The notes beneath the pieces are model-generated. The model did no database searches. It had not been told where the DNA came from and saw nothing but the letters and a program-made list of their open reading frames with translations. Positions 1-64,000 of a DNA stretch of 64,000 nt are shown in pieces (the stretch's first letter is position 1; each line of letters opens with the position of its first letter). The stretch is from Dicyema japonicum (taxonomy: Eukaryota; Animalia; Dicyemida), in assembly GCA_011109175.1 (NCBI GenBank), contig RDEW01000006.1, positions 905,232 through 969,231 of the forward strand, written 5' to 3'. A program made the position numbers and the translations under genes.

Positions 1-2010
1 GTGCGATCCCAATCCGAATACAGTCATCGTCCAAAAAGGTCCCCAGGGAGGAACACGGGAGTGCATCCAGCCACGCTCCGCTCTCATGGTTGGCGGCGGA
101 CACAAGGCATGCAAGACGATGCTGGTTGGTTTCAGACTTTATCACGTCGAAGATATTCTTGGAGTAGATCTCATCCCAGTCACGTTGCCTCAAAGGATCG
201 TTCGGCGTATCCAAACCAGTTTCACACCATTCGCGACGAGCTTCGTCGAACACTTTTTCCCAAGAAAGTTCGGTTGGAAGACGTAGGATATCTTGGATCA
301 AAAGGCTTCCACTAGAGAGCGATGACACATATGCTGGAAAGGCGATCTCCAGCGCCGACCTGAGATCCGTTCCTCCGAGGCGTGTAGGAAGCTTGCATTG
401 GTTCCAACTCGGCACATCAAAGTGGATGTTTAGAAACAATTCAGCTGATTTTCTCAATGTCCTATCCAGTGACAGGAGGATGTCACGATGTTTGAAGCAA
501 GGAGAACAACGGAGAGCATATAGGAGTTTGGGCAAGCCGATGTTATTCATCAAAAGGAAGAACGCTGTATGGACATCGAGTAAGGAGAGTTTCTCCGTAG
601 CTCTAGAGAGTCATTCTTTTGTTAATAGATGGCTCCGCAGTTCTTTTTCGTCAAGTGAGCACCCAAGAAAAAATATCCGCTCCTTAAGTAAGACAGTAAT
701 TCCAGGTAATACAGAGTTGAAAGACTCGACCACGTTAATAAAATCACTCTCAGAGTATGTGATGTTTATTATCTCCGATTTTTTTATATTTATCTCAAGT
801 TTGAGGTTTCGTAATGCCGACACAGCCTGTGACAGAACGTCATGAACTTTACTCCACGGCCCTTCAATCGTAGCGTCATTAAGATACCAGAGGTTTAGTT
901 CTGAGTTGATAGAGCGGACAATTTTATCGATGGCCAGAGCGAAGAAAAGTGGACCAAGTGGGTCCCCTTGTTGGACTCCAGTCTCCGAACAAATAATCTT
1001 GTCCCCGAAAACCAGTGAAGAGTTGGTTCCGTATGCGAGGTAGATGAGTGGAATAAGTTCCGGGGCTCGTTTGCTTGTAGTTTCGAAAATTTGATCCCTC
1101 CTAGGTGAATTGAAGGCATTGCAGATGTCCAACTTGACCCCAATGTGTGGGTTTTGTTCGTCTTTCTGTCCAAAAAACACCTCGCATCCGTTCCTTACAC
1201 CAACCCCCAGTTGGAAAGGGGATAATTCTTCAGATATTCTCGGACAGACAATACTGCATGCGATTTTCGCTGTCAGTCCTCTGAAATAGTTGCCGACTGC
1301 AATGGGGCGACCCCACCTTCGGGTTTTTTGAAGGCCAGTAGATGATGTGCACTGAAAAGAAGCTCCCTTGCGTGAGGAGGAATATCTCCGTTCAAAATAC
1401 GCATAACCAGTTTTGTAATTGATTTGACATGGTTGCAGCTAGCTTCTTCGGTAGCCCCGCCGTAAGATCCTTGATGTGACCTGGCGCAAGCTATCGATTC
1501 TCCACTGCTACTCGCCGCAAACGACGAAATGCCGCACTTCGCCTTCGGTGACGGTCGTCCTTGACAAATTTCCCGGAAGCACGAATGGACGGTAATTTCC
1601 AGAGGGACATGGATGTTTTCATCTGAGTAGTTCAAGCACCTCAGGCGTCGCATCCATGACAGAATCGTCGTTGGCAACGACGCTCAACGCCGCTCGGACG
1701 TCGCCTTCAAATAGTTTACGATTTACTCTCTCCAAGTTTGTCCGGAGGATTGAAATCAGGATGTTTTGGTTTCATGACTTGACTTGTAGCTGCGGGGATC
1801 CGGACGGGTCTTGGGATCGGGATCTTCCTGGCTTTCCTTAGATCCGACAAGAAGAGCAAGAGGTTGTCCATATCGTTGAGGTCTAGAAGTTCATTCGGTT
1901 AGACGTGCTCGTTTGGAATGATCCTCTGGGTTTTTCGATCTGCAGTTCCACAGGCAGAGCGAGCATGCAGCCCCCTGAGACATCTTTATGCATCCTTGGT
2001 GGAAAAAGTC
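1..2010 (-). mobile_element. CRE-like (RLE-type) non-LTR retrotransposon, frameshifted, 3' end outside window
   Basis: ORF 611-1180 has RT motifs GVQQGDPLGPLFFALAI and LWYLNDATI; upstream KPEGGV.PIAVGNYFR.LTAK; N-terminal Cys/His cluster near 1950-2010. Confidence 0.85.
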
Positions 2011-2027
2011 ACCAGAAAAGTCCATAT

Positions 2028-2354
2028 AATAATAATAACAGCCTTTTCACGGAGCTGTAGTATTAGCTCCGCATAGGCAGGACACACACTTTATTTAAGT
2101 AAAGAACAGTTAATTTTAACTAATCGTAGAACCAAGGAATGATCTTCACTTCTATTTTCTTTTCTTGTGTGTAGGTCCTTTCTAGACAATCCAGTTCCGC
2201 AGTGAGAGTTCACTGATGACGACTCACGGAGTCACTCGTCAAACTTTTTTAGCATCGTAGATGCGTGGAACCTTCCATCAGGTAAACAGCAGCGAGATTC
2301 GAACCCGTAACCTAAGTCACTTTAGCCCGACACCTAACCACTATGCCACCCGGC
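2028..2354 (-). mobile_element. tRNA-derived SINE (family 1), full length
   Basis: Minus-strand head GCCGGGTGGCATAGTGGTTAGG...GGGTTCGAATC (A/B boxes), 3' stem-loop CGGAGCT/AGCTCCG, (TTA)n tail, 14-bp TSD agaaaagtccatat at 2014-2027 and 2355-2368. Confidence 0.85.
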
Positions 2355-2399
2355 AGAAAAGTCCATATTTGCGTGAATTAGCATATTTGGGAATTTAAA

Positions 2400-3330
2400 A
2401 AAAATTTATTTAAAAAACCATTAAAGTAAAATATTATTTTTATCAAAATAATCAGTTTATAAGCCCTGGACGGAATCAGTTTATAATAAAGCACGCCTTC
2501 TTTATAATGTTTGGAAATTTCTTTAAGTGATCTCAAATCCTTCTAGGTCAGGTTGTTTGTCAGTTATCATTTCCCCATGTAATTTATGCATTCGAAAACC
2601 ATATCTTTTTTGAATCTTGTAAGAAATCCTTTAGAATTTTTGAAATCACTAATTGATAACTTTTTAGCAATATTTTGTGGTTTTTTGATATTAGTGAATC
2701 ATTTAAAAAGCACATAACATAAACAAATTAAAAATACCCTTAGAATTCATCAAATCCATCCATTCAAATATCATGGTATCAAGTTCAGAAAATTTTAACG
2801 ATTTTCATGTCTTTGTTGAAGGAATATAATTTTTACATGTTTTTAATATGGACTCTAGGAGTGAAGAATATTATTCACGGTTTTTCGTGAAATTCGAATA
2901 TTAAATAAATCAGAAAATCTATGAGCGATTTTTTGGCACGATGTAGTATTATGTCACATGGGCCAAGCGTTACCTATGGGCAGCCTGTTACATTAACCTT
3001 GAACTAAGATTAACTTCAATTAATTTTATGAATGATTTATTAACCACAAAAAATTAAATTTAAGTAACTTTTTTTGTCTACTCATTAATACAGTCAATAT
3101 TTCTCCTTTCGAATTTTTTATCTATCAAATTAAACTATTTAAAACTACCTCCACGCGATTATTCGATAAAATATTAATTATTTCTGCAACTGGATAATGT
3201 TGAGACTCAAACTTAGGCTGCCCATGCGTTACGCGCCGCCCATGTGACATATTATTCTCGTCTTTATATCTCAAAATTTCGAGTTTTTGGGAACAATTAA
3301 GCCTTGTATAATTCGAACACATGGTAAAAA
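2400..3330 (-). mobile_element. pogo/Tigger (CENP-B-type HTH) transposase remnant
   Basis: RLNCSQKLEILRYKDE (psq-like HTH) and FKNSKGFLTRFKKRYG..KLHGE with stops and frameshifts. Confidence 0.6.
2952..3249. mobile_element. 298-bp TGT...ACA MITE-like insertion with ~36-bp imperfect TIRs
   Basis: TIR tgtcacatggg...atgggcagcct at both ends; 5-bp direct repeat tatta at 2947-2951 and 3250-3254; empty site in the duplicate at ~11026-11040. Confidence 0.8.
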
Positions 3331-3354
3331 TTTAGTTTGAAATTTTTATTTTTT

Positions 3355-3672
3355 AATTTATTTATTAACCCCGGATACACCGAGAAAGAAGTTAAAGTAA
3401 ACAACTAATTAAGTGTATCCAGTTTCCACTTCTACAGAAACAGAGTCCATCCGGAATCAACATAAAGGGTAAGACGTCCATTACATGCAGTTGTGGAAAC
3501 CCCTCCAGTGGATTGGGGAAGAGCAAATGATCCTTTTTATGCCGGCCTGGCACTGGGCGTCACCTAGACAAGTGGATCACATGACGCCACTCTATTAGGA
3601 AGAGAGGAGAAACAGACAAGCAAGCAGAAAAATTAAACCAATTAACCACGCAGCACCACATGGAGCCACGCC
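3355..3672 (-). mobile_element. SINE-like dispersed repeat (family 2)
   Basis: ~310-bp unit recurring at ~11150-11465, 16410-16725, 24840-25110, 25160-25280, 25430-25730, 27150-27270 and 56955-57210; tail GGGGTTAATAAATAAAT. Confidence 0.75.
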
Positions 3673-3859
3673 AATTTTTTAATAAAATAATTAAAATAAT
3701 TGAAAAAGATTAGTAAAAATAAATTTTATTTTTTTAAATAATGTGTGCCCAATTTTTAAGAATTGGCCAATTTCTTAGGAAAATTGGCTTTTTTGAAACC
3801 CTGAGGTGAACTTTTAGCCATAAATTGGCCAATTTAAGGGTTGACCAATTAGAGGGATT

Positions 3860-4830
3860 TCACTGTATATCCTTTCATCCTTCTGAAGTATCCTCCACAG
3901 TCTTCAGGAGTAATCAAAAATATGAGATAAGATGTTTTAGCTGTAAATCATCAATAGCAGCCCCTCTTATCACAGAATTCTTCCATTTTGAGAAACATTC
4001 TCAATTGAATTAAGGAATTGTGAGGAAGATATAGTATTTTGAGGTTGTCGGATTGGATTACTTCGTTGAGTCCATTTTAATAATGAATCCTAGCATTGTC
4101 CACGACGAAGTAGGGATCCACAATTTTTTTTAGTTTCACAGACACCCTTATGTTGAATAAGAAATTTTTAAAGATTTCCCCATTAACAACACCACCAACA
4201 GAATACTACGTCATTGCGGCCATTACTGAAATATTACTACGTACTATTGGCACAATAATACGCGCAGGAATACCTCTTTCAGATCTCCCAAAGCGGACAC
4301 GGTGGGAGACATTGCAACCTACTTTGTCTATAAAGACTATTTGGCTATCCCCAACTTCAAATAAAATGTCTTGGAAATTTTCCCATATTCCAATCATGTC
4401 TCAATGGTGCTTTCACGGTTTCTTCTATAAGGAACAGTGTTGAGAGTTTTCATTGTGTATTGAAATTCCTTTAAACAGCTGTTGATGGTGCTTGTACTAA
4501 CAGATATCTCCTCGCACAGTTTTATTTTCAACGCCCCCAAGGTCGTTGTTGCATCTTCATCAACCCACTGCGGTATTAAATTTTTTTGATCAGCAGTCAA
4601 GATTGTTCTATGATTTCCGCTACGCGTGCAACATTTAATCTTTCCATCTTCAGATATGAAGAAACAATTGTACATACAGTTTTACGAGGAAGACCCATAA
4701 CTCGGGAGATCTCATTATTGCCAAGATTATTCTTAAAGTGGTTAATAACGAGCTCTCTGACTTCATTTGAGATTTACGCCTTTCCTGACAATTGTTTCTT
4801 TCATTTTCCAAGTTGTGTGGTTAGCAACGG
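3860..4830 (-). mobile_element. IS630/Tc1-mariner-like transposase remnant
   Basis: HTH region QWVDEDATTTLGALKIKL, catalytic-like IVFIDKVGCN and YFVVDNARIH motifs, broken into several frames. Confidence 0.7.
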
Positions 4831-6189
4831 TCATCAACCATTACTGCTCCAGTGAAACAAGGCGGTTAGCAACGGTCTTTGTTCAAATCGATGTCACCTT
4901 ACGGAGATTAGCGTATCCTTGGAACCACCGTCCTACTTTGGTGTGTATCTTCAATTACTTCAGTAGGAAGACCACCAGAATTTGTTTTTGTATTTGTAAA
5001 GACAGTGAATTATTACAAATATTAAACAAAAATATTAATTTTAAGCGGAAAAAAGAGTTAGATGTCGAAAAAGAAGAGTAGGGTATCATGAGTTGAAGAC
5101 TCCAAATTAATTGCTACGAGGATTTATGTTCACGACTCGTGATATTTCGGATCAATAAATTCATTTGACCCAATATTAGCAGTGGATGTCTTTGAAACTC
5201 ATTTGTGAACGGGGGAACATTATAATGGAATGTTTCTGGTCTTGTAAAATAGTGCTGAAAGGTTTCTTCACCATATATGATGGGAAGGCACAATGAGGTC
5301 GAGAAATCTCTACATTTTCATCTCTGCAGAAGGTTTTGCTTCAAGAATTCCCGAAATAAAATGACTTTCAAGCACAGTCTGTTACCAATCTTGTAAATGC
5401 TTCCAAACTTGTAGTAAAGTTTGTTGTCCATCAGAGTACTGATTGCACATTGTCATTACTTAATTGCCCATTCTCTATAAATAATCAATTCTGTGTTGTG
5501 ATAATCGGGAAATATAATTAGTCTTGCCTTTTTTGCATATTCATTTAAGTATACAAATCACTCCAACAAAAGTACTGTTAAGAACGTTTGGGGAGTCATT
5601 AGTGAGACAAGAAAGGTAGTAAAATGAATTTTTCAGGTAAAATATATTATCTTTCAATAAGTTCCTTTCGTTTTTGAATACAAATCCGCGTGCTTTGATG
5701 AATTGTTTTTCTAGAATCTTCAATTTTGGAAAACCAATTCGATTGTACTCAAACACGAAAGAAATTATTAGAAATTTATCGCTAAATCATATTTATAGTG
5801 AGAAAGTCGTAATTTATCGATATTCTTATTTCTAAAAATATATTTTTGATTATCATTAGTACCAATCTAAATATAGTAACCACCATCCTATATGTAGGGC
5901 TTTATGACTGACTTCCGTGAAGACAAAGAACGACACTTCCGACTATCTTGATTGAAGACTTATCGGTGGTTGGTATGAGATTAACTTCGGCGGACGACCT
6001 GGACAACCTAGATGAGCGCGCAAAAGAAGATCATGGTCAAGGCTGTCGGAGAAGATGATTCGGAATACACACAAGGGAGACTTATTAACTTTAAGTTTTC
6101 TCGGAACTCGGTTGGTATGGTATCATATACTGCGGCTTATAGTCCTCACAATAACTTAGCTGATGGCTCTGCCTTGGATTCCTTCCGGC

Positions 6190-6380
6190 GATTCTTGGCA
6201 GGAGAGGCCGTGAAGACCTGTAGCGTCGACCATCCTTCTGCGTCTACAGCGGTGAGCAGCCCAACCATCCACTTCGAGGTGGACACATACCGCTTATTCT
6301 CGCAAATTCGTCATCCAATAGCGCCCCAAGAAGTGCATGGGAGAGCTCTGAGCACTATTTTCGTTCGTCGATGCAGAAAC
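6190..6380 (-). mobile_element. CRE-like fragment (zinc-knuckle region) lying within a probable + strand endonuclease remnant
   Basis: LGALLDDEFARI..HRCRRRRMVDATGLHGLSCQES across a frameshift. Confidence 0.5.
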
Positions 6381-6479
6381 AAAACCGGTCAAGTTTTGGT
6401 TTTCTCATCAATAGTTTTTGAACATTACAGTTTACCTCAGACTCGTTGTTTTCAGCGTTCTTAGGGAAAATCATACTTA

Positions 6480-8100
6480 GACGCGTTTAAATTTCTGAGC
6501 ACCGTATGCTAATGGTTCAGTCGTTTATGTGGGGAAAGATCTGGCGTATGAGAGCGAAAGAACCGTTGATCAAAGACAGAAAAGCCGGAGAGTGAGTTCC
6601 AATGGTGAGTGGATCCCCATCTTTCCAAAGCGAAGCGATAATTTAGATTTGATTTATCCAGTTTCATCAAATGAAATATTAAGTGTTTCGTCTATAGCAA
6701 CCCTTACCCTCACGTCGGTGGTTCTTATGGGGTCGGTGAAAAATGTCCCTTAAAATAGACAAAGAGATGGAAATCCTGAAATAGTGACAATAAGGAGTTT
6801 TTAAGTTAGATTAGAATATTTTTCGATTTCGGTGACTGAGATATTTGGGAGGTAAGTTGAAATCATAGACAGTGCTTGGCTAAGTCATCATATGTGCAAA
6901 CAACGTTAATGACTTCCCATTTGGACGGATTTGGCTCCACTCCAAGTGCTGTGAGGGGAAGATGGCGGATTTGACTTCTGCCATTACAGCTTTTCAGTTT
7001 CCTTCAATCCAGATACTATAAATTTATTGGAATCTGATTGCTAAGGCAATAGAATAGATGCCCAAGGCGAAGAGTAGGGGGCCAAGAAAGAGCTGCCCTG
7101 TTGGGCTCCAGTCATGGATTTGGGAATGTATTGCCAGAACTATTTGAGAGGTTCACTATTTTTATTTTCGGGATCCTGGAGACAGTTATCTCTATGATTC
7201 AATCTCTGCAAATGCTACTGAAAGCATTGCGGATGCCCAGATCAACAGTTATAGTACTCTTAGTCTCTGGTGGAATGGGAATGAAATTTCGGATTCATTT
7301 AATTGCCCCTTCACATCCACGAGGAATCTGGACTTTATATTTTCTATGCTGCTCTAGCAGCAATCTTTGATGTCAGCCGTCTGATTACACTTTTTATATC
7401 GATTGATCTTAATCCACCACAAGACTTTCAGAAGACTGATGATGCAAACATGAGTTTGGGGAATAATCTGAAATCTCTAAAATTCGGTCAGTAAAAGCCT
7501 TCATTGAATTGATTAGGGTGTTCCCTACATCGACAGTAATAACAGAAGTAAGTTCCTTAATATCCCTGTGATGTATGCCGTCTAAACCAGAACTGATGCT
7601 TTCAGGGCAAGTTTTTGTCTCGTTTAGATATACCAAGTGTTTTGTACGATCTGTTCAACTATCTCTCTTTTTGTGAAAAAACTTGTCGTTCCTGGAGAGT
7701 GTCCCTTTAATGTCTCCGACCATGATCTTATTGTTCACTTCTGCACGTATATCTAGCTCGTTTTTCTTGTCCCTAGATAATGAGAGTGAATAATCGGTGA
7801 TCGAAAAACTTTAAAATGTAGTCTCCAGGTTGACAATTTCGTATTTAAATGCAATTCCCTTGATTTGAGGTTCTCTTGATTCAATTAGGTTGGATGTGAA
7901 CAGAGGACATGAGATGCAAAACAGAGAAGGTGGATCTAGGTATCTTGAGTATCGTTTTCGATTCCATGGTGATTACTTTGAAAACAAGAAGGATCCTAAG
8001 CGGATTATTCTCACGGACACAAGTTGATTCAAGTGTCGTAGACATTCATCACTGTCAGATAGGTCCATGACAGATCCGGAAGATGACTCCTCCCCATGGT
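6480..8100 (-). mobile_element. Degenerate CRE-like retrotransposon, second subfamily
   Basis: SSGLDGIHHRDIKEL and a degenerate QQG..LGP.LFALG motif; many stops; partly duplicated at 12168-13350. Confidence 0.6.
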
Positions 8101-8684
8101 TGTAATTCCCAAGGCATAAAGGTCACGACCAATTTGGTAGAGATTGTGCAGTCTTACGCGTTAGCTTGCAGCAGTCAAGGTATCCGAAATTTAAACAACA
8201 GAAGCATTAATACAGACTTTCTTGTTGCTCTCCACCATTTAATATATCTGTAAAGACTACTCAATAAGCCAACATTAAGAAAATAGCTCCAGGTAGGAGC
8301 TGGTCGCGATCACTTACTACAAAATTAAGCGTTTATTCGATTTTAAATTCGATTTACTATTTTTGATATATTTCATCTTACACGTGCAGCTTTAGACAGA
8401 TGATTCTCCCCTATTCTTTCAATTTTCCCACGACGGAATTTGAAACTTTGATCATCCGAAACTTTCTTCGTTTGTTCAGCGGTTTTCTGATGTTTTTGAG
8501 TCTACCGTCCATGTACCGCCAGAACTCAATGTGAAGGAAAACTGGTATATCACATGTAGCGGCAATAAAAATATAATTTATTCTCTGATAACTAATCAAG
8601 ATGTATTATGAAAATACAAAAAATATCTTCCGTTGATAGAGAGATCGGGTATACGGCTTTACAAGACTACATGAATAGAATTTA

Positions 8685-9130
8685 TTTAACCCAAGACACC
8701 AGGAAAGATAGGTCAAAACTAACTATTGGGTGATCCCAGCTTCCAGCAACATCCGGACTTTCTTCAATTGGTCTTCTGATGATCCAACCGCACTAACGAA
8801 AGCGTCTTCTCTTGCTTCTACAAAGCAATTCGATAGGCGTGCACTTTTTTATTACCGACCGAAATTCCTCTGCATGGGCCACCTTTTCCCTTGAATGGGT
8901 TTCCTAGTTCCTTGCAGAAACGTATGAAACCCTGGCCATTTTTCAACGTTGCCTCATCAGAAACGAGGTCACCAATGGGGATGTCCGTGCGGTGCATAAC
9001 TCTCCGCCTGAGGGAGTTCAAACGGTCCACTCTCGAAAGGGGAATTGTAAACCTCCAGGCGGAGCAGGCATATTCAATGGTCGGTATGATTACTTGTTGA
9101 TGGACCTTGCTGATGCAGTCGGCCGGGGGA
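8685..9130 (-). mobile_element. Jockey/I-like LINE 3' fragment
   Basis: Post-RT motif QQVIIPTIEYACSAW; 3' end GGGATCAC...GGTGTCTTGGGTTAAATAAAT; duplicated at ~13940-14385. Confidence 0.6.
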
Positions 9131-9380
9131 AAGGGCTCTTCTTTATTATCGCATTCAGAATGTTTCATTTCCGAGACATGAACAGAATGGACAATCGGTT
9201 TCGTCACTGTACCCTACTGTCTTGCTGACGTTCACAAAATGATCGTATTTCGTCTCGACCGCCTTCGATTTCCCTGCCATACAAAAATTGGACCCTCGTG
9301 AACACTGCTAGTTATTGAGCGAATCTCGCTCGAAAATAGCCACGCAGTCGAGGCAGCCGCTATATAACCGTTATTTATTT
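9130..9380 (+). mobile_element. Probable RTE-like 3' end remnant
   Basis: Degenerate C-terminal motif (SRPPSISLP) and TTA-rich tail; related 40-bp piece at ~37800-37840. Confidence 0.35.
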
Positions 9381-9399
9381 ATTTTTTAAATCACAAGAG

Positions 9400-10121
9400 A
9401 ATTTATTTTTAAAATTATAAATAACTAGGACGATAGAATGGCGAAGGCGTTAACTCTGATAATCGCTATTTCGAGCCTCTGCCAATGTGTGGGTTTTTGT
9501 TCGTATTTTTTTGTCCAAAAAACACCTCGCATCCGTTCCTTACCCCAACCCCCAGTTGGAAAGGGGATAATTCTTCAGAAATTCTCGGACAGACAATACT
9601 GCATGCGATTTTAGCTGTTAGTCTTCTGAAGTAATTCCCGGCTGCGATAGGGCAGACACCACCTTCGGGTTTTTTGAAGGCCAGTAGATGTGCGCTGAAA
9701 AGAAGCTCCCTTGCCTGAGGAGGAATGTCTCCGTTCAGAATACAGATGACGAGTCTTGTGATTGACTTGACATGGTTGCGGCTAGCCTCTGCAGTGCCCC
9801 CAGCCGTGAGATCTTTGATGTGACGTGAGAGCATCGTCAATTGCAGAGGCCAGGCATGTAGCTGCGGAGATCCGGACGGGTCTTGGGATCTTCCTGGCTT
9901 TCCTAAGATCCGACAAGAAGAGCAAGAGGTTGTCCATATCATTGAGGTCTAGAAGCTCATTCGGTTCTACGTGCTCGTTTGGAATGATCCTCTGGGTTTT
10001 CCGACCAGTGCCCATGCAGACACTGCAGTTCCACAGGCAGAGCGAGCATGCAGCCCGCTGAGACATCTTTATGCATCCTTGGTGGAAAAAGTCACCGCCA
10101 GACGAGCAGAGAAGTCCATAT
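9400..10121 (-). mobile_element. Internally deleted hybrid CRE-like element
   Basis: C-terminal LEIAIIRVNAFAILSS* joined at 9482 to the pre-RT region KPEGGVCPIAAGNYFRRL. Confidence 0.75.
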
Positions 10122-13100
10122 AATAATAACAGTTTTTTTTCACGGAGCTGTGGTATTAGCTCCGCATAGGCAGGACACACACTTTATTTAAGTAAAGAAC
10201 AGTTAATTTTAACTAATCGTAGAACCAAGGAATGATCTTCACTTCTATTTTCTTTTCTTGTGTGTAGGTCCTTTCTAGACAATCCAGTTCCGCAGTGAGA
10301 GTTCACTGATGACGACGTCACTCGTCAAGCCTCTTTAGCATCGTAGATGCGTGGAACCTTCCATCAGGTAAACAGCAGCGAGATTCGAACCCGTAACCTA
10401 AGTCACTTTAGCCCGACACCTAACCACTATGCCACCCGGCAGAAAAGTCCATATTTGCGTGCATTAGCATATTTGGGAATTTAAAAAAAATTTATTTAAA
10501 AAACCATTAAAGTAAAATATTATTTTATCAAAATAATCAGTTTATAAGCCCTGGACGGAATCAGTTTATAATAAAGCACGCCTTCTTTATAATGTTTGGA
10601 AATTTCTTTAAGTGATCTCAAATCCTTCTAGGTCAGGTTGTTTGTCAGTTATCATTTCCCCATGTAATTTATGCATTCGAAAACCATATCTTTTTTGAAT
10701 CTTGTAAGAAATCCTTTAGAATTTTTGAAATCACTAATTGATAACTTTTTAGCAATATTTTGTGGTTTTTTGATATTAGTGAATCATTTAAAAAGCACCT
10801 AACATAAACAAATTAAAAATACCCTTAGAATTCATCAAATCCATCCATTCTAATATCATGGTATCAAGTTCAGAAATTTTAACGTTTTCATGTCTTTGTT
10901 GAAGGAATATAATTTTTACATGTTTTTAATATGGACTCTAGGAGTGAAGAATATTATTCACGGTTTTTCGTGAAATTCGAATGTTAAATAAATCAGAAAA
11001 TCTATGAGCGATTTTTTGGCACGATGTAGTATTATTCTCGTCTTTATATTTCAAAATTTCGAGTTTTTGGGAACAATTAAGCCTTGTATAATTGCAACGA
11101 GAAGCATTCGAACACATGGTAAAAATTTAGTTTGAAATTTTTATTTTTTAATTTATTAACCCCGGATACACCGAGAAAGAAGTTAAAGTAAACAACTAAT
11201 TAAGTGTATCCAGTTTCCACTTCTACAGAAACAGAGTCCATCCGGAATCAGCATAAAGGGTAAGACGTCCATTACATGCAGTTGTGGAAACCCCTCCAGT
11301 GGAGTGGGGAAAATCAAATGATCCTTTTTCGTACCGGCCTGGGACTGGGCGTTACCTATGCAAATGGATCACATGACGCCACTCTATTAGTTAGAGAGAG
11401 GAGAACAGACAAGCAAGCAGAAAAATTAAACCAATTAACCACGCAGCACCACATGGAGCCACGCCAATTTTTTTTAATTAAAATAATTGAAAAAGATTAG
11501 TAAAAATAAATTTTATTTTTTTAAATAATGTGTGGCCAATTTTTAAGAATTGGCCAATTTCTTAGGAAAATTGGCTTTTTTGAAACCCTGAGGTGAACTT
11601 TTAGCCATAAATTGGCCAATTTAAGGGTTGACCAATTAGAGGGATTTCACTGTATATCCTTTCATCCTTCTGAAGTATCCTCCACAGTCTTCAGGAGTAA
11701 TCAAAAATATGAGATAAGATGTTTTAGCTGTAAATCATCAATAGCAGCCCCTCTTATCACAGAATTCTTCCATTTTGAGAAACATTCTCAATTGAATTAA
11801 GGAATTGTGAGGAAGATATAGTATTTTGAGGTTGTCGGATTGGATTACTTCGTTGAGTCCATTTTAATAATGAATCCTAGCATTGTCCACGACGAAGTAG
11901 GGATCCACAATTTTTTTAGTTTCACAGACACCCTTATGTTGAATAAGAAATTTTAAAAGATTTCCCCATTAACAACACCACCAACAGAATACTACGTCAT
12001 TGCGGCCATTACTGAAATATTACTACGTACTATTGGCACAATAATACGCGCAGGAATACCTCTTTCAGATCTCCCAAAGCGGACACGGTGGGAGACATTG
12101 CAACCTACTTTGTCTATAAAGACTATTTGGCTATCCCCAACTTCAAATAAAATGTCTTGGAAATTTACATTTGGACGGATTTGGCTCCACTCCAAGTGCT
12201 GTGAAAGGAAATGGCGGATTTGACTTCTGCCATTACAGCTTTTCAGTTTCCTCCAATCCAGATACTATAAATTTATTGGAATCTGATTGCTGAGGCAATA
12301 GAATCGATGCCCAAGGCGAAGAGTAGGAGGCCAAGAAAGAGTTGCCCTGTTGGGCTCCAGTCATGGATTTGGGAATGTATTGCCAGAACTATTTGAGAGG
12401 TTCACCATTTTTATTTTCGGGATCCTGGAAACATTTATCTCTATGATTCAATCTCTGCAAATGCTACTGAAACCATTGCGGATGTCCAGCTCAACAGTTA
12501 TAGTACTCTGAGTCTCTGGTGGACTGGGAATGAAATTTCGGATTCATTGAATTGCCCCTTCACATCCACGAGGAATCTGGACTTTATATTTTCTATGCTC
12601 TCTAGCAGCAATCTTTGATGTCAGCCGTCTGATTACACTTTTTATATCGATTGATCTTAATCCACCACAAGACTTTCAGAAGACTGATGATGCAAACATG
12701 AGTTTGGGGAATAATCTGAAATCTCTAAAATTCGGTCAGTAAAAGCCTTCATTGAATTGATTAGGGTGTTCCCTACATCGACAGTAATAACAGAAGTAAG
12801 TTCCTTAATATCCCTGTGATGTATGCCGTCTAAACCAGAACTGATGCTTTCAGGGCAAGTTTTTGTCTCGTTTAGATATACCAAGTGTTTTGTACGATCT
12901 GTTCAACTATCTCTCTTTTTGTGAAAAAACTTGTCGTTCCTGGAGAGTGTCCCTTTAATATCTCCGACCATGATCTTATTGTTCACTTCTGCACGTAGAT
13001 CTAGCTCGTTTTTCTTGTCCCTAGATAATGAGAGTGAATAATCGGTGATCGAAAAACTTTAAAATGTAGTCTCCAGGTTGACAATTTCGTATTTAAATGC

Positions 13101-14742
13101 AATTCCCTTGATTTGAGGTTCTCTTGATTCAATTAGGTTGGATGTGAACAAAGGACAAGAGATGCAAAACAGAGAAGGTAGATCTAGGTATCTTGAGTAT
13201 CGTTTTCGATTTCCATAGTGATTACCTTTGAAAACAAGAAGGATCCTAAGCGGATTAGCCTCACGGACACAAGTTGATTCAAGTGTCGTAGACATTCATC
13301 ACTGTCAGATAGATCCATGACAGATGCGGAAGATGACTCCTCCCCATGGTTGTAATTCCCAAGGCATAAAGGTCACGACCAATTTGGTAGAGATTGTGCA
13401 GTCTTACGCGTTAGCTTGCAGCAGTCAAGGTATCCGAAATTTAAACAACAGAAGCATTAAATACAGACTTTCTTGTTGCTCTCCACCATTTAATATATCT
13501 GTAAAGACTACTCAATAAGCCAACATTAAGAAAATAGCTCCAGGTAGGAGCTGGTCGCGATCACTTACTACAAAATTAAGCGTTTATTCGGATTTTAAAT
13601 TCGATTTACTATTTTTGATATTACTTTCATCTTACACGTGCAGCTTTAGACAGATGATTCTCCCCTATTCTTTCAATTTTCCCACGACGGAATTTGAAAC
13701 TTTGATCATCCGAAACTTTCTTCGTTTGTTCAGCGGTTTTCTGATGTTTTTGAGTCTACCGTCCATGTACCGCCAGAACTCAATGTGAAGGAAAACTGGT
13801 ATATCACATGTAGCGGCAATAAAAATATAATTTATTCTCTGATAACTAATCAAGATGTATTATGAAAATACAAAAAATATCTTCCGTTGATAGAGAGATC
13901 GGGTATACGGCTTTACAAGACTACATGAATAGAATTTATTTAACCCCAAGACACCAGGAAAGATAGGTCAAAACTAACTAATTGGGTGATCCCAGCTTCC
14001 AGCAACATCCGGACTTTCTTCAATTGGTCTTCTGATGATCCAACCGCACTAACGAAAGCGTCTTCTCTTGCTTCTACAAAGCAATTCGATAGGCGTGCAC
14101 TTTTTTATTACCGACCGAAATTCCTCTGCATGGGCCACCTTTTCCCTTGAATGGGTTTCCTAGTTCCTTGCAGAAACGTATGAAACCCTGGCCATTTTTC
14201 AACGTTGCCTCATCAGAAACGAGGTCACCAATGGGGATGTCCGTGCGGTGCATAACTCTCCGCCTGAGGGAGTTCAAACGGTCCACTCTCGAAAGGGGAA
14301 TTGTAAACCTCCAGGCGGAGCAGGCATATTCAATGGTCGGTATGATTACTTGTTGATGGACCTTGCTGATGCAGTCGGCCGGGGGGAAAGGGCTCTTCTT
14401 TATTATCGCATTCAGAATGTTTCATTTCCGAGACATGAACAGAATGGACAATCGGTTTCGTCACTGTACCCTACTGTCTTGCTGACGTTCACAAAATGAT
14501 CGTATTTCGTCTCGACCGCCTTCGATTTCCCTGCCATACAAAAATTGGACCCTCGTGAACACTGCTAGTTATTTGAGCGAATCTCGCTCGAAAATAGCCA
14601 CGCAGTCGAGGCAGCCGCTATATAACCGTTTATTTATTAATTTTTTAAAATCACAAGAGAATTTATTTTTAAAATTATAAATAACTAGGACGATAGAATA
14701 GCGAAGGCGTTAACTCTGATAATCGCTATTTCGAGCCTCTGC
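9482..14742 (+). repeat. Tandem segmental duplication: 9482-12166 copies ~1140-4380 and 12168-14742 copies ~6918-9483
   Basis: Near-identical long blocks and duplicated ORFs (3825/11612, 7409/12657, 8411/13665, 8891/14147); segment 4381-6917 is absent from the second copy. Confidence 0.95.
10122..10440 (-). mobile_element. tRNA-derived SINE family 1 (duplicated copy)
   Basis: Same sequence and TSD (one mismatch) as 2028-2354. Confidence 0.85.
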
Positions 14743-15250
14743 CTCAACCAGAGTCCTTTCCGTGGCTCACATCTTTTTGAGTTTGCTTCCAATGCTGGAG
14801 AGAAAGGCGTCCTTCTTCGCTCCCTCGATTCCAATTGTCTCCACAGCAATGGGGGTTAAATGGTATTGCTCTCCTAGAGATTGGTATTTACGGATCTTCT
14901 TGGCCTCTGCCTGTTCGGCTACGTCTACAAAAGAGAGCGTCACCGTCAGCGATCAGGACCCTGAGAAGGTGTCCACACACATTGCTTCGAAGACGAGTGA
15001 TTTTCCGTTGGAGAATGGGAATAACGTCATGCCATCCGGCCTCTTCCCTTAGTTTCTGTCTAACCACAAACGTTCCAATTGGGCCGGAAATCCCGCGACC
15101 TTGAATTCTCGAGAGAGGATGTATTTGAATACTGCATGACTCGGGGCTCGACTAGCACTTCGTCCGCAAGTGAGTGGATGTAAGCCTTTTGTATGAACGT
15201 CCCCACCGCAACGGCATTTGTTGCTCGGTGTTTCTTCCGGATTTCTACGC
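14680..15250 (-). mobile_element. CRE-like 3' part (zinc knuckle plus restriction-like endonuclease)
   Basis: [53 protein letters not shown]. Confidence 0.8.
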
Positions 15251-15640
15251 ATTTCCGAATTGGGTGGGAATTTCTAACTTTTTTGGGGTAGTAAGTTTCC
15301 GGTTTTCCTCACTAATTCCTCAAATAGTTTAGGGTTTAGAGGTGTCTGGAAAAACCTTTACAGAGCCTTACTGGCAATTTTTTGGAATGTATTGATTTTT
15401 TCCATATTCGCGTCTGATCGTTTGGTTCCTCATGCAGCACACCCATAAGTTAGAGACGGTTGAATATACTGCACGTAGAGCAAGTCCAAATTTGAGTTGA
15501 AACACCCCTTATATTGTCCAAGGAGTGTTTTAACAAAATTTAGCTTTTGTTGTGCCGAGGAGATGACCGAATTGTTCTTGGGGATTGAGTTTCCATTTAT
15601 GGTTACACATGGAGCGGAGTTTGTCAATCTTCTGTTTGTT
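15250..15640 (-). mobile_element. Jockey/I-like LINE post-RT remnant
   Basis: LYVQYIQPSLTYGCAA motif. Confidence 0.5.
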
Positions 15641-15795
15641 GTGAAAATTGTTGTACAAGAGTTTACTCTCTTTTTGTAATTGTGCTCTATTTTTTATTTT
15701 ATTAACTATCGATTTTAAATAAATAAATTTAAGTTGTTTAATAAATCTAAATTATTATTTAAAAAGAAATTGTTAATAATGAGTTAGTATGATTT

Positions 15796-15984
15796 TTAAA
15801 ATCTAAAATACAAAACTAATACCAACCTTGGTTGAATGATGGTATTGTAATATTCCACATATTTTTTAAGAAAAGTCACTATATCTCTGAGTGAATTGGA
15901 TTCACTGGGGAATTTAGGGGGTGTTATGAACGATAAAATTATTGGATTTAAGAAAATAGCCAACAAAACCACAAACTTAAACAT
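15796..15984 (-). CDS. NPF: Neuropeptide F/Y-like precursor, 54 aa; exons 15984-15827 and 15802-15796
   Basis: Signal peptide MFKFVVLLAIFLNPIILS then 36-aa FITPPKFPSESNSLRDIVTFLKKYVEYYNTIIQPRF; 24-nt GT-AG intron splits the Arg35 codon AG|A. Confidence 0.82.
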   Translation of the reverse strand: MFKFVVLLAIFLNPIILSFITPPKFPSESNSLRDIVTFLKKYVEYYNTIIQPRLVLVLYFRF

Positions 15985-16725
15985 TCGCAGAGTACTGATA
16001 ATTCTATTATATATCGAAAATACACGACACTTTGTATTGAGGTTACTAAAATTATATACAAAACATGTAATTAATATGGATTTTTTAATGAGGTATCTTA
16101 TTATTACCCTCAGTCCACTCAAGTGAAGAAATAACAAGGTTTCGTGGTCACTACCAAGAAAATATTTGGTAGTTGATTAGTAAAGGAGGTTGGATCTGTG
16201 GTAACTAATCCTGTGATCCTGACGGGTTCCAGTAGAACCTGATTCAAACACAGTGATCCAGTCATTTTCTGGGAAGCTGAGGTCGATGTCAGAACTCGTC
16301 GCCGAGGAGCGAAATAGTCTCCCGGTGGAATGAAGAGATAGATCCTTTTGAATGCCGATCTATTTTTGGTGTCTCCACTAAAAGTAAAGAATATCCCATA
16401 TTTACCATTAATGTTTCACGTGGTGCCTCACGTGCAACGTTAGTGTGTCCAATGTGGCTACTTGGGTAAAGATATCTTTTGCTTTTTTCTGTTCCTTCTA
16501 TTTTTTGTTCTCCTAGAGTGGCTTCATGTGTTCCGCCTGTCTCAGGTGGCGCCCATTGGAAAAAAATCATTTCCTCCCCCATTCCATTGGAGGGGTTCTT
16601 ATGACTACAAGGACTAGACGTTTTTTTCCCTTTCTGTTAATTCTGGGTGGACTTTTGTAACACTGGAGGATTTTCTGCTTTTATCGTGGGGACTTTCTCG
16701 GCGTATCCGGGATTAATAAATTAAA

Positions 16726-17300
16726 TTAAAGCGTTCTATCAGCACCCTCAGTTTGGGACAGTAATCCACTCTTGAGCCTACACAAACACGCACTTGGTGG
16801 TGAACTACCGGATAGAACAGACATTTTATGCATATTGGCATTAGGCCTTTCTTTTCGGAAATCCAGTGTTTCATCATCTGTATGCTCTCTCAGTGTTCTT
16901 GCAATTGGTTCAAGAGATGATAGGGCTCTAGGAAACACATGCACTTCTGGCTCGATGTACTGTTTGTATATAGAATTCAGGACACGGTGGTTTTTCATCC
17001 TCCATAATCCTGAAAGACTTTCTGAAGGTTAGACTTTTCTGAAGGTCACTTCTTCTCACACTTGATTATCACGTTAAGAAGTGAAAGAAAATCTTACGTG
17101 CATGTCTAACTTGATTAAATAAATGGGATTTCAGTGTTACCAACATTTAGCTCCACCTCTGTTTGCTTAGTTTTCTGTAGGGGGTGAATAAAGTAGTGAC
17201 TGATTTCTCAGGCTAATTGATAGGTTGTCCTCTAACCAAACACTTGGAATCTTGATGCGGTACTTAGGATTGATCCTGGGATGTGATTTGGAAAAAGTCG
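16726..17300 (-). mobile_element. Jockey/I-like LINE 3' remnant
   Basis: HRVLNSIYKQYIEP motif; 17140-17260 is homologous to 57440-57560. Confidence 0.5.
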
Positions 17301-18537
17301 TGATGCCGATCTTAAATTGCCAAAACAAACACGTCTCCTCCTATCGCTAAGAAATTTATCTAGCCGAGTTTAAATTTTCAGATTTACATATTTTCCAAGT
17401 TAGGGTTCTCTTAGGATGAGTCGAACGCTTTATGGATATCCACGGAACAGAGGACACTCTACATAAGTCTGGGTATGTTTTGGAATTCAATGCGGATGAA
17501 ATGACTTTCCCAAGGCAGCCGACCAAATCCTTACGAAATGACTCCAGAAGTTGAATGTCTCCAAGGCAATTGTTGTGATGAACTCGTACCCAGTAGAGGA
17601 TTGCATATGACTCCGCTATATAATATCCTTGTACTTCTGGAGGTATGCACTCTGAGTCGTCGTTGGACAATATCAGCTCCTTACACGTGAAGACTCTAAG
17701 TATTTTATTGAGTCATTAAAAACATTGCTGGCTGTTAGCGAAACGAACTGCGAAGCGTAAGCCTGCGTAGGGCACGCAGGCTTTAGTGCGGTGTGAGCGA
17801 AGTAAACTGCAGAGCTGGTAGTTGATATAATTCAAACTATCGATTTAATTAATACAGCGTCCTCTCAAAGGAGGAGACCGTCGTGGCTTTTAGGTGTAGC
17901 CAGACATTAAAGTTTTTTAAGATAATAAAGTGATTTCCCACCCACTTATGCCTCCAGTTACACTCTCGCATAGCGTGCTTGTCACACTCTCGACGATGCT
18001 TTTTAGAGTAAAAGGGAGTCGATTCATGTTCCAACCTATACCAATGGCTCCTCCTCTTCGATTTGGTAGGGTCGTTAAATAGTAATTGTAGTATTAACAA
18101 AATAATCTTGTGTGAATATCACGTAATTATCATATTAAGACGAAATTTGATATTTCAAGATTTTATCGTCATTAAAATGTAAACTATTCCTATTTAACTG
18201 ACAGTAAAGCTATTTAAACCACGTGTCAATAATTCCAAAACACAAACATAGAACCTGCCTGTGTGCTTCATGTAGTTGATTAAAACTTGAAAATTATGAG
18301 ACTACTATAGAGAATTATTGACCTCCTTAATTTGGGTGCAACCCACTTACATGAGTAATATCTGGAAGTGCCTTGCTTTGAAACCATAAAGACATCAGTC
18401 ATACCTTATTTGTGCCACATAAGTGAAGAATCGATTGTATACCAACAAAAAAGTATAGATGAGAAAATGAATACCAAATAGTGTACATAATAGGAAATAA
18501 AATAAATATAATTGTCACATTACAGTAAGAGCTAAAA

Positions 18538-20663
18538 TTACGTTGAAGATCGATGAGAAGGGTCAACATCCTTACAATCAATTGATGATTTATCACCTAT
18601 TAGTATAATTAATCATAAACCTGGTTCCCTTACTTGAGTAATTTCAACCTTAATGGGAATCTGCGGTATAGCAATAGGACGAATATTCCCTTGAGGAAAT
18701 CTGTTAATCACACCAAATTCTGGTGTTTGTTTAACGTGGGCTATAGGAGGTCCAGTTGGATGCATATAATATCGAGGCATCTGATCATTCGGATTTATCA
18801 TCTGACCTTGAACATATCCCCCAAGTTGGTGTTGATGTCGCATTTGAAATGCGTAGTTCCCCTGAGGAGTGGCTATCATCGGAATTGCTCCCTGGAACGG
18901 AGTGCCAGAGTACGGATTTTGAAATAGTTGGATATGCTGTCCATGTTGGAAGACATGTCCCTGGGGGATGATGTTGACTGGTCCAGAAATGGAAATATCA
19001 CTTCCATGAGGTTTTTGATTAGCAGGTAAGATTGGACGAAATTGGTCATAATTCTCGGCAATAAAGACAGCAGGCGGCATCTGAGTCTGCTGTTGGGACG
19101 AAACCACATTGGTGTCGTAGAGATGTCCCATAAACTGTTGTGACTGACTCAAAATTGGAGACTGTTGGATAGGTTGGGGATCAACGATTGGGGAAGAACA
19201 AAACCCAGTATCCTTCCTCGACTAAATATAATAAATCAATCAAATAATTAGCAAAACCGCAATAATCGAACTACGCTAATTATCGATTAGTAGTCAAGGA
19301 TATCGCATTCTACTAAACGCAACGTCAACAAAGAATTAAACAACCTTTTCTCTCAAAAAGAGACATTTCCTATGAATGCACGTCTGCTTTAGAACTTTTC
19401 TGTTTAAACAGTTCTTGCATTTCATACAATTCTCTTTAATCTGACATGGCATGCATTGACCGCAGCGTTTACGACGGTGCACTTTCGGAGTACTAAAGTC
19501 ACCTCCGAATTGTCCTGATGACAACGAGGGAACGACGACAGGGGAACTGTTCGGAAATTGAGTATGATTCTCCATAACTTTCGCACTTTGATTGAAAACA
19601 TCTTCAGAACTCAATGGGCCGTTCCGTGGAGGGAAAGTGGTTCCTGCGTTGGTGGGAAGTCTGGCGAAAACAATATTATGTCTTGGAATCTCAGAATTGT
19701 AAGACTTTTGTAAGGTCGATGGGTTCATTATCATTATGGGTCCCTGAATTGGGTTACCGGGGATCTGGTATGTTGGGTGAGGTTGCACAGCAGGGAGAGG
19801 GATCGCAGGACTTACGCCTGCTCCATTAGTGATCAAAAGAGGATCCGAACACTGAGTAGTGGTGGAAGGATTGATTTTGAAGGAAACTCTGCTGCCTTGG
19901 AAACTAAGTTCACTCTGCTTGTTGAGGAGACTTGAAGATTTAAGGACTTCCGAAGATTCCGGAAATGACTTTGCGTTGTAGTTACGGCTATAAGAACCAG
20001 ATGACGTGGAATCTGAACGTTTCACCATCTTTGGAATGAGTGGGCGGTGGGAAACAATTATCTTCTCAGGGACATTCACCTCTTCCTCGATTTCGGCATA
20101 TTTACAGGAATCTTCCAAAAGGGAATTCACTGCTTGTTCTATTTCGTCCGAGGATGAAATATGAGGTTCTTCTGGTTCTTCAATTTTCACGTCCTCTGGT
20201 TGTTCCGGTAGAGAGACGATAGGTACGGTCTTCAGTAGCTTTTCTGGGCTCTCTGGACTCTTTTTTCTGACACAATTCTTATTTTCGGACCTTTTTCTCC
20301 TGCTAGAACCATCTGTCGCAGAATTTGAAGAGGCAGGCTAAATGATAAAGCGATAATTTAGATAATTTAAATCATTTTGAGCACAAAATAGCATAAAATA
20401 TCGCAAAAGAAAACCTTGTGGTGAAGAAAGTGGCAACGCCTAAGAATGCAAGTTTGTTTGAGGATTTTTCTGTTTATGCAATTCTTACATGTGTTGCAAT
20501 TCTCCTTGATTTTGCATGCATCACAGTTTCCACATCTTTTACGGCGATTAACTTTGGTAAAATCAGCAGGCGCCTGTGGGATGATGGCTTGATTGATTGG
20601 GAGTCCTGGAAATTGGCCTTCCATCTCCCGTTTAAATTTGCCAGTGCTTTCAGGACTTGACAT
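18538..20663 (-). CDS. Protein with two TET/IDAX-type zf-CXXC fingers and a Q/P-rich C-terminus; exons 20663-20415, 20337-19345, 19221-18621, 18596-18538
   Basis: RRKRCGNCDACKIKENCNTCKNCINRKILKQTCILRRC and RRKRCGQCMPCQIKENCMKCKNCLNRKVLKQTCIHRKC; in-frame splicing via GT-AG introns of 77, 123 and 24 nt; start codon not certain. Confidence 0.85.
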
Positions 20664-22247
20664 AATAATCTATAAATAATATCCACAAGTGTAAATTTAA
20701 AGAGATATTTTAATTAAAAAACATTAAAAACATACAAGTAAAAGTTATAACAAGAAAGCTTCTATAAAACGTCTATTCCAAATAGTATGTGGTTTAACTA
20801 TTTGAATAAATAATTAAAAATTAATATTAATTAATATTTATTTATAAAATAAGTGTGTTATTTATATTTTTCTAATAAGCATCGATAACCTCACCCAAAT
20901 ATCTGTCATTCAATCGCAGTCAGGTTCAAACGAGGCCCAATTACTACAAAAAGGGAGCCCCGTCGGTTTTCTCCGTATACACTTCCGGAAACATTTTGGA
21001 AACCGTCTGAGTCATCATAATGCAGGAGAAAGATGTGGGAATGTAAAAATAGCAGTCATCTAAACTGTCGATCATTATTTCAGTGTTTTTGCGGTTTAGT
21101 ATATTAAATTGGCTTTCTTCCTTCCGATCAGTGTTGCAATTTTAATTTATTCCAAATTGAATTCTTAGGCAATTACCCATTTTGCGGAAACCATTCATTT
21201 TCGTTGATTGACTCATCTCTGGTTATTTCTGTCTTTCTCGTACTCAGTCTGTCTAATGAAAGAAACTAATAGAAACGACAATAGGGAGTACGGCGTAGGG
21301 GAACTTCTAAGTATTCATATGCTTATAAGAACCCCTGAAGTGGTTTCAACCAACTACCAATTAGTTTAAAAGATCACTTTAATTGTTTGAACATAAGACC
21401 AGATATGACCCCATATAATTTGCCAGGAAAGTTAAAACTGACTTCCTGGTCATTCCGCATAATTAATTTGGTTTATAAAATTTGAAAAATTTTAATCTCA
21501 AAGCGGTTATAACGGTGTTACTGACCTCCAATTATTGCTTGGTCAACTCCTTTCCGCATGTTTGGTTTTTTCGACTTACATAAATAACTCAAAGTGATTA
21601 GAATCCTTTGTCCATGTTTTTCGTTGTGGTACCGTCATATCTGCTGTATTTAAGGAATCTGGAGTTAGGCAAGGCCACAAATATATTGGAAGGTTGTACC
21701 TTTCTACCTCAAATAACTTGCACTCCCTGTCTGCCATGATGAACGATGTTGCTTGCTCTTCAGAAAGAATGAGTATACCTTACGCATCAGTCTTCTAATA
21801 AATTTTAGTTTTTGTAATTATCTATGCGTTCTATTTTCGATTCAATGCCTTGATTGAGATCAGGTGGTCTTTGGAGACTTGCTTTTATTCCTTTATCCGA
21901 GTTATTCCAATTCGAACCCAGACATTGGTGTATTGGATGCTTCCTCATTTCAAAACTTCGAGTTTCCGACGTCTCCCAAATTCATTAAGAAAGGGAGGAG
22001 AGGTACATCCACCATGATGAGTAGAAAAGTGCGCTAAATCTATATCATAGTGCATCAGAGTAGCGTCACCAACTCAACCAATTAACTTGTTTGATAGCCT
22101 TTGACTGAAAATGTAAATTAGACAATGACTGTGCTTAAAGCGATCTTTTTCTTCAAAAGTCAATTTGATTGATCATACGAACTCTTTCCCCCAGAACTTT
22201 AAAGATGCTGAAGCAAATACGATTTTCACTGTAAAGATATAAACTAG

Positions 22248-22455
22248 CGGGGATGATGAAGTGTACAAGTGCAAAGTCCTAATGGCCCCAGGTTAGAATC
22301 TCGCTCTGCATTTCGGCTGAAGGTTCCACGCATTTTTGATGCTTTGGGTATGACGGTGACGCCATCATCACTGAATGCTTCACTGGAGAGTCAGATTCGT
22401 CTGAATAGGACTTGCACCCAAGAAAAAGAAGTTAAGGAACATTTCTTGGTTCCTT
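22248..22455 (+). mobile_element. Diverged SINE family 1 copy
   Basis: GGTTAGAATCTCGCT...GAAGGTTCCACGCAT...GACGGTGACGCCATCATCA aligns to the family consensus; other diverged copies at ~31560-31860 (+) and ~34665-34950 (-). Confidence 0.65.
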
Positions 22456-23489
22456 CCTCCCTTCCTTCCCGAATTGTCAAATTTGTTCCCCTTTATATGG
22501 AGACTTCCGGATCTTACTCCCCTTACATTCGAGTTTTTCGGACGTCTCGGAAACCGGATCACCTCGTGCACTGGAGATCTCCGCGAACGCCACTGGCTGT
22601 TCGAGCGAATTTCGCTCGTAATTCTCAGAGGGAACAGCCAGAGGGCGGCATCTGACTAACTAATGTTTTTCTCTTATGTTTTTTAATAATAAATTGGTTT
22701 CTATATTAACACAGACAACTCGAAAATAAATTATTATCATCGATCTCCCGGATTATTCGATAAATTCAATAAATCGTCTATTACATTCTCATTTAAGTGT
22801 TTTCTTATTGTCCATTAATGTTTAGTGTCTAGGGGGTTAAACACTTTGACTTTCTCCCATTTGCACTTCCACAAGTGGATCGGGAACAGGGATGAGCTTT
22901 ACATGACTTATACCAATTAGAGTTATTTCGTTTCGGGTTTGTTGAATTGTACTTTTGTTTGATTCATATTGACATGTCAACTCGTATACAAACGTTGTGT
23001 CGATAATATTGACTGAACCGACTGCCCCTTCACCCTTCCGCCTCTTTAACCCCGCACGTCTGGAGAGGTGACACTTTACCACTTTGTTGTCCTTCGGACA
23101 TGTTTCCCTGTTTACCATTTATACTGGAGTGGGCAAGTGATCAACAGATTTTTATTTTTCTTGCATATGGTTACATGGAGATCCTGTGATTGAGATTACA
23201 TTTCTGTCTTGCAAAGGCCAATATAATTTCGCTCCTTTGACCGTTATTTCCATTCGCTAGCCATCTGCTAAATGTCTCCACATTGACATTAGGTTCCCCA
23301 CACATTGCTTATGAATCGTTCTGAGAGACTCCATATTAATACTCAACTCTTTCCACAGAAGACAACTACGGCTTCTGGAATCTACAGGCCAAAACGGATG
23401 ACCAACTACGAGTTTACAGAATCACTCAAACATCAAAGATTAGTAATAACGTGACTTTGGCGAAATGTCAGCTCTTTGGACATATCCTA

Positions 23490-24830
23490 GAGCTTCAGAA
23501 ATGGTACCACAGACATTTAAGGAACAAAAGAGCATCAGTAAAGGTAATAAAAGTCAGTTCTCTCCCAAAGTCTTCCTGTCTAAAATATACATGGTTGAGA
23601 TGCAACCTCAGAGTAATAAGCGGATGGGCTACTGTCGATCAATATCTGCATTTCAAAGGTACTCATGATGACGTGGACAAATTTACTGAATTCAGTTGTG
23701 AGTTATTTCTCATTCTCCAGGATAGACCTTCTTGAGAACATTTACTTCCTTTATCCTCTGACACTCCCAAATAACGGTATCCATCGACTCCAACCAACGC
23801 ATATCAATAATTTCTTGGAATTCATTTCCAATTCAACAACCTTGAAGAATTCACTATCCTCTTTTCGGAAAGTATTTGGAGATCATCCACAAAACAAGTG
23901 ATTGGTAGAATAAATAACCAAATTAGGATCTTCTCGATATTTTATTCTTCGGGAACTTAGAACTAAGTATTCAGTGGATCCATCACCAACAACTGTGAAG
24001 ACAACGAATCACCCTACAAGATTCCATCCCCAGATTAACAGAACTATTATTTATTTGATCGAGGTGTACAAACCACCTCCTAAAGTAGGCACGCAGGATA
24101 TTCATAACTTTTTTGCTTTTCCGTGGAAGGAGAGCTTGTCTGGAGTATCAACCAATTAACAAGTTCCAAGTGACTAGATATTTTCTTCTCGACCCTTTCA
24201 CATACTCCGGGTCCTCTTGTTCCTTTTTAGATGTTACGGATAGATTGCGTATTGAGAGGCATAAGGAGATCAAGTCATCTCATTTGCTTCCGGATTATTT
24301 AAATACTATATATTCAACCCACTTAACTGGTTATAAGCAACCCCCTTCTATTTTAGGATTTTTTATTTTAGGAAAAGAATTTTGGGACCACCTATTTGGA
24401 ATTTGATTTTTTCCAAAAACTTCTGAAATTGTAAATTCAACAGTTTCTTTAACGGGAGAAGCTTTATTATCTTCTTTTTGGCTGTCCTCAACTTGTCATT
24501 GGTTTGATCATCATCAACAATTCGAGCGGGTTTAGACTCTTAGAAAATCGAAGTTAAGCTTGTCGAGATTAAGGGTCCATCCATATCTTGAGATCTTCCA
24601 GGTATTTGCGTCATTGAACAGATAAAATGGGATACCTATTCTGTTGCTGATGAGCAAACAACTTGTCGATAAAGCAGACAGGAAAAGTAGTCGAGGTGGA
24701 ATAGTTCCAATAGTTTTCCAGTGCCTTATCTAATCCAGAAGGACTGTCCTGCTTCCAAGACACATCGAAATTATTTATTTCAGCACGCCTATGGGATATG
24801 ATTCCAGCTTTCACGGTCACAGAAACAGAG
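23490..24830 (-). mobile_element. Degenerate R4/NeSL-like retrotransposon, adjoining a short RTE 3' remnant at ~23170-23490 (+)
   Basis: STNHLF.VDDLQIL and YRYLGVSEDKG motifs; QLFGHILEL in the RTE piece. Confidence 0.5.
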
Positions 24831-25938
24831 TACTTCTAATTTATTTATTATTTATTAACCCCGATACACCGAAAAGAAGTTAAAGTAAACAACAATTAAG
24901 TGTATCCAGTTTCCACTTCTACAGAAACAGAGTCCAAACCACTCCAGTGGAGTAAGGGAGAGCAAATGATCCTTTTTTCGTCCCCGCCTGGCACTGGGCG
25001 CCACCTAAACAGGTGGATCACATGACGCCACTCTAATAGGAGGAACAGAGAAGAAAACAGAAAACTTCAACCAATTAACCACACAGCACCACATGGCGCC
25101 ACGCGGGTAATCTACCACATACAAGTTCATCCAGAACCAATGGAAAGGATAGAACACTAATACTTGCAGTTGTGGGACCCTCTTAATGGAGTGGGGAGAG
25201 CAAATGATCCTTTTTCACACCATCCTGGCACTGGGCGTCACTGAGACAAGAGGATCACACAAAACCACTATAGTAGGACGAGAAGAAAAAAAACAGAGAA
25301 AAAGAAAAAAAACCGTCGACCTATAGTAGCAAGTGGGGAAATCGATCAGACGAAATACATCCTAACCATCAAGTTACCTGGTTTAAATTACTAACAGAAT
25401 TTCATTTATTATTTATCGATACATCGCCACGTGGTGCCATGTGGTTCTACGTTGATAATTAGTTGAAATTTTCTATTTGTTTTGTCTGTTTTTGTTTCCC
25501 TTCCTACTAGAGTGGCCTCATGTGATCCACCTGTCTCAGGTGGCGCCCAGTGCCAGGCTGGGACGAAAAAGGATCATTTGCTCTCCACCACTCTATTGGA
25601 GGGGTTTCCACGAGTAATGGACGTCTTTTACCTTTGATGCTGGTTCCGGATGGAGTATGTTTCTGTAGCACTGAAAACTGGATGCACTTAACTATTTTTT
25701 TACTAAGTAACCCCAGCCTAATCAAACGGTCAACTTTGATGTGGTAGACCGATAGCGTACAAGTTCAGGACATTCTAAAGGTGACTTGCTGTCAACTCAG
25801 ATAGGTTTCAAATGAACAGAGTACATCTTTCGCATCATCCAGTTTACCTATGTCGGTAGAGAGGAGTGATGTCCACGTGGCAGGTTTGCCCGGATGAAGA
25901 GAGGATTTCATATTAATAATATTAAAATAATCGTAATA

Positions 25939-26884
25939 TTAAGAGTTATTAGTAGCCCTGTCAATTTCCTGACTCCACTCTATCCACGAGCCATCATAGA
26001 CAGGAAGCACACCAAATCCACACAAATAAGATGCAAATGAAAGTACACAAGCCGTTACACCTAAAAGTCATGTTGACAAACAACCAGATCCACAGGTGCA
26101 CCACAAAGGGGAAGATAGATCAATTCCACTCCGCTTAAATTCCGACAGAATCTTCGAATTGCTGACAAAGCATTTATTCGAGGGGTCAATCAAATTTACA
26201 AAAGGCAAGTTGAATGAATTTGGAATGTGTCCCCGATTAAGCCCTAAATATAATTTTTTTTCGCACCAGGTCTGGGTTCAGGAACCTGTCCATAGAATCT
26301 CTCACTGGATCGAGCATCAACAAGCGCAACAGTTCCCGCTTTAGTGTTCTCTTTTACTTGACTCAAATTTTTAACATAATTCATATCGAATTTTGATTGG
26401 AAGGAAGAAAATGACTTTGGATGGCTTTCTAGATAGGAAACAGGGAGTCCCTCGGATTCCCACGCGGGCAGACCACCGTCAAGTACAGAAACATTGTCGT
26501 GACCGAATATATGAAACATCCACCAAACACGAGGAGATGAGAACAACCCAATTTGTGGCCAGTTGTCATATACAATGACGTGGGTGTCATTTCTTATCCC
26601 AAGTTTGGAGACGTATTCCTCAAAGTTGGAAGGAGATGGAAGCATGTGTGGCAATGAAGTGGTCGGATCACAGCACTCGTCTATATTGAAGGGGAGTGAA
26701 CCTCTGATTGTAGGACCCAATGAATCCTGCAAGTAAACAAAGGGAATACAGGCTGCATTGAAGGAAGCTTAGCCTCAAGAATAGCAATATTTTCATTAGC
26801 CTTGTGGTTTTGTAACCATAACGGGGATACAAGCGGAGGAATCGTCCGACTAAATCGTCGCAGAAGAAAAACACTCAAAAGCAT
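25939..26884 (-). CDS. MPST: 3-mercaptopyruvate sulfurtransferase (tandem rhodanese), 291 aa; exons 26884-26750, 26726-26267, 26243-26085, 26060-25939
   Basis: FNIDECCD, SPRVWWMFHIFGH, VDARSSERFYG, GHIP, active-site CGSGVTAC, YDGSWIEW; three GT-AG introns of 23, 23 and 24 nt restore the frame; Arg-rich N-terminus resembles a mitochondrial presequence. Confidence 0.93.
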
Positions 26885-27761
26885 CAATATGTTTAAATAG
26901 CAACTAAATAACAATTATAAAATAAATTGCTAATTTTTATTGGAATCTTTTATGTAGCAAAAATTACCGTTAATGAGTGCGCTAGCAACAAAACAACTTT
27001 ACCTCGGCTATGTCGACGAGCCAAATGATATTTTATTAATAGGTGAGAAACGATTAGTGCTGTCGCTCAAGTCGCCATTAGCTGTGAGGTTGATTCCCAC
27101 TCTACTACCTATCTGGTCGAAGGGCCCCGTTTTGTGACTTCTACAATTCATAAAAGGCGTCGTGTGATCTACCTGTCTCAGGATACCCCAGTGCCTCTTG
27201 GCATCAAAAAAGAATCTCTCTTTGCTACTCCAATTGAAGGGTTCCCACAATGGTGGTATGGATGGAAGGTTCAATAAGATGCGCCATACTCCGACAGCGT
27301 GAATTGGATATGCCTTAACTCAAAAAATTTCCGCTATATCCGGAGCTATTAAATAAATATCCTACTAAATGTCACTTAAGTTTGTAATTTTTAACTTTCC
27401 CCAAACTTCCACTAGTCGAGAAAGAGTGCAGGATCACTGGGAATGACATGACTAAGCGTCGTGTTTACTTATGACTGCTACCTACCTACGTGTTGTCAAA
27501 GGTGTGTTAATAATCTAAAAATGTCCTGTAATAATAGACATCCAGTCTGGTCTTAGTTTGCTTATCCCACGATTCGCCCAATTACACAATTTGAATATTT
27601 TCCCACTAATCGATAACTGAGAAAAAAATGCATCTAACATACCGCAAAGCAGTCTTCAAAAATAATGAATCAGAGCTTACTAGGCAAGTCAGTAATAAAC
27701 ACAATACTTAACTCAAAATAGGAAATCCAATTATATAGTGTACACAAAACAAAAATTAACT

Positions 27762-30455
27762 TTACTGACACGACTGCGAAAATTTGGATCGAGAGAGAGG
27801 AGACAATAATGAAAATGCATCAACCTGTATCGAAAATGACTTAGTTTCATCCAAAAGAACGAAACGTCTGGAAGCACAGTCGTATCTACAGCTTAAAGAA
27901 AGACAAACTTGTAAAAGAAGCAACGACCATTTCATCGACCAAGTCGGGACCTAATCCTGAGATCTTTTTGGCAGAATTCCCAATGTATGCATACATAGCC
28001 TTGTACTTCATTCTTCCCCCACCCAACAACACCATGAACTGATGCACATCTCTCGAAGATTCCACATCCTTTTCAATCAATTTTGAAGACAACCATAATA
28101 GCTGACTTTTGCAGCTTTGCGTCCACATGTCCAGGCAAAAGAACGCTTTTTATAGCATTGAGGATCCGTAGCTTGTTGGTCCGTGGTTTAGGACATACTT
28201 TCAGGGGTACTATTTATAATCCGACAGAGTACCTTGATTTGTCAAAAACAGTTTAGCAGATGAAGTAGCAGATTTTCTAATTATTATTAATAATACCTTT
28301 TGAGCACCCCAAAGTTTTTCCTTTTTTCTTCAAACCGTCGCTTTACTGTCTCCGGGTTACTTTGATTATCGAAATTAATAAAGTATTCGGCATAACCTCA
28401 AATAATTATTCAATATTACTAGATTTAGGCCTTTCTGTGACTTTATCCCCAATCTCGTCTCCATTAGTTTCGTCAACCACTGTGTTAACAGATTCAGGCT
28501 TGTCCTCAGTACGATCACACTCGGTATCGTCTTTGGGGTCAGGTTTGCAAGCTATTTGAAGATTTTTATCCTCATCATTTTGAAGAACGGTCTCAACCTC
28601 GTTGTAGTCTTTGACGTCCTCTTGAGTCCCCTTGACAGGAATATTTTGATCATCATTGGGATAATGCACAACAGGGCTGTTTAGGATGTCACAACAATAT
28701 ATACCTTACAGGCAAACTCCAACATGACTTCTCACGTGGTTTAATGCACGTTCTAGATACATTACAGCTCTCTGCTGCAGGATTCAGAGGTTCAGGATTG
28801 TCTTCGTCACACGATTTTATATGGTCACAAACTAGGTGAGAATTATGATCGAATTCAAGATTAACGGTGGGAGGAGGTGAAGATAACCTTGCAGGTTGAG
28901 TCAATTCTGGCATTTTAGCGAGTTCGTAGTAAGACAGAGGTTCCCCCCAAGTGTGGATCGAATCCATCTTGGAGATATTAGAATGACGAACATTGGCAGA
29001 AGGATTTGAGTGATTTGATTCGCCACCTTCTGGATATTCAGAGTGGTTTATATTTTTCGGTAATCCCTCGGACAACACAGCTTCGTTTTGTTGGTAATAC
29101 GACTTGGAAGACTCCTCTTCCTCCAAAATAGCAGACAATTCGTCCTCCGGGACATCCATTTCGATAGTTCCAAGTGTTTAGTAGACTCGAGAACATCTAG
29201 TTTGGACAAATCAAAATTTTCAGGCAGATCAGGGTCAGAAAACTCCTTTTCTTCAATGTTGCTGAGGGAAACTCGATCTAAGAGACTCTTTTCTTGTCCT
29301 GATTCGAGAACAGATTTGAAACAATTCCTTCCAGCATTAAATGAGGTCCTCTCAACTCCAAAAGAGTCTAACAGCTCTGAATAATTAGGCTTGTTAGCTC
29401 TTCTGGTGTATCCAATGACGTCCTGCACGTGAAAAAAAGCGAAGAATTCACCGACTGATTTAAGTGAGCAGGTTGGGAGACTGAGGGTACTCAGAGTTGT
29501 CAATGTCTGCAAAGTTAACTTCATCGAAAAGTCCATCTTCAATGATATTTTGTGAATTTTTCGAAAAATTTTCAAGTTTTGGTGTCACGAAGCTATAAGT
29601 TGCCGCGTAAATGAGGAGTATGTACAAACTGAGAGATCCATGTCTCACAAAAATATCCTCCGTGCTGAAACTCGGGATAATATCCGAAAACTGTTCCACG
29701 CAGAGTTCTCTGACAGATTCCAGAGAACGCACAATGTTTCCGCTCACAGTCCAGTTTTCTGGAATTTCTAGATTGTCGGAATAAGAGAAACCAATTTGGT
29801 CTGGAAATGCATAATAGAAGATTTTGATAAGGGCCTGGGATTTAGCCTCCAGGATAAACATGAATGTGTCGTAGTCATCGGTTTGGAGGTTATATTGATC
29901 CCCGGCTAATTTCTCAATGGTATTAACCCAGTTTTTGAGGAATTCCTCCACTTTTGTCAGTTCAAAGTCACTTTCAAGGCAAATAAATTTAGAAATTTGG
30001 AATTTTATCAGAGATTCTATCAGTTTGCAGTGCACAAACTATAAATCAAGCAGTAAGCTAACCAGATCGAGACAGTATAGCTCATAGGCAAAGCACCCCT
30101 TATCAACCGAAAAATTGATCAACCCTCTAGCTTCGAGTTCGGAAATAATCTGGAGATGACCTGAAATATTTATTCAAAACAACCGTGGTGTTGGATTTTG
30201 TCTATAAGTCCAAGGGATATGCCCACCTTACAATAAAGAGATGAGTCTTTAAGAACAGAGCAAAGTTCTGGACACTCAATTTTTGAGGATTCCTATATAA
30301 TTATTTCAAACTCTTACAGAAGAGTCGGTAGTAACTACAAAGTTGTAGAACTTTGTGTCTTTGTAAGCAATGTGAAGGAGCCACCGCAAATACAGAGTTA
30401 GTTTTCTGTGATCAATGTCCGAATTCGATGATGCACAATATTGATCTTGCGTCAT
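27762..30455 (-). CDS. CAMSAP: CAMSAP/Patronin microtubule minus-end binding protein (CH domain, coiled coil, CKK domain)
   Basis: N-terminal KLTLYLRWLLHIAY, GHLQIISEL, CH-like FSTEDIF; CKK TNKLRILNAI..LPGHV, HQFMVLL..KYKAMYAY..GLGP, FYKYDCASRRF..SIQVDAFS; about 10 introns of 20-29 nt; two 1-bp homopolymer frameshifts near 29475 and 29160. Confidence 0.88.
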
Positions 30456-30629
30456 TTTATCTGAATTATTTTGATTTTGGCAAACTTATGTGACCACACA
30501 AAGAAATTATCGTCAAAAATTTAAAGCGGTTTTTTTGATATAATTTTTTAAAATAAATAATTAAAAAATTAATAAATTTTATTTGGAGATCGAAACTAAC
30601 CAGCAAAGGGCGTTTAAACTTACGCAGCG

Positions 30630-31270
30630 ATGGATTTCTGGTTAGGACAACTCTCTAACTCTTCTGGAATCCCTAAAGAACCGAAGGGTGTAGTCGTGTA
30701 ACTATGAGAATCCTGTTCTTCGTCCTATACATGTTTACGTGGGATCGAGGATAACCATCGAGCCAAGATGAAGTCTCTGCTGGAGTGTTCGGAATCACGT
30801 GACAAGTTTAGCGTTACCGTAGTCTTTGGAATTTTCTTTTATTCATTCTTCCAGTGAAGATCATTCCTTTAAATTTTTCAAGAATTATATTGATATGTTA
30901 TCTACAGGAGCACGAGGGCTTGCATCAATTCTTTAAACTATGGTGGTGAACATATAGACGGACTGAAGGTGTCTGATGAAGACTTCATCACTGCTTCCAA
31001 CCAATCTGCGGCACTTCCATGTAGTTATCGTGAAGACATTTCATTGGGTGTGGTAAGAAAAGAGACAATTGAGTTACTTTTGAAGAGAGAGGATGATGAC
31101 CTTTTTAAATTCTTTGTCCACCAAGTTTGATGCAAAGTTACTGACGCAACAGAAGTTGAAGTGTCTCATAAAGTTATCTGAAAGCATCCCCTTGTTATTG
31201 TGTAGTTACTCCAAGAAGATCTATAAAATATGCGCCAATGTCAAGAATGCGGATCACAAGTTGGTCCAGG
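30630..31270 (+). CDS. Putative spliced gene of unknown function
   Basis: ATG at 30630 and open reading stretches joined by plausible short introns; no recognisable domain. Confidence 0.35.
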
Positions 31271-32169
31271 AATTATATTTAAATCCTTGATTCTATGACC
31301 TGTTAGTATATTTTGTTTTAAACAAGTTTGTTGGTAATTAAAATTAATTTATTGCGGCCTTCAATCGACTAGGGCCAAACTTCCCTATCGTCTACCATTA
31401 CTAAGGAACATCTAGAGCATTTTGAATAGTCACTGGGGGAAAGTATAGCGACTAAAATTGTCTCAATTTCCTACGAAACAAGATGACAGAGACAGACAAG
31501 TAGTTTAGGGGGATTATAGTTGTTATATAGGAAGATTCTGTACAGATATTAGCAGCCGATGGCGCTGTCATAAGTACCAGATAGAATTCCGATATTTCCC
31601 GCTCGAATCGCTGTCAATTCCAGATGAAGGTCTATTCAGTCGATCAACGATGCCGCCTGGCTTCCGCCTGGCTTAAAGAGTAACGCCATCATCAATGATA
31701 TATCTCACTGCGGAACCGGATTGGCTAGAGGGACTCGCACAAAACTGAGAGAACTTAAGAACATTCTAATGACTTGGTCCCCTTCGATTAATTAATTTTT
31801 ATTTGTTAAAATAAAACGTGCGTCCTGCCTTAAGTAGTGGGAACATTACTACTCTTCACATAAATCTTGTTATAAAAGTATCCAAATTTGGAAATTTAAA
31901 ATGAACTTTTAAAGAAAGTCAAAAAACCATAATAATTAATTCACAAGTTTAAATTCTACTGAAATCCAGAGTTTTGAAAATGATCAAAATTATCTGTGAA
32001 AAGTATAAAATAAAAATACTTGAATTTTGACCAAAATCTCTATTTAAGTACATGTCTGGCCTGGAAGGAAGATACGAAAAACCCTCAGGAATGGCTATTT
32101 TATCGTCGCTGTCTTGTCTCTAAAGTAAATTCAGCTAGTTCAATAAATTTAGAAGTAAAGAAGTAGTAC

Positions 32170-32452
32170 CCGAAAATTATCATCTAGACATTTCTTGAGG
32201 GTATTCAGTGCACTTTCACCTTCAACTAAAGGCTTTAGTCTGTCTGTAGCGTAAATATACAAGCTCTTTGTGGGACTGTATATGATGACGGCTACATCAC
32301 TGCCTGTTAAAATAGCTAACTCGTCAGCCTAATGGTTCTTAGATTAAAATAACCTTTTTCATTATTCCCTGTTTCCTCTTACTCAAAGCTTGTCTTCTTT
32401 TAATTGTATCATAAATATATTCAATTTTTATCTTTGATTTTCCCTTAGCCAT
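32170..32452 (-). CDS. SRF: SRF-type MADS-box transcription factor; 3' exons probably extend to ~31950
   Basis: MAKGKSKIKIEYIYDTIKRRQALSKRKQGIMKK|ADELAILTGSDVAVIIYSPTKSLYIYATDRLKPLVEGESALNTLKKCL; 25-nt intron at 32329-32353. Confidence 0.82.
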
Positions 32453-32769
32453 TATAAAGTAAGTTTGTTTTTAACTAGATTTAAATTAAAAAAATTTATT
32501 ACATTTTTGATTATTAAAAAAAATAATATTATTTAACTTTTAGTAATTTATTATTAAATCGAAAAACTTTTAGAAAATAAAACAGTTTTGGTTCACTGGA
32601 GACGCATAGTGAAGCAAATATCGAAACGTGTAGCACAAAAACGACCTTAGTTAATATAACGTTCTTTGGTTCTGTGAAAGTCCTTTTAATAATATCATTT
32701 CGGCGTGGATGCTGTGAGGATTCAGTTATCAAAGACTGGATGTTTGAGCTCAGTTATTTATAATTAAGG

Positions 32770-33560
32770 GAATTGGGGTACACCAATTTGAAGATAAAAA
32801 CTCTAAGTTATGACCCAAGTCAATCATCAGAGGTTAAACCTACAGACATACGAATTTTTTTTAATTTTCTGCTTGTAATTGTTGATGATTTCTCTTTTCC
32901 GTTTATTCTTCCAAATGTTCTTCTTAAGTCGTTACATCTGATCCACTTGCCTCAGATGTAACGAAAAGGAATCATTTGTTTCCCCACTTTGTGGAAAGGT
33001 TTCAACAACTGAGAGTAGTGGGTGTTTTCGTTTTCTTCCCTTTCTTCTTGTTTTAAGGGGGATTGCGCAATATCAGAAGGTCTCTCTTCTGTGGTTGTGA
33101 GAAGTAGATTATTTATGTTATTTTTAACTCCAGACTTACAATAATTACTCCAAGGAAGGAACCCAAAAAAGAATGTCTGTTTTTGCTAACCAACCCCATC
33201 CCTAATAGTAAATTACAGACCTCCCAAGAAATGTAGAGAAGCAGGTTCTCCCTCTTCATCGCACAACCAACCGTCGCCTTACTTCATTCTTGAGCGAAAG
33301 AGTTTTCAAAGTGCAATCTTTACCAGAGGATTTGTTCAAGGAGAAGGTAGGAAGATCCTTTTCAACTGTCGTACCAGAAGGACTTGTCATGGGTGGATCT
33401 GTTTGACGAGAATTGACTCCACTTTCATCAGACGATTCGAACCCACGACCATCAGATCCGATGTCATCAGACGTTAAGCTCAGCCAGATGCACTTATTTG
33501 TTTTTTCTTGGTATTTAGGATACAAACTCAAAATTCTGAACAAAGGAAGTGTCACAAATA
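32770..33560 (-). CDS. Putative exons of an unidentified Ser-rich protein
   Basis: Open frame 33256-33555 with a donor site; exon chain not resolved. Confidence 0.3.
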
Positions 33561-33639
33561 GAACTCACAGAATTCGCGACAGACATCACTATGCCATGTT
33601 GTCATTACATTAAAACAACATACGCAAACCATAGTAGCT

Positions 33640-34270
33640 ATAGTTTTGAAACAATCAAACCAAGCGGGTCCATCTTCCATTGGCGTGTGCACCTCTCCAA
33701 GTCGTCCAGATGTTTTCTATGTTCAGTTTTTTGGATATACTTGAAATCACCATCAAGTATCCATAGAAGTCCAACTCGTGGGCGTTCACAGAAGCGTAGC
33801 TCACTCTCAACGACATATTCATCCATGGCAATGTTTACGGGTGTTTTCATTTTTATTCTTGCTATGTGTCCTAAGAAACTTCATCTCAAATCAGAAACCT
33901 CGAGACTCAAAGGATCAGCAGAGAGAGCACTATATATCTCTAATGTTGATTCTATTAGGCCAATTCAGTTGACTTCAATAAAACAAGTCTATCCCGGGCT
34001 ATTCAGCCTTAGACATCTCCCACGTTGAAGAACTGTACACTAGGACTGGTTTAACTATCGTATATCCTTATCAGAATGCTATATTTGATTGTCTTCTGTC
34101 AATCCAGTTCTTTTTAACTTTGTTCAGCCCATTGTAGCAAGGGTTATTCTTCAATGTCCTCACAGTCTCTCGATTGGGTATCAGAACTTCTTTCCATACT
34201 TCTAATATCCACTATTTCCGTTTTGGAAACAGTTACAATTTTTAAGTTTTTAGTAGACAGTTCCAATATT
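33640..34270 (-). mobile_element. RTE-like LINE 3' remnant
   Basis: KPVLVYSS and LR.SFLGHIARIKMKTPVNIAMDEY motifs. Confidence 0.6.
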
Positions 34271-34646
34271 CGCCAACGGACGAAACCTGATCTGGGACGC
34301 GACGTGTGTTGATACTTATTCCCCTTCTAATTTGGTTGCTTCTGCTTCAGACCCAAGACATGCTTCAAAGCAGGCCGAGGAACGAAAGAGGAGGAAGTAC
34401 CAGAGAATTTCGGAGGAGTATCTTTTTGTTCCATTCGCGGTGGAAACGTCAGGAATCCTTGGCCCCCAAGCAGATGAGTTGGTTCGTAAGATCGGCTCCA
34501 TGATTCAAGCTGTGACCAAGGATCCGCGAGAGACTGGTTGGTTCCGAGAACGTATCTCGTTGGCTATTGTTAGGGGAAATAGCATGGCCATTCAGATGCC
34601 TTAATTTAATTTTTATTCATTTGATATTTTCTATTAAAAAAAAAAA
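34270..34646 (+). mobile_element. CRE-like 3' end (RLE domain) with A-rich tail
   Basis: LIWDATCVDT, FVPFAVETSG, WFRERISLAIVRGN*, poly-A run at ~34635-34646. Confidence 0.85.
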
Positions 34647-35286
34647 GTTCCAATAGGCGAATAAAAATAATAATTCAGCCCGCCCGCCAAGGAGTAGTAA
34701 TGTTTCCATTACTCATCTCAGTTTAAGGAGAACTCACATTTTATTTAATAAGTGAAGAACAGTCATACTAATCCGAGACACCGAGAATGTTCTTAACTTT
34801 TTGTTCTTGCGTGTGAGACCTTGAGACAATCCAATTCCGCAGTATTGAATCACTGATGACAATGTCACCCAAGAAGCATTGTAGATCGTCGAACCCGGAA
34901 CCATATGGATTTGGTCCTTCACTTATTACACTGATCATCCGGCTGGGGGAATAAAAACTGATTTGTCTTCCGATAGTAAGGTCGTTAGCATAAATGGATT
35001 CAACTGTTACAATTGAACAATAAAAATGACATTTCGACTGCAGATTTTACGTCATAAAAACACTTGAAAAAAAATTATTAAAAACATAAATTCATAATCC
35101 CCAATATTTAAGGACTCTGTTGACATACTCGTTGCCAAACGGAAACCCACCTATCATAAATAAAATAACCCACTCTTTCCACATTCAGAGGGATTCATGT
35201 ATAATATAACCATTCGATTATAAATTTTAGCAAATATGATTCTATACCCAGCACTCCACTTACTACAATCAACATAGGACTTTCGC

Positions 35287-35900
35287 CTAAAGATTAAAAT
35301 AAGAGGACTTCTGGAAAGTGAGGATAGCACTAATGTCCTCGATCACTTGATCAGAAACATCCTCGTTTAGGGGGAACGAAAAGAACGAATCAACAAAGGA
35401 ATCGTCAGAAACGTGATAAAAAATATTTGCCTTTAATTTTTTATCGGAATTGAGCAATCGGGGGGAATTTGATCTGAGAGAATCCAACGAGAGAAGACCA
35501 AAAAAGTCAATATTCTGTTCAATCCGGTCCACGATTTCCTTCGGGACAGTTTTCTTAAAAAAGAAAAATAGTTGATTCTCAATGCACTGAAATCTCACAA
35601 ACCAACAAGGAATCAAATCATCAGTTCCAAGGTAAACGTTGACTATATTCTCCCCCTGGATCACTTTGACGTTGTCTTTAGTAATGTGAGGCAACTCGAA
35701 TTCATCAAACTCCCTCAGATTAGGTTATTATGGAAGAAATCATAAAATGTCTTGGTATTTGAACTGTCAAGGGTGGAACTGCAAAATCAACCAAAACCAG
35801 TCAACATTACGAAATTCCTTCCATGTGTGAGCACCACTCCTTCCAATTCCGGTATTTTGCTGCTAACAAATTCAACGTTTATCAGCAAATCTAAAATGTG
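35287..35900 (-). CDS. Putative spliced gene of unknown function
   Basis: 135-aa open frame plus upstream protein-like frames; no recognisable domain. Confidence 0.4.
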
Positions 35901-36727
35901 TTGATGAGTCAAGGAGGGGGATTCGACCCCAAAAAGGAGGTTCTCATTCGTTATCGTCCGTACTTTTTGTTCAAAATACTATAAATTAGCTTTCATAAAA
36001 TAAATTATTGAATTTGGCACATTTAACCGCTAAACCTTAGAGAAGAACTCGTCCATAGGTGAAGTGTCCATGCTATTCAAGTAGTCATCTACGCACCCCT
36101 TAAAAAACTGTCAGGAATCATAGGTTAACATTAACCACAAAAAGACGGTAAATTCTTCTAATCAAAGATCTCAAGTACCACGTAATCGTGTTCCTATGCA
36201 TGCTACCTTTCGATTTAGAAGTGACCTACAATAGTAAATTTATCCACTCAACCAAGACGACTGTGTGGGTTTTCACTGGCTTAAACACAACCATGCATTC
36301 CTTTTTTGTCCAAACACATTCGGCTTCTCCGTAAAGACTAGAATTTCCAGCCAAATCTCTATAGTAATCTAGTGTGAGTACTTTGAGAAGCTAATTAGTG
36401 TGTCTGTTAGATTTATTCGTCTTCTCTGAAGAGACGTGTCGCAATTAGGGTAGTAGAAATATTTCTAAACAATATTCCGTATTACTAGGTTTGGTGTACT
36501 CTTATATATGAAGAATGAGTTAACTATAATCTCAACCATAAACAATTAATATAATTTTCTTTAATGTTAAAAATTCAAAAAATTAATATTTTCCTTAATA
36601 AAAATTGTAAGAAAATTTAATTTTTCATTTTGGGTATCTGTGTTATGGTGGTTAGTGATCCGCTCTAGTCTCGACATGGGTTTGATTCCTCCACCCCTCT
36701 GGTTGAAGAATTCTGTTCTGTGCCTTC

Positions 36728-37617
36728 CTAAGAGGCGCCAGTTGACTCACTTGTCTCAAGAGAGTCTAATCCTCTTTTGGCATTCAATAGGGATCTATCT
36801 TCCCTCGAATAGTCCACCAGTGATCTCGCCGTTTTCTGGAACTGCTCCCACGAGGAACTCGACCGGATGTCCTTCACTATGGCTGTCTTGGAAACCACTG
36901 TATGAACGATCTTGCTTCCGAATGGATTTTCTGTTTTTGTAGATTCGTAAGAGAGCGTAGCATCATGTGTTTCATTTATAGTGGTGCTCAGTATCAACTG
37001 AACGCAAAAGGATCCATTTGACCTTCCATCCCTCACTGTTTACTTTGATGTAGTGACTTTTTTAATGTCCGGTCTTAATTAGGTATCACTGTTAATGACC
37101 AAACCACATAAAATAAAAAATAAATGGTCAGCAAGCAAGTCTTAAACAGAAAATAAAAAAACTTGCGCAATACTGATGTAGTAAGATCCCTGTTTGTGGT
37201 GAACACCAGGCTACATTAAGGTATAAATGATATTTTAGAGACCGAATCATAGCTGGAGACTTGAATTGCTTGCAAGCTAAGAAGAGATCGAGAAATTATT
37301 TTTCGGGATAAACTACAATAAACCCTCATTAATCCGAATTTTTGACGAGATATAGTGATTTTAGTCTGATTCCCGTCATTAGCCATTCTTGATCCAAAGT
37401 AGTCTTGTGTGTTGCCGGGTGGGTCAAAGGTAGCATTCCTGATCAACAAGTCATTGGATTGCAGTGGAATTTCGATGCTCCCTGCTGCATATCTCCCGTT
37501 CCGTGTTTTACCGACTATAGCATACTGATTTCCACTGATAAATGACAGAAACGCGATAAAATTGAGTCCATGTCTCCAGAAATGTGGAGTAACTGTGGTG
37601 GGCTCTTCGGGAAACAT
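36728..37617 (-). CDS. One or two putative genes, possibly secreted or membrane-anchored
   Basis: 133-aa and 102-aa ORFs, hydrophobic segments, plausible short introns. Confidence 0.3.
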
Positions 37618-37629
37618 CGAAAAAGATTA

Positions 37630-38400
37630 TCACTTCAAAAGCTAAGGTATATTTTGTGAAAAGCTCGGAATCAATGATCTTGAATTTAGTAAAGGCTAAA
37701 CAGATTTAAAGGAAGATTCAATCTTAAACTAAAAGTTCTTCATGGAGAAGCTAACAGCTTAGCACAAGATGAAATTAATTTGAATAGACAAAATATGGGA
37801 ATAGCCACGCAGTCGGGGAGCCGCCATATGACCATTTACTCTCTTAAATGATTAAGTTAGAAGTTGACCCTGAGTATTGCTAAACATGGATGAAACTGGA
37901 CTCGTTTTTCAATCTTTCCTTTCTATAGCAATTTCATCTAAGGATAGAAAAGGCATAAAGCAATCAAAAGTGAGGATCACTATAGCTCTTTGTGGTAATG
38001 CAACTGTAACAATAAAAATTAAACCTTTTGTTATTGGGAATAGTAAAAGACCAAGATGTTTAAAAGATTTCGATTTTCGAAAAATATTGTACTATGCAAA
38101 TAAAATCCTTGGACGATAACATAACTTTTAATATTATCAACAGTCATCTTAGTGATGAATTAAAATGTTACGGAATAAGTTTTTTTACTGATTGATAATG
38201 CTCCCCGGTTAACGAATTTCTTAAAACATTGAAATTATTTTGGATTATATGGAGGCCCTTGATTTGGGAAAAGAAATTTTGTGAATTTATGAAGCCCATC
38301 ATTATGGTGTCTCACGCATGGAAGAAAGTAAAAGAAGACAATAAAAGTTGTTTCAAAAAGACAGGGACAATCAAATGTTTTAGTCACCCTTTTTGTGAAC
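37630..38400 (+). mobile_element. pogo/Tigger DDE transposase remnant
   Basis: NMDETGLVF, KQSKVRITIALCGNAT, KPFVIGNSKRPRC, LLIDNAP. Confidence 0.72.
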
Positions 38401-39094
38401 AAAATAATCATCATTTTTTGTGAAGATTATAACGTCGACGTGGAAATTATTGAAAAAGGCATATTTTCTCTTCGGTTGCACGTCATGACTTGTTCCCCCA
38501 TTTGGCATTTCCACATAACGTAGGATCTTCGATGACGGTTTTCTGAGGAGTTTAAGTACAAACAAAGGTTGATTGCATATTTATAGATGTTTTTGTGCAA
38601 ATAAGTACTTCATCTTCCAATAGTTAGAAATAAAGTTAAGGCTCACTTACAAGCAAGTCATGGAGACACGTCGGAATCAGTCATCCGAACAAGCGAAAGT
38701 AATTTGTGCCAATGTAAGAACTGCAGGGATTATAAGGATCACAAAAGTCTGTATGGAGATCCAAAAGGCGAAAAGTGTCCATTCAAAAAATGGTCGAACA
38801 AAAATAAAATCCGAACTTGCTGAAACTCCCATTAGAGTCTAAATCGGATATTATTGTTTTATAAAAATCTGACGTAAATAATTACGATGAGGAACTACCA
38901 TCGTCTAAGGGGTTGACCCTAAAGGCACTATTTGTAGAGATTAATAGAACATGATTTAGCAAGTGGAGAAACTTTATATGGCGGTTGAAAGATTTTTCAA
39001 CCTTTGTGAAACAAGGACTGCGGATATCAAATGGAAATACTTGAGATGAAGGATCCCTAAGGGTTCCATTCTCCTCCTCTTCTTTTAATATTCT

Positions 39095-39290
39095 TTATGA
39101 GTGCCTCCAGGAGTTCTGGAAGAGAAGACCTGGCCAACCGAAGACTCGGTGGCTATCCACGGTGGAAGACGTCAAGGGAATGCCTATATCAAGGCTACTC
39201 CAAATTGCAACGGATCGGGAGAGTGAAGGAAACTCGTTCATGAGATCTCCAAGGGACGGACACGACTTAACTAGACAACATAACACCTCC
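39095..39290 (+). mobile_element. RTE (BovB-like) 3' end; related pieces at ~42275-42385 (-) and ~61030-61090 (-)
   Basis: RRPGQPKTRWLSTVED..ATDRE..LVHEISKGRTRLN*; tail GGACACGACTTAACTAGACAACATAACA. Confidence 0.7.
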
Positions 39291-40069
39291 GGGAGTTCTA
39301 GATTCGTTCAGACAATTTTCTCTTAACCCTTTGGAGATCATTCTACTTTCACATGTCATGAATGCGAAAAGTTGTTTTTAGTAAAAACAAAAAACGGAAA
39401 GATCACCCTGTTACTAGAAAAGTCGAAGAGAAAAGAGGTTTCAAACAAGAATACAAGAAAAAACTGGTAAAAATGAATTTTAAATTTACAGAACATGTTG
39501 CTGGGAACACTGAAAACCTCGTCTTTGTGAGCGGAAATGTATGTCACAGTACAATGAGAATAGGCGATATAAAAATGAAACTTGCTCAAACCAAATCAGA
39601 AACAACATCACATGTGTAAAACAAGTATATTTTAACAAACAAAAAATTATAAAGATCACGACACCTCTACTACTAACCGCTTACGACGAAAAAGTCCCAG
39701 CAATGTTTACTTCAATTCTGTAGCACCTTTGTTTGTTGCAATAAGTATTTCATCTTTTTCTTTACGAGCAATAAAATCGGATTTTCAATTCCCTCTTTAG
39801 AACAAATATTTTTAATGATTTTAGAAAAACCTTAAAAACATTTTGTTGTGGCCAAAGGTTATGGAATTCGTTTCTTTAACATTTCTAATCTTTCTCAAAT
39901 ATTGTAGCGTGGCGTTATGTGGTCCACCAATTCAAAAAATTCAGAGGCTTCTAATGCCCTCCGAAAAGGAACATTAGACCCCTTCCTCCAGGGGGTCATT
40001 ATCGACCCCCTGGGGATGTGCTTCAAAAAGTCCAAACATTCCCGGCGAAAACCCTCAGCCCACTGTGGA

Positions 40070-43000
40070 GAAAGAAATTTACTGCTCTTTAATTGAACAT
40101 CAACGGAATTAAACAAGGTCAGGGAACTTCGTTCAATTCTGGCAAACCAGAAGATCGACGTGGCCATGATTCAAGAAACTAAACTCTGCATGAATGATCC
40201 CACTCCTTCATTCCCTGGATACGAGGCTATCAGGATGGACCGTAAAAAGAGAAGAGGGGGTGGACTACTTACTCTATTCAAAAAGAACCTGAAATGCAGA
40301 GACATTATTTCGGAAGTGAGGAAACTTGTTGGAAATGACGAGGTTACTGAGGCGTTGCTTGGGACAACGAAAGGAAGTATGTGCCTCGTGAATATCTACT
40401 TGCCTCCTCTCGGATCCTGCCCAAAGGACTATGTTATTCCAAACCTATCAAGATTGGCTATCTACGAGGAGATCATCATATATGGAGATTTAAACGCAAA
40501 TCACTCATTATGGTTGTCAACCCAACAGACCGACACGAGAGGAAAGCTATTGTCATTAAAATCGGACTCCGTAAAGATACTGAACGATCCAGCGAAAAAT
40601 ACAAGGACCCGATATAGAGAGACGGATCAGCCTACCTCACCGGATATAACACTCTGCTCATCGTCGCTTTCATCAAAAATTGATTGGTCAGTCCTCTACG
40701 AAACAAGAAGCGACCATAATCCAATTGTGATGAAGGTCATGAGAGAAGTCAGAGTGAGGAGAACAATTGCTAGTTATAACTACAAAGCTGCTAATTGGGA
40801 ATTGTATAGCGCAATCTCCGATGATAGACTGTAGAATTGTTACTTAGCTTCAAATCGCTAGAAAAAGCAATCAAATACTTTACTTGCACAATCCTAGAAG
40901 CAAGATCATTGGCTATTACCAAGCATCGTCTAAATTCCTCTAATGGTCGAGGGAAGTCGGAATTGATCAAAGAAAGAAATCACCTCAAAAAATCTAATTG
41001 GATCACATTAGAAACGAAATTCCGGATCAGAGCTCTACACAAAAATAAAGGCCAGAAAGTTCAAGACCCAAAAATTGAAGTGGAATCGGATTCTTACAAA
41101 GGTAAATCGCAACTGTAGTACCGGAGAAGTGTGGAAAGCCATCCGAAATGTTGCAAAAGAAGAAGAAACTTCCCCCGATGATCACTTTACTTAACGAGAC
41201 GTTAACAATTTAATAAAATTCTACACAAAAATTTCGTACAAGGAACAAAGGAAGTCGGAAGTGCTTCTCTCTTCATGGAGAAAACTGAAGAAGAATTCTA
41301 ACCCAGTTTACTTCTCGGATGAAGACGTGAAGAATGCGTTGAACCACATCTACTTCCTTGCTTTTTTATGCCAGTTACACAATTTCGTTTTATCCAATTA
41401 AAAGATGAATGATATCTTTTTTATTTACATGAATTGAATAATCTTCAAGTAATTCATCTTCGTATGTATTCTGAGTATTATAAAAATCAAATTTTCTTGG
41501 TTTGCTAATTTCTCTTCTTGTCTACAAATATTTATTGTGAATTAACCATGTCAGCAAATTGAGTAATTCCCAATTCATATGAAAATATTCCTTGTTTTGA
41601 TAGTAAATTGTGTTTGTCAGTCAATCTCAAGTTTTCAGTAAAAATAGCCATTCTAACTTGGAGTTCTACACCTGAATATGATTTATCTGTAAAAAGTGAA
41701 AATAAACTTAACTATATTTTTCCATAAAATTATTCCATTGGATTTCATAATATTCATCCACTTTAATGGAATGATTGTTTGATTCGTATTTGAAATGAAT
41801 TTTAGATGATATAACATAATTGAACAATAACAGAAAAACATGGATAATTAGGCCGATCATTTTAATTAATTCTGTCTATTTTTATTTAAATACTTTTATA
41901 ATATTAATATATAATATATAAATAATACATCACTAAAAGTGCAACTCCCAACATTACACAGCCACGACGTGTCTTATGAGAAAAACATACATCACCCCTC
42001 TCCAATTTATATTCCCCAAACTACTTCTCCCATAGAGTAGTTGCTCAGAAATTTTAAGTTTAAAAAAGATTTGGTGAAGTTCACGTGGCTTAGCTGTGAT
42101 TACAGGAATCTCGTACTTTGCCGCCCTGCATATGGTGAATTTTTATTATTTTACGTAATTGTAACAAAGATTATTTGTTTTTTCTTATAAGCCAATTTGG
42201 ACTCTTTCCAGTGATTATATTCATCGTTTCAATATCATCAATAGTGGAGTCATACCACAATAATATGTTAAAATGTATGTTATGTTATGTTGTCCAATTA
42301 AGTGGTTTCCGACCTTTGGAGATCTCATGAACGAGTTTCCTCCACTTTCCCCGATCCGTTGCAATTTGGAGTAGCCTTGATATAGGTAGGAAGTCGGAAG
42401 TGCTTCTCTCTTCATGGACTTCCTGTGTTCCCTAACCCTAACCCTTCTCTCTACTTTTCTAGACCTGTCGAAGTGCTTCTCTCTTCATGGAGAAAACTGA
42501 AGAAGAATTCTAACCCAGTTTACTTCTCGGATGAAGACGTGAAGAATGCGCTGCGTTTTACAAGAACAACGTACTCTGCCGGTCCCGACAACATTCCAGT
42601 AGTGTTATTGAAGAACCTTGGAGATATTGGAGTCGGTCTACAACTATTCAATTAATTGTAATGTAATACCGTTGTTATGGAAGCAAGCCAACATCCGACT
42701 ATACTGAAACCTGGAAACCTAAGGAAGATCCGGCGTCATTTAGACCTGTGTCATTGTTATGTTCCATATCGAATATCCTGGAAAGGCTTGTGCTTGGGAA
42801 GAATCTTCAGAAAAGGATTTTAACACGGATTTAAGAGCGATTGTTCTACATCAACGTACCTACAGAAATTAACCAACTTTATTAGAGATGGATTTTCAAA
42901 CAACCAAGGCATTTGAAACAGTCTTATGTTCCATTGATATTAACAAGGCCTTTGATTCTATTTCGAGAAAATATTATCAAAGAAAATTTTCCAGTTTGAT

Positions 43001-43445
43001 TCTATTTCGAGAAAATATTATCAAAAACGTGTATGCCTCGGAGGACTGAAATCAGTCTCACGTCTTCTCCCAAACGGTGTCCCCCAAGGATCTCCTTTAT
43101 CCCCCGCCTTATTCAATTTATACCTGGCAGACCTCCCGCCACCGGAGTCCAATAACGATGTTCTACTCACATATGCGGACGACATTGTTTTGGCCTCGCG
43201 TGATCGGGATATCCAAAATGCTACAGAAAGATTACAAATTAACCTGGATCGACTCAACGCCTAGTCATCAAACTAAACTCCGGCATGCGGGAAGGTGGCC
43301 TTGCAAATACAGTCAGCCGCCCAGTACGAGCTTGTGTGGGCACGATGGAGGAGAACTGGGAAAGAATGAAGATTGTGGTGGAACGCATCGGGATCACGTG
43401 ATAGTTAGTTTGGTTTTACCGTGGTCTTGGGTGTTAAATAAATAA
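40070..43445 (+). mobile_element. Jockey/I-like LINE (APE and RT), interrupted at ~41340-42390 and internally deleted
   Basis: IDVAMIQETKL, IYGDLNA, SPDITL, SDHNPI; GPDNIP, FRPVSLL, GVPQGSPLSPALFNLY, YADDIV; 3' end GGGATCAC...GGGTGTTAAATAAATAAA. Confidence 0.8.
41343..41900 (-). pseudogene. Inverted partial duplicate of the cathepsin L-like gene (5' half, introns retained)
   Basis: Reverse complement aligns closely to ~47620-48165 and stops at the QG..CG motif. Confidence 0.8.
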
Positions 43446-43699
43446 ATACCTCTTCAAAAATGCTCCTTCACTCTGGATTTTCCCGGTTCTTTCATTTTGA
43501 TAGTTGTCCATAAAAAACAATAAAACACCGTCATAACCTGAATGAAAATTTAAAAGATCCCGGCCACTTTCAGAGTCTTTGCATGGTCGAAATTGATGGA
43601 ATTGCCGTTCAGGAGTAACTCCTCTCGATGGTTGTTGACTAATAGTTTTTTTTTTAATATAATTTGAGATTATATCTTTTGCAACCAGAGATAGTGAAC

Positions 43700-44300
43700 C
43701 ACATGACGCACTTTAACAATTTAAGCTCCTTGAAGCCAAAAGGGAAGAGGAGGACAAGTGAAGAGATGACCCTTTTTCTGGTCTTAAAGGAAACACGATG
43801 GGCATAGTGGAAATGACGATTGTCCATTCCTACACAGATATGTGTTAACAACAATGTAGAGGCGCAAAGTTGACTCGAACTTTCCGTGGTAGAGAAGTTT
43901 CGCTTCCGTCAACGCTCCAGATGTTTGTTTATACAAAGTCTTCTGATGGCTTGGGTGGATATCCAGTCATGAATAAGATTGCTCAGTCTTTGGGATGGTT
44001 TGTAAAATCCGAATTTGATCACCAATAGTATGAATAATTTTCATTTTGTTTGTGGAGAACTAAAGTCGGTGAGCTGGATTATCTAGCGTTTTAAACTTAT
44101 TAAGGAATTGTAGAGTTAGATCTTTAAATGGTCCCTGGTTGGAAGAATTTTTGATTCCCAACGTGGTGTGGATTTTAGACACCCAGTAAGTACTCTTAGT
44201 GAAGATTTTTGAGTTGATGTATTTTTTGACGTTATTTATTGATAGACTGCGACCCATGGCAGGAACAGCGTATTTCATTTTGTTCTGATAAATTTTATAT
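43700..44300 (-). mobile_element. LINE C-terminal remnant with CCHC knuckle
   Basis: KYAVPAMG..LS and PLCPSC...GHLFTCP. Confidence 0.5.
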
Positions 44301-44589
44301 ATACAATTTCATGAGTTATGAAAAGTATAATCCTATAAACTCTAATCTTTCGATTAAGTTGTACACGAATCCTTTTTGATAGAATATAGAATTAAATGAT
44401 TTGACGAGTGACCATTTCATCAGTGAACATGTCACAACGGAACCGGATCGTCTACAAAAGACACCCAACAGAAATAAAGAAAAAGGGAAGAGAATTCCTA
44501 AGTTATTCTCACGTTAGACACTAGCTACCATATTCATTTTATTGTTACCTCCAGGATCACTGGATCAAAGAGAAAAAAATAAAAGTTCT

Positions 44590-47340
44590 CAACTATGTGA
44601 TCTCAGACCGACAAGAGAAAGGACGAGTCAGGTGGGGGCGAGAATCCTGAACAACTCTTTTCATTGGACATGGCGGCTCAAAATTTCTGTATGATTGTAG
44701 ATATTTTGATAGTTTATGAAATAGAGGGCAGGTCGGTAAATTAGCCTCCTTTAAGAGTTTCCGTTGTAATTCGATTAAGAGATTTTCAATGGGCTGGATT
44801 TTGTGATCTAGTCCAATTAACCTTATTGCGGTCTCCTCGATTGCGGACAGTTTAATGAGGAGGATCGTGAAATCTGCATTCCCATGAAGGACTGCATACA
44901 TCATCGTTGGTCGAATAAATTATTCATAAATCGTGGCAAGCCACCAGTTTAGTCTTTAAGTGTTTTTGAGAGCACTTTTAAAATTCTCATTTTCCTCAGA
45001 GAATTTACTATGTTCTCAATATGTCAAATAAAGGTGAGTCCCTGATCAAAATTATTCCCAGAATATTCGGTGATTTGTTAATAGGAATGGCCTCGTTCTT
45101 TATAAATATTTTTGGTTCGATACAGAGCTGCCGTTTGTAAGTGGTAAACAGCGTGACTGAAGATGTGTTGTTGCTGATGTGTCGAGTCTCCGCTTCGAGA
45201 GCCATAGTTCCAGCTTGTCAAGCATTTGTTGAGCGGACTGAGTCGCTGATTGAATGCTTCTGTATTTAAAAGCAAGAATGATATCGTCGGCATAAAAAAG
45301 GATTAGATGTCTTTATGTAGAGATTGAAAAGGGCTGGCGATAGTGGTGATCCTTGAAAGACTCCATTTGGTATGAGACGGGATTTTGACTTTAATGTTAT
45401 TCCAAATCACTTGTCCACGTCTCCACTTAAGAAGGAGTTTTCTTAAGACTGCGTCGAAAGCCTTTGTTATATCAACAAAGACCAAGACTGTTCGTTGGTG
45501 TGGTTTAGTGGAATTGAATCCTTCCGTAATGAACTGGCACAGGGACGTTAGGTATGTTGCTGTGGAGTGTTTAGCCCCGAATCCACGTTGGAAAGGACAG
45601 AGTGGGATGTAGTTTTTGATATTTTCAAGAACTAATCTTTCGAGTATTCCGGAAAGTGAACATAGGATCGAGATTGGTATGTAGAAAGAGGGGTCATATT
45701 CGGATTTTCCTAAGATTAGTTTGATGTACAATCTCTTCCAGACATCCTAAATAATGTTCATATTTATTGATATTGTGAATATGTAAGCAATTAAATCTAG
45801 AGCAAGGGGTCCTAGATGCTTTAGTTCCGTTGTAGAAATATTGTCTAGACATCGGGCTTTGGAGTTTTGGTCCTTTGATATTGCCCACTGGACGTCCTAC
45901 GCCGTAAAAATGGTCCACTCGTATGATCCTTTCGGTTTTAATCTGTTAAAAGTACTTGGTGTTCTTTGGAGTGGTTTTTATGTGCTATGGAAGCATAGTA
46001 TTTCATTAAGGTGTTTGATTGTAATGATATCCCCTTTTGCGGTTCATCAAAATACCTTTTGATAGACTTGATTTTGTTCCAGAACTTCTGTACTGACGGA
46101 TTTTCTGTTAGAGCTTTTGATAGTTCTGTCCAGCGTTTGATTTTGTTCCAGAACTTCTGTACTGACGGATTTTCTGTTAGGGCTTTTGATAATTCTGTCT
46201 AGCGTTTCTCGTTTGTTTTACTGATATATTTGTTAATCTTTTTGTTTAGTGTAAGAATTCTTATTATATCCTCTTTCGGAGGTATGTTCTTTTTCTTTAA
46301 TAGTTTCTTTCTTTGACTAAATATTTGGCTGTTGAATTGAATCGCCTGTTTGTCGGTTGTCTTCCCATTGGAATAAATAATTTTCTAGCTTCGTGAATGA
46401 ACAAAGAGAACTGCTTTATGATGTTGTTTAGTGATGAGACAGCATGTAGTTTTGATAACTTGATCTGCATATCAATTTAGCTCGCAAATCTTGTCCAGTC
46501 AGCAAGGTTATACTTTATCAAAGTAGGGAGTGACATTCGATAATTTGATCTTGGATTATGATCACTCATAGTTTCGTATTTCAAGCTCCATGAAATTGAA
46601 GAAGCCAGAAGGAGAGACACGATTGAAACGTCAGGGATGATGGTTTATCATTTTGTCTTAAGGGGGTTCTTTTGTGACAGTTAGGTCGTTTAGGATGCAA
46701 AAGGTTCCCAAGTCTTCGATTAGCACGTCTCCCCGCCTGTTTGACGTCTGACCTCTCTGCCAGAGCGGGTGTTTTGTATTTAGGTCACCGCAAAGAAGTT
46801 CTTTAGTGAGCTGATCGACGAAAGTTTTGGGCAAGTGGCTGATGATGAAGGAAGTAGATGTTAATTGATCAGAGTAAGACGTAACCTTGGGAGTTGGATT
46901 TTTGTGGCCAGAATTTGATACTTTCATGATTTTGGAGGCGGTTGTAGACGTATTTGGTGATATCTTCATAAGGGATCCCGTTTCGTATGATACTTAGTAA
47001 GCCTCCCCCAAGTTTTCCACATCTATCTCTGCGAATAACTGAATATCCAGGGAATTTTGGAGTTGTATTTGCACTTCTGAGTCTGGAATTTTGTAATCGA
47101 AGGACGTCAATTCTATATTTTTCCATAAGGTTTCTGAGTTCGATAATCTTACATTTGATCCCGTTTATATTTATTTGCAAGATCTTTAGGGGTCCGGAGT
47201 TCGTTTTGACGTCCCCACACCGAGACAGTCCGTCCTTGTCAATCCATCCTTGTAGGATAGGGGCAGTGTAACTCTTTTCTTTAAAATGTCTCCTGTTTGG
47301 TGAGTTACGTGACATTCAACCAACCACAAAGTACGTTTTT
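44590..47340 (-). mobile_element. Jockey/I-like LINE (2A-like motif, APE, RT), degenerate
   Basis: CGDVKTNSGP-LKILQININGI, CGDLNTKH, YIPISILCSL, QRGF, VFVDITKAFDAV, YADDI-like. Confidence 0.8.
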
Positions 47341-47357
47341 TTATTGTAAGTTTGTAT

Positions 47358-47573
47358 AATAATAATAACAGCCTTTTTCACGGAGCCGTGGTATTCGCTC
47401 CGCATATGCAGGACACACACTTTATTTAAGTAAAGAACAGTTAATTTTAAGTAATCGTAGAACCAAGGAATGATCTTCACTTCTATTTTCTTTCTCTTTT
47501 TTGTGGGTCCTTTCTAGAAAATCCAGTTCCGCAGTAAGAGTCTACTGATGACGGCGTCACTCGTCAAGCCTAA
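47358..47573 (-). mobile_element. 5'-truncated SINE family 1 copy
   Basis: Family body and tail; 12-bp TSD gtaagtttgtat at 47346-47357 and 47574-47585. Confidence 0.85.
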
Positions 47574-47648
47574 GTAAGTTTGTATTATATTCGTGAATAT
47601 ATTAATATTCGAAAAATATTTAAATAAAAATAGACAGAATTAATTAAA

Positions 47649-48800
47649 ATGTCAGGCCTAATTTTCCTAGTTTGTCAGTTATTTTTTAATAATTTAATTT
47701 CATCTAATATTCATTTCAAATACGAATCAAACAATGATTCCATTAAAGTCGACGAATATTATGAAATCCAATGGAATAATTTTTTAGAAAAATATAGTTA
47801 GTTTATTTTAACTTTTTACATATAAATCATATTCAGGTGTAGAACTCCAAGTTAGAAAGGCTATTTTCACTGAAAACTTAAGATTGATTGACAAACACAA
47901 TTTACTATCAAATCAAGGAATATTTTCCTATGAACTGGGAATTAATCAGTTTGCTGACATGGTTAATTCACAATATATTTTTGTAGACAAGAAGAGAATT
48001 TATCAAACCAAACAAATTTGATTTTTATAATACTCAGAATGCATACGAAGATGAATTACTTGAAGATTATTCAACTCATGTAAATAGAAAAGGATATCAT
48101 CCATCTTTTAATATGGGTAAAACGAAATTGTGTAACCGCCATAAAAGATCAAGGAAGTAAATGTGGGTCATGTTATGCATTTGGTGCAGTAAACTACTGT
48201 TTAATTCATCTAGTTGGCTACACTGGAGTCACATTTTGCAATCAAACACAATAAACTTATATCTATGAGCGAACAAAACATGATTGATTGTGCAAACGAT
48301 GGAGGATGCGATGGAGGGTATGTAGAACATGTTTATAATTACGTACAAAAAAATGGAGGAATTAATTCTGTAAAACGATATCCATATAAAGGAAAAGTAC
48401 TTTTTTTAATAATCGTATAGAAGGGTAATTGCAAATATGATGGTCAGCCAGATATTAAATTTAACTTTCCTAGTTATAAAAAAATTAAAAATGGTGACGA
48501 AAAAATGCTTATGTATGTTCTCGTAAAATTTGGTCCTGTTGCTGTTATTGTTGATTTAAACTTTATACTCTAGGTAAATATAAATTAAAATTTTTAGGAG
48601 TATATCATATTAAAAATTGTTTAGATTTAAAATATGAGCATAGAGTTCTGTTGTCGGTTATGGGGTTTCTAAAGGAGAAAAGTATTGGCTCTTGAAAAAT
48701 GGATGGGGCCAATCATGGGGTATACACGGATACATGAAAATGGCGGGAGATGAATAACTGTCATTTTCCACGAGATCCTATTTATCCCATAATCGAATAA
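47649..48800 (+). CDS. CTSL: Cathepsin L-like papain-family protease with apparent frameshifts (errors or pseudogene)
   Basis: Signal peptide, I29 prodomain [70 protein letters not shown]; several introns of about 24-25 nt. Confidence 0.82.
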
Positions 48801-49839
48801 ATTAATCGTTTAATTTGATAAATTTGGTTTTATGGTATGTTAGCTATTATTCGGTTCATAAAATTCACTGTCAATCATCGTCAAAAATAATATATTACAT
48901 CAAAGTTAACTAAGACCAATTATTAACAATTAAAAAGTGATAATTAACTATTATGTCAAGTTGTCTTGAATTTTTTCAGTCGTCGTGAATGAACTTTCTT
49001 AATAGACCCAGCACTATTTTTGACTTTGACAAAATTATTAGACAATTTCTCGACAATAGTTACTATACGGATGTTCAAATTTTTTTCATCGACTAAAAGG
49101 ATTCGTCCCATAATCTTTTTGAATACGAACATTTAAGCAATTAAAAAAATACAATATCTCCACCATCTAACTCATATTTTGATCGATGGACTCCATCTTC
49201 CTATTCATTCTTCTATGATATGAAGACTGCAAATTCACCCCTTCAAAGTTAAATTGGTACTCATCATCTTTACTAATAAATAACAATAAAAAATTTTTAT
49301 TATAAATGTCGGGATTTTCTACAACTTTTAATTCTTCCATATTAAAACTTTTTGGATTTTCCTGGACATGATTCCACAACAGTGTTGAATTGAGGAATAC
49401 TACAATTCTTTTTGGAATCAGTCAGAGACAACTAGCTCAGAAATGACATGTAATAAATATTATTTTCCACATTAGGTATACGATGAGTATGGAAGCAAAG
49501 TATAGGAATTACCCGTTAGGGGGCAAATTCCGGAACGTGCTTACATACGACCCCATACCTGTTAAGGAGCGAATTCCGGAACATTTTTAATTAAAATTAA
49601 ATAAAAGCTTTCAGTTTATCATAAGGAAGTTTTCAGCCTTCTATACTTCCGAGCAGCTGATACATTCAAATCTTATCCCTCCAGGATCCAGTTTATAATG
49701 TTGTACTCTTCAGTATTTTTTGGTAACTTTATTAGGCATAAGGACAACGTGATTAGCGAGTTAGTTTTTTGATTTTATTGTCTAAAATTATGGTATGCCA
49801 ACAAAAATTATTGTAAATCTTTTATAAAATACTTTTAAT

Positions 49840-50450
49840 AATAATAACACCAGAGACCACGGTTACACAAACTAACTAATCAAGTGATCCTAGCACGCTC
49901 TAGCAGGGAACTCACCTTGGCCCGAAGCTCCTCCCTCGTTCCCACACAAACACGTATCGGTCGAGTGACTGGACCTTCGCAGTCATGACAGCGTGTTCTG
50001 TGGTTCATTCTTATCAAGGCTTCAAGAGGCATTGGTGGTGGAGTTCTCCAGAGATCCGCGTTCCGTGATTTTGGAGGCTCTTCTCCGGCTAGCCTCGATT
50101 TTCAAGACATTCGTCCAAGAGATGAGTGGACTCCATATACCACATGCATAAGAGATACATGGTTCAATGAATTGTTTATATACAGTACTCAAAACAGAAT
50201 GCTTTCCGATCTCCCATAAGCCTTTGAGGCATTTCAGAACATTAATTTTCTTTTCGCATTTCGTAATTACGTTTTCAGTATGGGGAGAGAATGACGTATG
50301 CATGTCAAAAGTCACCCAAGGATCCTTTGGGATTTTCTGAAACGAATAGCTTCATTGTTTGCCTTCAGTTCGACCGTCCGTCTTCCCAGTCTCTTGTATG
50401 TAGTAAATAGGGTTGTGATGGACTTTTCGCTGCTAGTAGTTAGGCGATTG
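49840..50450 (-). mobile_element. Jockey/I-like LINE 3' fragment
   Basis: LSTVYKQFIEPCISYACGIW; 3' end GGATCAC...GTGGTCTCTGGTGTTATTATT. Confidence 0.65.
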
Positions 50451-51207
50451 TTCCTTCCTTGGATTAATTAGCTGTAAATGTTTGTGTTGAGATTAGTAAG
50501 GACCTTCGCAAACGGTACTGCCTATTTGAACGGGCAATTCTGAGGAGGAATAGCAACGCAGTTACACTGCTGCTTTCTAATTCTAATTTTTGATCAATAA
50601 AGTTTTTCAATTCAATTTATAATTACTTTAATCCTCGGATTCATATTTTCACACGTTCTGGTGATCGCGAACACCATTGGGTATTTGATCGTAATTTTGA
50701 AAGGGAATAGTCATACAATCAGTTATTAATTCTTAATTTGCTCTGTTCAATTGATTTAATTCTTATTAAGGATTTCTCCAAACATGTCTTCTATATATTG
50801 AAGAAAATTTTGTCATTATAAGTGGTTTTACAAAAATCTGTTTTAAATCCATTATATACGGATCCACTTCCGAGTTCTACACAGAGCCAAGTATACTTGT
50901 CGGTCTCTGCCTGCCTGTGACGTTCTTGTTGCCACCGGTTTTTTTCACTCGAAGGGGTAAATGAAAGTCCGGTATTATTTAAGTGTTTAGTGTGTAAAAA
51001 GTGAACTCCAATAAAAAATGTCACAGTCCATACATGCGAGACTCCGTACATGCGAGATTCATCACAAAATACAAAAAAAATTTTCTTAGTAAAACTTTTA
51101 TTGGAAAAAATTATTAATAATATTAAAATTACATATAGTACACATTTTTATTAAAATCCTTGAATAATTTAGGAGAAGAAAAAAACGAAAAATTGCTCTT
51201 AAAAAAT

Positions 51208-51534
51208 ATAATAATAATAATATAAGCCTTTCACGAGAGCCATAGTATTTATAGCTCCGCATAGGCAGGACACACAACTTTATTTAAGTAAATAACAGTT
51301 AATTTTAACTAATCGTAGAACCAAGGAATGATCTTCACTTCTTTTTTTCTTTTTCTTGTGTGAGTGTCCTTTCTAGACAATCCAGTTCCGCAGTGAGTAT
51401 CCACTGATGACGGCGTCACTCGTCAAATTCTTTCTGCATCGTAGATGCGTGAACCTTCCACCAAGTGAACAGCAGCGAGATTGAATCCGTAGCCTAGCCA
51501 CTAAGCCCGACACCTAACCACTATGCAACCCGGC
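51208..51534 (-). mobile_element. tRNA-derived SINE family 1, full length
   Basis: Head GCCGGGTTGCATAGTGGTTAGG, family body, (TTA)n tail. Confidence 0.85.
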
Positions 51535-51559
51535 TATAATAAAAAATATAATAAAGTCA

Positions 51560-52050
51560 GGTGAAAAAATGAAAAAAACGCCCAAGATGGAAATTCGATG
51601 AACTAATGTTTTTGCAAAACCACATAACTTGCTGGATTGAGATCCGAAAACAGGAAGCGTAGATAAATTCCAATTAATGATCTAAATAACTTCAGAAAAC
51701 ACGTGCGAAACACAACGGAGTCAAATCAGGTTAGCACGTGACTTACTGTACAGTTTGAGTGGAATTCTCAAAGTTAGTCGTCGTCAACTAATTGCATAAG
51801 CACTGTGCGCTTTATTACGGAAGTTCTCAGATCTCCAAAGGTTAGCAGTTTTATTTTTGTCCTCGGTGGGTCATCGTTGAGGACAGATTTTTTCTGTGTT
51901 TGTCCTTCAATCGAACAATAAAATATTACTCCCAATTCAGTCGAAATGTGAAAATAAGTAAAAACTGGTTTTGTTAGCCTTGACTTAAATTTAACCTCAG
52001 ATTGCATATTTTTGGAGCAAACTGTCTAAAATATTGAAAATTAATGTACC
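51560..52050 (-). mobile_element. Tigger-like transposase remnant
   Basis: Degenerate RLTL..KLY.KSRAN and LPVF motifs. Confidence 0.35.
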
Positions 52051-54027
52051 CAATCTAGTTTGGCTTTCCACAAGAATGAATTTCTTCGAAATGCATGACG
52101 TTTTTGTGACGACATAGCATCAAATAGAAAAAATTAGTTAGGCTGGCCTGTCAAACCTGAGAGAACTAATAATTCATCAAGCGGATTGCTAAGTTCTTCT
52201 ATATTTTGTACCGGACGAAATTTGAATCCAAATTAGTGGTGTCTCATTCGCTCCCTCGTTCCGTAAGATCGGATATACATTGTATTCCGAGTCAATCATT
52301 TTGTCCATCTCACAAGAGGAGGGGGAAGAAAACTCGAAGATAAAAGAGTTTCGTGCAATAGAGGTCCATCACCACCATCAATATTCTGACTGTCTAATTT
52401 CTAATATGTGCTGCAGACGTTTTTTATAACAAAATATCATTTTCTCTCACCACTCTATTAGAGGAGTTCGCACAGGAACAAGTCCTCCATTCTTTATTAG
52501 CATTTTTGTCGGTTCTGATGGACTCATTTTTTCAAAATGATTTCAACAACTTCTTGTAAAAGAATGGAATAAGTAATTCCTATCAGAACATCAATGTGAG
52601 TACGGACTAAGTTACCCCTATGATTGCGAACCCATTGTTCTGAAAACCATCGTACCGCACTAGCCTCTCCCTTCCATGATCTCGCAAGATGTCTGATCAT
52701 TTCGAAAAGAATAATCAGTCGGTATTTTGCCTTTTTATTCTTCAGAGACCTACCAGCCGATTCTGGGCTCATCGAGGATCTCAGAGATTGATGTTGGAGA
52801 AATTGCCCTTGCATTATCTGTAGATGCGGTTTTATTAAATATTTTAAGTTAAGCCACATTATTCAGAATTTGTTTCCGTCACCGTGGTTTCCTCCAAATG
52901 TCTGTAACATATGGGAGCTGTAACTGCAATATATAATAGTCTTCTTAGAAAATGAATAATGTTCAATGTGTGAATGAACCCCCAGTCCTTTCAAGCGAAG
53001 TAAATTAGTGGTTAACAAAAAAGTAACAGCTAATGAAGGGTCATCTTATAAATAGAGTAGTATTCACTTTGTGATTGAACCACTAAAAATATGAAATTAA
53101 GAGTTGGTCAGTCTTTTTAAAAACTGAACGACACCCGTGAATAGTCCTGTTTGAAATTGACTTGTATCCACTTTTGCCTCTGGAAGCAGTTTCGATAGGA
53201 CGGACGCTAATCTACCCTTCTAAGAGCAATCACCAAATACACCAAAAACCAGTCAAGATATGAGATAAATTTAGAGAGCTAGCCAAGATATTCGTCAAAT
53301 TCGAATAAGACCTCCCCGTGAACATTCTTTCCTTTAACACGGTGATCCCGGGTGTAATAACACGGTGATCCCGCCTCTTAAAACAAAATGTCGATTTTGT
53401 AATTGCTTATAAATTTTTGAATTATGATTTAATCTCGAAATCAATTAAGTTACATTTTCTTAAGAAAAACTATTAACTTAGAATTTATCGATCCCATTCG
53501 CTAAAATCAGGTAACGGTTAATTGGTCATACGTAATTCTAATGTACTATAGCTCTAGTACACTTAATTTCCTCAATATGGATGTAACCTCTATTTTTACC
53601 TTGGACACATGAGACATAGAACGAGTAAACATTCGCATACAAAAAGTATCTGATCTACCGATATTTTAATTTATTTTTTTATTTTAAACTAATAATCACC
53701 ATCAAATTAAAGGGAAAACGTGACCGTCAGGTGATCAAGGCCTACTAGCAACCATCTCACCTTCGCCCCGAGATCCGACGCACTTCCTGCATGCATGTGT
53801 TACTTTTGGGAATTTTGGAGGTGTCAATAGGGATCCCGTTCTCCTCATAAGTGCCTCTAAAGGAGTTGATCTTAGTGGAGAGGTGGAGAACCTTTGTAGA
53901 GTCCTAATGACTGTTGCTTGAAAGGCAGTGACTTTTTTTAGATCAGTTAGTTATAAAAAATAATATTAAAGTTATTTTTTGAATTATTTATTTAAAATAA
54001 TAAAATTTAATAAATATAGCAACGATA

Positions 54028-54483
54028 ATGACCTCAGATCCTTTTCTCGTTTTGGGTGTTTCTGAGAATGCCAGTGATGAGGAAATAAAGAAGGCCCACA
54101 GAAAATTAGTGAAAAAGTACCATCCTGATCACAACAAGGCGAAAGATGCTACAGAAATAACTAAAAAGATAAACAAAGCTTACGAAGAAATAAAGGATAT
54201 GGAATCGAGAAATAAACACAGGAGGAAAGAAAACACTCATAAAAAAGATGCCAATTATTATGACAATGAGAACTTTAATTTTGAAAACTTTTATAAGAAA
54301 AACAGGAATTACAAATCTGGGCGATTTTCCGAATATTTTGAGGGTTTTTTCAAAACAAGTCTTTTTGACGTTTTCGATACTGATGATTTGCCACCATTCA
54401 CCTCATTCTACGACAGTTCTGCTGATAAAGTCTTCAACAGCTTTTTCAGCAGGCCAATTCAAAAACTCAAGAATAATTATTAA
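54028..54483 (+). CDS. J-domain (DnaJ class C-like) protein, 151 aa, single exon
   Basis: [33 protein letters not shown]...[10 protein letters not shown] with intact HPD motif. Confidence 0.85.
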
Positions 54484-54509
54484 TTTTACTAACAATTAAT
54501 TTTGATTAT

Positions 54510-54800
54510 AATTATTTTTAATAAACAACAATTTGATTTCCTGTTAATTTTTTGATGAATAATTTAATAAATTGTAGTTCAAACACTTTATTGCTGATTC
54601 CTTTTACATTTAATTTTAGAATAATCAATGTAGAGTCGGTACCCGTATTAGGTTCTACATCACCAGCTAGAAGTTGCAAAGAGAAAACGGGGGAAATTGT
54701 AGGCCATCCTTCTGAAGGTAATAGACGGGTAGGGGATGTCGAACGGTTTTTTTTCATGCAGAACTTGCATTGAATGCCACCGAAACAACAGGTGAATCGC
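54510..54800 (-). mobile_element. LINE 5' fragment: decayed 2A-like motif and start of APE
   Basis: LQLLAGDVEPNTGT followed by LIILKLNVKGISNKVFEL. Confidence 0.6.
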
Positions 54801-55019
54801 ATGACGCCACGTTTTAAGTCTTTCTTATGAAGAACTCTAGTCACCTGGAGGAAGTGCAACCAGGTATGGAGAAAGCTAAAGGCAAAAATAGTCGAACATG
54901 GCACAAACGGAACCATAAACACTATTTACTGGTAACGAGGACGTTCACTTACTAATTTAACTAATAAATAAATTATGTTAAGACTTCTGCAATCAAATGC
55001 TCTATTATATTTCTCCATT

Positions 55020-56330
55020 GTGACCACTACCGAACGAAATTGCCTCTCTAACTCTTGCAGAGGAATCCGATTGGAGATGGGAAAACCTAATTATTCGACG
55101 TTATTTTTGTCTTTTTTCCGTGTGATCCCCGAGTTATAAATCAGCAAGCCTCTTCCGCATATTCCACAGCCGTTGATATGGTCTGTCGGTAAAGTTTTGG
55201 GATGGGTTCGTCCATATTGCGTTGAGTTCTCTCAACGAGTGGACTTAAACATTTAGTTTCCGTAGGACCTTTGTGATGGTTTACTTGGCATGAGTCGTTA
55301 GCTTCTTCAATCTGTCGTCCTTCACTCAGAGAATCGTAAGAGCTCATTGCTGATACGCACAATAGGCTAATGAAGATTCTGTATTTTTCTTTACATCTCA
55401 GGTTCTAAGTGATTAGTTCCATGTTGATATTGTTGCCGATACTGAAAGGCGGTTGGCTGTACCACATACTATTCGGCTTTAGTTGAGCCTTGGAAGTTGA
55501 CGATAAGATAATCTGATATTGTAGTTTACAGGCCAATTAACGATATGTGTGAACTAAGGGACCATATGGTGGCTCATACGTTTCAAGTGAATTGAAGAAT
55601 TTGTCTGAACCGTAAGCCTGTGAGCTCTTAAAAATAACTTATGTTTGTCTGAGAATATTTCCTGATACGAACCTCTTTACGGTATATGGAAATAAACTTT
55701 GATGCCCAGGTCTCTCAGAAATTCTTGAAGATGAGTAGGTTGGGATATTCTGAAGATCCAACCTGTCTCATTTGCATCCTCTATCTCCAAATTTACTCGT
55801 TTAGTGTTTTTCGTGAATTTGGACAGGAACTTTCCTTATTGAGGCGACTGACCAGATACTGTTATCTCGGCTTTTGTTAAGCTTCTGATGTTTGCCAGAG
55901 ATCCGGTCGGGATGGTGGCACATTTTCGAATGCTTCCTTCGTCTCATGAAGTCGGGTGTATGTGCCTGAGGTTGCAGTGATGATTTCCTTATCTATGGAG
56001 TGTGATGATGACAAGAATCCAATCCAAATTCCATTCAAAGCCGAAGCCAAACCAGTCTACTTATCCGTAATTCATGGGTCTGTTGACTTCTGATAGCATG
56101 TGTGGCCACGTGGAAACACTCTTATGCTTAGAATGATAGGGTCCCGTTCACTTTATATAATAAGTCCAGCTAACAAAGGAGACCATATGGGTAGATCGGA
56201 AGATGTGAAGACGCCGTTCTTCTTAATGGGGTTCTTGTATAGCATTTGAGGTCATTGAAGAAAACAAGATCATCGAGAGTATTTGGGATAGGTTACTTTA
56301 TTTGTCAGGTGTGAGGTTAGCCAAAGTGGA
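55020..56330 (-). mobile_element. Degenerate RTE-like LINE
   Basis: Endonuclease-linker and post-RT similarity to 62030-63990; many stops. Confidence 0.5.
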
Positions 56331-57234
56331 TGTCTGAGGTAGCCTTTATTTATTAAACCGTAACTAAAAATAACGGACGTTCTCAGAGATCCAAAGGGTT
56401 GACTCCGTGTGCGAAAGACACTGAAACGGGTCTAGAAATGAGAAAAGGTGATCAGTCTCGTGGTCATTTAGTGTACATGAAGGGCAGAGTGGAGGAATTA
56501 TAATTTAGGGAGTACAGAGAAAAGTAAATTCATAGTACTTTTGATGATTTATAATGTTTTGGGTCAACCATTCGTATAACAGTGAAAACAACAAACATAA
56601 CAGTGAAAACAACAAAGGGAAACTTAAGACAAACATTGAACTGTTTGTACTCCAGGGTAAAAAGGGAATAAATGATTTTGCTAAGAATTAGTCAACCAAC
56701 TAGGATTTATTCATTCACTCATAATCTTTATTTATAAGATTGAATGTCGATAAAAAGCCTAGATTAAGAATTCCCCAGAAAGAGCAAGGGATTTATTGGA
56801 ATTGCTTAACGCAAACATGAAGGCAGCCAGAAGGCCACCTGGTTAAAGAGGGCACATGGAGACTTTGGCCGTCATATACAAGAAAACATCTGCTCGTAAC
56901 TACGAGATGGGGACTCACACAAATTCGGCCTCCTACCGTTTAGTGATGTTATATTATTATTAATCCAGGATACAACGAGGAAGTTAACAGTAAACGACTA
57001 AATAAGTGTATCCAGTTTCCACTGTCACAGAAACATAGTCCATCAACGTCACACAAATCCGTCCGGAACCCACATAAAAAATAAAAGACGTCCATTCCTT
57101 GCATTTATGGAAACCCCTCAAGTGGAGAGGAGGAAAGAAAATGATCTTTTTTTTGTGTCAGCTTGGCAGTGGGCGCCACCTTGTTAGGTGGATCACATGA
57201 CGCCACTCTAGTGATTTTTTATTTTATTTTTTAT

Positions 57235-57790
57235 TTAACACCCAAGACCACGGTAAAACCAAAACTAACTATCACGTGATCCCGATGCGTTCCGCCAAAA
57301 TCCTCATTCTTTCCCGGTACTCCTCCCTCGTACTCACACAAGCTCGTACTGGGCGGCTGACTGTATTTGCAGGGCCACCTTCCCGCATGCCGGAGTGACT
57401 CCCAGAATTTTCTGATGTTTGCTCAAATAGGTTTCGGTATTATCACATTAGCTCCACCGTCTTTCATAGTCTTTTATCGAAAGTGAATAATGTGGTGACT
57501 GATTTCTCCAGGCTAATTCATAAGTGGTTATTCTATAACCAAACGTTAAGACGACCCAGGCGTTAATACAATCTTTATGTTGCAACGTGAATATCTTTAT
57601 CATGTGAAGCCAAAAGAATGTCATCTTCATAAGTCAGTAGGATGTCGTTCTCGTTTCTTGGAATGGGACGATCGGCCGTAAATAGGTTGAACAGTAAAGG
57701 GGAGAGGGGTGATCCTTGGGTGACGCCATTCGGTAGAAGTAGAGATGTTGTCCCTTACAACCAACATCAGAGGTCCTCTAGAGCCTGTTC
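57235..57790 (-). mobile_element. Jockey/I-like LINE 3' part, same family as 43000-43445
   Basis: NGVTQGSPLSPLLFNLF, TYEDDILL; 3' UTR near-identical to 43280-43445. Confidence 0.75.
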
Positions 57791-57794
57791 TACG

Positions 57795-59640
57795 GCTGAG
57801 GTCAAAACGGGCAGTGGCTGTGATGAATAGATGGAGTATTTATCTGAACTATAATAGGCACCGGATAGGCGAGGTAAAACTCAAGAAGGGGATCCTTCAG
57901 AGGGATAGCATGTCTCCGCTGCTTTTTGTTCTCTGTGTGGAGCCATTGAGTCGCCGCCTCAATGACCGGTTTGAGCAAATACCAGTTCATTGTGAGGGGG
58001 TTTGTTTCAGTACAAATCACATTCTTTTTATCGATGACCTGAAGATGTATGCTCGAACAGCCGAAGAGCTCTACTCCATGGGGGTCTGTGCCAGGGAATT
58101 TTTGAGAGTATAGGAGTAGATTTGAATTATTCAAAGTCTGCGACTAACACGAAAGTATGTGCTAGCTAGTAAGATTACTAGAGGAACACGAAGGATATAA
58201 GTATCTTGGTGTTACCGAATCTCCAAAGTCCCTTATAATGCCTGAGACAAAGCGACAAATTACTGAAGGCATCCGTAAAAGAGCAGCGTTATTGTGTAAT
58301 ACGTCTCTAAATGCAATGAATTTGTTCCTAGCATTAAATAAGTATGCTGTCTCGCTGCTTAACTACTACATAGGTGTTGTGGAGTTTGAGCACAAAGAGT
58401 ATGATGTGATAGATGTTATGATCCGTAGAATACTCAGAAAGAACCATGTCCATGTGCTGGCAGCCAATAAGGAGAGACTATATTTACCCCGTGATAAATT
58501 CGGCCATGAACTGTGTGAAGTAGTCCAACTAAGTGAGCGTATCCTAATGCGAATGCTTGATACCCTGATAGCTGGGTCAAGTCTGTCTGCTAGGAAGTAA
58601 TAACGACCGAGAAAACACGGGTAACCCACCTAGGCACTATCAGACCTTTTTTGTCTGCTAAGTATGGTGTTGATGATGGTGGGCTAGTAAATGTGAAGGC
58701 GTCGATCGAATTACAATATAATAATTTGATAGAAAAGATCAACTTAAAAAGCCTTCATAAGGTCCTCTTAGAGCATTGGACAACCCACATGTCGACCTTA
58801 AGTCGTCGACAATATGGCTATAATACGGTGACAACTCACCTTGATCGAAGGCTTGTAAACGTATATGCAAGACGGCATTATTTTTTGGGGTCGATCAACA
58901 AATACATGTCCCCACTGTAAGTCAAGGAGCATGTCGGTTGATCATTTAGCCACTCGATGTGGGTCCATGCTCTACTACGACTATGTGTGGAGGCATAACG
59001 AGGTAGTAAGGAGTCTTCATCTTCTACTATGCAATAAGTATGGTATTCGCCACACCAGAAAGTTGCGGACTCATAAGGTGCAATCTGTAGTAGAGAACAC
59101 CAGGGTCCAAATTAAGGTAGACAGTGTTATCCGTACCTCGGTGCTAGTCAAGCACAATAAACCGGACATTGTGGTACACGATAAGGAGTCTGGCCAAGTC
59201 CTTATCATAGAAGTTGGCATCACGTCTCAAGACCGTTTGCAGACTGTAGAGGTGGAGAAAAAAAGGAAGTATGACTTTTTTGCAATCGAGATGGGACAGA
59301 TGTTTGGTTGCAAGGTCCTCGTTATTCCTATAGTAATGAAGTGAGAAGGATTTGCAACAAAGTACCACAAGGGTTATCTGAAGCAGTTGCGGGTAGATAG
59401 GAAGCTCCAGACCTATCTACAGTCCACTGTGTTAAAGCGGACCCTAGAGAGCCTGACACTGGAGTACAGGAGGCAGAGCCCTGAGATGTCATATGGGCAG
59501 AAAGTTCAATTGGACAAGGCGTTCTCGTAGTTGTTTCAGCAACCAGAATCGAACCTGCCTGAGGAGGCTGGCGAATAGGCAGGCTAGGAAGGTTGTTTAT
59601 TATTAAAACACCCCACTTTATTTAACAAACAATAAAAAGT
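57795..59640 (+). mobile_element. R4/NeSL-like RLE retrotransposon, 3' half
   Basis: LQRDSMSPLLFVLCVEPL, FIDDLK, YKYLG, RLYLPR, CPHCKSRSMSVDHLATRC, HNKPDIVV, IIEVGITS, EKKRKYD. Confidence 0.87.
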
Positions 59641-59648
59641 TAATATAT

Positions 59649-60480
59649 TTAATCAACAAACCGGTCATTGAGGCGGCGACTCAATGGCTCCAAACAGAGA
59701 ACAAAGAGTAGCGGAGACATGCTATCTCCCTGAAGGATCCCCCTCTTGAGTTTTACCTCGCCTATCCGGTGCCTATTATAGTTCAGATGAAAACTCCACC
59801 TATTCATCACAGCCACTACAAAGCTGATGAACCACACAGGCATACACAGACTGTGTAGGCACTCGACAAGGTAAGAATGATCAACTGAATCGTAAGCCTT
59901 CTTCACATCCACCCACATAGACAAAAGTGAGTTTCCGTGAGACACAGAAAGGCATTTGTTGATCAAAGCCTGCTCTTTTGCCCCCTGACAATTTCGCACA
60001 GTACCCAACTGATTCTCGGAGAGAATCCCATTTGCTTCTACAAAGCTCCTGACCTCATTAGCCACCAATTTGGTCATCAGTTTATACAGGGTTGGCATGC
60101 AGGTTATCGGTCGATAATCTGCAGCAGACTGGGGGTTGTCCAGCTTTGGGATCAAATAAGTTGTCCCTGTGCATGCCCAATCAGGAATCGTTTCCGGGTT
60201 AGTGATGCTTTTCTGTAATACACGACACATAGACTCGTGTAATGAAGTGCATCTTTTGATAAAGAAATTATAAACTTTATCGACCCCGGTCGTTTTCCAA
60301 TCAGGGAGATGTCTCACTACCGCCTCAAATTTCTTGCGAAAATCGAAAATTCCGCAAGATTCCGCCAAGAAAGGAGCGGCGCTGTACGGGACATTCCACG
60401 CATTTCCTCTGCGTGGTTTAGCCTCCCACATACTACCCCATGTGGAAAGCATTTCCTCGTCCTGCTGGGAACATACCTAT
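59649..60480 (-). mobile_element. R4/NeSL-like RT 5' part, inverted relative to the neighbouring copy
   Basis: Uninterrupted 267-aa frame: WKTTGVDKVYNFFIK, YRPITCMPTLYK, WVDVKKAYDSVDH, ILQGDSMSPLLF. Confidence 0.88.
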
Positions 60481-60506
60481 GGCCATTTTCGTACCATAGG
60501 ACTCGT

Positions 60507-60745
60507 TAAAATCAATTTTTATAAGATTTAAAAAAGATGACTTTTTTATTTAAGGATGTCGAGGACCTTGGTAAAATGTTCCACTTACGCATAAAACCTC
60601 TAAAATCAATTTTTATAAGATTTAAAAAAGATGACTTTTTTACCTAAGATGTCGAGGACCTTGGTAAAATGTTCTACTTACCCATAAAACCTCTTAAAAT
60701 CAATTTTTATAAGATTTAAAAAAGATGACTTTTTTACCTAAAAAT
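60507..60745. repeat. Tandem repeat, 94-bp unit, about 2.5 copies
   Basis: atcaatttttataagatttaaaaaagatgac starts at 60511, 60605 and 60699. Confidence 0.9.
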
Positions 60746-61779
60746 GTCGTTTCGCTAAAATCTCGTGATGTTTATTGATGAACTTATCCAAAACCTGAAA
60801 AAATTAATTGGAGGCCATTTTGAATGGACACGGTATCTCCAGATTTGACTTTATGTTCTGGTTGAATGTTTCGTGGCAAAGAGACATTTCGGAAAGTGAT
60901 CTGAGCTTAATATATCTTAGTCTCATTCATTGAGGTTGTAAAAGATGTTTTCTATCCGTTTTTATGTATTTCTTATTTATCGACATAATTAAAAAGCACA
61001 ACAGAATTTATGTCTAAGCGAGTAAGATTATTAGATTTATGTTATGTTATCCAAATTAAGTTGTGGCCGACCCTTGGAGATCTCATGAGCCAATTTTCTA
61101 AAAAACATTTAGCTATTTGATTTAGCCTACATCTTTTTTAATAAAAAAATCACCACCAAACACTAATTAATAGAAAAAGGCTTCTCTCACGTGATCCCGG
61201 CTTCTCTCAGTAACATTCTCATCTTTCACTGGTAATGCTCTTTGGAATCGACTCATTTTCGATAACATCATTTTCCATTTTGGGTGAATATGCCGCCCGA
61301 TTTTCTCACAAGGGGGTTGCCCGTATTGGTAGTACTGTTATTCGAGAGATTATTTGGTCATATAGGATTGAGCTGAGTTGATCTCATTCATGTTTGTTCT
61401 GGCAGGTTTTATTCCCCAAACTGCACATCTAAAACTTATAGTTGGCTTGATGAATTGAATGTAGGACGTTTGAGACGAACGCCTTCAAAAAATTAAGCTT
61501 TCGAGCCGAAGCAATGATTACGTTTGACACATGTGTGTTAAAGGTCATGAGGATGCCGAATGTTACACCCAGAATGTAGTTCACTATTCAAAAATATTTT
61601 GGTGGAATAACTTGATGCTCTTATATTCGACGAAAAAAGAAAAGTAGATAACTTTTCCGTAGAATTTGTGTTCAACCATTCATGTAGTCTGTTCAGAGTA
61701 GTTTGCACACATAAATCCATGCAAACATAAATTATGTCATCGAAAAACCAAGGGTATTCAAATCTTCGTCCGAACGAAT

Positions 61780-62010
61780 GGATTTAGTGCTAGAATAGGT
61801 TAAAAAGCTACGGTGACAAGGAAACCTTGTGGCATGTCATTTAGAAGAAATATCTAGACCGATTGGAACGATTTTGTTACTTTCCTCCTTTTCTTAGAGA
61901 ACGATTAATCCATACTTGTCGTATCATTGCCCAGACTATGTTTGGTCATAAACATGAACAAAAAATAATGAATATACCTTTGTCAGATGACACTGTTTCT
62001 CGTCGACGTT
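61780..62010 (+). mobile_element. hAT (Buster/Charlie-like) transposase fragment
   Basis: IIAQTMFGHKHEQKIMNIPLSDDTVSRR. Confidence 0.6.
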
Positions 62011-62029
62011 TGTTCACGAGCTTTAAATC

Positions 62030-63990
62030 TCCGACGAGTGTTTCAGGTAGTGTAATACGCCGGCGTCAACGAAAGCACGGTCCCTATCTCATGAAGTAGT
62101 CCTCCGTTGCTATATTTGCTTGAGCGCCCAAGTCCATATGCAAGATATGTCCAAATAGCCTCCAGCGCACATCAGCAAGTTCGAGACTCAGTGGACCCGT
62201 GCAACATCTCTTGTACAGCGATTCCTTTTTATTCTTGCTGGCCAGTTCAGTCCTAGTATGGATCTAAGTTGTCTTTGATGGAAAGAGTCTAGTCCTAGTT
62301 GTTCGGTTTAGGACGTTCCCCAGGTCTATGAATTGTACATTAGGATCGGCTTGACAAAGGTTTCATACAGTCTTAATCGAAGTGATGTGCAGGATCGTCG
62401 TTTACCAATCCATTCTATCTTTAACTTGTTAATCGTTACCAAAGCGAGGGCCTTCCTTCTGGCAATATCTTGACTGTCTCCAAGTAAAGAGCCAAGTCTG
62501 TTTGTTTTTCGTCATGTTTCACTTGATCTGCTTTCCATTCTCCTGATTTCCACAATGTCAGTTTTTGCGATTTGTTATCTGACACAAAGTCGACGTCGTC
62601 CGCATAGGCAATTTCGACGATGTTGCCATCATAGAATTTCCGAAGATCTCGTTATGACGCCTCCAGATATGTGACAAATAGCAGGGGCGAGAGGGAATCT
62701 CCCTGGGGAGTACAAACATTGGACGTAAATTCACGGGAATATGTCTTTCCGACCCGCACTCTGAGATTCGTGTTAGAGAGCAACACTCTGATCGTGCTGA
62801 CAGAATTAGGGTCCACGAAGGACCGTGTCAAAGGCCCAAGAGAAATGCACTTTCTAATCTCTGGTTGATAGCGCAGCGCCACTTGTGGCTCCACACTACA
62901 TTCGCAGAGGATCTTCCTGTCCTGAATCCACTGTGAATAAGGGATAGATAGTTGTCCACTTGTTCTCTGATTCGGTTCAGCGTAACTTATGCCAGATGTA
63001 TCAGTAAGGTGTTTTGCAGGATTATTGGACGTAGGTTCTCAACAGGGCCAGCATGCTTGCTATATTTTTGTATTGATATTAATAGTCCGGATCCAAGAGC
63101 GGGGTATTCTTTTTTTATAAACATGGAGCCAACTTGTCTGTTAGTGCAACTGGCCCGTATTTGTTTCCTGTCCGGATTAGACGTATTTTCCAGTTGTAAT
63201 CTTAGTTCCCTTTGTTCTTTAATAAGGGGGGAGATCTGGATGTATACATTTTTAAACAGTGCTAAGGACCAGGTTCCGATACTCCCATTTGCTGCCGAAA
63301 CGATCGTTTTCAGTCAAAGTTATCGTTGTGAACTTGGATGAGACTATCTTGTGATCACTGTCGATATTGCACCTCCGTAAGATCTCGAGTCACGTAGGAG
63401 TGATTTTTCTTTGACTTGGCAGATTATGTAGAAATTTGGTTGGAAATGTTGATAGAGCCTTTGGGGGGTAAGAATCGTTGCCCATTCCATGTCGTTTTAT
63501 GTCGTGCGGAATGTTGGAAACCAGTATTTCATAGGAACAGATCAAATGCTTGGCAAAACTCTGCCAAAATGGTTCCGGGGAAGTTTCTGATTCTTCTTCC
63601 GTGCTGGCCAATGAAGCATTCATTTCCTCAACGGGTTCCCACTTTCGCATTTCAGTCCCCTGCAATAATTATAAGTATGATGAACAGAGGTTTGTAAAAT
63701 GCCCTTCCCAATTTCTCGTAAAACAGGTCAAGTTCTTCTGGATTTTTTAGGATACATCCACTGTGTGGTGCGTAGACGTTGATAATTAATCTTAGTCTCA
63801 TCGAATTTCTACTTGATGACTTCTCTCATTCAGGATTAACCTGTTTTCATTATCCAAGCATTGACCCAGTCCAAATTAATTTATAGATTAGGTCGTCAAT
63901 ATTTTTATTGATTGTTCTTACAAGAGTTGATCGATTTGATACTCCATATTTTTTGAAAGATAGATTATTTCTGGAGGGAAGTACAGGCCA
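62030..63990 (-). mobile_element. RTE-like LINE (APE, RT, C-terminus), degenerate
   Basis: DSDHKIV, TPQGDSLSPLLFVTYLE, YADDVDFVS, RWRLFGHIL. Confidence 0.75.
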
Positions 63991-64000
63991 CAACAAAGAT

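What the first reader, a model, noticed from the sequence alone, without database searches (positions are those of the whole stretch)
15796..15984. Hidden NPF/NPY neuropeptide gene in a probably nerveless, micro-intron animal
Seen: a minus-strand ATG at 15984 gives an 18-aa hydrophobic signal followed by exactly 36 residues, FITPPKFPSESNSLRDIVTFLKKYVEYYNTIIQPRF, once a 24-nt GT-AG intron (15803-15826) is removed. Known: NPY peptides are 36 aa with P5, P8, aromatic 20, Y27, R35 and aromatic 36, and NPY/NPF genes carry a phase-2 intron inside the penultimate Arg codon. All of these are met. The TPP..P...(F/Y)LK..EYY....PRF spacing is collinear with molluscan NPF as I recall it. Inference: if the host is a dicyemid, which lacks neurons, this is a retained bilaterian neuropeptide ligand that the ORF track masks inside a longer reading frame.
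Basis: partly seen in the sequence, partly recalled or inferred. Interest (0 to 1): 0.85.

Follow-up and report, generated by a model that had tools for sequence, protein, structure and literature searches.

The report
Diverged NPF-type peptide gene in dicyemid
A tiny, apparently unannotated two-exon gene in this neuron-less octopus parasite descends from the NPY/NPF appetite-hormone family and keeps the family's hallmark intron (shrunk to 24 bases), but it has lost the signals that normally make the peptide active, so whether it still works is open.

Summary
Minus-strand ATG 15984, exon to 15827, a 24-nt GT-AG intron (15826-15803), then A-TTT-TAA give a 54-aa prepropeptide: an 18-aa hydrophobic leader plus 36 residues ending PRF-stop.

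The resemblance to NPY/NPF is far beyond chance.
- It aligns without gaps to snail NPY precursors (30 bits, 35% identity).
- It scores 22 bits on a protostome NPF profile, against 6 bits for the next window ORF.
- The putative intron splits the penultimate Arg codon as AG|A, as I verified in the Lymnaea NPY gene.
- The predicted fold is a PP-fold.
- Estimated genome-wide chance expectation for sequence plus intron is about 1e-5.

It fails several defining features of an active NPF. There is no Gly-dibasic amidation site, Gln replaces the invariant Arg33, there is no C-terminal flanking peptide, and it falls below Pfam's cut-off.

RNA evidence is thin. One low-depth transcriptome contig covers codons 1-38 only, and the splice junction is unobserved.

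Verdict: a true NPF-family descendant (about 0.9). About half the odds favour a still-functional, non-amidated secreted peptide and about a third a recent relic. I found no prior report. Another first-stage note of this scan on the same stretch (s1-371786) already flagged the missing amidation site and Gln33.

The parts
15931..15984 (-). Start codon and 18-residue leader (M-F-K, then a hydrophobic core, then N-P-I-I-L-S). Inferred signal peptide with cleavage after Ser18.
   Evidence: Sequence. It aligns with the M-x-K plus hydrophobic leaders of ten mollusc NPF precursors. AF2 predicts a helix over residues 2-20. The cleavage site is inferred from the -3/-1 rule; no SignalP was available.
15827..15930 (-). 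Exon part encoding peptide residues 1-34 plus the first two bases (AG) of the Arg35 codon.
   Evidence: Ungapped alignment to Biomphalaria and Lymnaea NPY precursors. Profile hits. AF2 gives an extended N-terminus and a helix over 14-32 at pLDDT 84.7. The top PDB fold matches are nearly all PP-fold peptides and miniproteins.
15803..15826 (-). Putative 24-nt spliceosomal micro-intron, phase 2, inside the Arg35 codon (AAG|GTTGGT...TTTTAG|A).
   Evidence: Sequence. It has the same donor (AG|GTT) and acceptor (T-rich, then TAG) as three RNA-verified introns of the neighbouring gene, one of them also 24 nt. It has the same position and phase as the Lymnaea NPY intron and as reported for the family (PMC7314547). 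Splicing itself was not observed.
15796..15802 (-). Second coding exon: the last base of Arg35, Phe36 (TTT) and stop (TAA). No Gly-Lys-Arg follows. The codon after the stop is AAA.
   Evidence: One search found no downstream acceptor within 12 kb that gives F/Y-Gly-dibasic.
15693..15703 (-). Two overlapping AATAAA hexamers about 95 nt after the stop; a possible poly(A) signal.
   Evidence: Read. This is weak evidence in AT-rich DNA.
15747..15748 (-). Alternative AG acceptor (80-nt intron) that would give Arg-Phe followed by about 70 further residues with no Gly or dibasic site.
   Evidence: A TACTAAC motif lies upstream of it. There is no RNA evidence for it.
15871..16838 (.). Stretch covered by a low-depth (5x) contig of transcriptome run X5. 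It includes codons 1-38 and about 850 nt upstream. Orientation is unknown.
   Evidence: record 25. X5 is RNA because its contig for the neighbouring CXXC gene lacks three GT-AG introns that the DNA runs contain.
15000..15664 (-). Very high-copy repeat flanking the gene's 3' side, probably the tail of a non-LTR retrotransposon.
   Evidence: DNA word depth reaches 467,000 against about 340 for single-copy DNA. Atlas feature hits go to ALKBH8_N and RVT_1 clusters. No Pfam hit.

Best explanation
This is a genuine, highly diverged descendant of the bilaterian NPY/NPF gene in a dicyemid genome (by earlier notes and genome features, Dicyema japonicum). Shown: it keeps the family's gene plan. A leader peptide is followed directly by a PP-fold peptide of about 36 residues, and the coding sequence is interrupted between the second and third base of the penultimate Arg codon. 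The candidate intron there is 24 nt. Inferred: the mRNA is spliced to give a 54-aa prepropeptide, signal peptidase releases a 36-aa peptide ending ...Q-P-R-F with a free carboxyl end, and no convertase, carboxypeptidase or amidating enzyme is needed or possible. I consider it more likely than not that the peptide is still made and acts as a secreted signal on a co-diverged receptor. Its fold-determining residues and open frame are intact, while the classical receptor-contact features (Arg33, C-terminal amide) have changed.
For: Pairwise similarity:
- BLASTP gives 29.6 bits (E 7e-8, 49 aa ungapped) to a Biomphalaria pro-NPY.
- It gives 30.4 bits (13/37 identical, ungapped to the terminal Phe) to Lymnaea NPY.
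- It keeps the same register as human NPY.

Family-level similarity:
- Pfam's only hit is Hormone_3, collinear over profile positions 3-35 of 36.
- A mollusc NPF HMM gives 22.6 bits, and a broad HMM built from 98 family representatives gives 22.3 bits. The next window ORF scores at most 6.1 bits. Splicing adds 3.5 bits.
- ESM Atlas nearest clusters are NPY, PP and NPF.

Intron:
- Its position and phase are identical to Lymnaea: CCC AG|gt...ag|A TTC there, CCA AG|gt...ag|A TTT here. This matches the family rule reported in PMC7314547.
- Its splice signals and length match RNA-verified local introns.

Structure: AF2 predicts a PP-fold at pLDDT 84.7, and the fold matches are aPP, PP, PYY and aPP-derived miniproteins.

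Locus:
- It is about single-copy in DNA runs (summed contig depth 540-690 against about 340 for the neighbouring gene) and is unique in the window.
- A transcriptome contig covers the 5' two-thirds of the ORF.

Context: Dicyema sp. keeps two rhodopsin-type GPCRs whose best matches are neuropeptide receptors (PMC6543705).
Against: No read or contig shows the spliced junction. The only RNA coverage has depth 5 (against 210 for the neighbouring gene), is unspliced over about 1.7 kb, has unknown strand, and stops at 15871. There is no Gly or dibasic site, so amidation is impossible. The amide, Arg33 and Arg35 are critical for vertebrate Y receptors (PMC3563083). Arg33 is R or K in 110 of 110 family sequences but Gln here. 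Four further near-invariant columns are also violated: R to F, F to S, L to Y and G to I. The Pfam score of 13 bits is below the 28.7-bit cut-off. No matching protein exists in the 5.8-billion-protein collection. A high-copy repeat begins about 130 nt past the stop.
Confidence: 0.55

Rival explanations
1. It is a recently inactivated relic of the NPF gene. The ancestral Gly codon after Phe became a stop, which removed amidation and the C-flanking peptide. Receptor-contact residues then drifted, and the low RNA signal is read-through or repeat-driven transcription.
For: The stop sits exactly where Gly stands in all complete precursors, and the next codon is AAA (Lys), as in F-G-K-R. Gln33, Ile32 and three other substitutions fall in near-invariant columns. 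A high-copy repeat lies just downstream and moderately repeated DNA upstream. RNA depth is only 5 and the transcript looks unspliced and long. The gene is absent from protein collections.
Against: The ATG, the 52-codon open frame, both splice sites, all PP-fold core positions and the gap-free alignment are intact despite about 65% divergence. Long neutral decay in 30-40% GC DNA would not leave this pattern. AF2 folds the peptide confidently from the single sequence. A stop directly after Phe still leaves the full peptide.
Confidence: 0.34
2. It is a chance resemblance: an AT-rich ORF that happens to look like NPF, with a fortuitous GT...AG.
For: The Pfam E-value is only 0.11. The peptide is short.
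Against: The window-level E-value is 1.2e-5 on two NPF profiles, with a gap of 16-17 bits to the next ORF. No score of 50 or more occurred in 32 Mb of simulated sequence. The intron configuration has frequency 6.5e-4 and the leader 2.5e-3, measured on the window itself. The joint genome-wide expectation is about 1e-5 or lower.
Confidence: 0.04
3. The gene is real but uses the 80-nt intron (acceptor at 15748/15747). That would make a longer precursor with a lysine-rich C-terminal extension after Arg-Phe instead of ending at Phe.
For: This acceptor also restores Arg-Phe in frame. It opens about 70 further codons and is preceded by a TACTAAC-like branch motif. The neighbouring gene has introns of 77 and 123 nt.
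Against: No Gly or dibasic site follows Phe in that frame. The extension runs into the high-copy repeat. The nearer T-rich acceptor fits the local consensus. There is no RNA support for it.
Confidence: 0.05
4. It is host (cephalopod) NPF DNA contaminating the assembly.
For: Dicyemids are collected from octopus kidneys, and cephalopods have NPF (PMC4208409).
Against: Identity to mollusc NPFs, which are tightly conserved among themselves, is only 29-35%. The 24-nt intron contrasts with 2,291 nt in Lymnaea. The locus lies on the same contig as a gene with an RNA-verified 24-nt intron, and its DNA depth is within about twofold of that gene's.
Confidence: 0.01

Closest known systems
Molluscan neuropeptide F / NPY precursors (Lymnaea stagnalis NPY, P0004; Biomphalaria pro-NPY-like, P0001)
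   Same: The leader starts M-x-K and is followed directly by the peptide. The spacing P-P-x-x-P ... (Y/F)-L-K ... E-Y-Y ... P-R-F aligns without gaps, with 35% identity over 37 residues. The phase-2 intron splits an AGA Arg codon as AG|A before the Phe codon.
   Different: The peptide is 36 residues rather than 39. Five near-invariant columns are changed, including Arg33 to Gln and Gly32 to Ile. A stop codon stands where the amidation Gly should be. There is no dibasic site and no C-flanking peptide. The intron is 24 nt, against 2,291 nt in Lymnaea.
Vertebrate NPY / PYY / pancreatic polypeptide (Pfam PF00159 Hormone_3; PP-fold)
   Same: Length is 36 residues with the same register: Pro5, Pro8, Glu10, Asp16, Tyr27, Asn29, Ile31 and Arg35 are identical to human NPY, with aromatic residues at 20 and 36. 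The predicted structure is a polyproline stretch followed by a helix over 14-32, and it matches aPP, PP and PYY structures.
   Different: It scores 13 bits against a gathering score of 28.7. It lacks Gly9, Ala12, Thr32 and Arg33, which are listed as conserved in PMC3563083, and it lacks the C-terminal amide.
PrRP / sNPF-type RFamide peptides
   Same: A C-terminal Arg-Phe, and a single peptide placed next to the signal peptide (as in PrRP-type precursors).
   Different: Those genes have a phase-1 intron in the N-terminal or central part of the peptide, not a phase-2 intron in the terminal Arg codon (PMC7314547). They also lack the N-terminal prolines and the Y/L/Y/I helix pattern. The intron therefore places this locus with NPY/NPF.
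Flatworm NPFs (for example Moniezia expansa NPF, the first invertebrate NPF)
   Same: They come from the spiralian lineage that Lu et al. consider closest to dicyemids (PMC6736024). They are long NPFs with a C-terminal RPRF (PMC6389622).
   Different: They were not compared residue by residue here because no tool-supplied flatworm sequence was available. They are amidated.

Membership tests
NPY/NPF gene family (descent) | A phase-2 intron between the 2nd and 3rd base of the codon for the Arg of the C-terminal RF/RY | tested here: met
   The candidate reads CCA AG|GT...AG|A TTT. Lymnaea NPY reads CCC AG|GT...AG|A TTC. The family rule is stated in PMC7314547. This is position and phase from DNA only; splicing was not seen in RNA.
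NPY/NPF gene family (descent) | A signal peptide immediately followed by a single peptide of 36-40 residues | tested here: met
   An 18-aa leader aligns with the mollusc leaders. AF2 gives a helix over residues 2-20. The cleavage site is inferred.
NPY/NPF gene family (descent) | N-terminal proline motif and the conserved aromatic/aliphatic helix pattern (Y, L, Y, I); PP-fold | tested here: met
   PP and P occupy columns that are 81-100% conserved. F replaces Y20; L21, Y27, Y28 and I31 are present; Leu24 is Tyr. A PP-fold is predicted and matches aPP, PP and PYY.
NPY/NPF gene family (descent) | Significant match to a family profile | tested here: inconclusive
   Pfam Hormone_3 gives 13 bits against a cut-off of 28.7. 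Protostome NPF HMMs built here give 22.3-22.6 bits, E 1.2e-5 per window and about 0.01 per genome.
Active NPF/NPY peptide (functional definition) | C-terminal R-x-R-F/Y motif | tested here: not met
   The motif here is Q-P-R-F. The Arg33 column is R (98%) or K (2%) in 110 family sequences.
Active NPF/NPY peptide (functional definition) | Gly plus a mono- or dibasic site after F/Y, for cleavage and C-terminal amidation | tested here: not met
   TAA follows the Phe codon. No alternative exon supplies F/Y-G-K/R-R within 12 kb. Complete mollusc precursors all have RFG(K/R).
Active NPF/NPY peptide (functional definition) | C-terminal flanking peptide (CPON-like), usually with a further intron | tested here: not met
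   The precursor ends at Phe36.
Active NPF/NPY peptide (functional definition) | Expressed and spliced mRNA; peptide produced | tested here: inconclusive
   A transcriptome contig at depth 5 covers 15871-16838 only. Nothing covers 15788-15870.
Active NPF/NPY peptide (functional definition) | A cognate NPFR/NPYR-type receptor in the same genome | not testable with these tools
   Only a 64-kb window is available. The literature reports two rhodopsin-type GPCRs in Dicyema sp. with neuropeptide-receptor-like best hits (PMC6543705).

The most novel reading that the evidence does not exclude
A neuron-less, roughly 30-cell bilaterian still uses an NPF-derived signal, but in a stripped-down form. The 54-aa precursor needs only signal peptidase (no convertase, carboxypeptidase or amidating enzyme). 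It yields a free-acid PP-fold peptide that acts on one of the animal's two remaining rhodopsin-type GPCRs, or possibly on the cephalopod host. This would be a natural example of a non-amidated NPY-family ligand and of peptidergic signalling surviving loss of the nervous system.
Probability: 0.35. Interest if true: 0.8.

Novelty: new variant of a known kind. Interest (0 to 1): 0.68.

Why it matters
Dicyemids are secondarily simplified spiralians with no recognised neurons, about 5,000 genes and only a couple of rhodopsin-type GPCRs. Which bilaterian signalling systems survived that reduction is an open question. Previous evidence for neuropeptides there is antibody staining only (PMC6854800). 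A locus that is demonstrably NPY/NPF-derived gives a concrete, testable ligand candidate, with the 550-million-year-old intron position kept inside a 24-nt micro-intron. It is also a rare natural test of whether the C-terminal amide and Arg33 are dispensable when ligand and receptor co-evolve. Finally, it shows that gene models and ORF tracks miss such tiny genes: nothing matching it exists in the large protein collections searched.

Tried and rejected
- The search for homologous proteins with the unspliced ATG-ORF found no protein sharing words. The look-up of encoding contigs with the 113-aa ORF found nothing on record. No public gene call or Logan ORF could therefore be used to test splicing.
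- phmmer of the 36-mer against PDB sequences gave only a spurious GST-like hit.
- A first attempt to fetch NPFs with the 39-aa Lymnaea peptide was too short. The corrected query returned only one protein because of the length window.
- I spent look-up of sequencing runs with kind 'any', so no dedicated RNA search was possible. The single read-laying run showed the junction region uncovered in the one RNA run.
- I looked for a downstream exon encoding F/Y-Gly-dibasic. There is none within 12 kb.
- Pfam on the flanking ORFs gave nothing useful.
- Supplements and text of the two dicyemid genome papers were searched for 7tm_1, Hormone_3 and amidating enzymes. Nothing is held.
- The scan's notes hold nothing on an NPF receptor, amidating enzyme or rhodopsin GPCR in this genome.
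- Rejected readings: host contamination and chance (see rivals).
- The TATA-like box at 16013-16006 lies too close to the ATG to be read confidently as the promoter.
- I did not confirm the organism's name myself. It rests on earlier notes plus GC content, micro-introns and run dates.

Full report
**1. What is in the sequence.** On the minus strand an ATG at 15984 opens a frame that runs to CCA AG at 15831-15827. The next bases are GTTGGT. Twenty-four bases on, TTTTAG (ending at 15803) is followed by A TTT TAA. Removing 15826-15803 gives a 54-residue product. It begins with an 18-residue leader: M-F-K, then nine hydrophobic residues, then N-P-I-I-L-S. The remaining 36 residues end Q-P-R-F-stop. 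The ORF listing shows only a 113-aa TTG-initiated ORF (15796-16137) that reads through the intron. The ATG at 15984 is the first ATG in that frame.

**2. Organism and locus context.** Earlier notes of this scan assign the genome to a dicyemid, most likely Dicyema japonicum. I did not verify the name. The window's GC content fits the published 36.7%, as does the micro-intron habit (PMC6736024: 67.5 Mb, 5,012 genes, mean intron 38 bp; PMC6543705: median 27 bp).

Read laying shows that run X5 is a transcriptome. Its 1,955-nt contig for the neighbouring zf-CXXC gene (Pfam hit) lacks three minus-strand GT-AG introns of 24, 123 and 77 nt that the DNA runs X1-X3 contain. All three introns read AG|GTT...(T/A)TAG. 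These are the signals of the candidate intron (AAG|GTTGGT...TTTTAG), and one has exactly its length.

DNA depth over 15788-16181 is about single-copy (summed contig depth 540-690, at most about twice the neighbouring gene's 340). The 3' flank at 15000-15787 is a very high-copy repeat (word depth up to 467,000 against about 340). The 5' flank at 16182-16772 is moderately repeated. The locus is unique within the window. The 3' repeat looks like a non-LTR retrotransposon tail by Atlas features only; Pfam is silent.

**3. Is the NPY/NPF resemblance real?**
- Pfam returns one family out of 24,736, Hormone_3. The match is collinear (residues 22-54 against profile positions 3-35 of 36) but sub-threshold: 13 bits, E 0.11, cut-off 28.7.
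- The ESM Atlas feature search, run without the last two residues, puts NPY, PP and arthropod NPF clusters on top at 0.89, which counts as a lead only.
- I obtained real family members through the tools: a Biomphalaria pro-NPY, ten mollusc precursors and 98 family representatives at 50% clustering or below.
- BLASTP gives 29.6 bits over 49 ungapped residues to Biomphalaria and 30.4 bits to Lymnaea NPY, with 13 of 37 identical, 59% positive, and no gaps up to the terminal Phe.
- Against human NPY (sequence from PMC8536682) the register is identical, residues 5 to 36 on 5 to 36, with 8 of 32 identical.
- In the multiple alignment the invariant columns shared by all mollusc precursors and the candidate are M, K, P-P, P, E, K, E-Y-Y, P and R.

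**4. Chance controls.**
- The ungapped BLOSUM62 score against the snail peptide is 57. The next best among 21,679 stop-free 36-mers of the window is 20.
- In 32 Mb of third-order-Markov DNA trained on the window the maximum was 47. The tail falls about fourfold per 5 units, which gives about 0.03 expected per 67.5-Mb genome.
- HMMs built from the mollusc set and from the broad set score the spliced product at 22.6 and 22.3 bits (E 1.2e-5 over the 2,067 sequences searched: the window's 2,066 ORFs plus the spliced product). The unspliced ORF scores 20.4 and 18.8 bits, and the best unrelated ORF 5.5-6.1 bits.
- Two further features were measured on the window itself. An Arg codon split AG|GT...AG|R followed by an F/Y codon, with an 18-60-nt intron, occurs at 6.5e-4 of positions. 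An ATG-started, stop-free hydrophobic leader occurs at 2.5e-3.
- The joint genome-wide expectation is 1e-5 or lower. Chance is excluded for practical purposes.

**5. The intron.** PMC7314547 states that NPY/NPF genes across phyla share an intron between the second and third base of the Arg codon of the terminal RF/RY. PrRP-type genes instead carry a phase-1 intron elsewhere, and sNPF-type genes show only limited similarity in exon/intron structure.

I checked the family side directly. In the Lymnaea NPY locus (L001) the exon ends AGA CCC AG|GTGAGT. The next exon begins, after TTTCAG, with A TTC GGA AAG AGA. The intron is 2,291 nt. The candidate has CAA CCA AG|GTTGGT and TTTTAG|A TTT TAA. Position, phase and even the AGA codon are the same.

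Many database 'proteins' of the family end at ...GRP(R) or read into junk there. One example is a Bulinus model ending GRPRLVL, the same read-through artefact as this window's ORF. This feature places the locus with NPY/NPF rather than with other RFamide genes.

**6. Structure.** AF2 from the single sequence gives, for the 52-aa exon product, a helix over 2-20 (the leader), a loop over 21-31 and a helix over 32-50. For the mature part alone it gives an extended N-terminus and a helix over 14-32, at pLDDT 84.7.

Foldseek against the PDB returns avian and bovine pancreatic polypeptide, receptor-bound PP, PYY and aPP-derived miniproteins among the best hits (TM 0.61-0.78, rmsd 1.5-2.5 Å). E-values are not significant because the peptide is tiny. 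This is not independent of the sequence similarity. It does show that the fold-determining positions are intact.

**7. What does not fit an active NPF.** The column census over 111 family segments shows five violations of near-invariant positions:

| Family column | Family residue | Candidate |
|---|---|---|
| after PP-x | R/K 95% | Phe |
| next conserved aromatic | F 96% | Ser |
| Leu24 | L 92% | Tyr |
| Gly32 | G 94% | Ile |
| Arg33 | R/K 100% | Gln |

The stop codon stands where every complete precursor has Gly followed by K/R. There can therefore be no amidation, and there is no C-flanking peptide. No downstream acceptor within 12 kb supplies F/Y-Gly-dibasic. An alternative acceptor at 15748/15747 (80-nt intron) would add a lysine-rich tail, again without Gly.

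For vertebrate Y receptors the amide and Arg33/Arg35 are critical (PMC3563083). Another note of this scan (s1-371786) had already flagged the missing GKR and Gln33, and I confirm both. The codon after the stop is AAA. This weakly hints that F-G-K-R became F-stop-K-S, but AAA is common in this DNA.

**8. Expression.** X5 has a depth-5 contig over 15871-16838 and another over 16817-17580. The neighbouring gene has depth 210, and coverage is zero over 17758-18348. The start codon and codons 1-38 therefore lie in transcribed sequence. Against this, the contig is long, unspliced and of unknown strand, and it stops before the intron. DNA contigs also break between 15827 and 15859, which suggests a polymorphism there that I could not read. 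Splicing is therefore untested.

**9. Interpretation.** Descent from the NPY/NPF gene is about 0.9 likely.

Whether it is alive is open. For function: the ATG, the 52-codon frame, both splice sites, the gap-free alignment and the PP-fold core have all survived about 65% divergence. Most of that divergence therefore accrued under constraint, and a stop directly after Phe still leaves the whole peptide. For a relic: the lesion at the Gly position, the lost Arg33, the repeat-rich surroundings and the feeble RNA signal.

I put a functional, non-amidated secreted peptide at about 0.55 and a recent relic at about 0.34. The remainder goes to an alternative 3' exon, chance or contamination.

By the rule that a failed defining feature bars membership, I call it an NPF-derived gene. 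It is a new, truncated and non-amidatable variant, not a canonical NPF.

**10. Novelty.** Full-text searches found no report of NPY/NPF in dicyemids. The nearest work is antibody staining for vasopressin/oxytocin-like material in infusoriform larvae and the note that Dicyema sp. keeps two rhodopsin-type GPCRs resembling neuropeptide receptors.

Noticed in passing
window 18518-20669 (minus strand): A zf-CXXC gene with three RNA-verified GT-AG introns of 24, 123 and 77 nt (about 18595-18619, 19222-19344 and 20338-20414). Depth is 210 in transcriptome run X5. It served as a local positive control for micro-intron splicing.
   Followed up: partly
window 15000-15787: An extremely high-copy repeat: summed DNA word depth up to about 467,000 against about 340 for single-copy DNA. 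It is also transcribed in X5. One ORF (15433-15627, minus strand) resembles ALKBH8_N/RVT_1-type retrotransposon tails by Atlas features only.
   Followed up: partly
window 16583-16670: An 88-nt segment present in the reference but absent from the X5 contig, with non-canonical ends (TC..GA). The DNA runs show other joints nearby (16616>16736, 16236>16306), and depth there is about 65x single-copy. It is probably a polymorphic small repeat insertion, not an intron.
   Followed up: no
window 15803-15826: The 24-nt intron is a multiple of three and has no stop codon. Intron retention would therefore keep the frame and give a 62-aa product that also ends in Arg-Phe-stop.
   Followed up: no
window, whole (for example 16417 and 16429): CACGTG occurs 18 times against 6.4 expected (0 of 100 shuffles reach 18). 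This agrees with the palindrome excess noted elsewhere in this genome. None lies within the NPF-like gene itself.
   Followed up: partly
L001 6194-6229 (Lymnaea stagnalis NPY locus): Seventeen bases into the conserved intron lies a near-duplicate of the exon end (encoding M-N-E-Y-Y-V-I-V-G-R-P-R), again followed by GTGAGT. This is a tandem duplicated exon end or a possible alternative donor.
   Followed up: no
proteins P0081, P0003: P0081 is a family representative with ...GRPRF-KR and no Gly, so non-amidatable NPF-like precursors may exist elsewhere. P0003 (Bulinus) is a gene model that reads through the conserved intron (GRPRLVL).
   Followed up: no
window 16006-16013 (minus strand): A TATATAAT box lies only 22-29 nt upstream of the ATG. 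If it is the promoter, the 5' UTR would be almost nil. This conflicts with the long upstream RNA contig.
   Followed up: no
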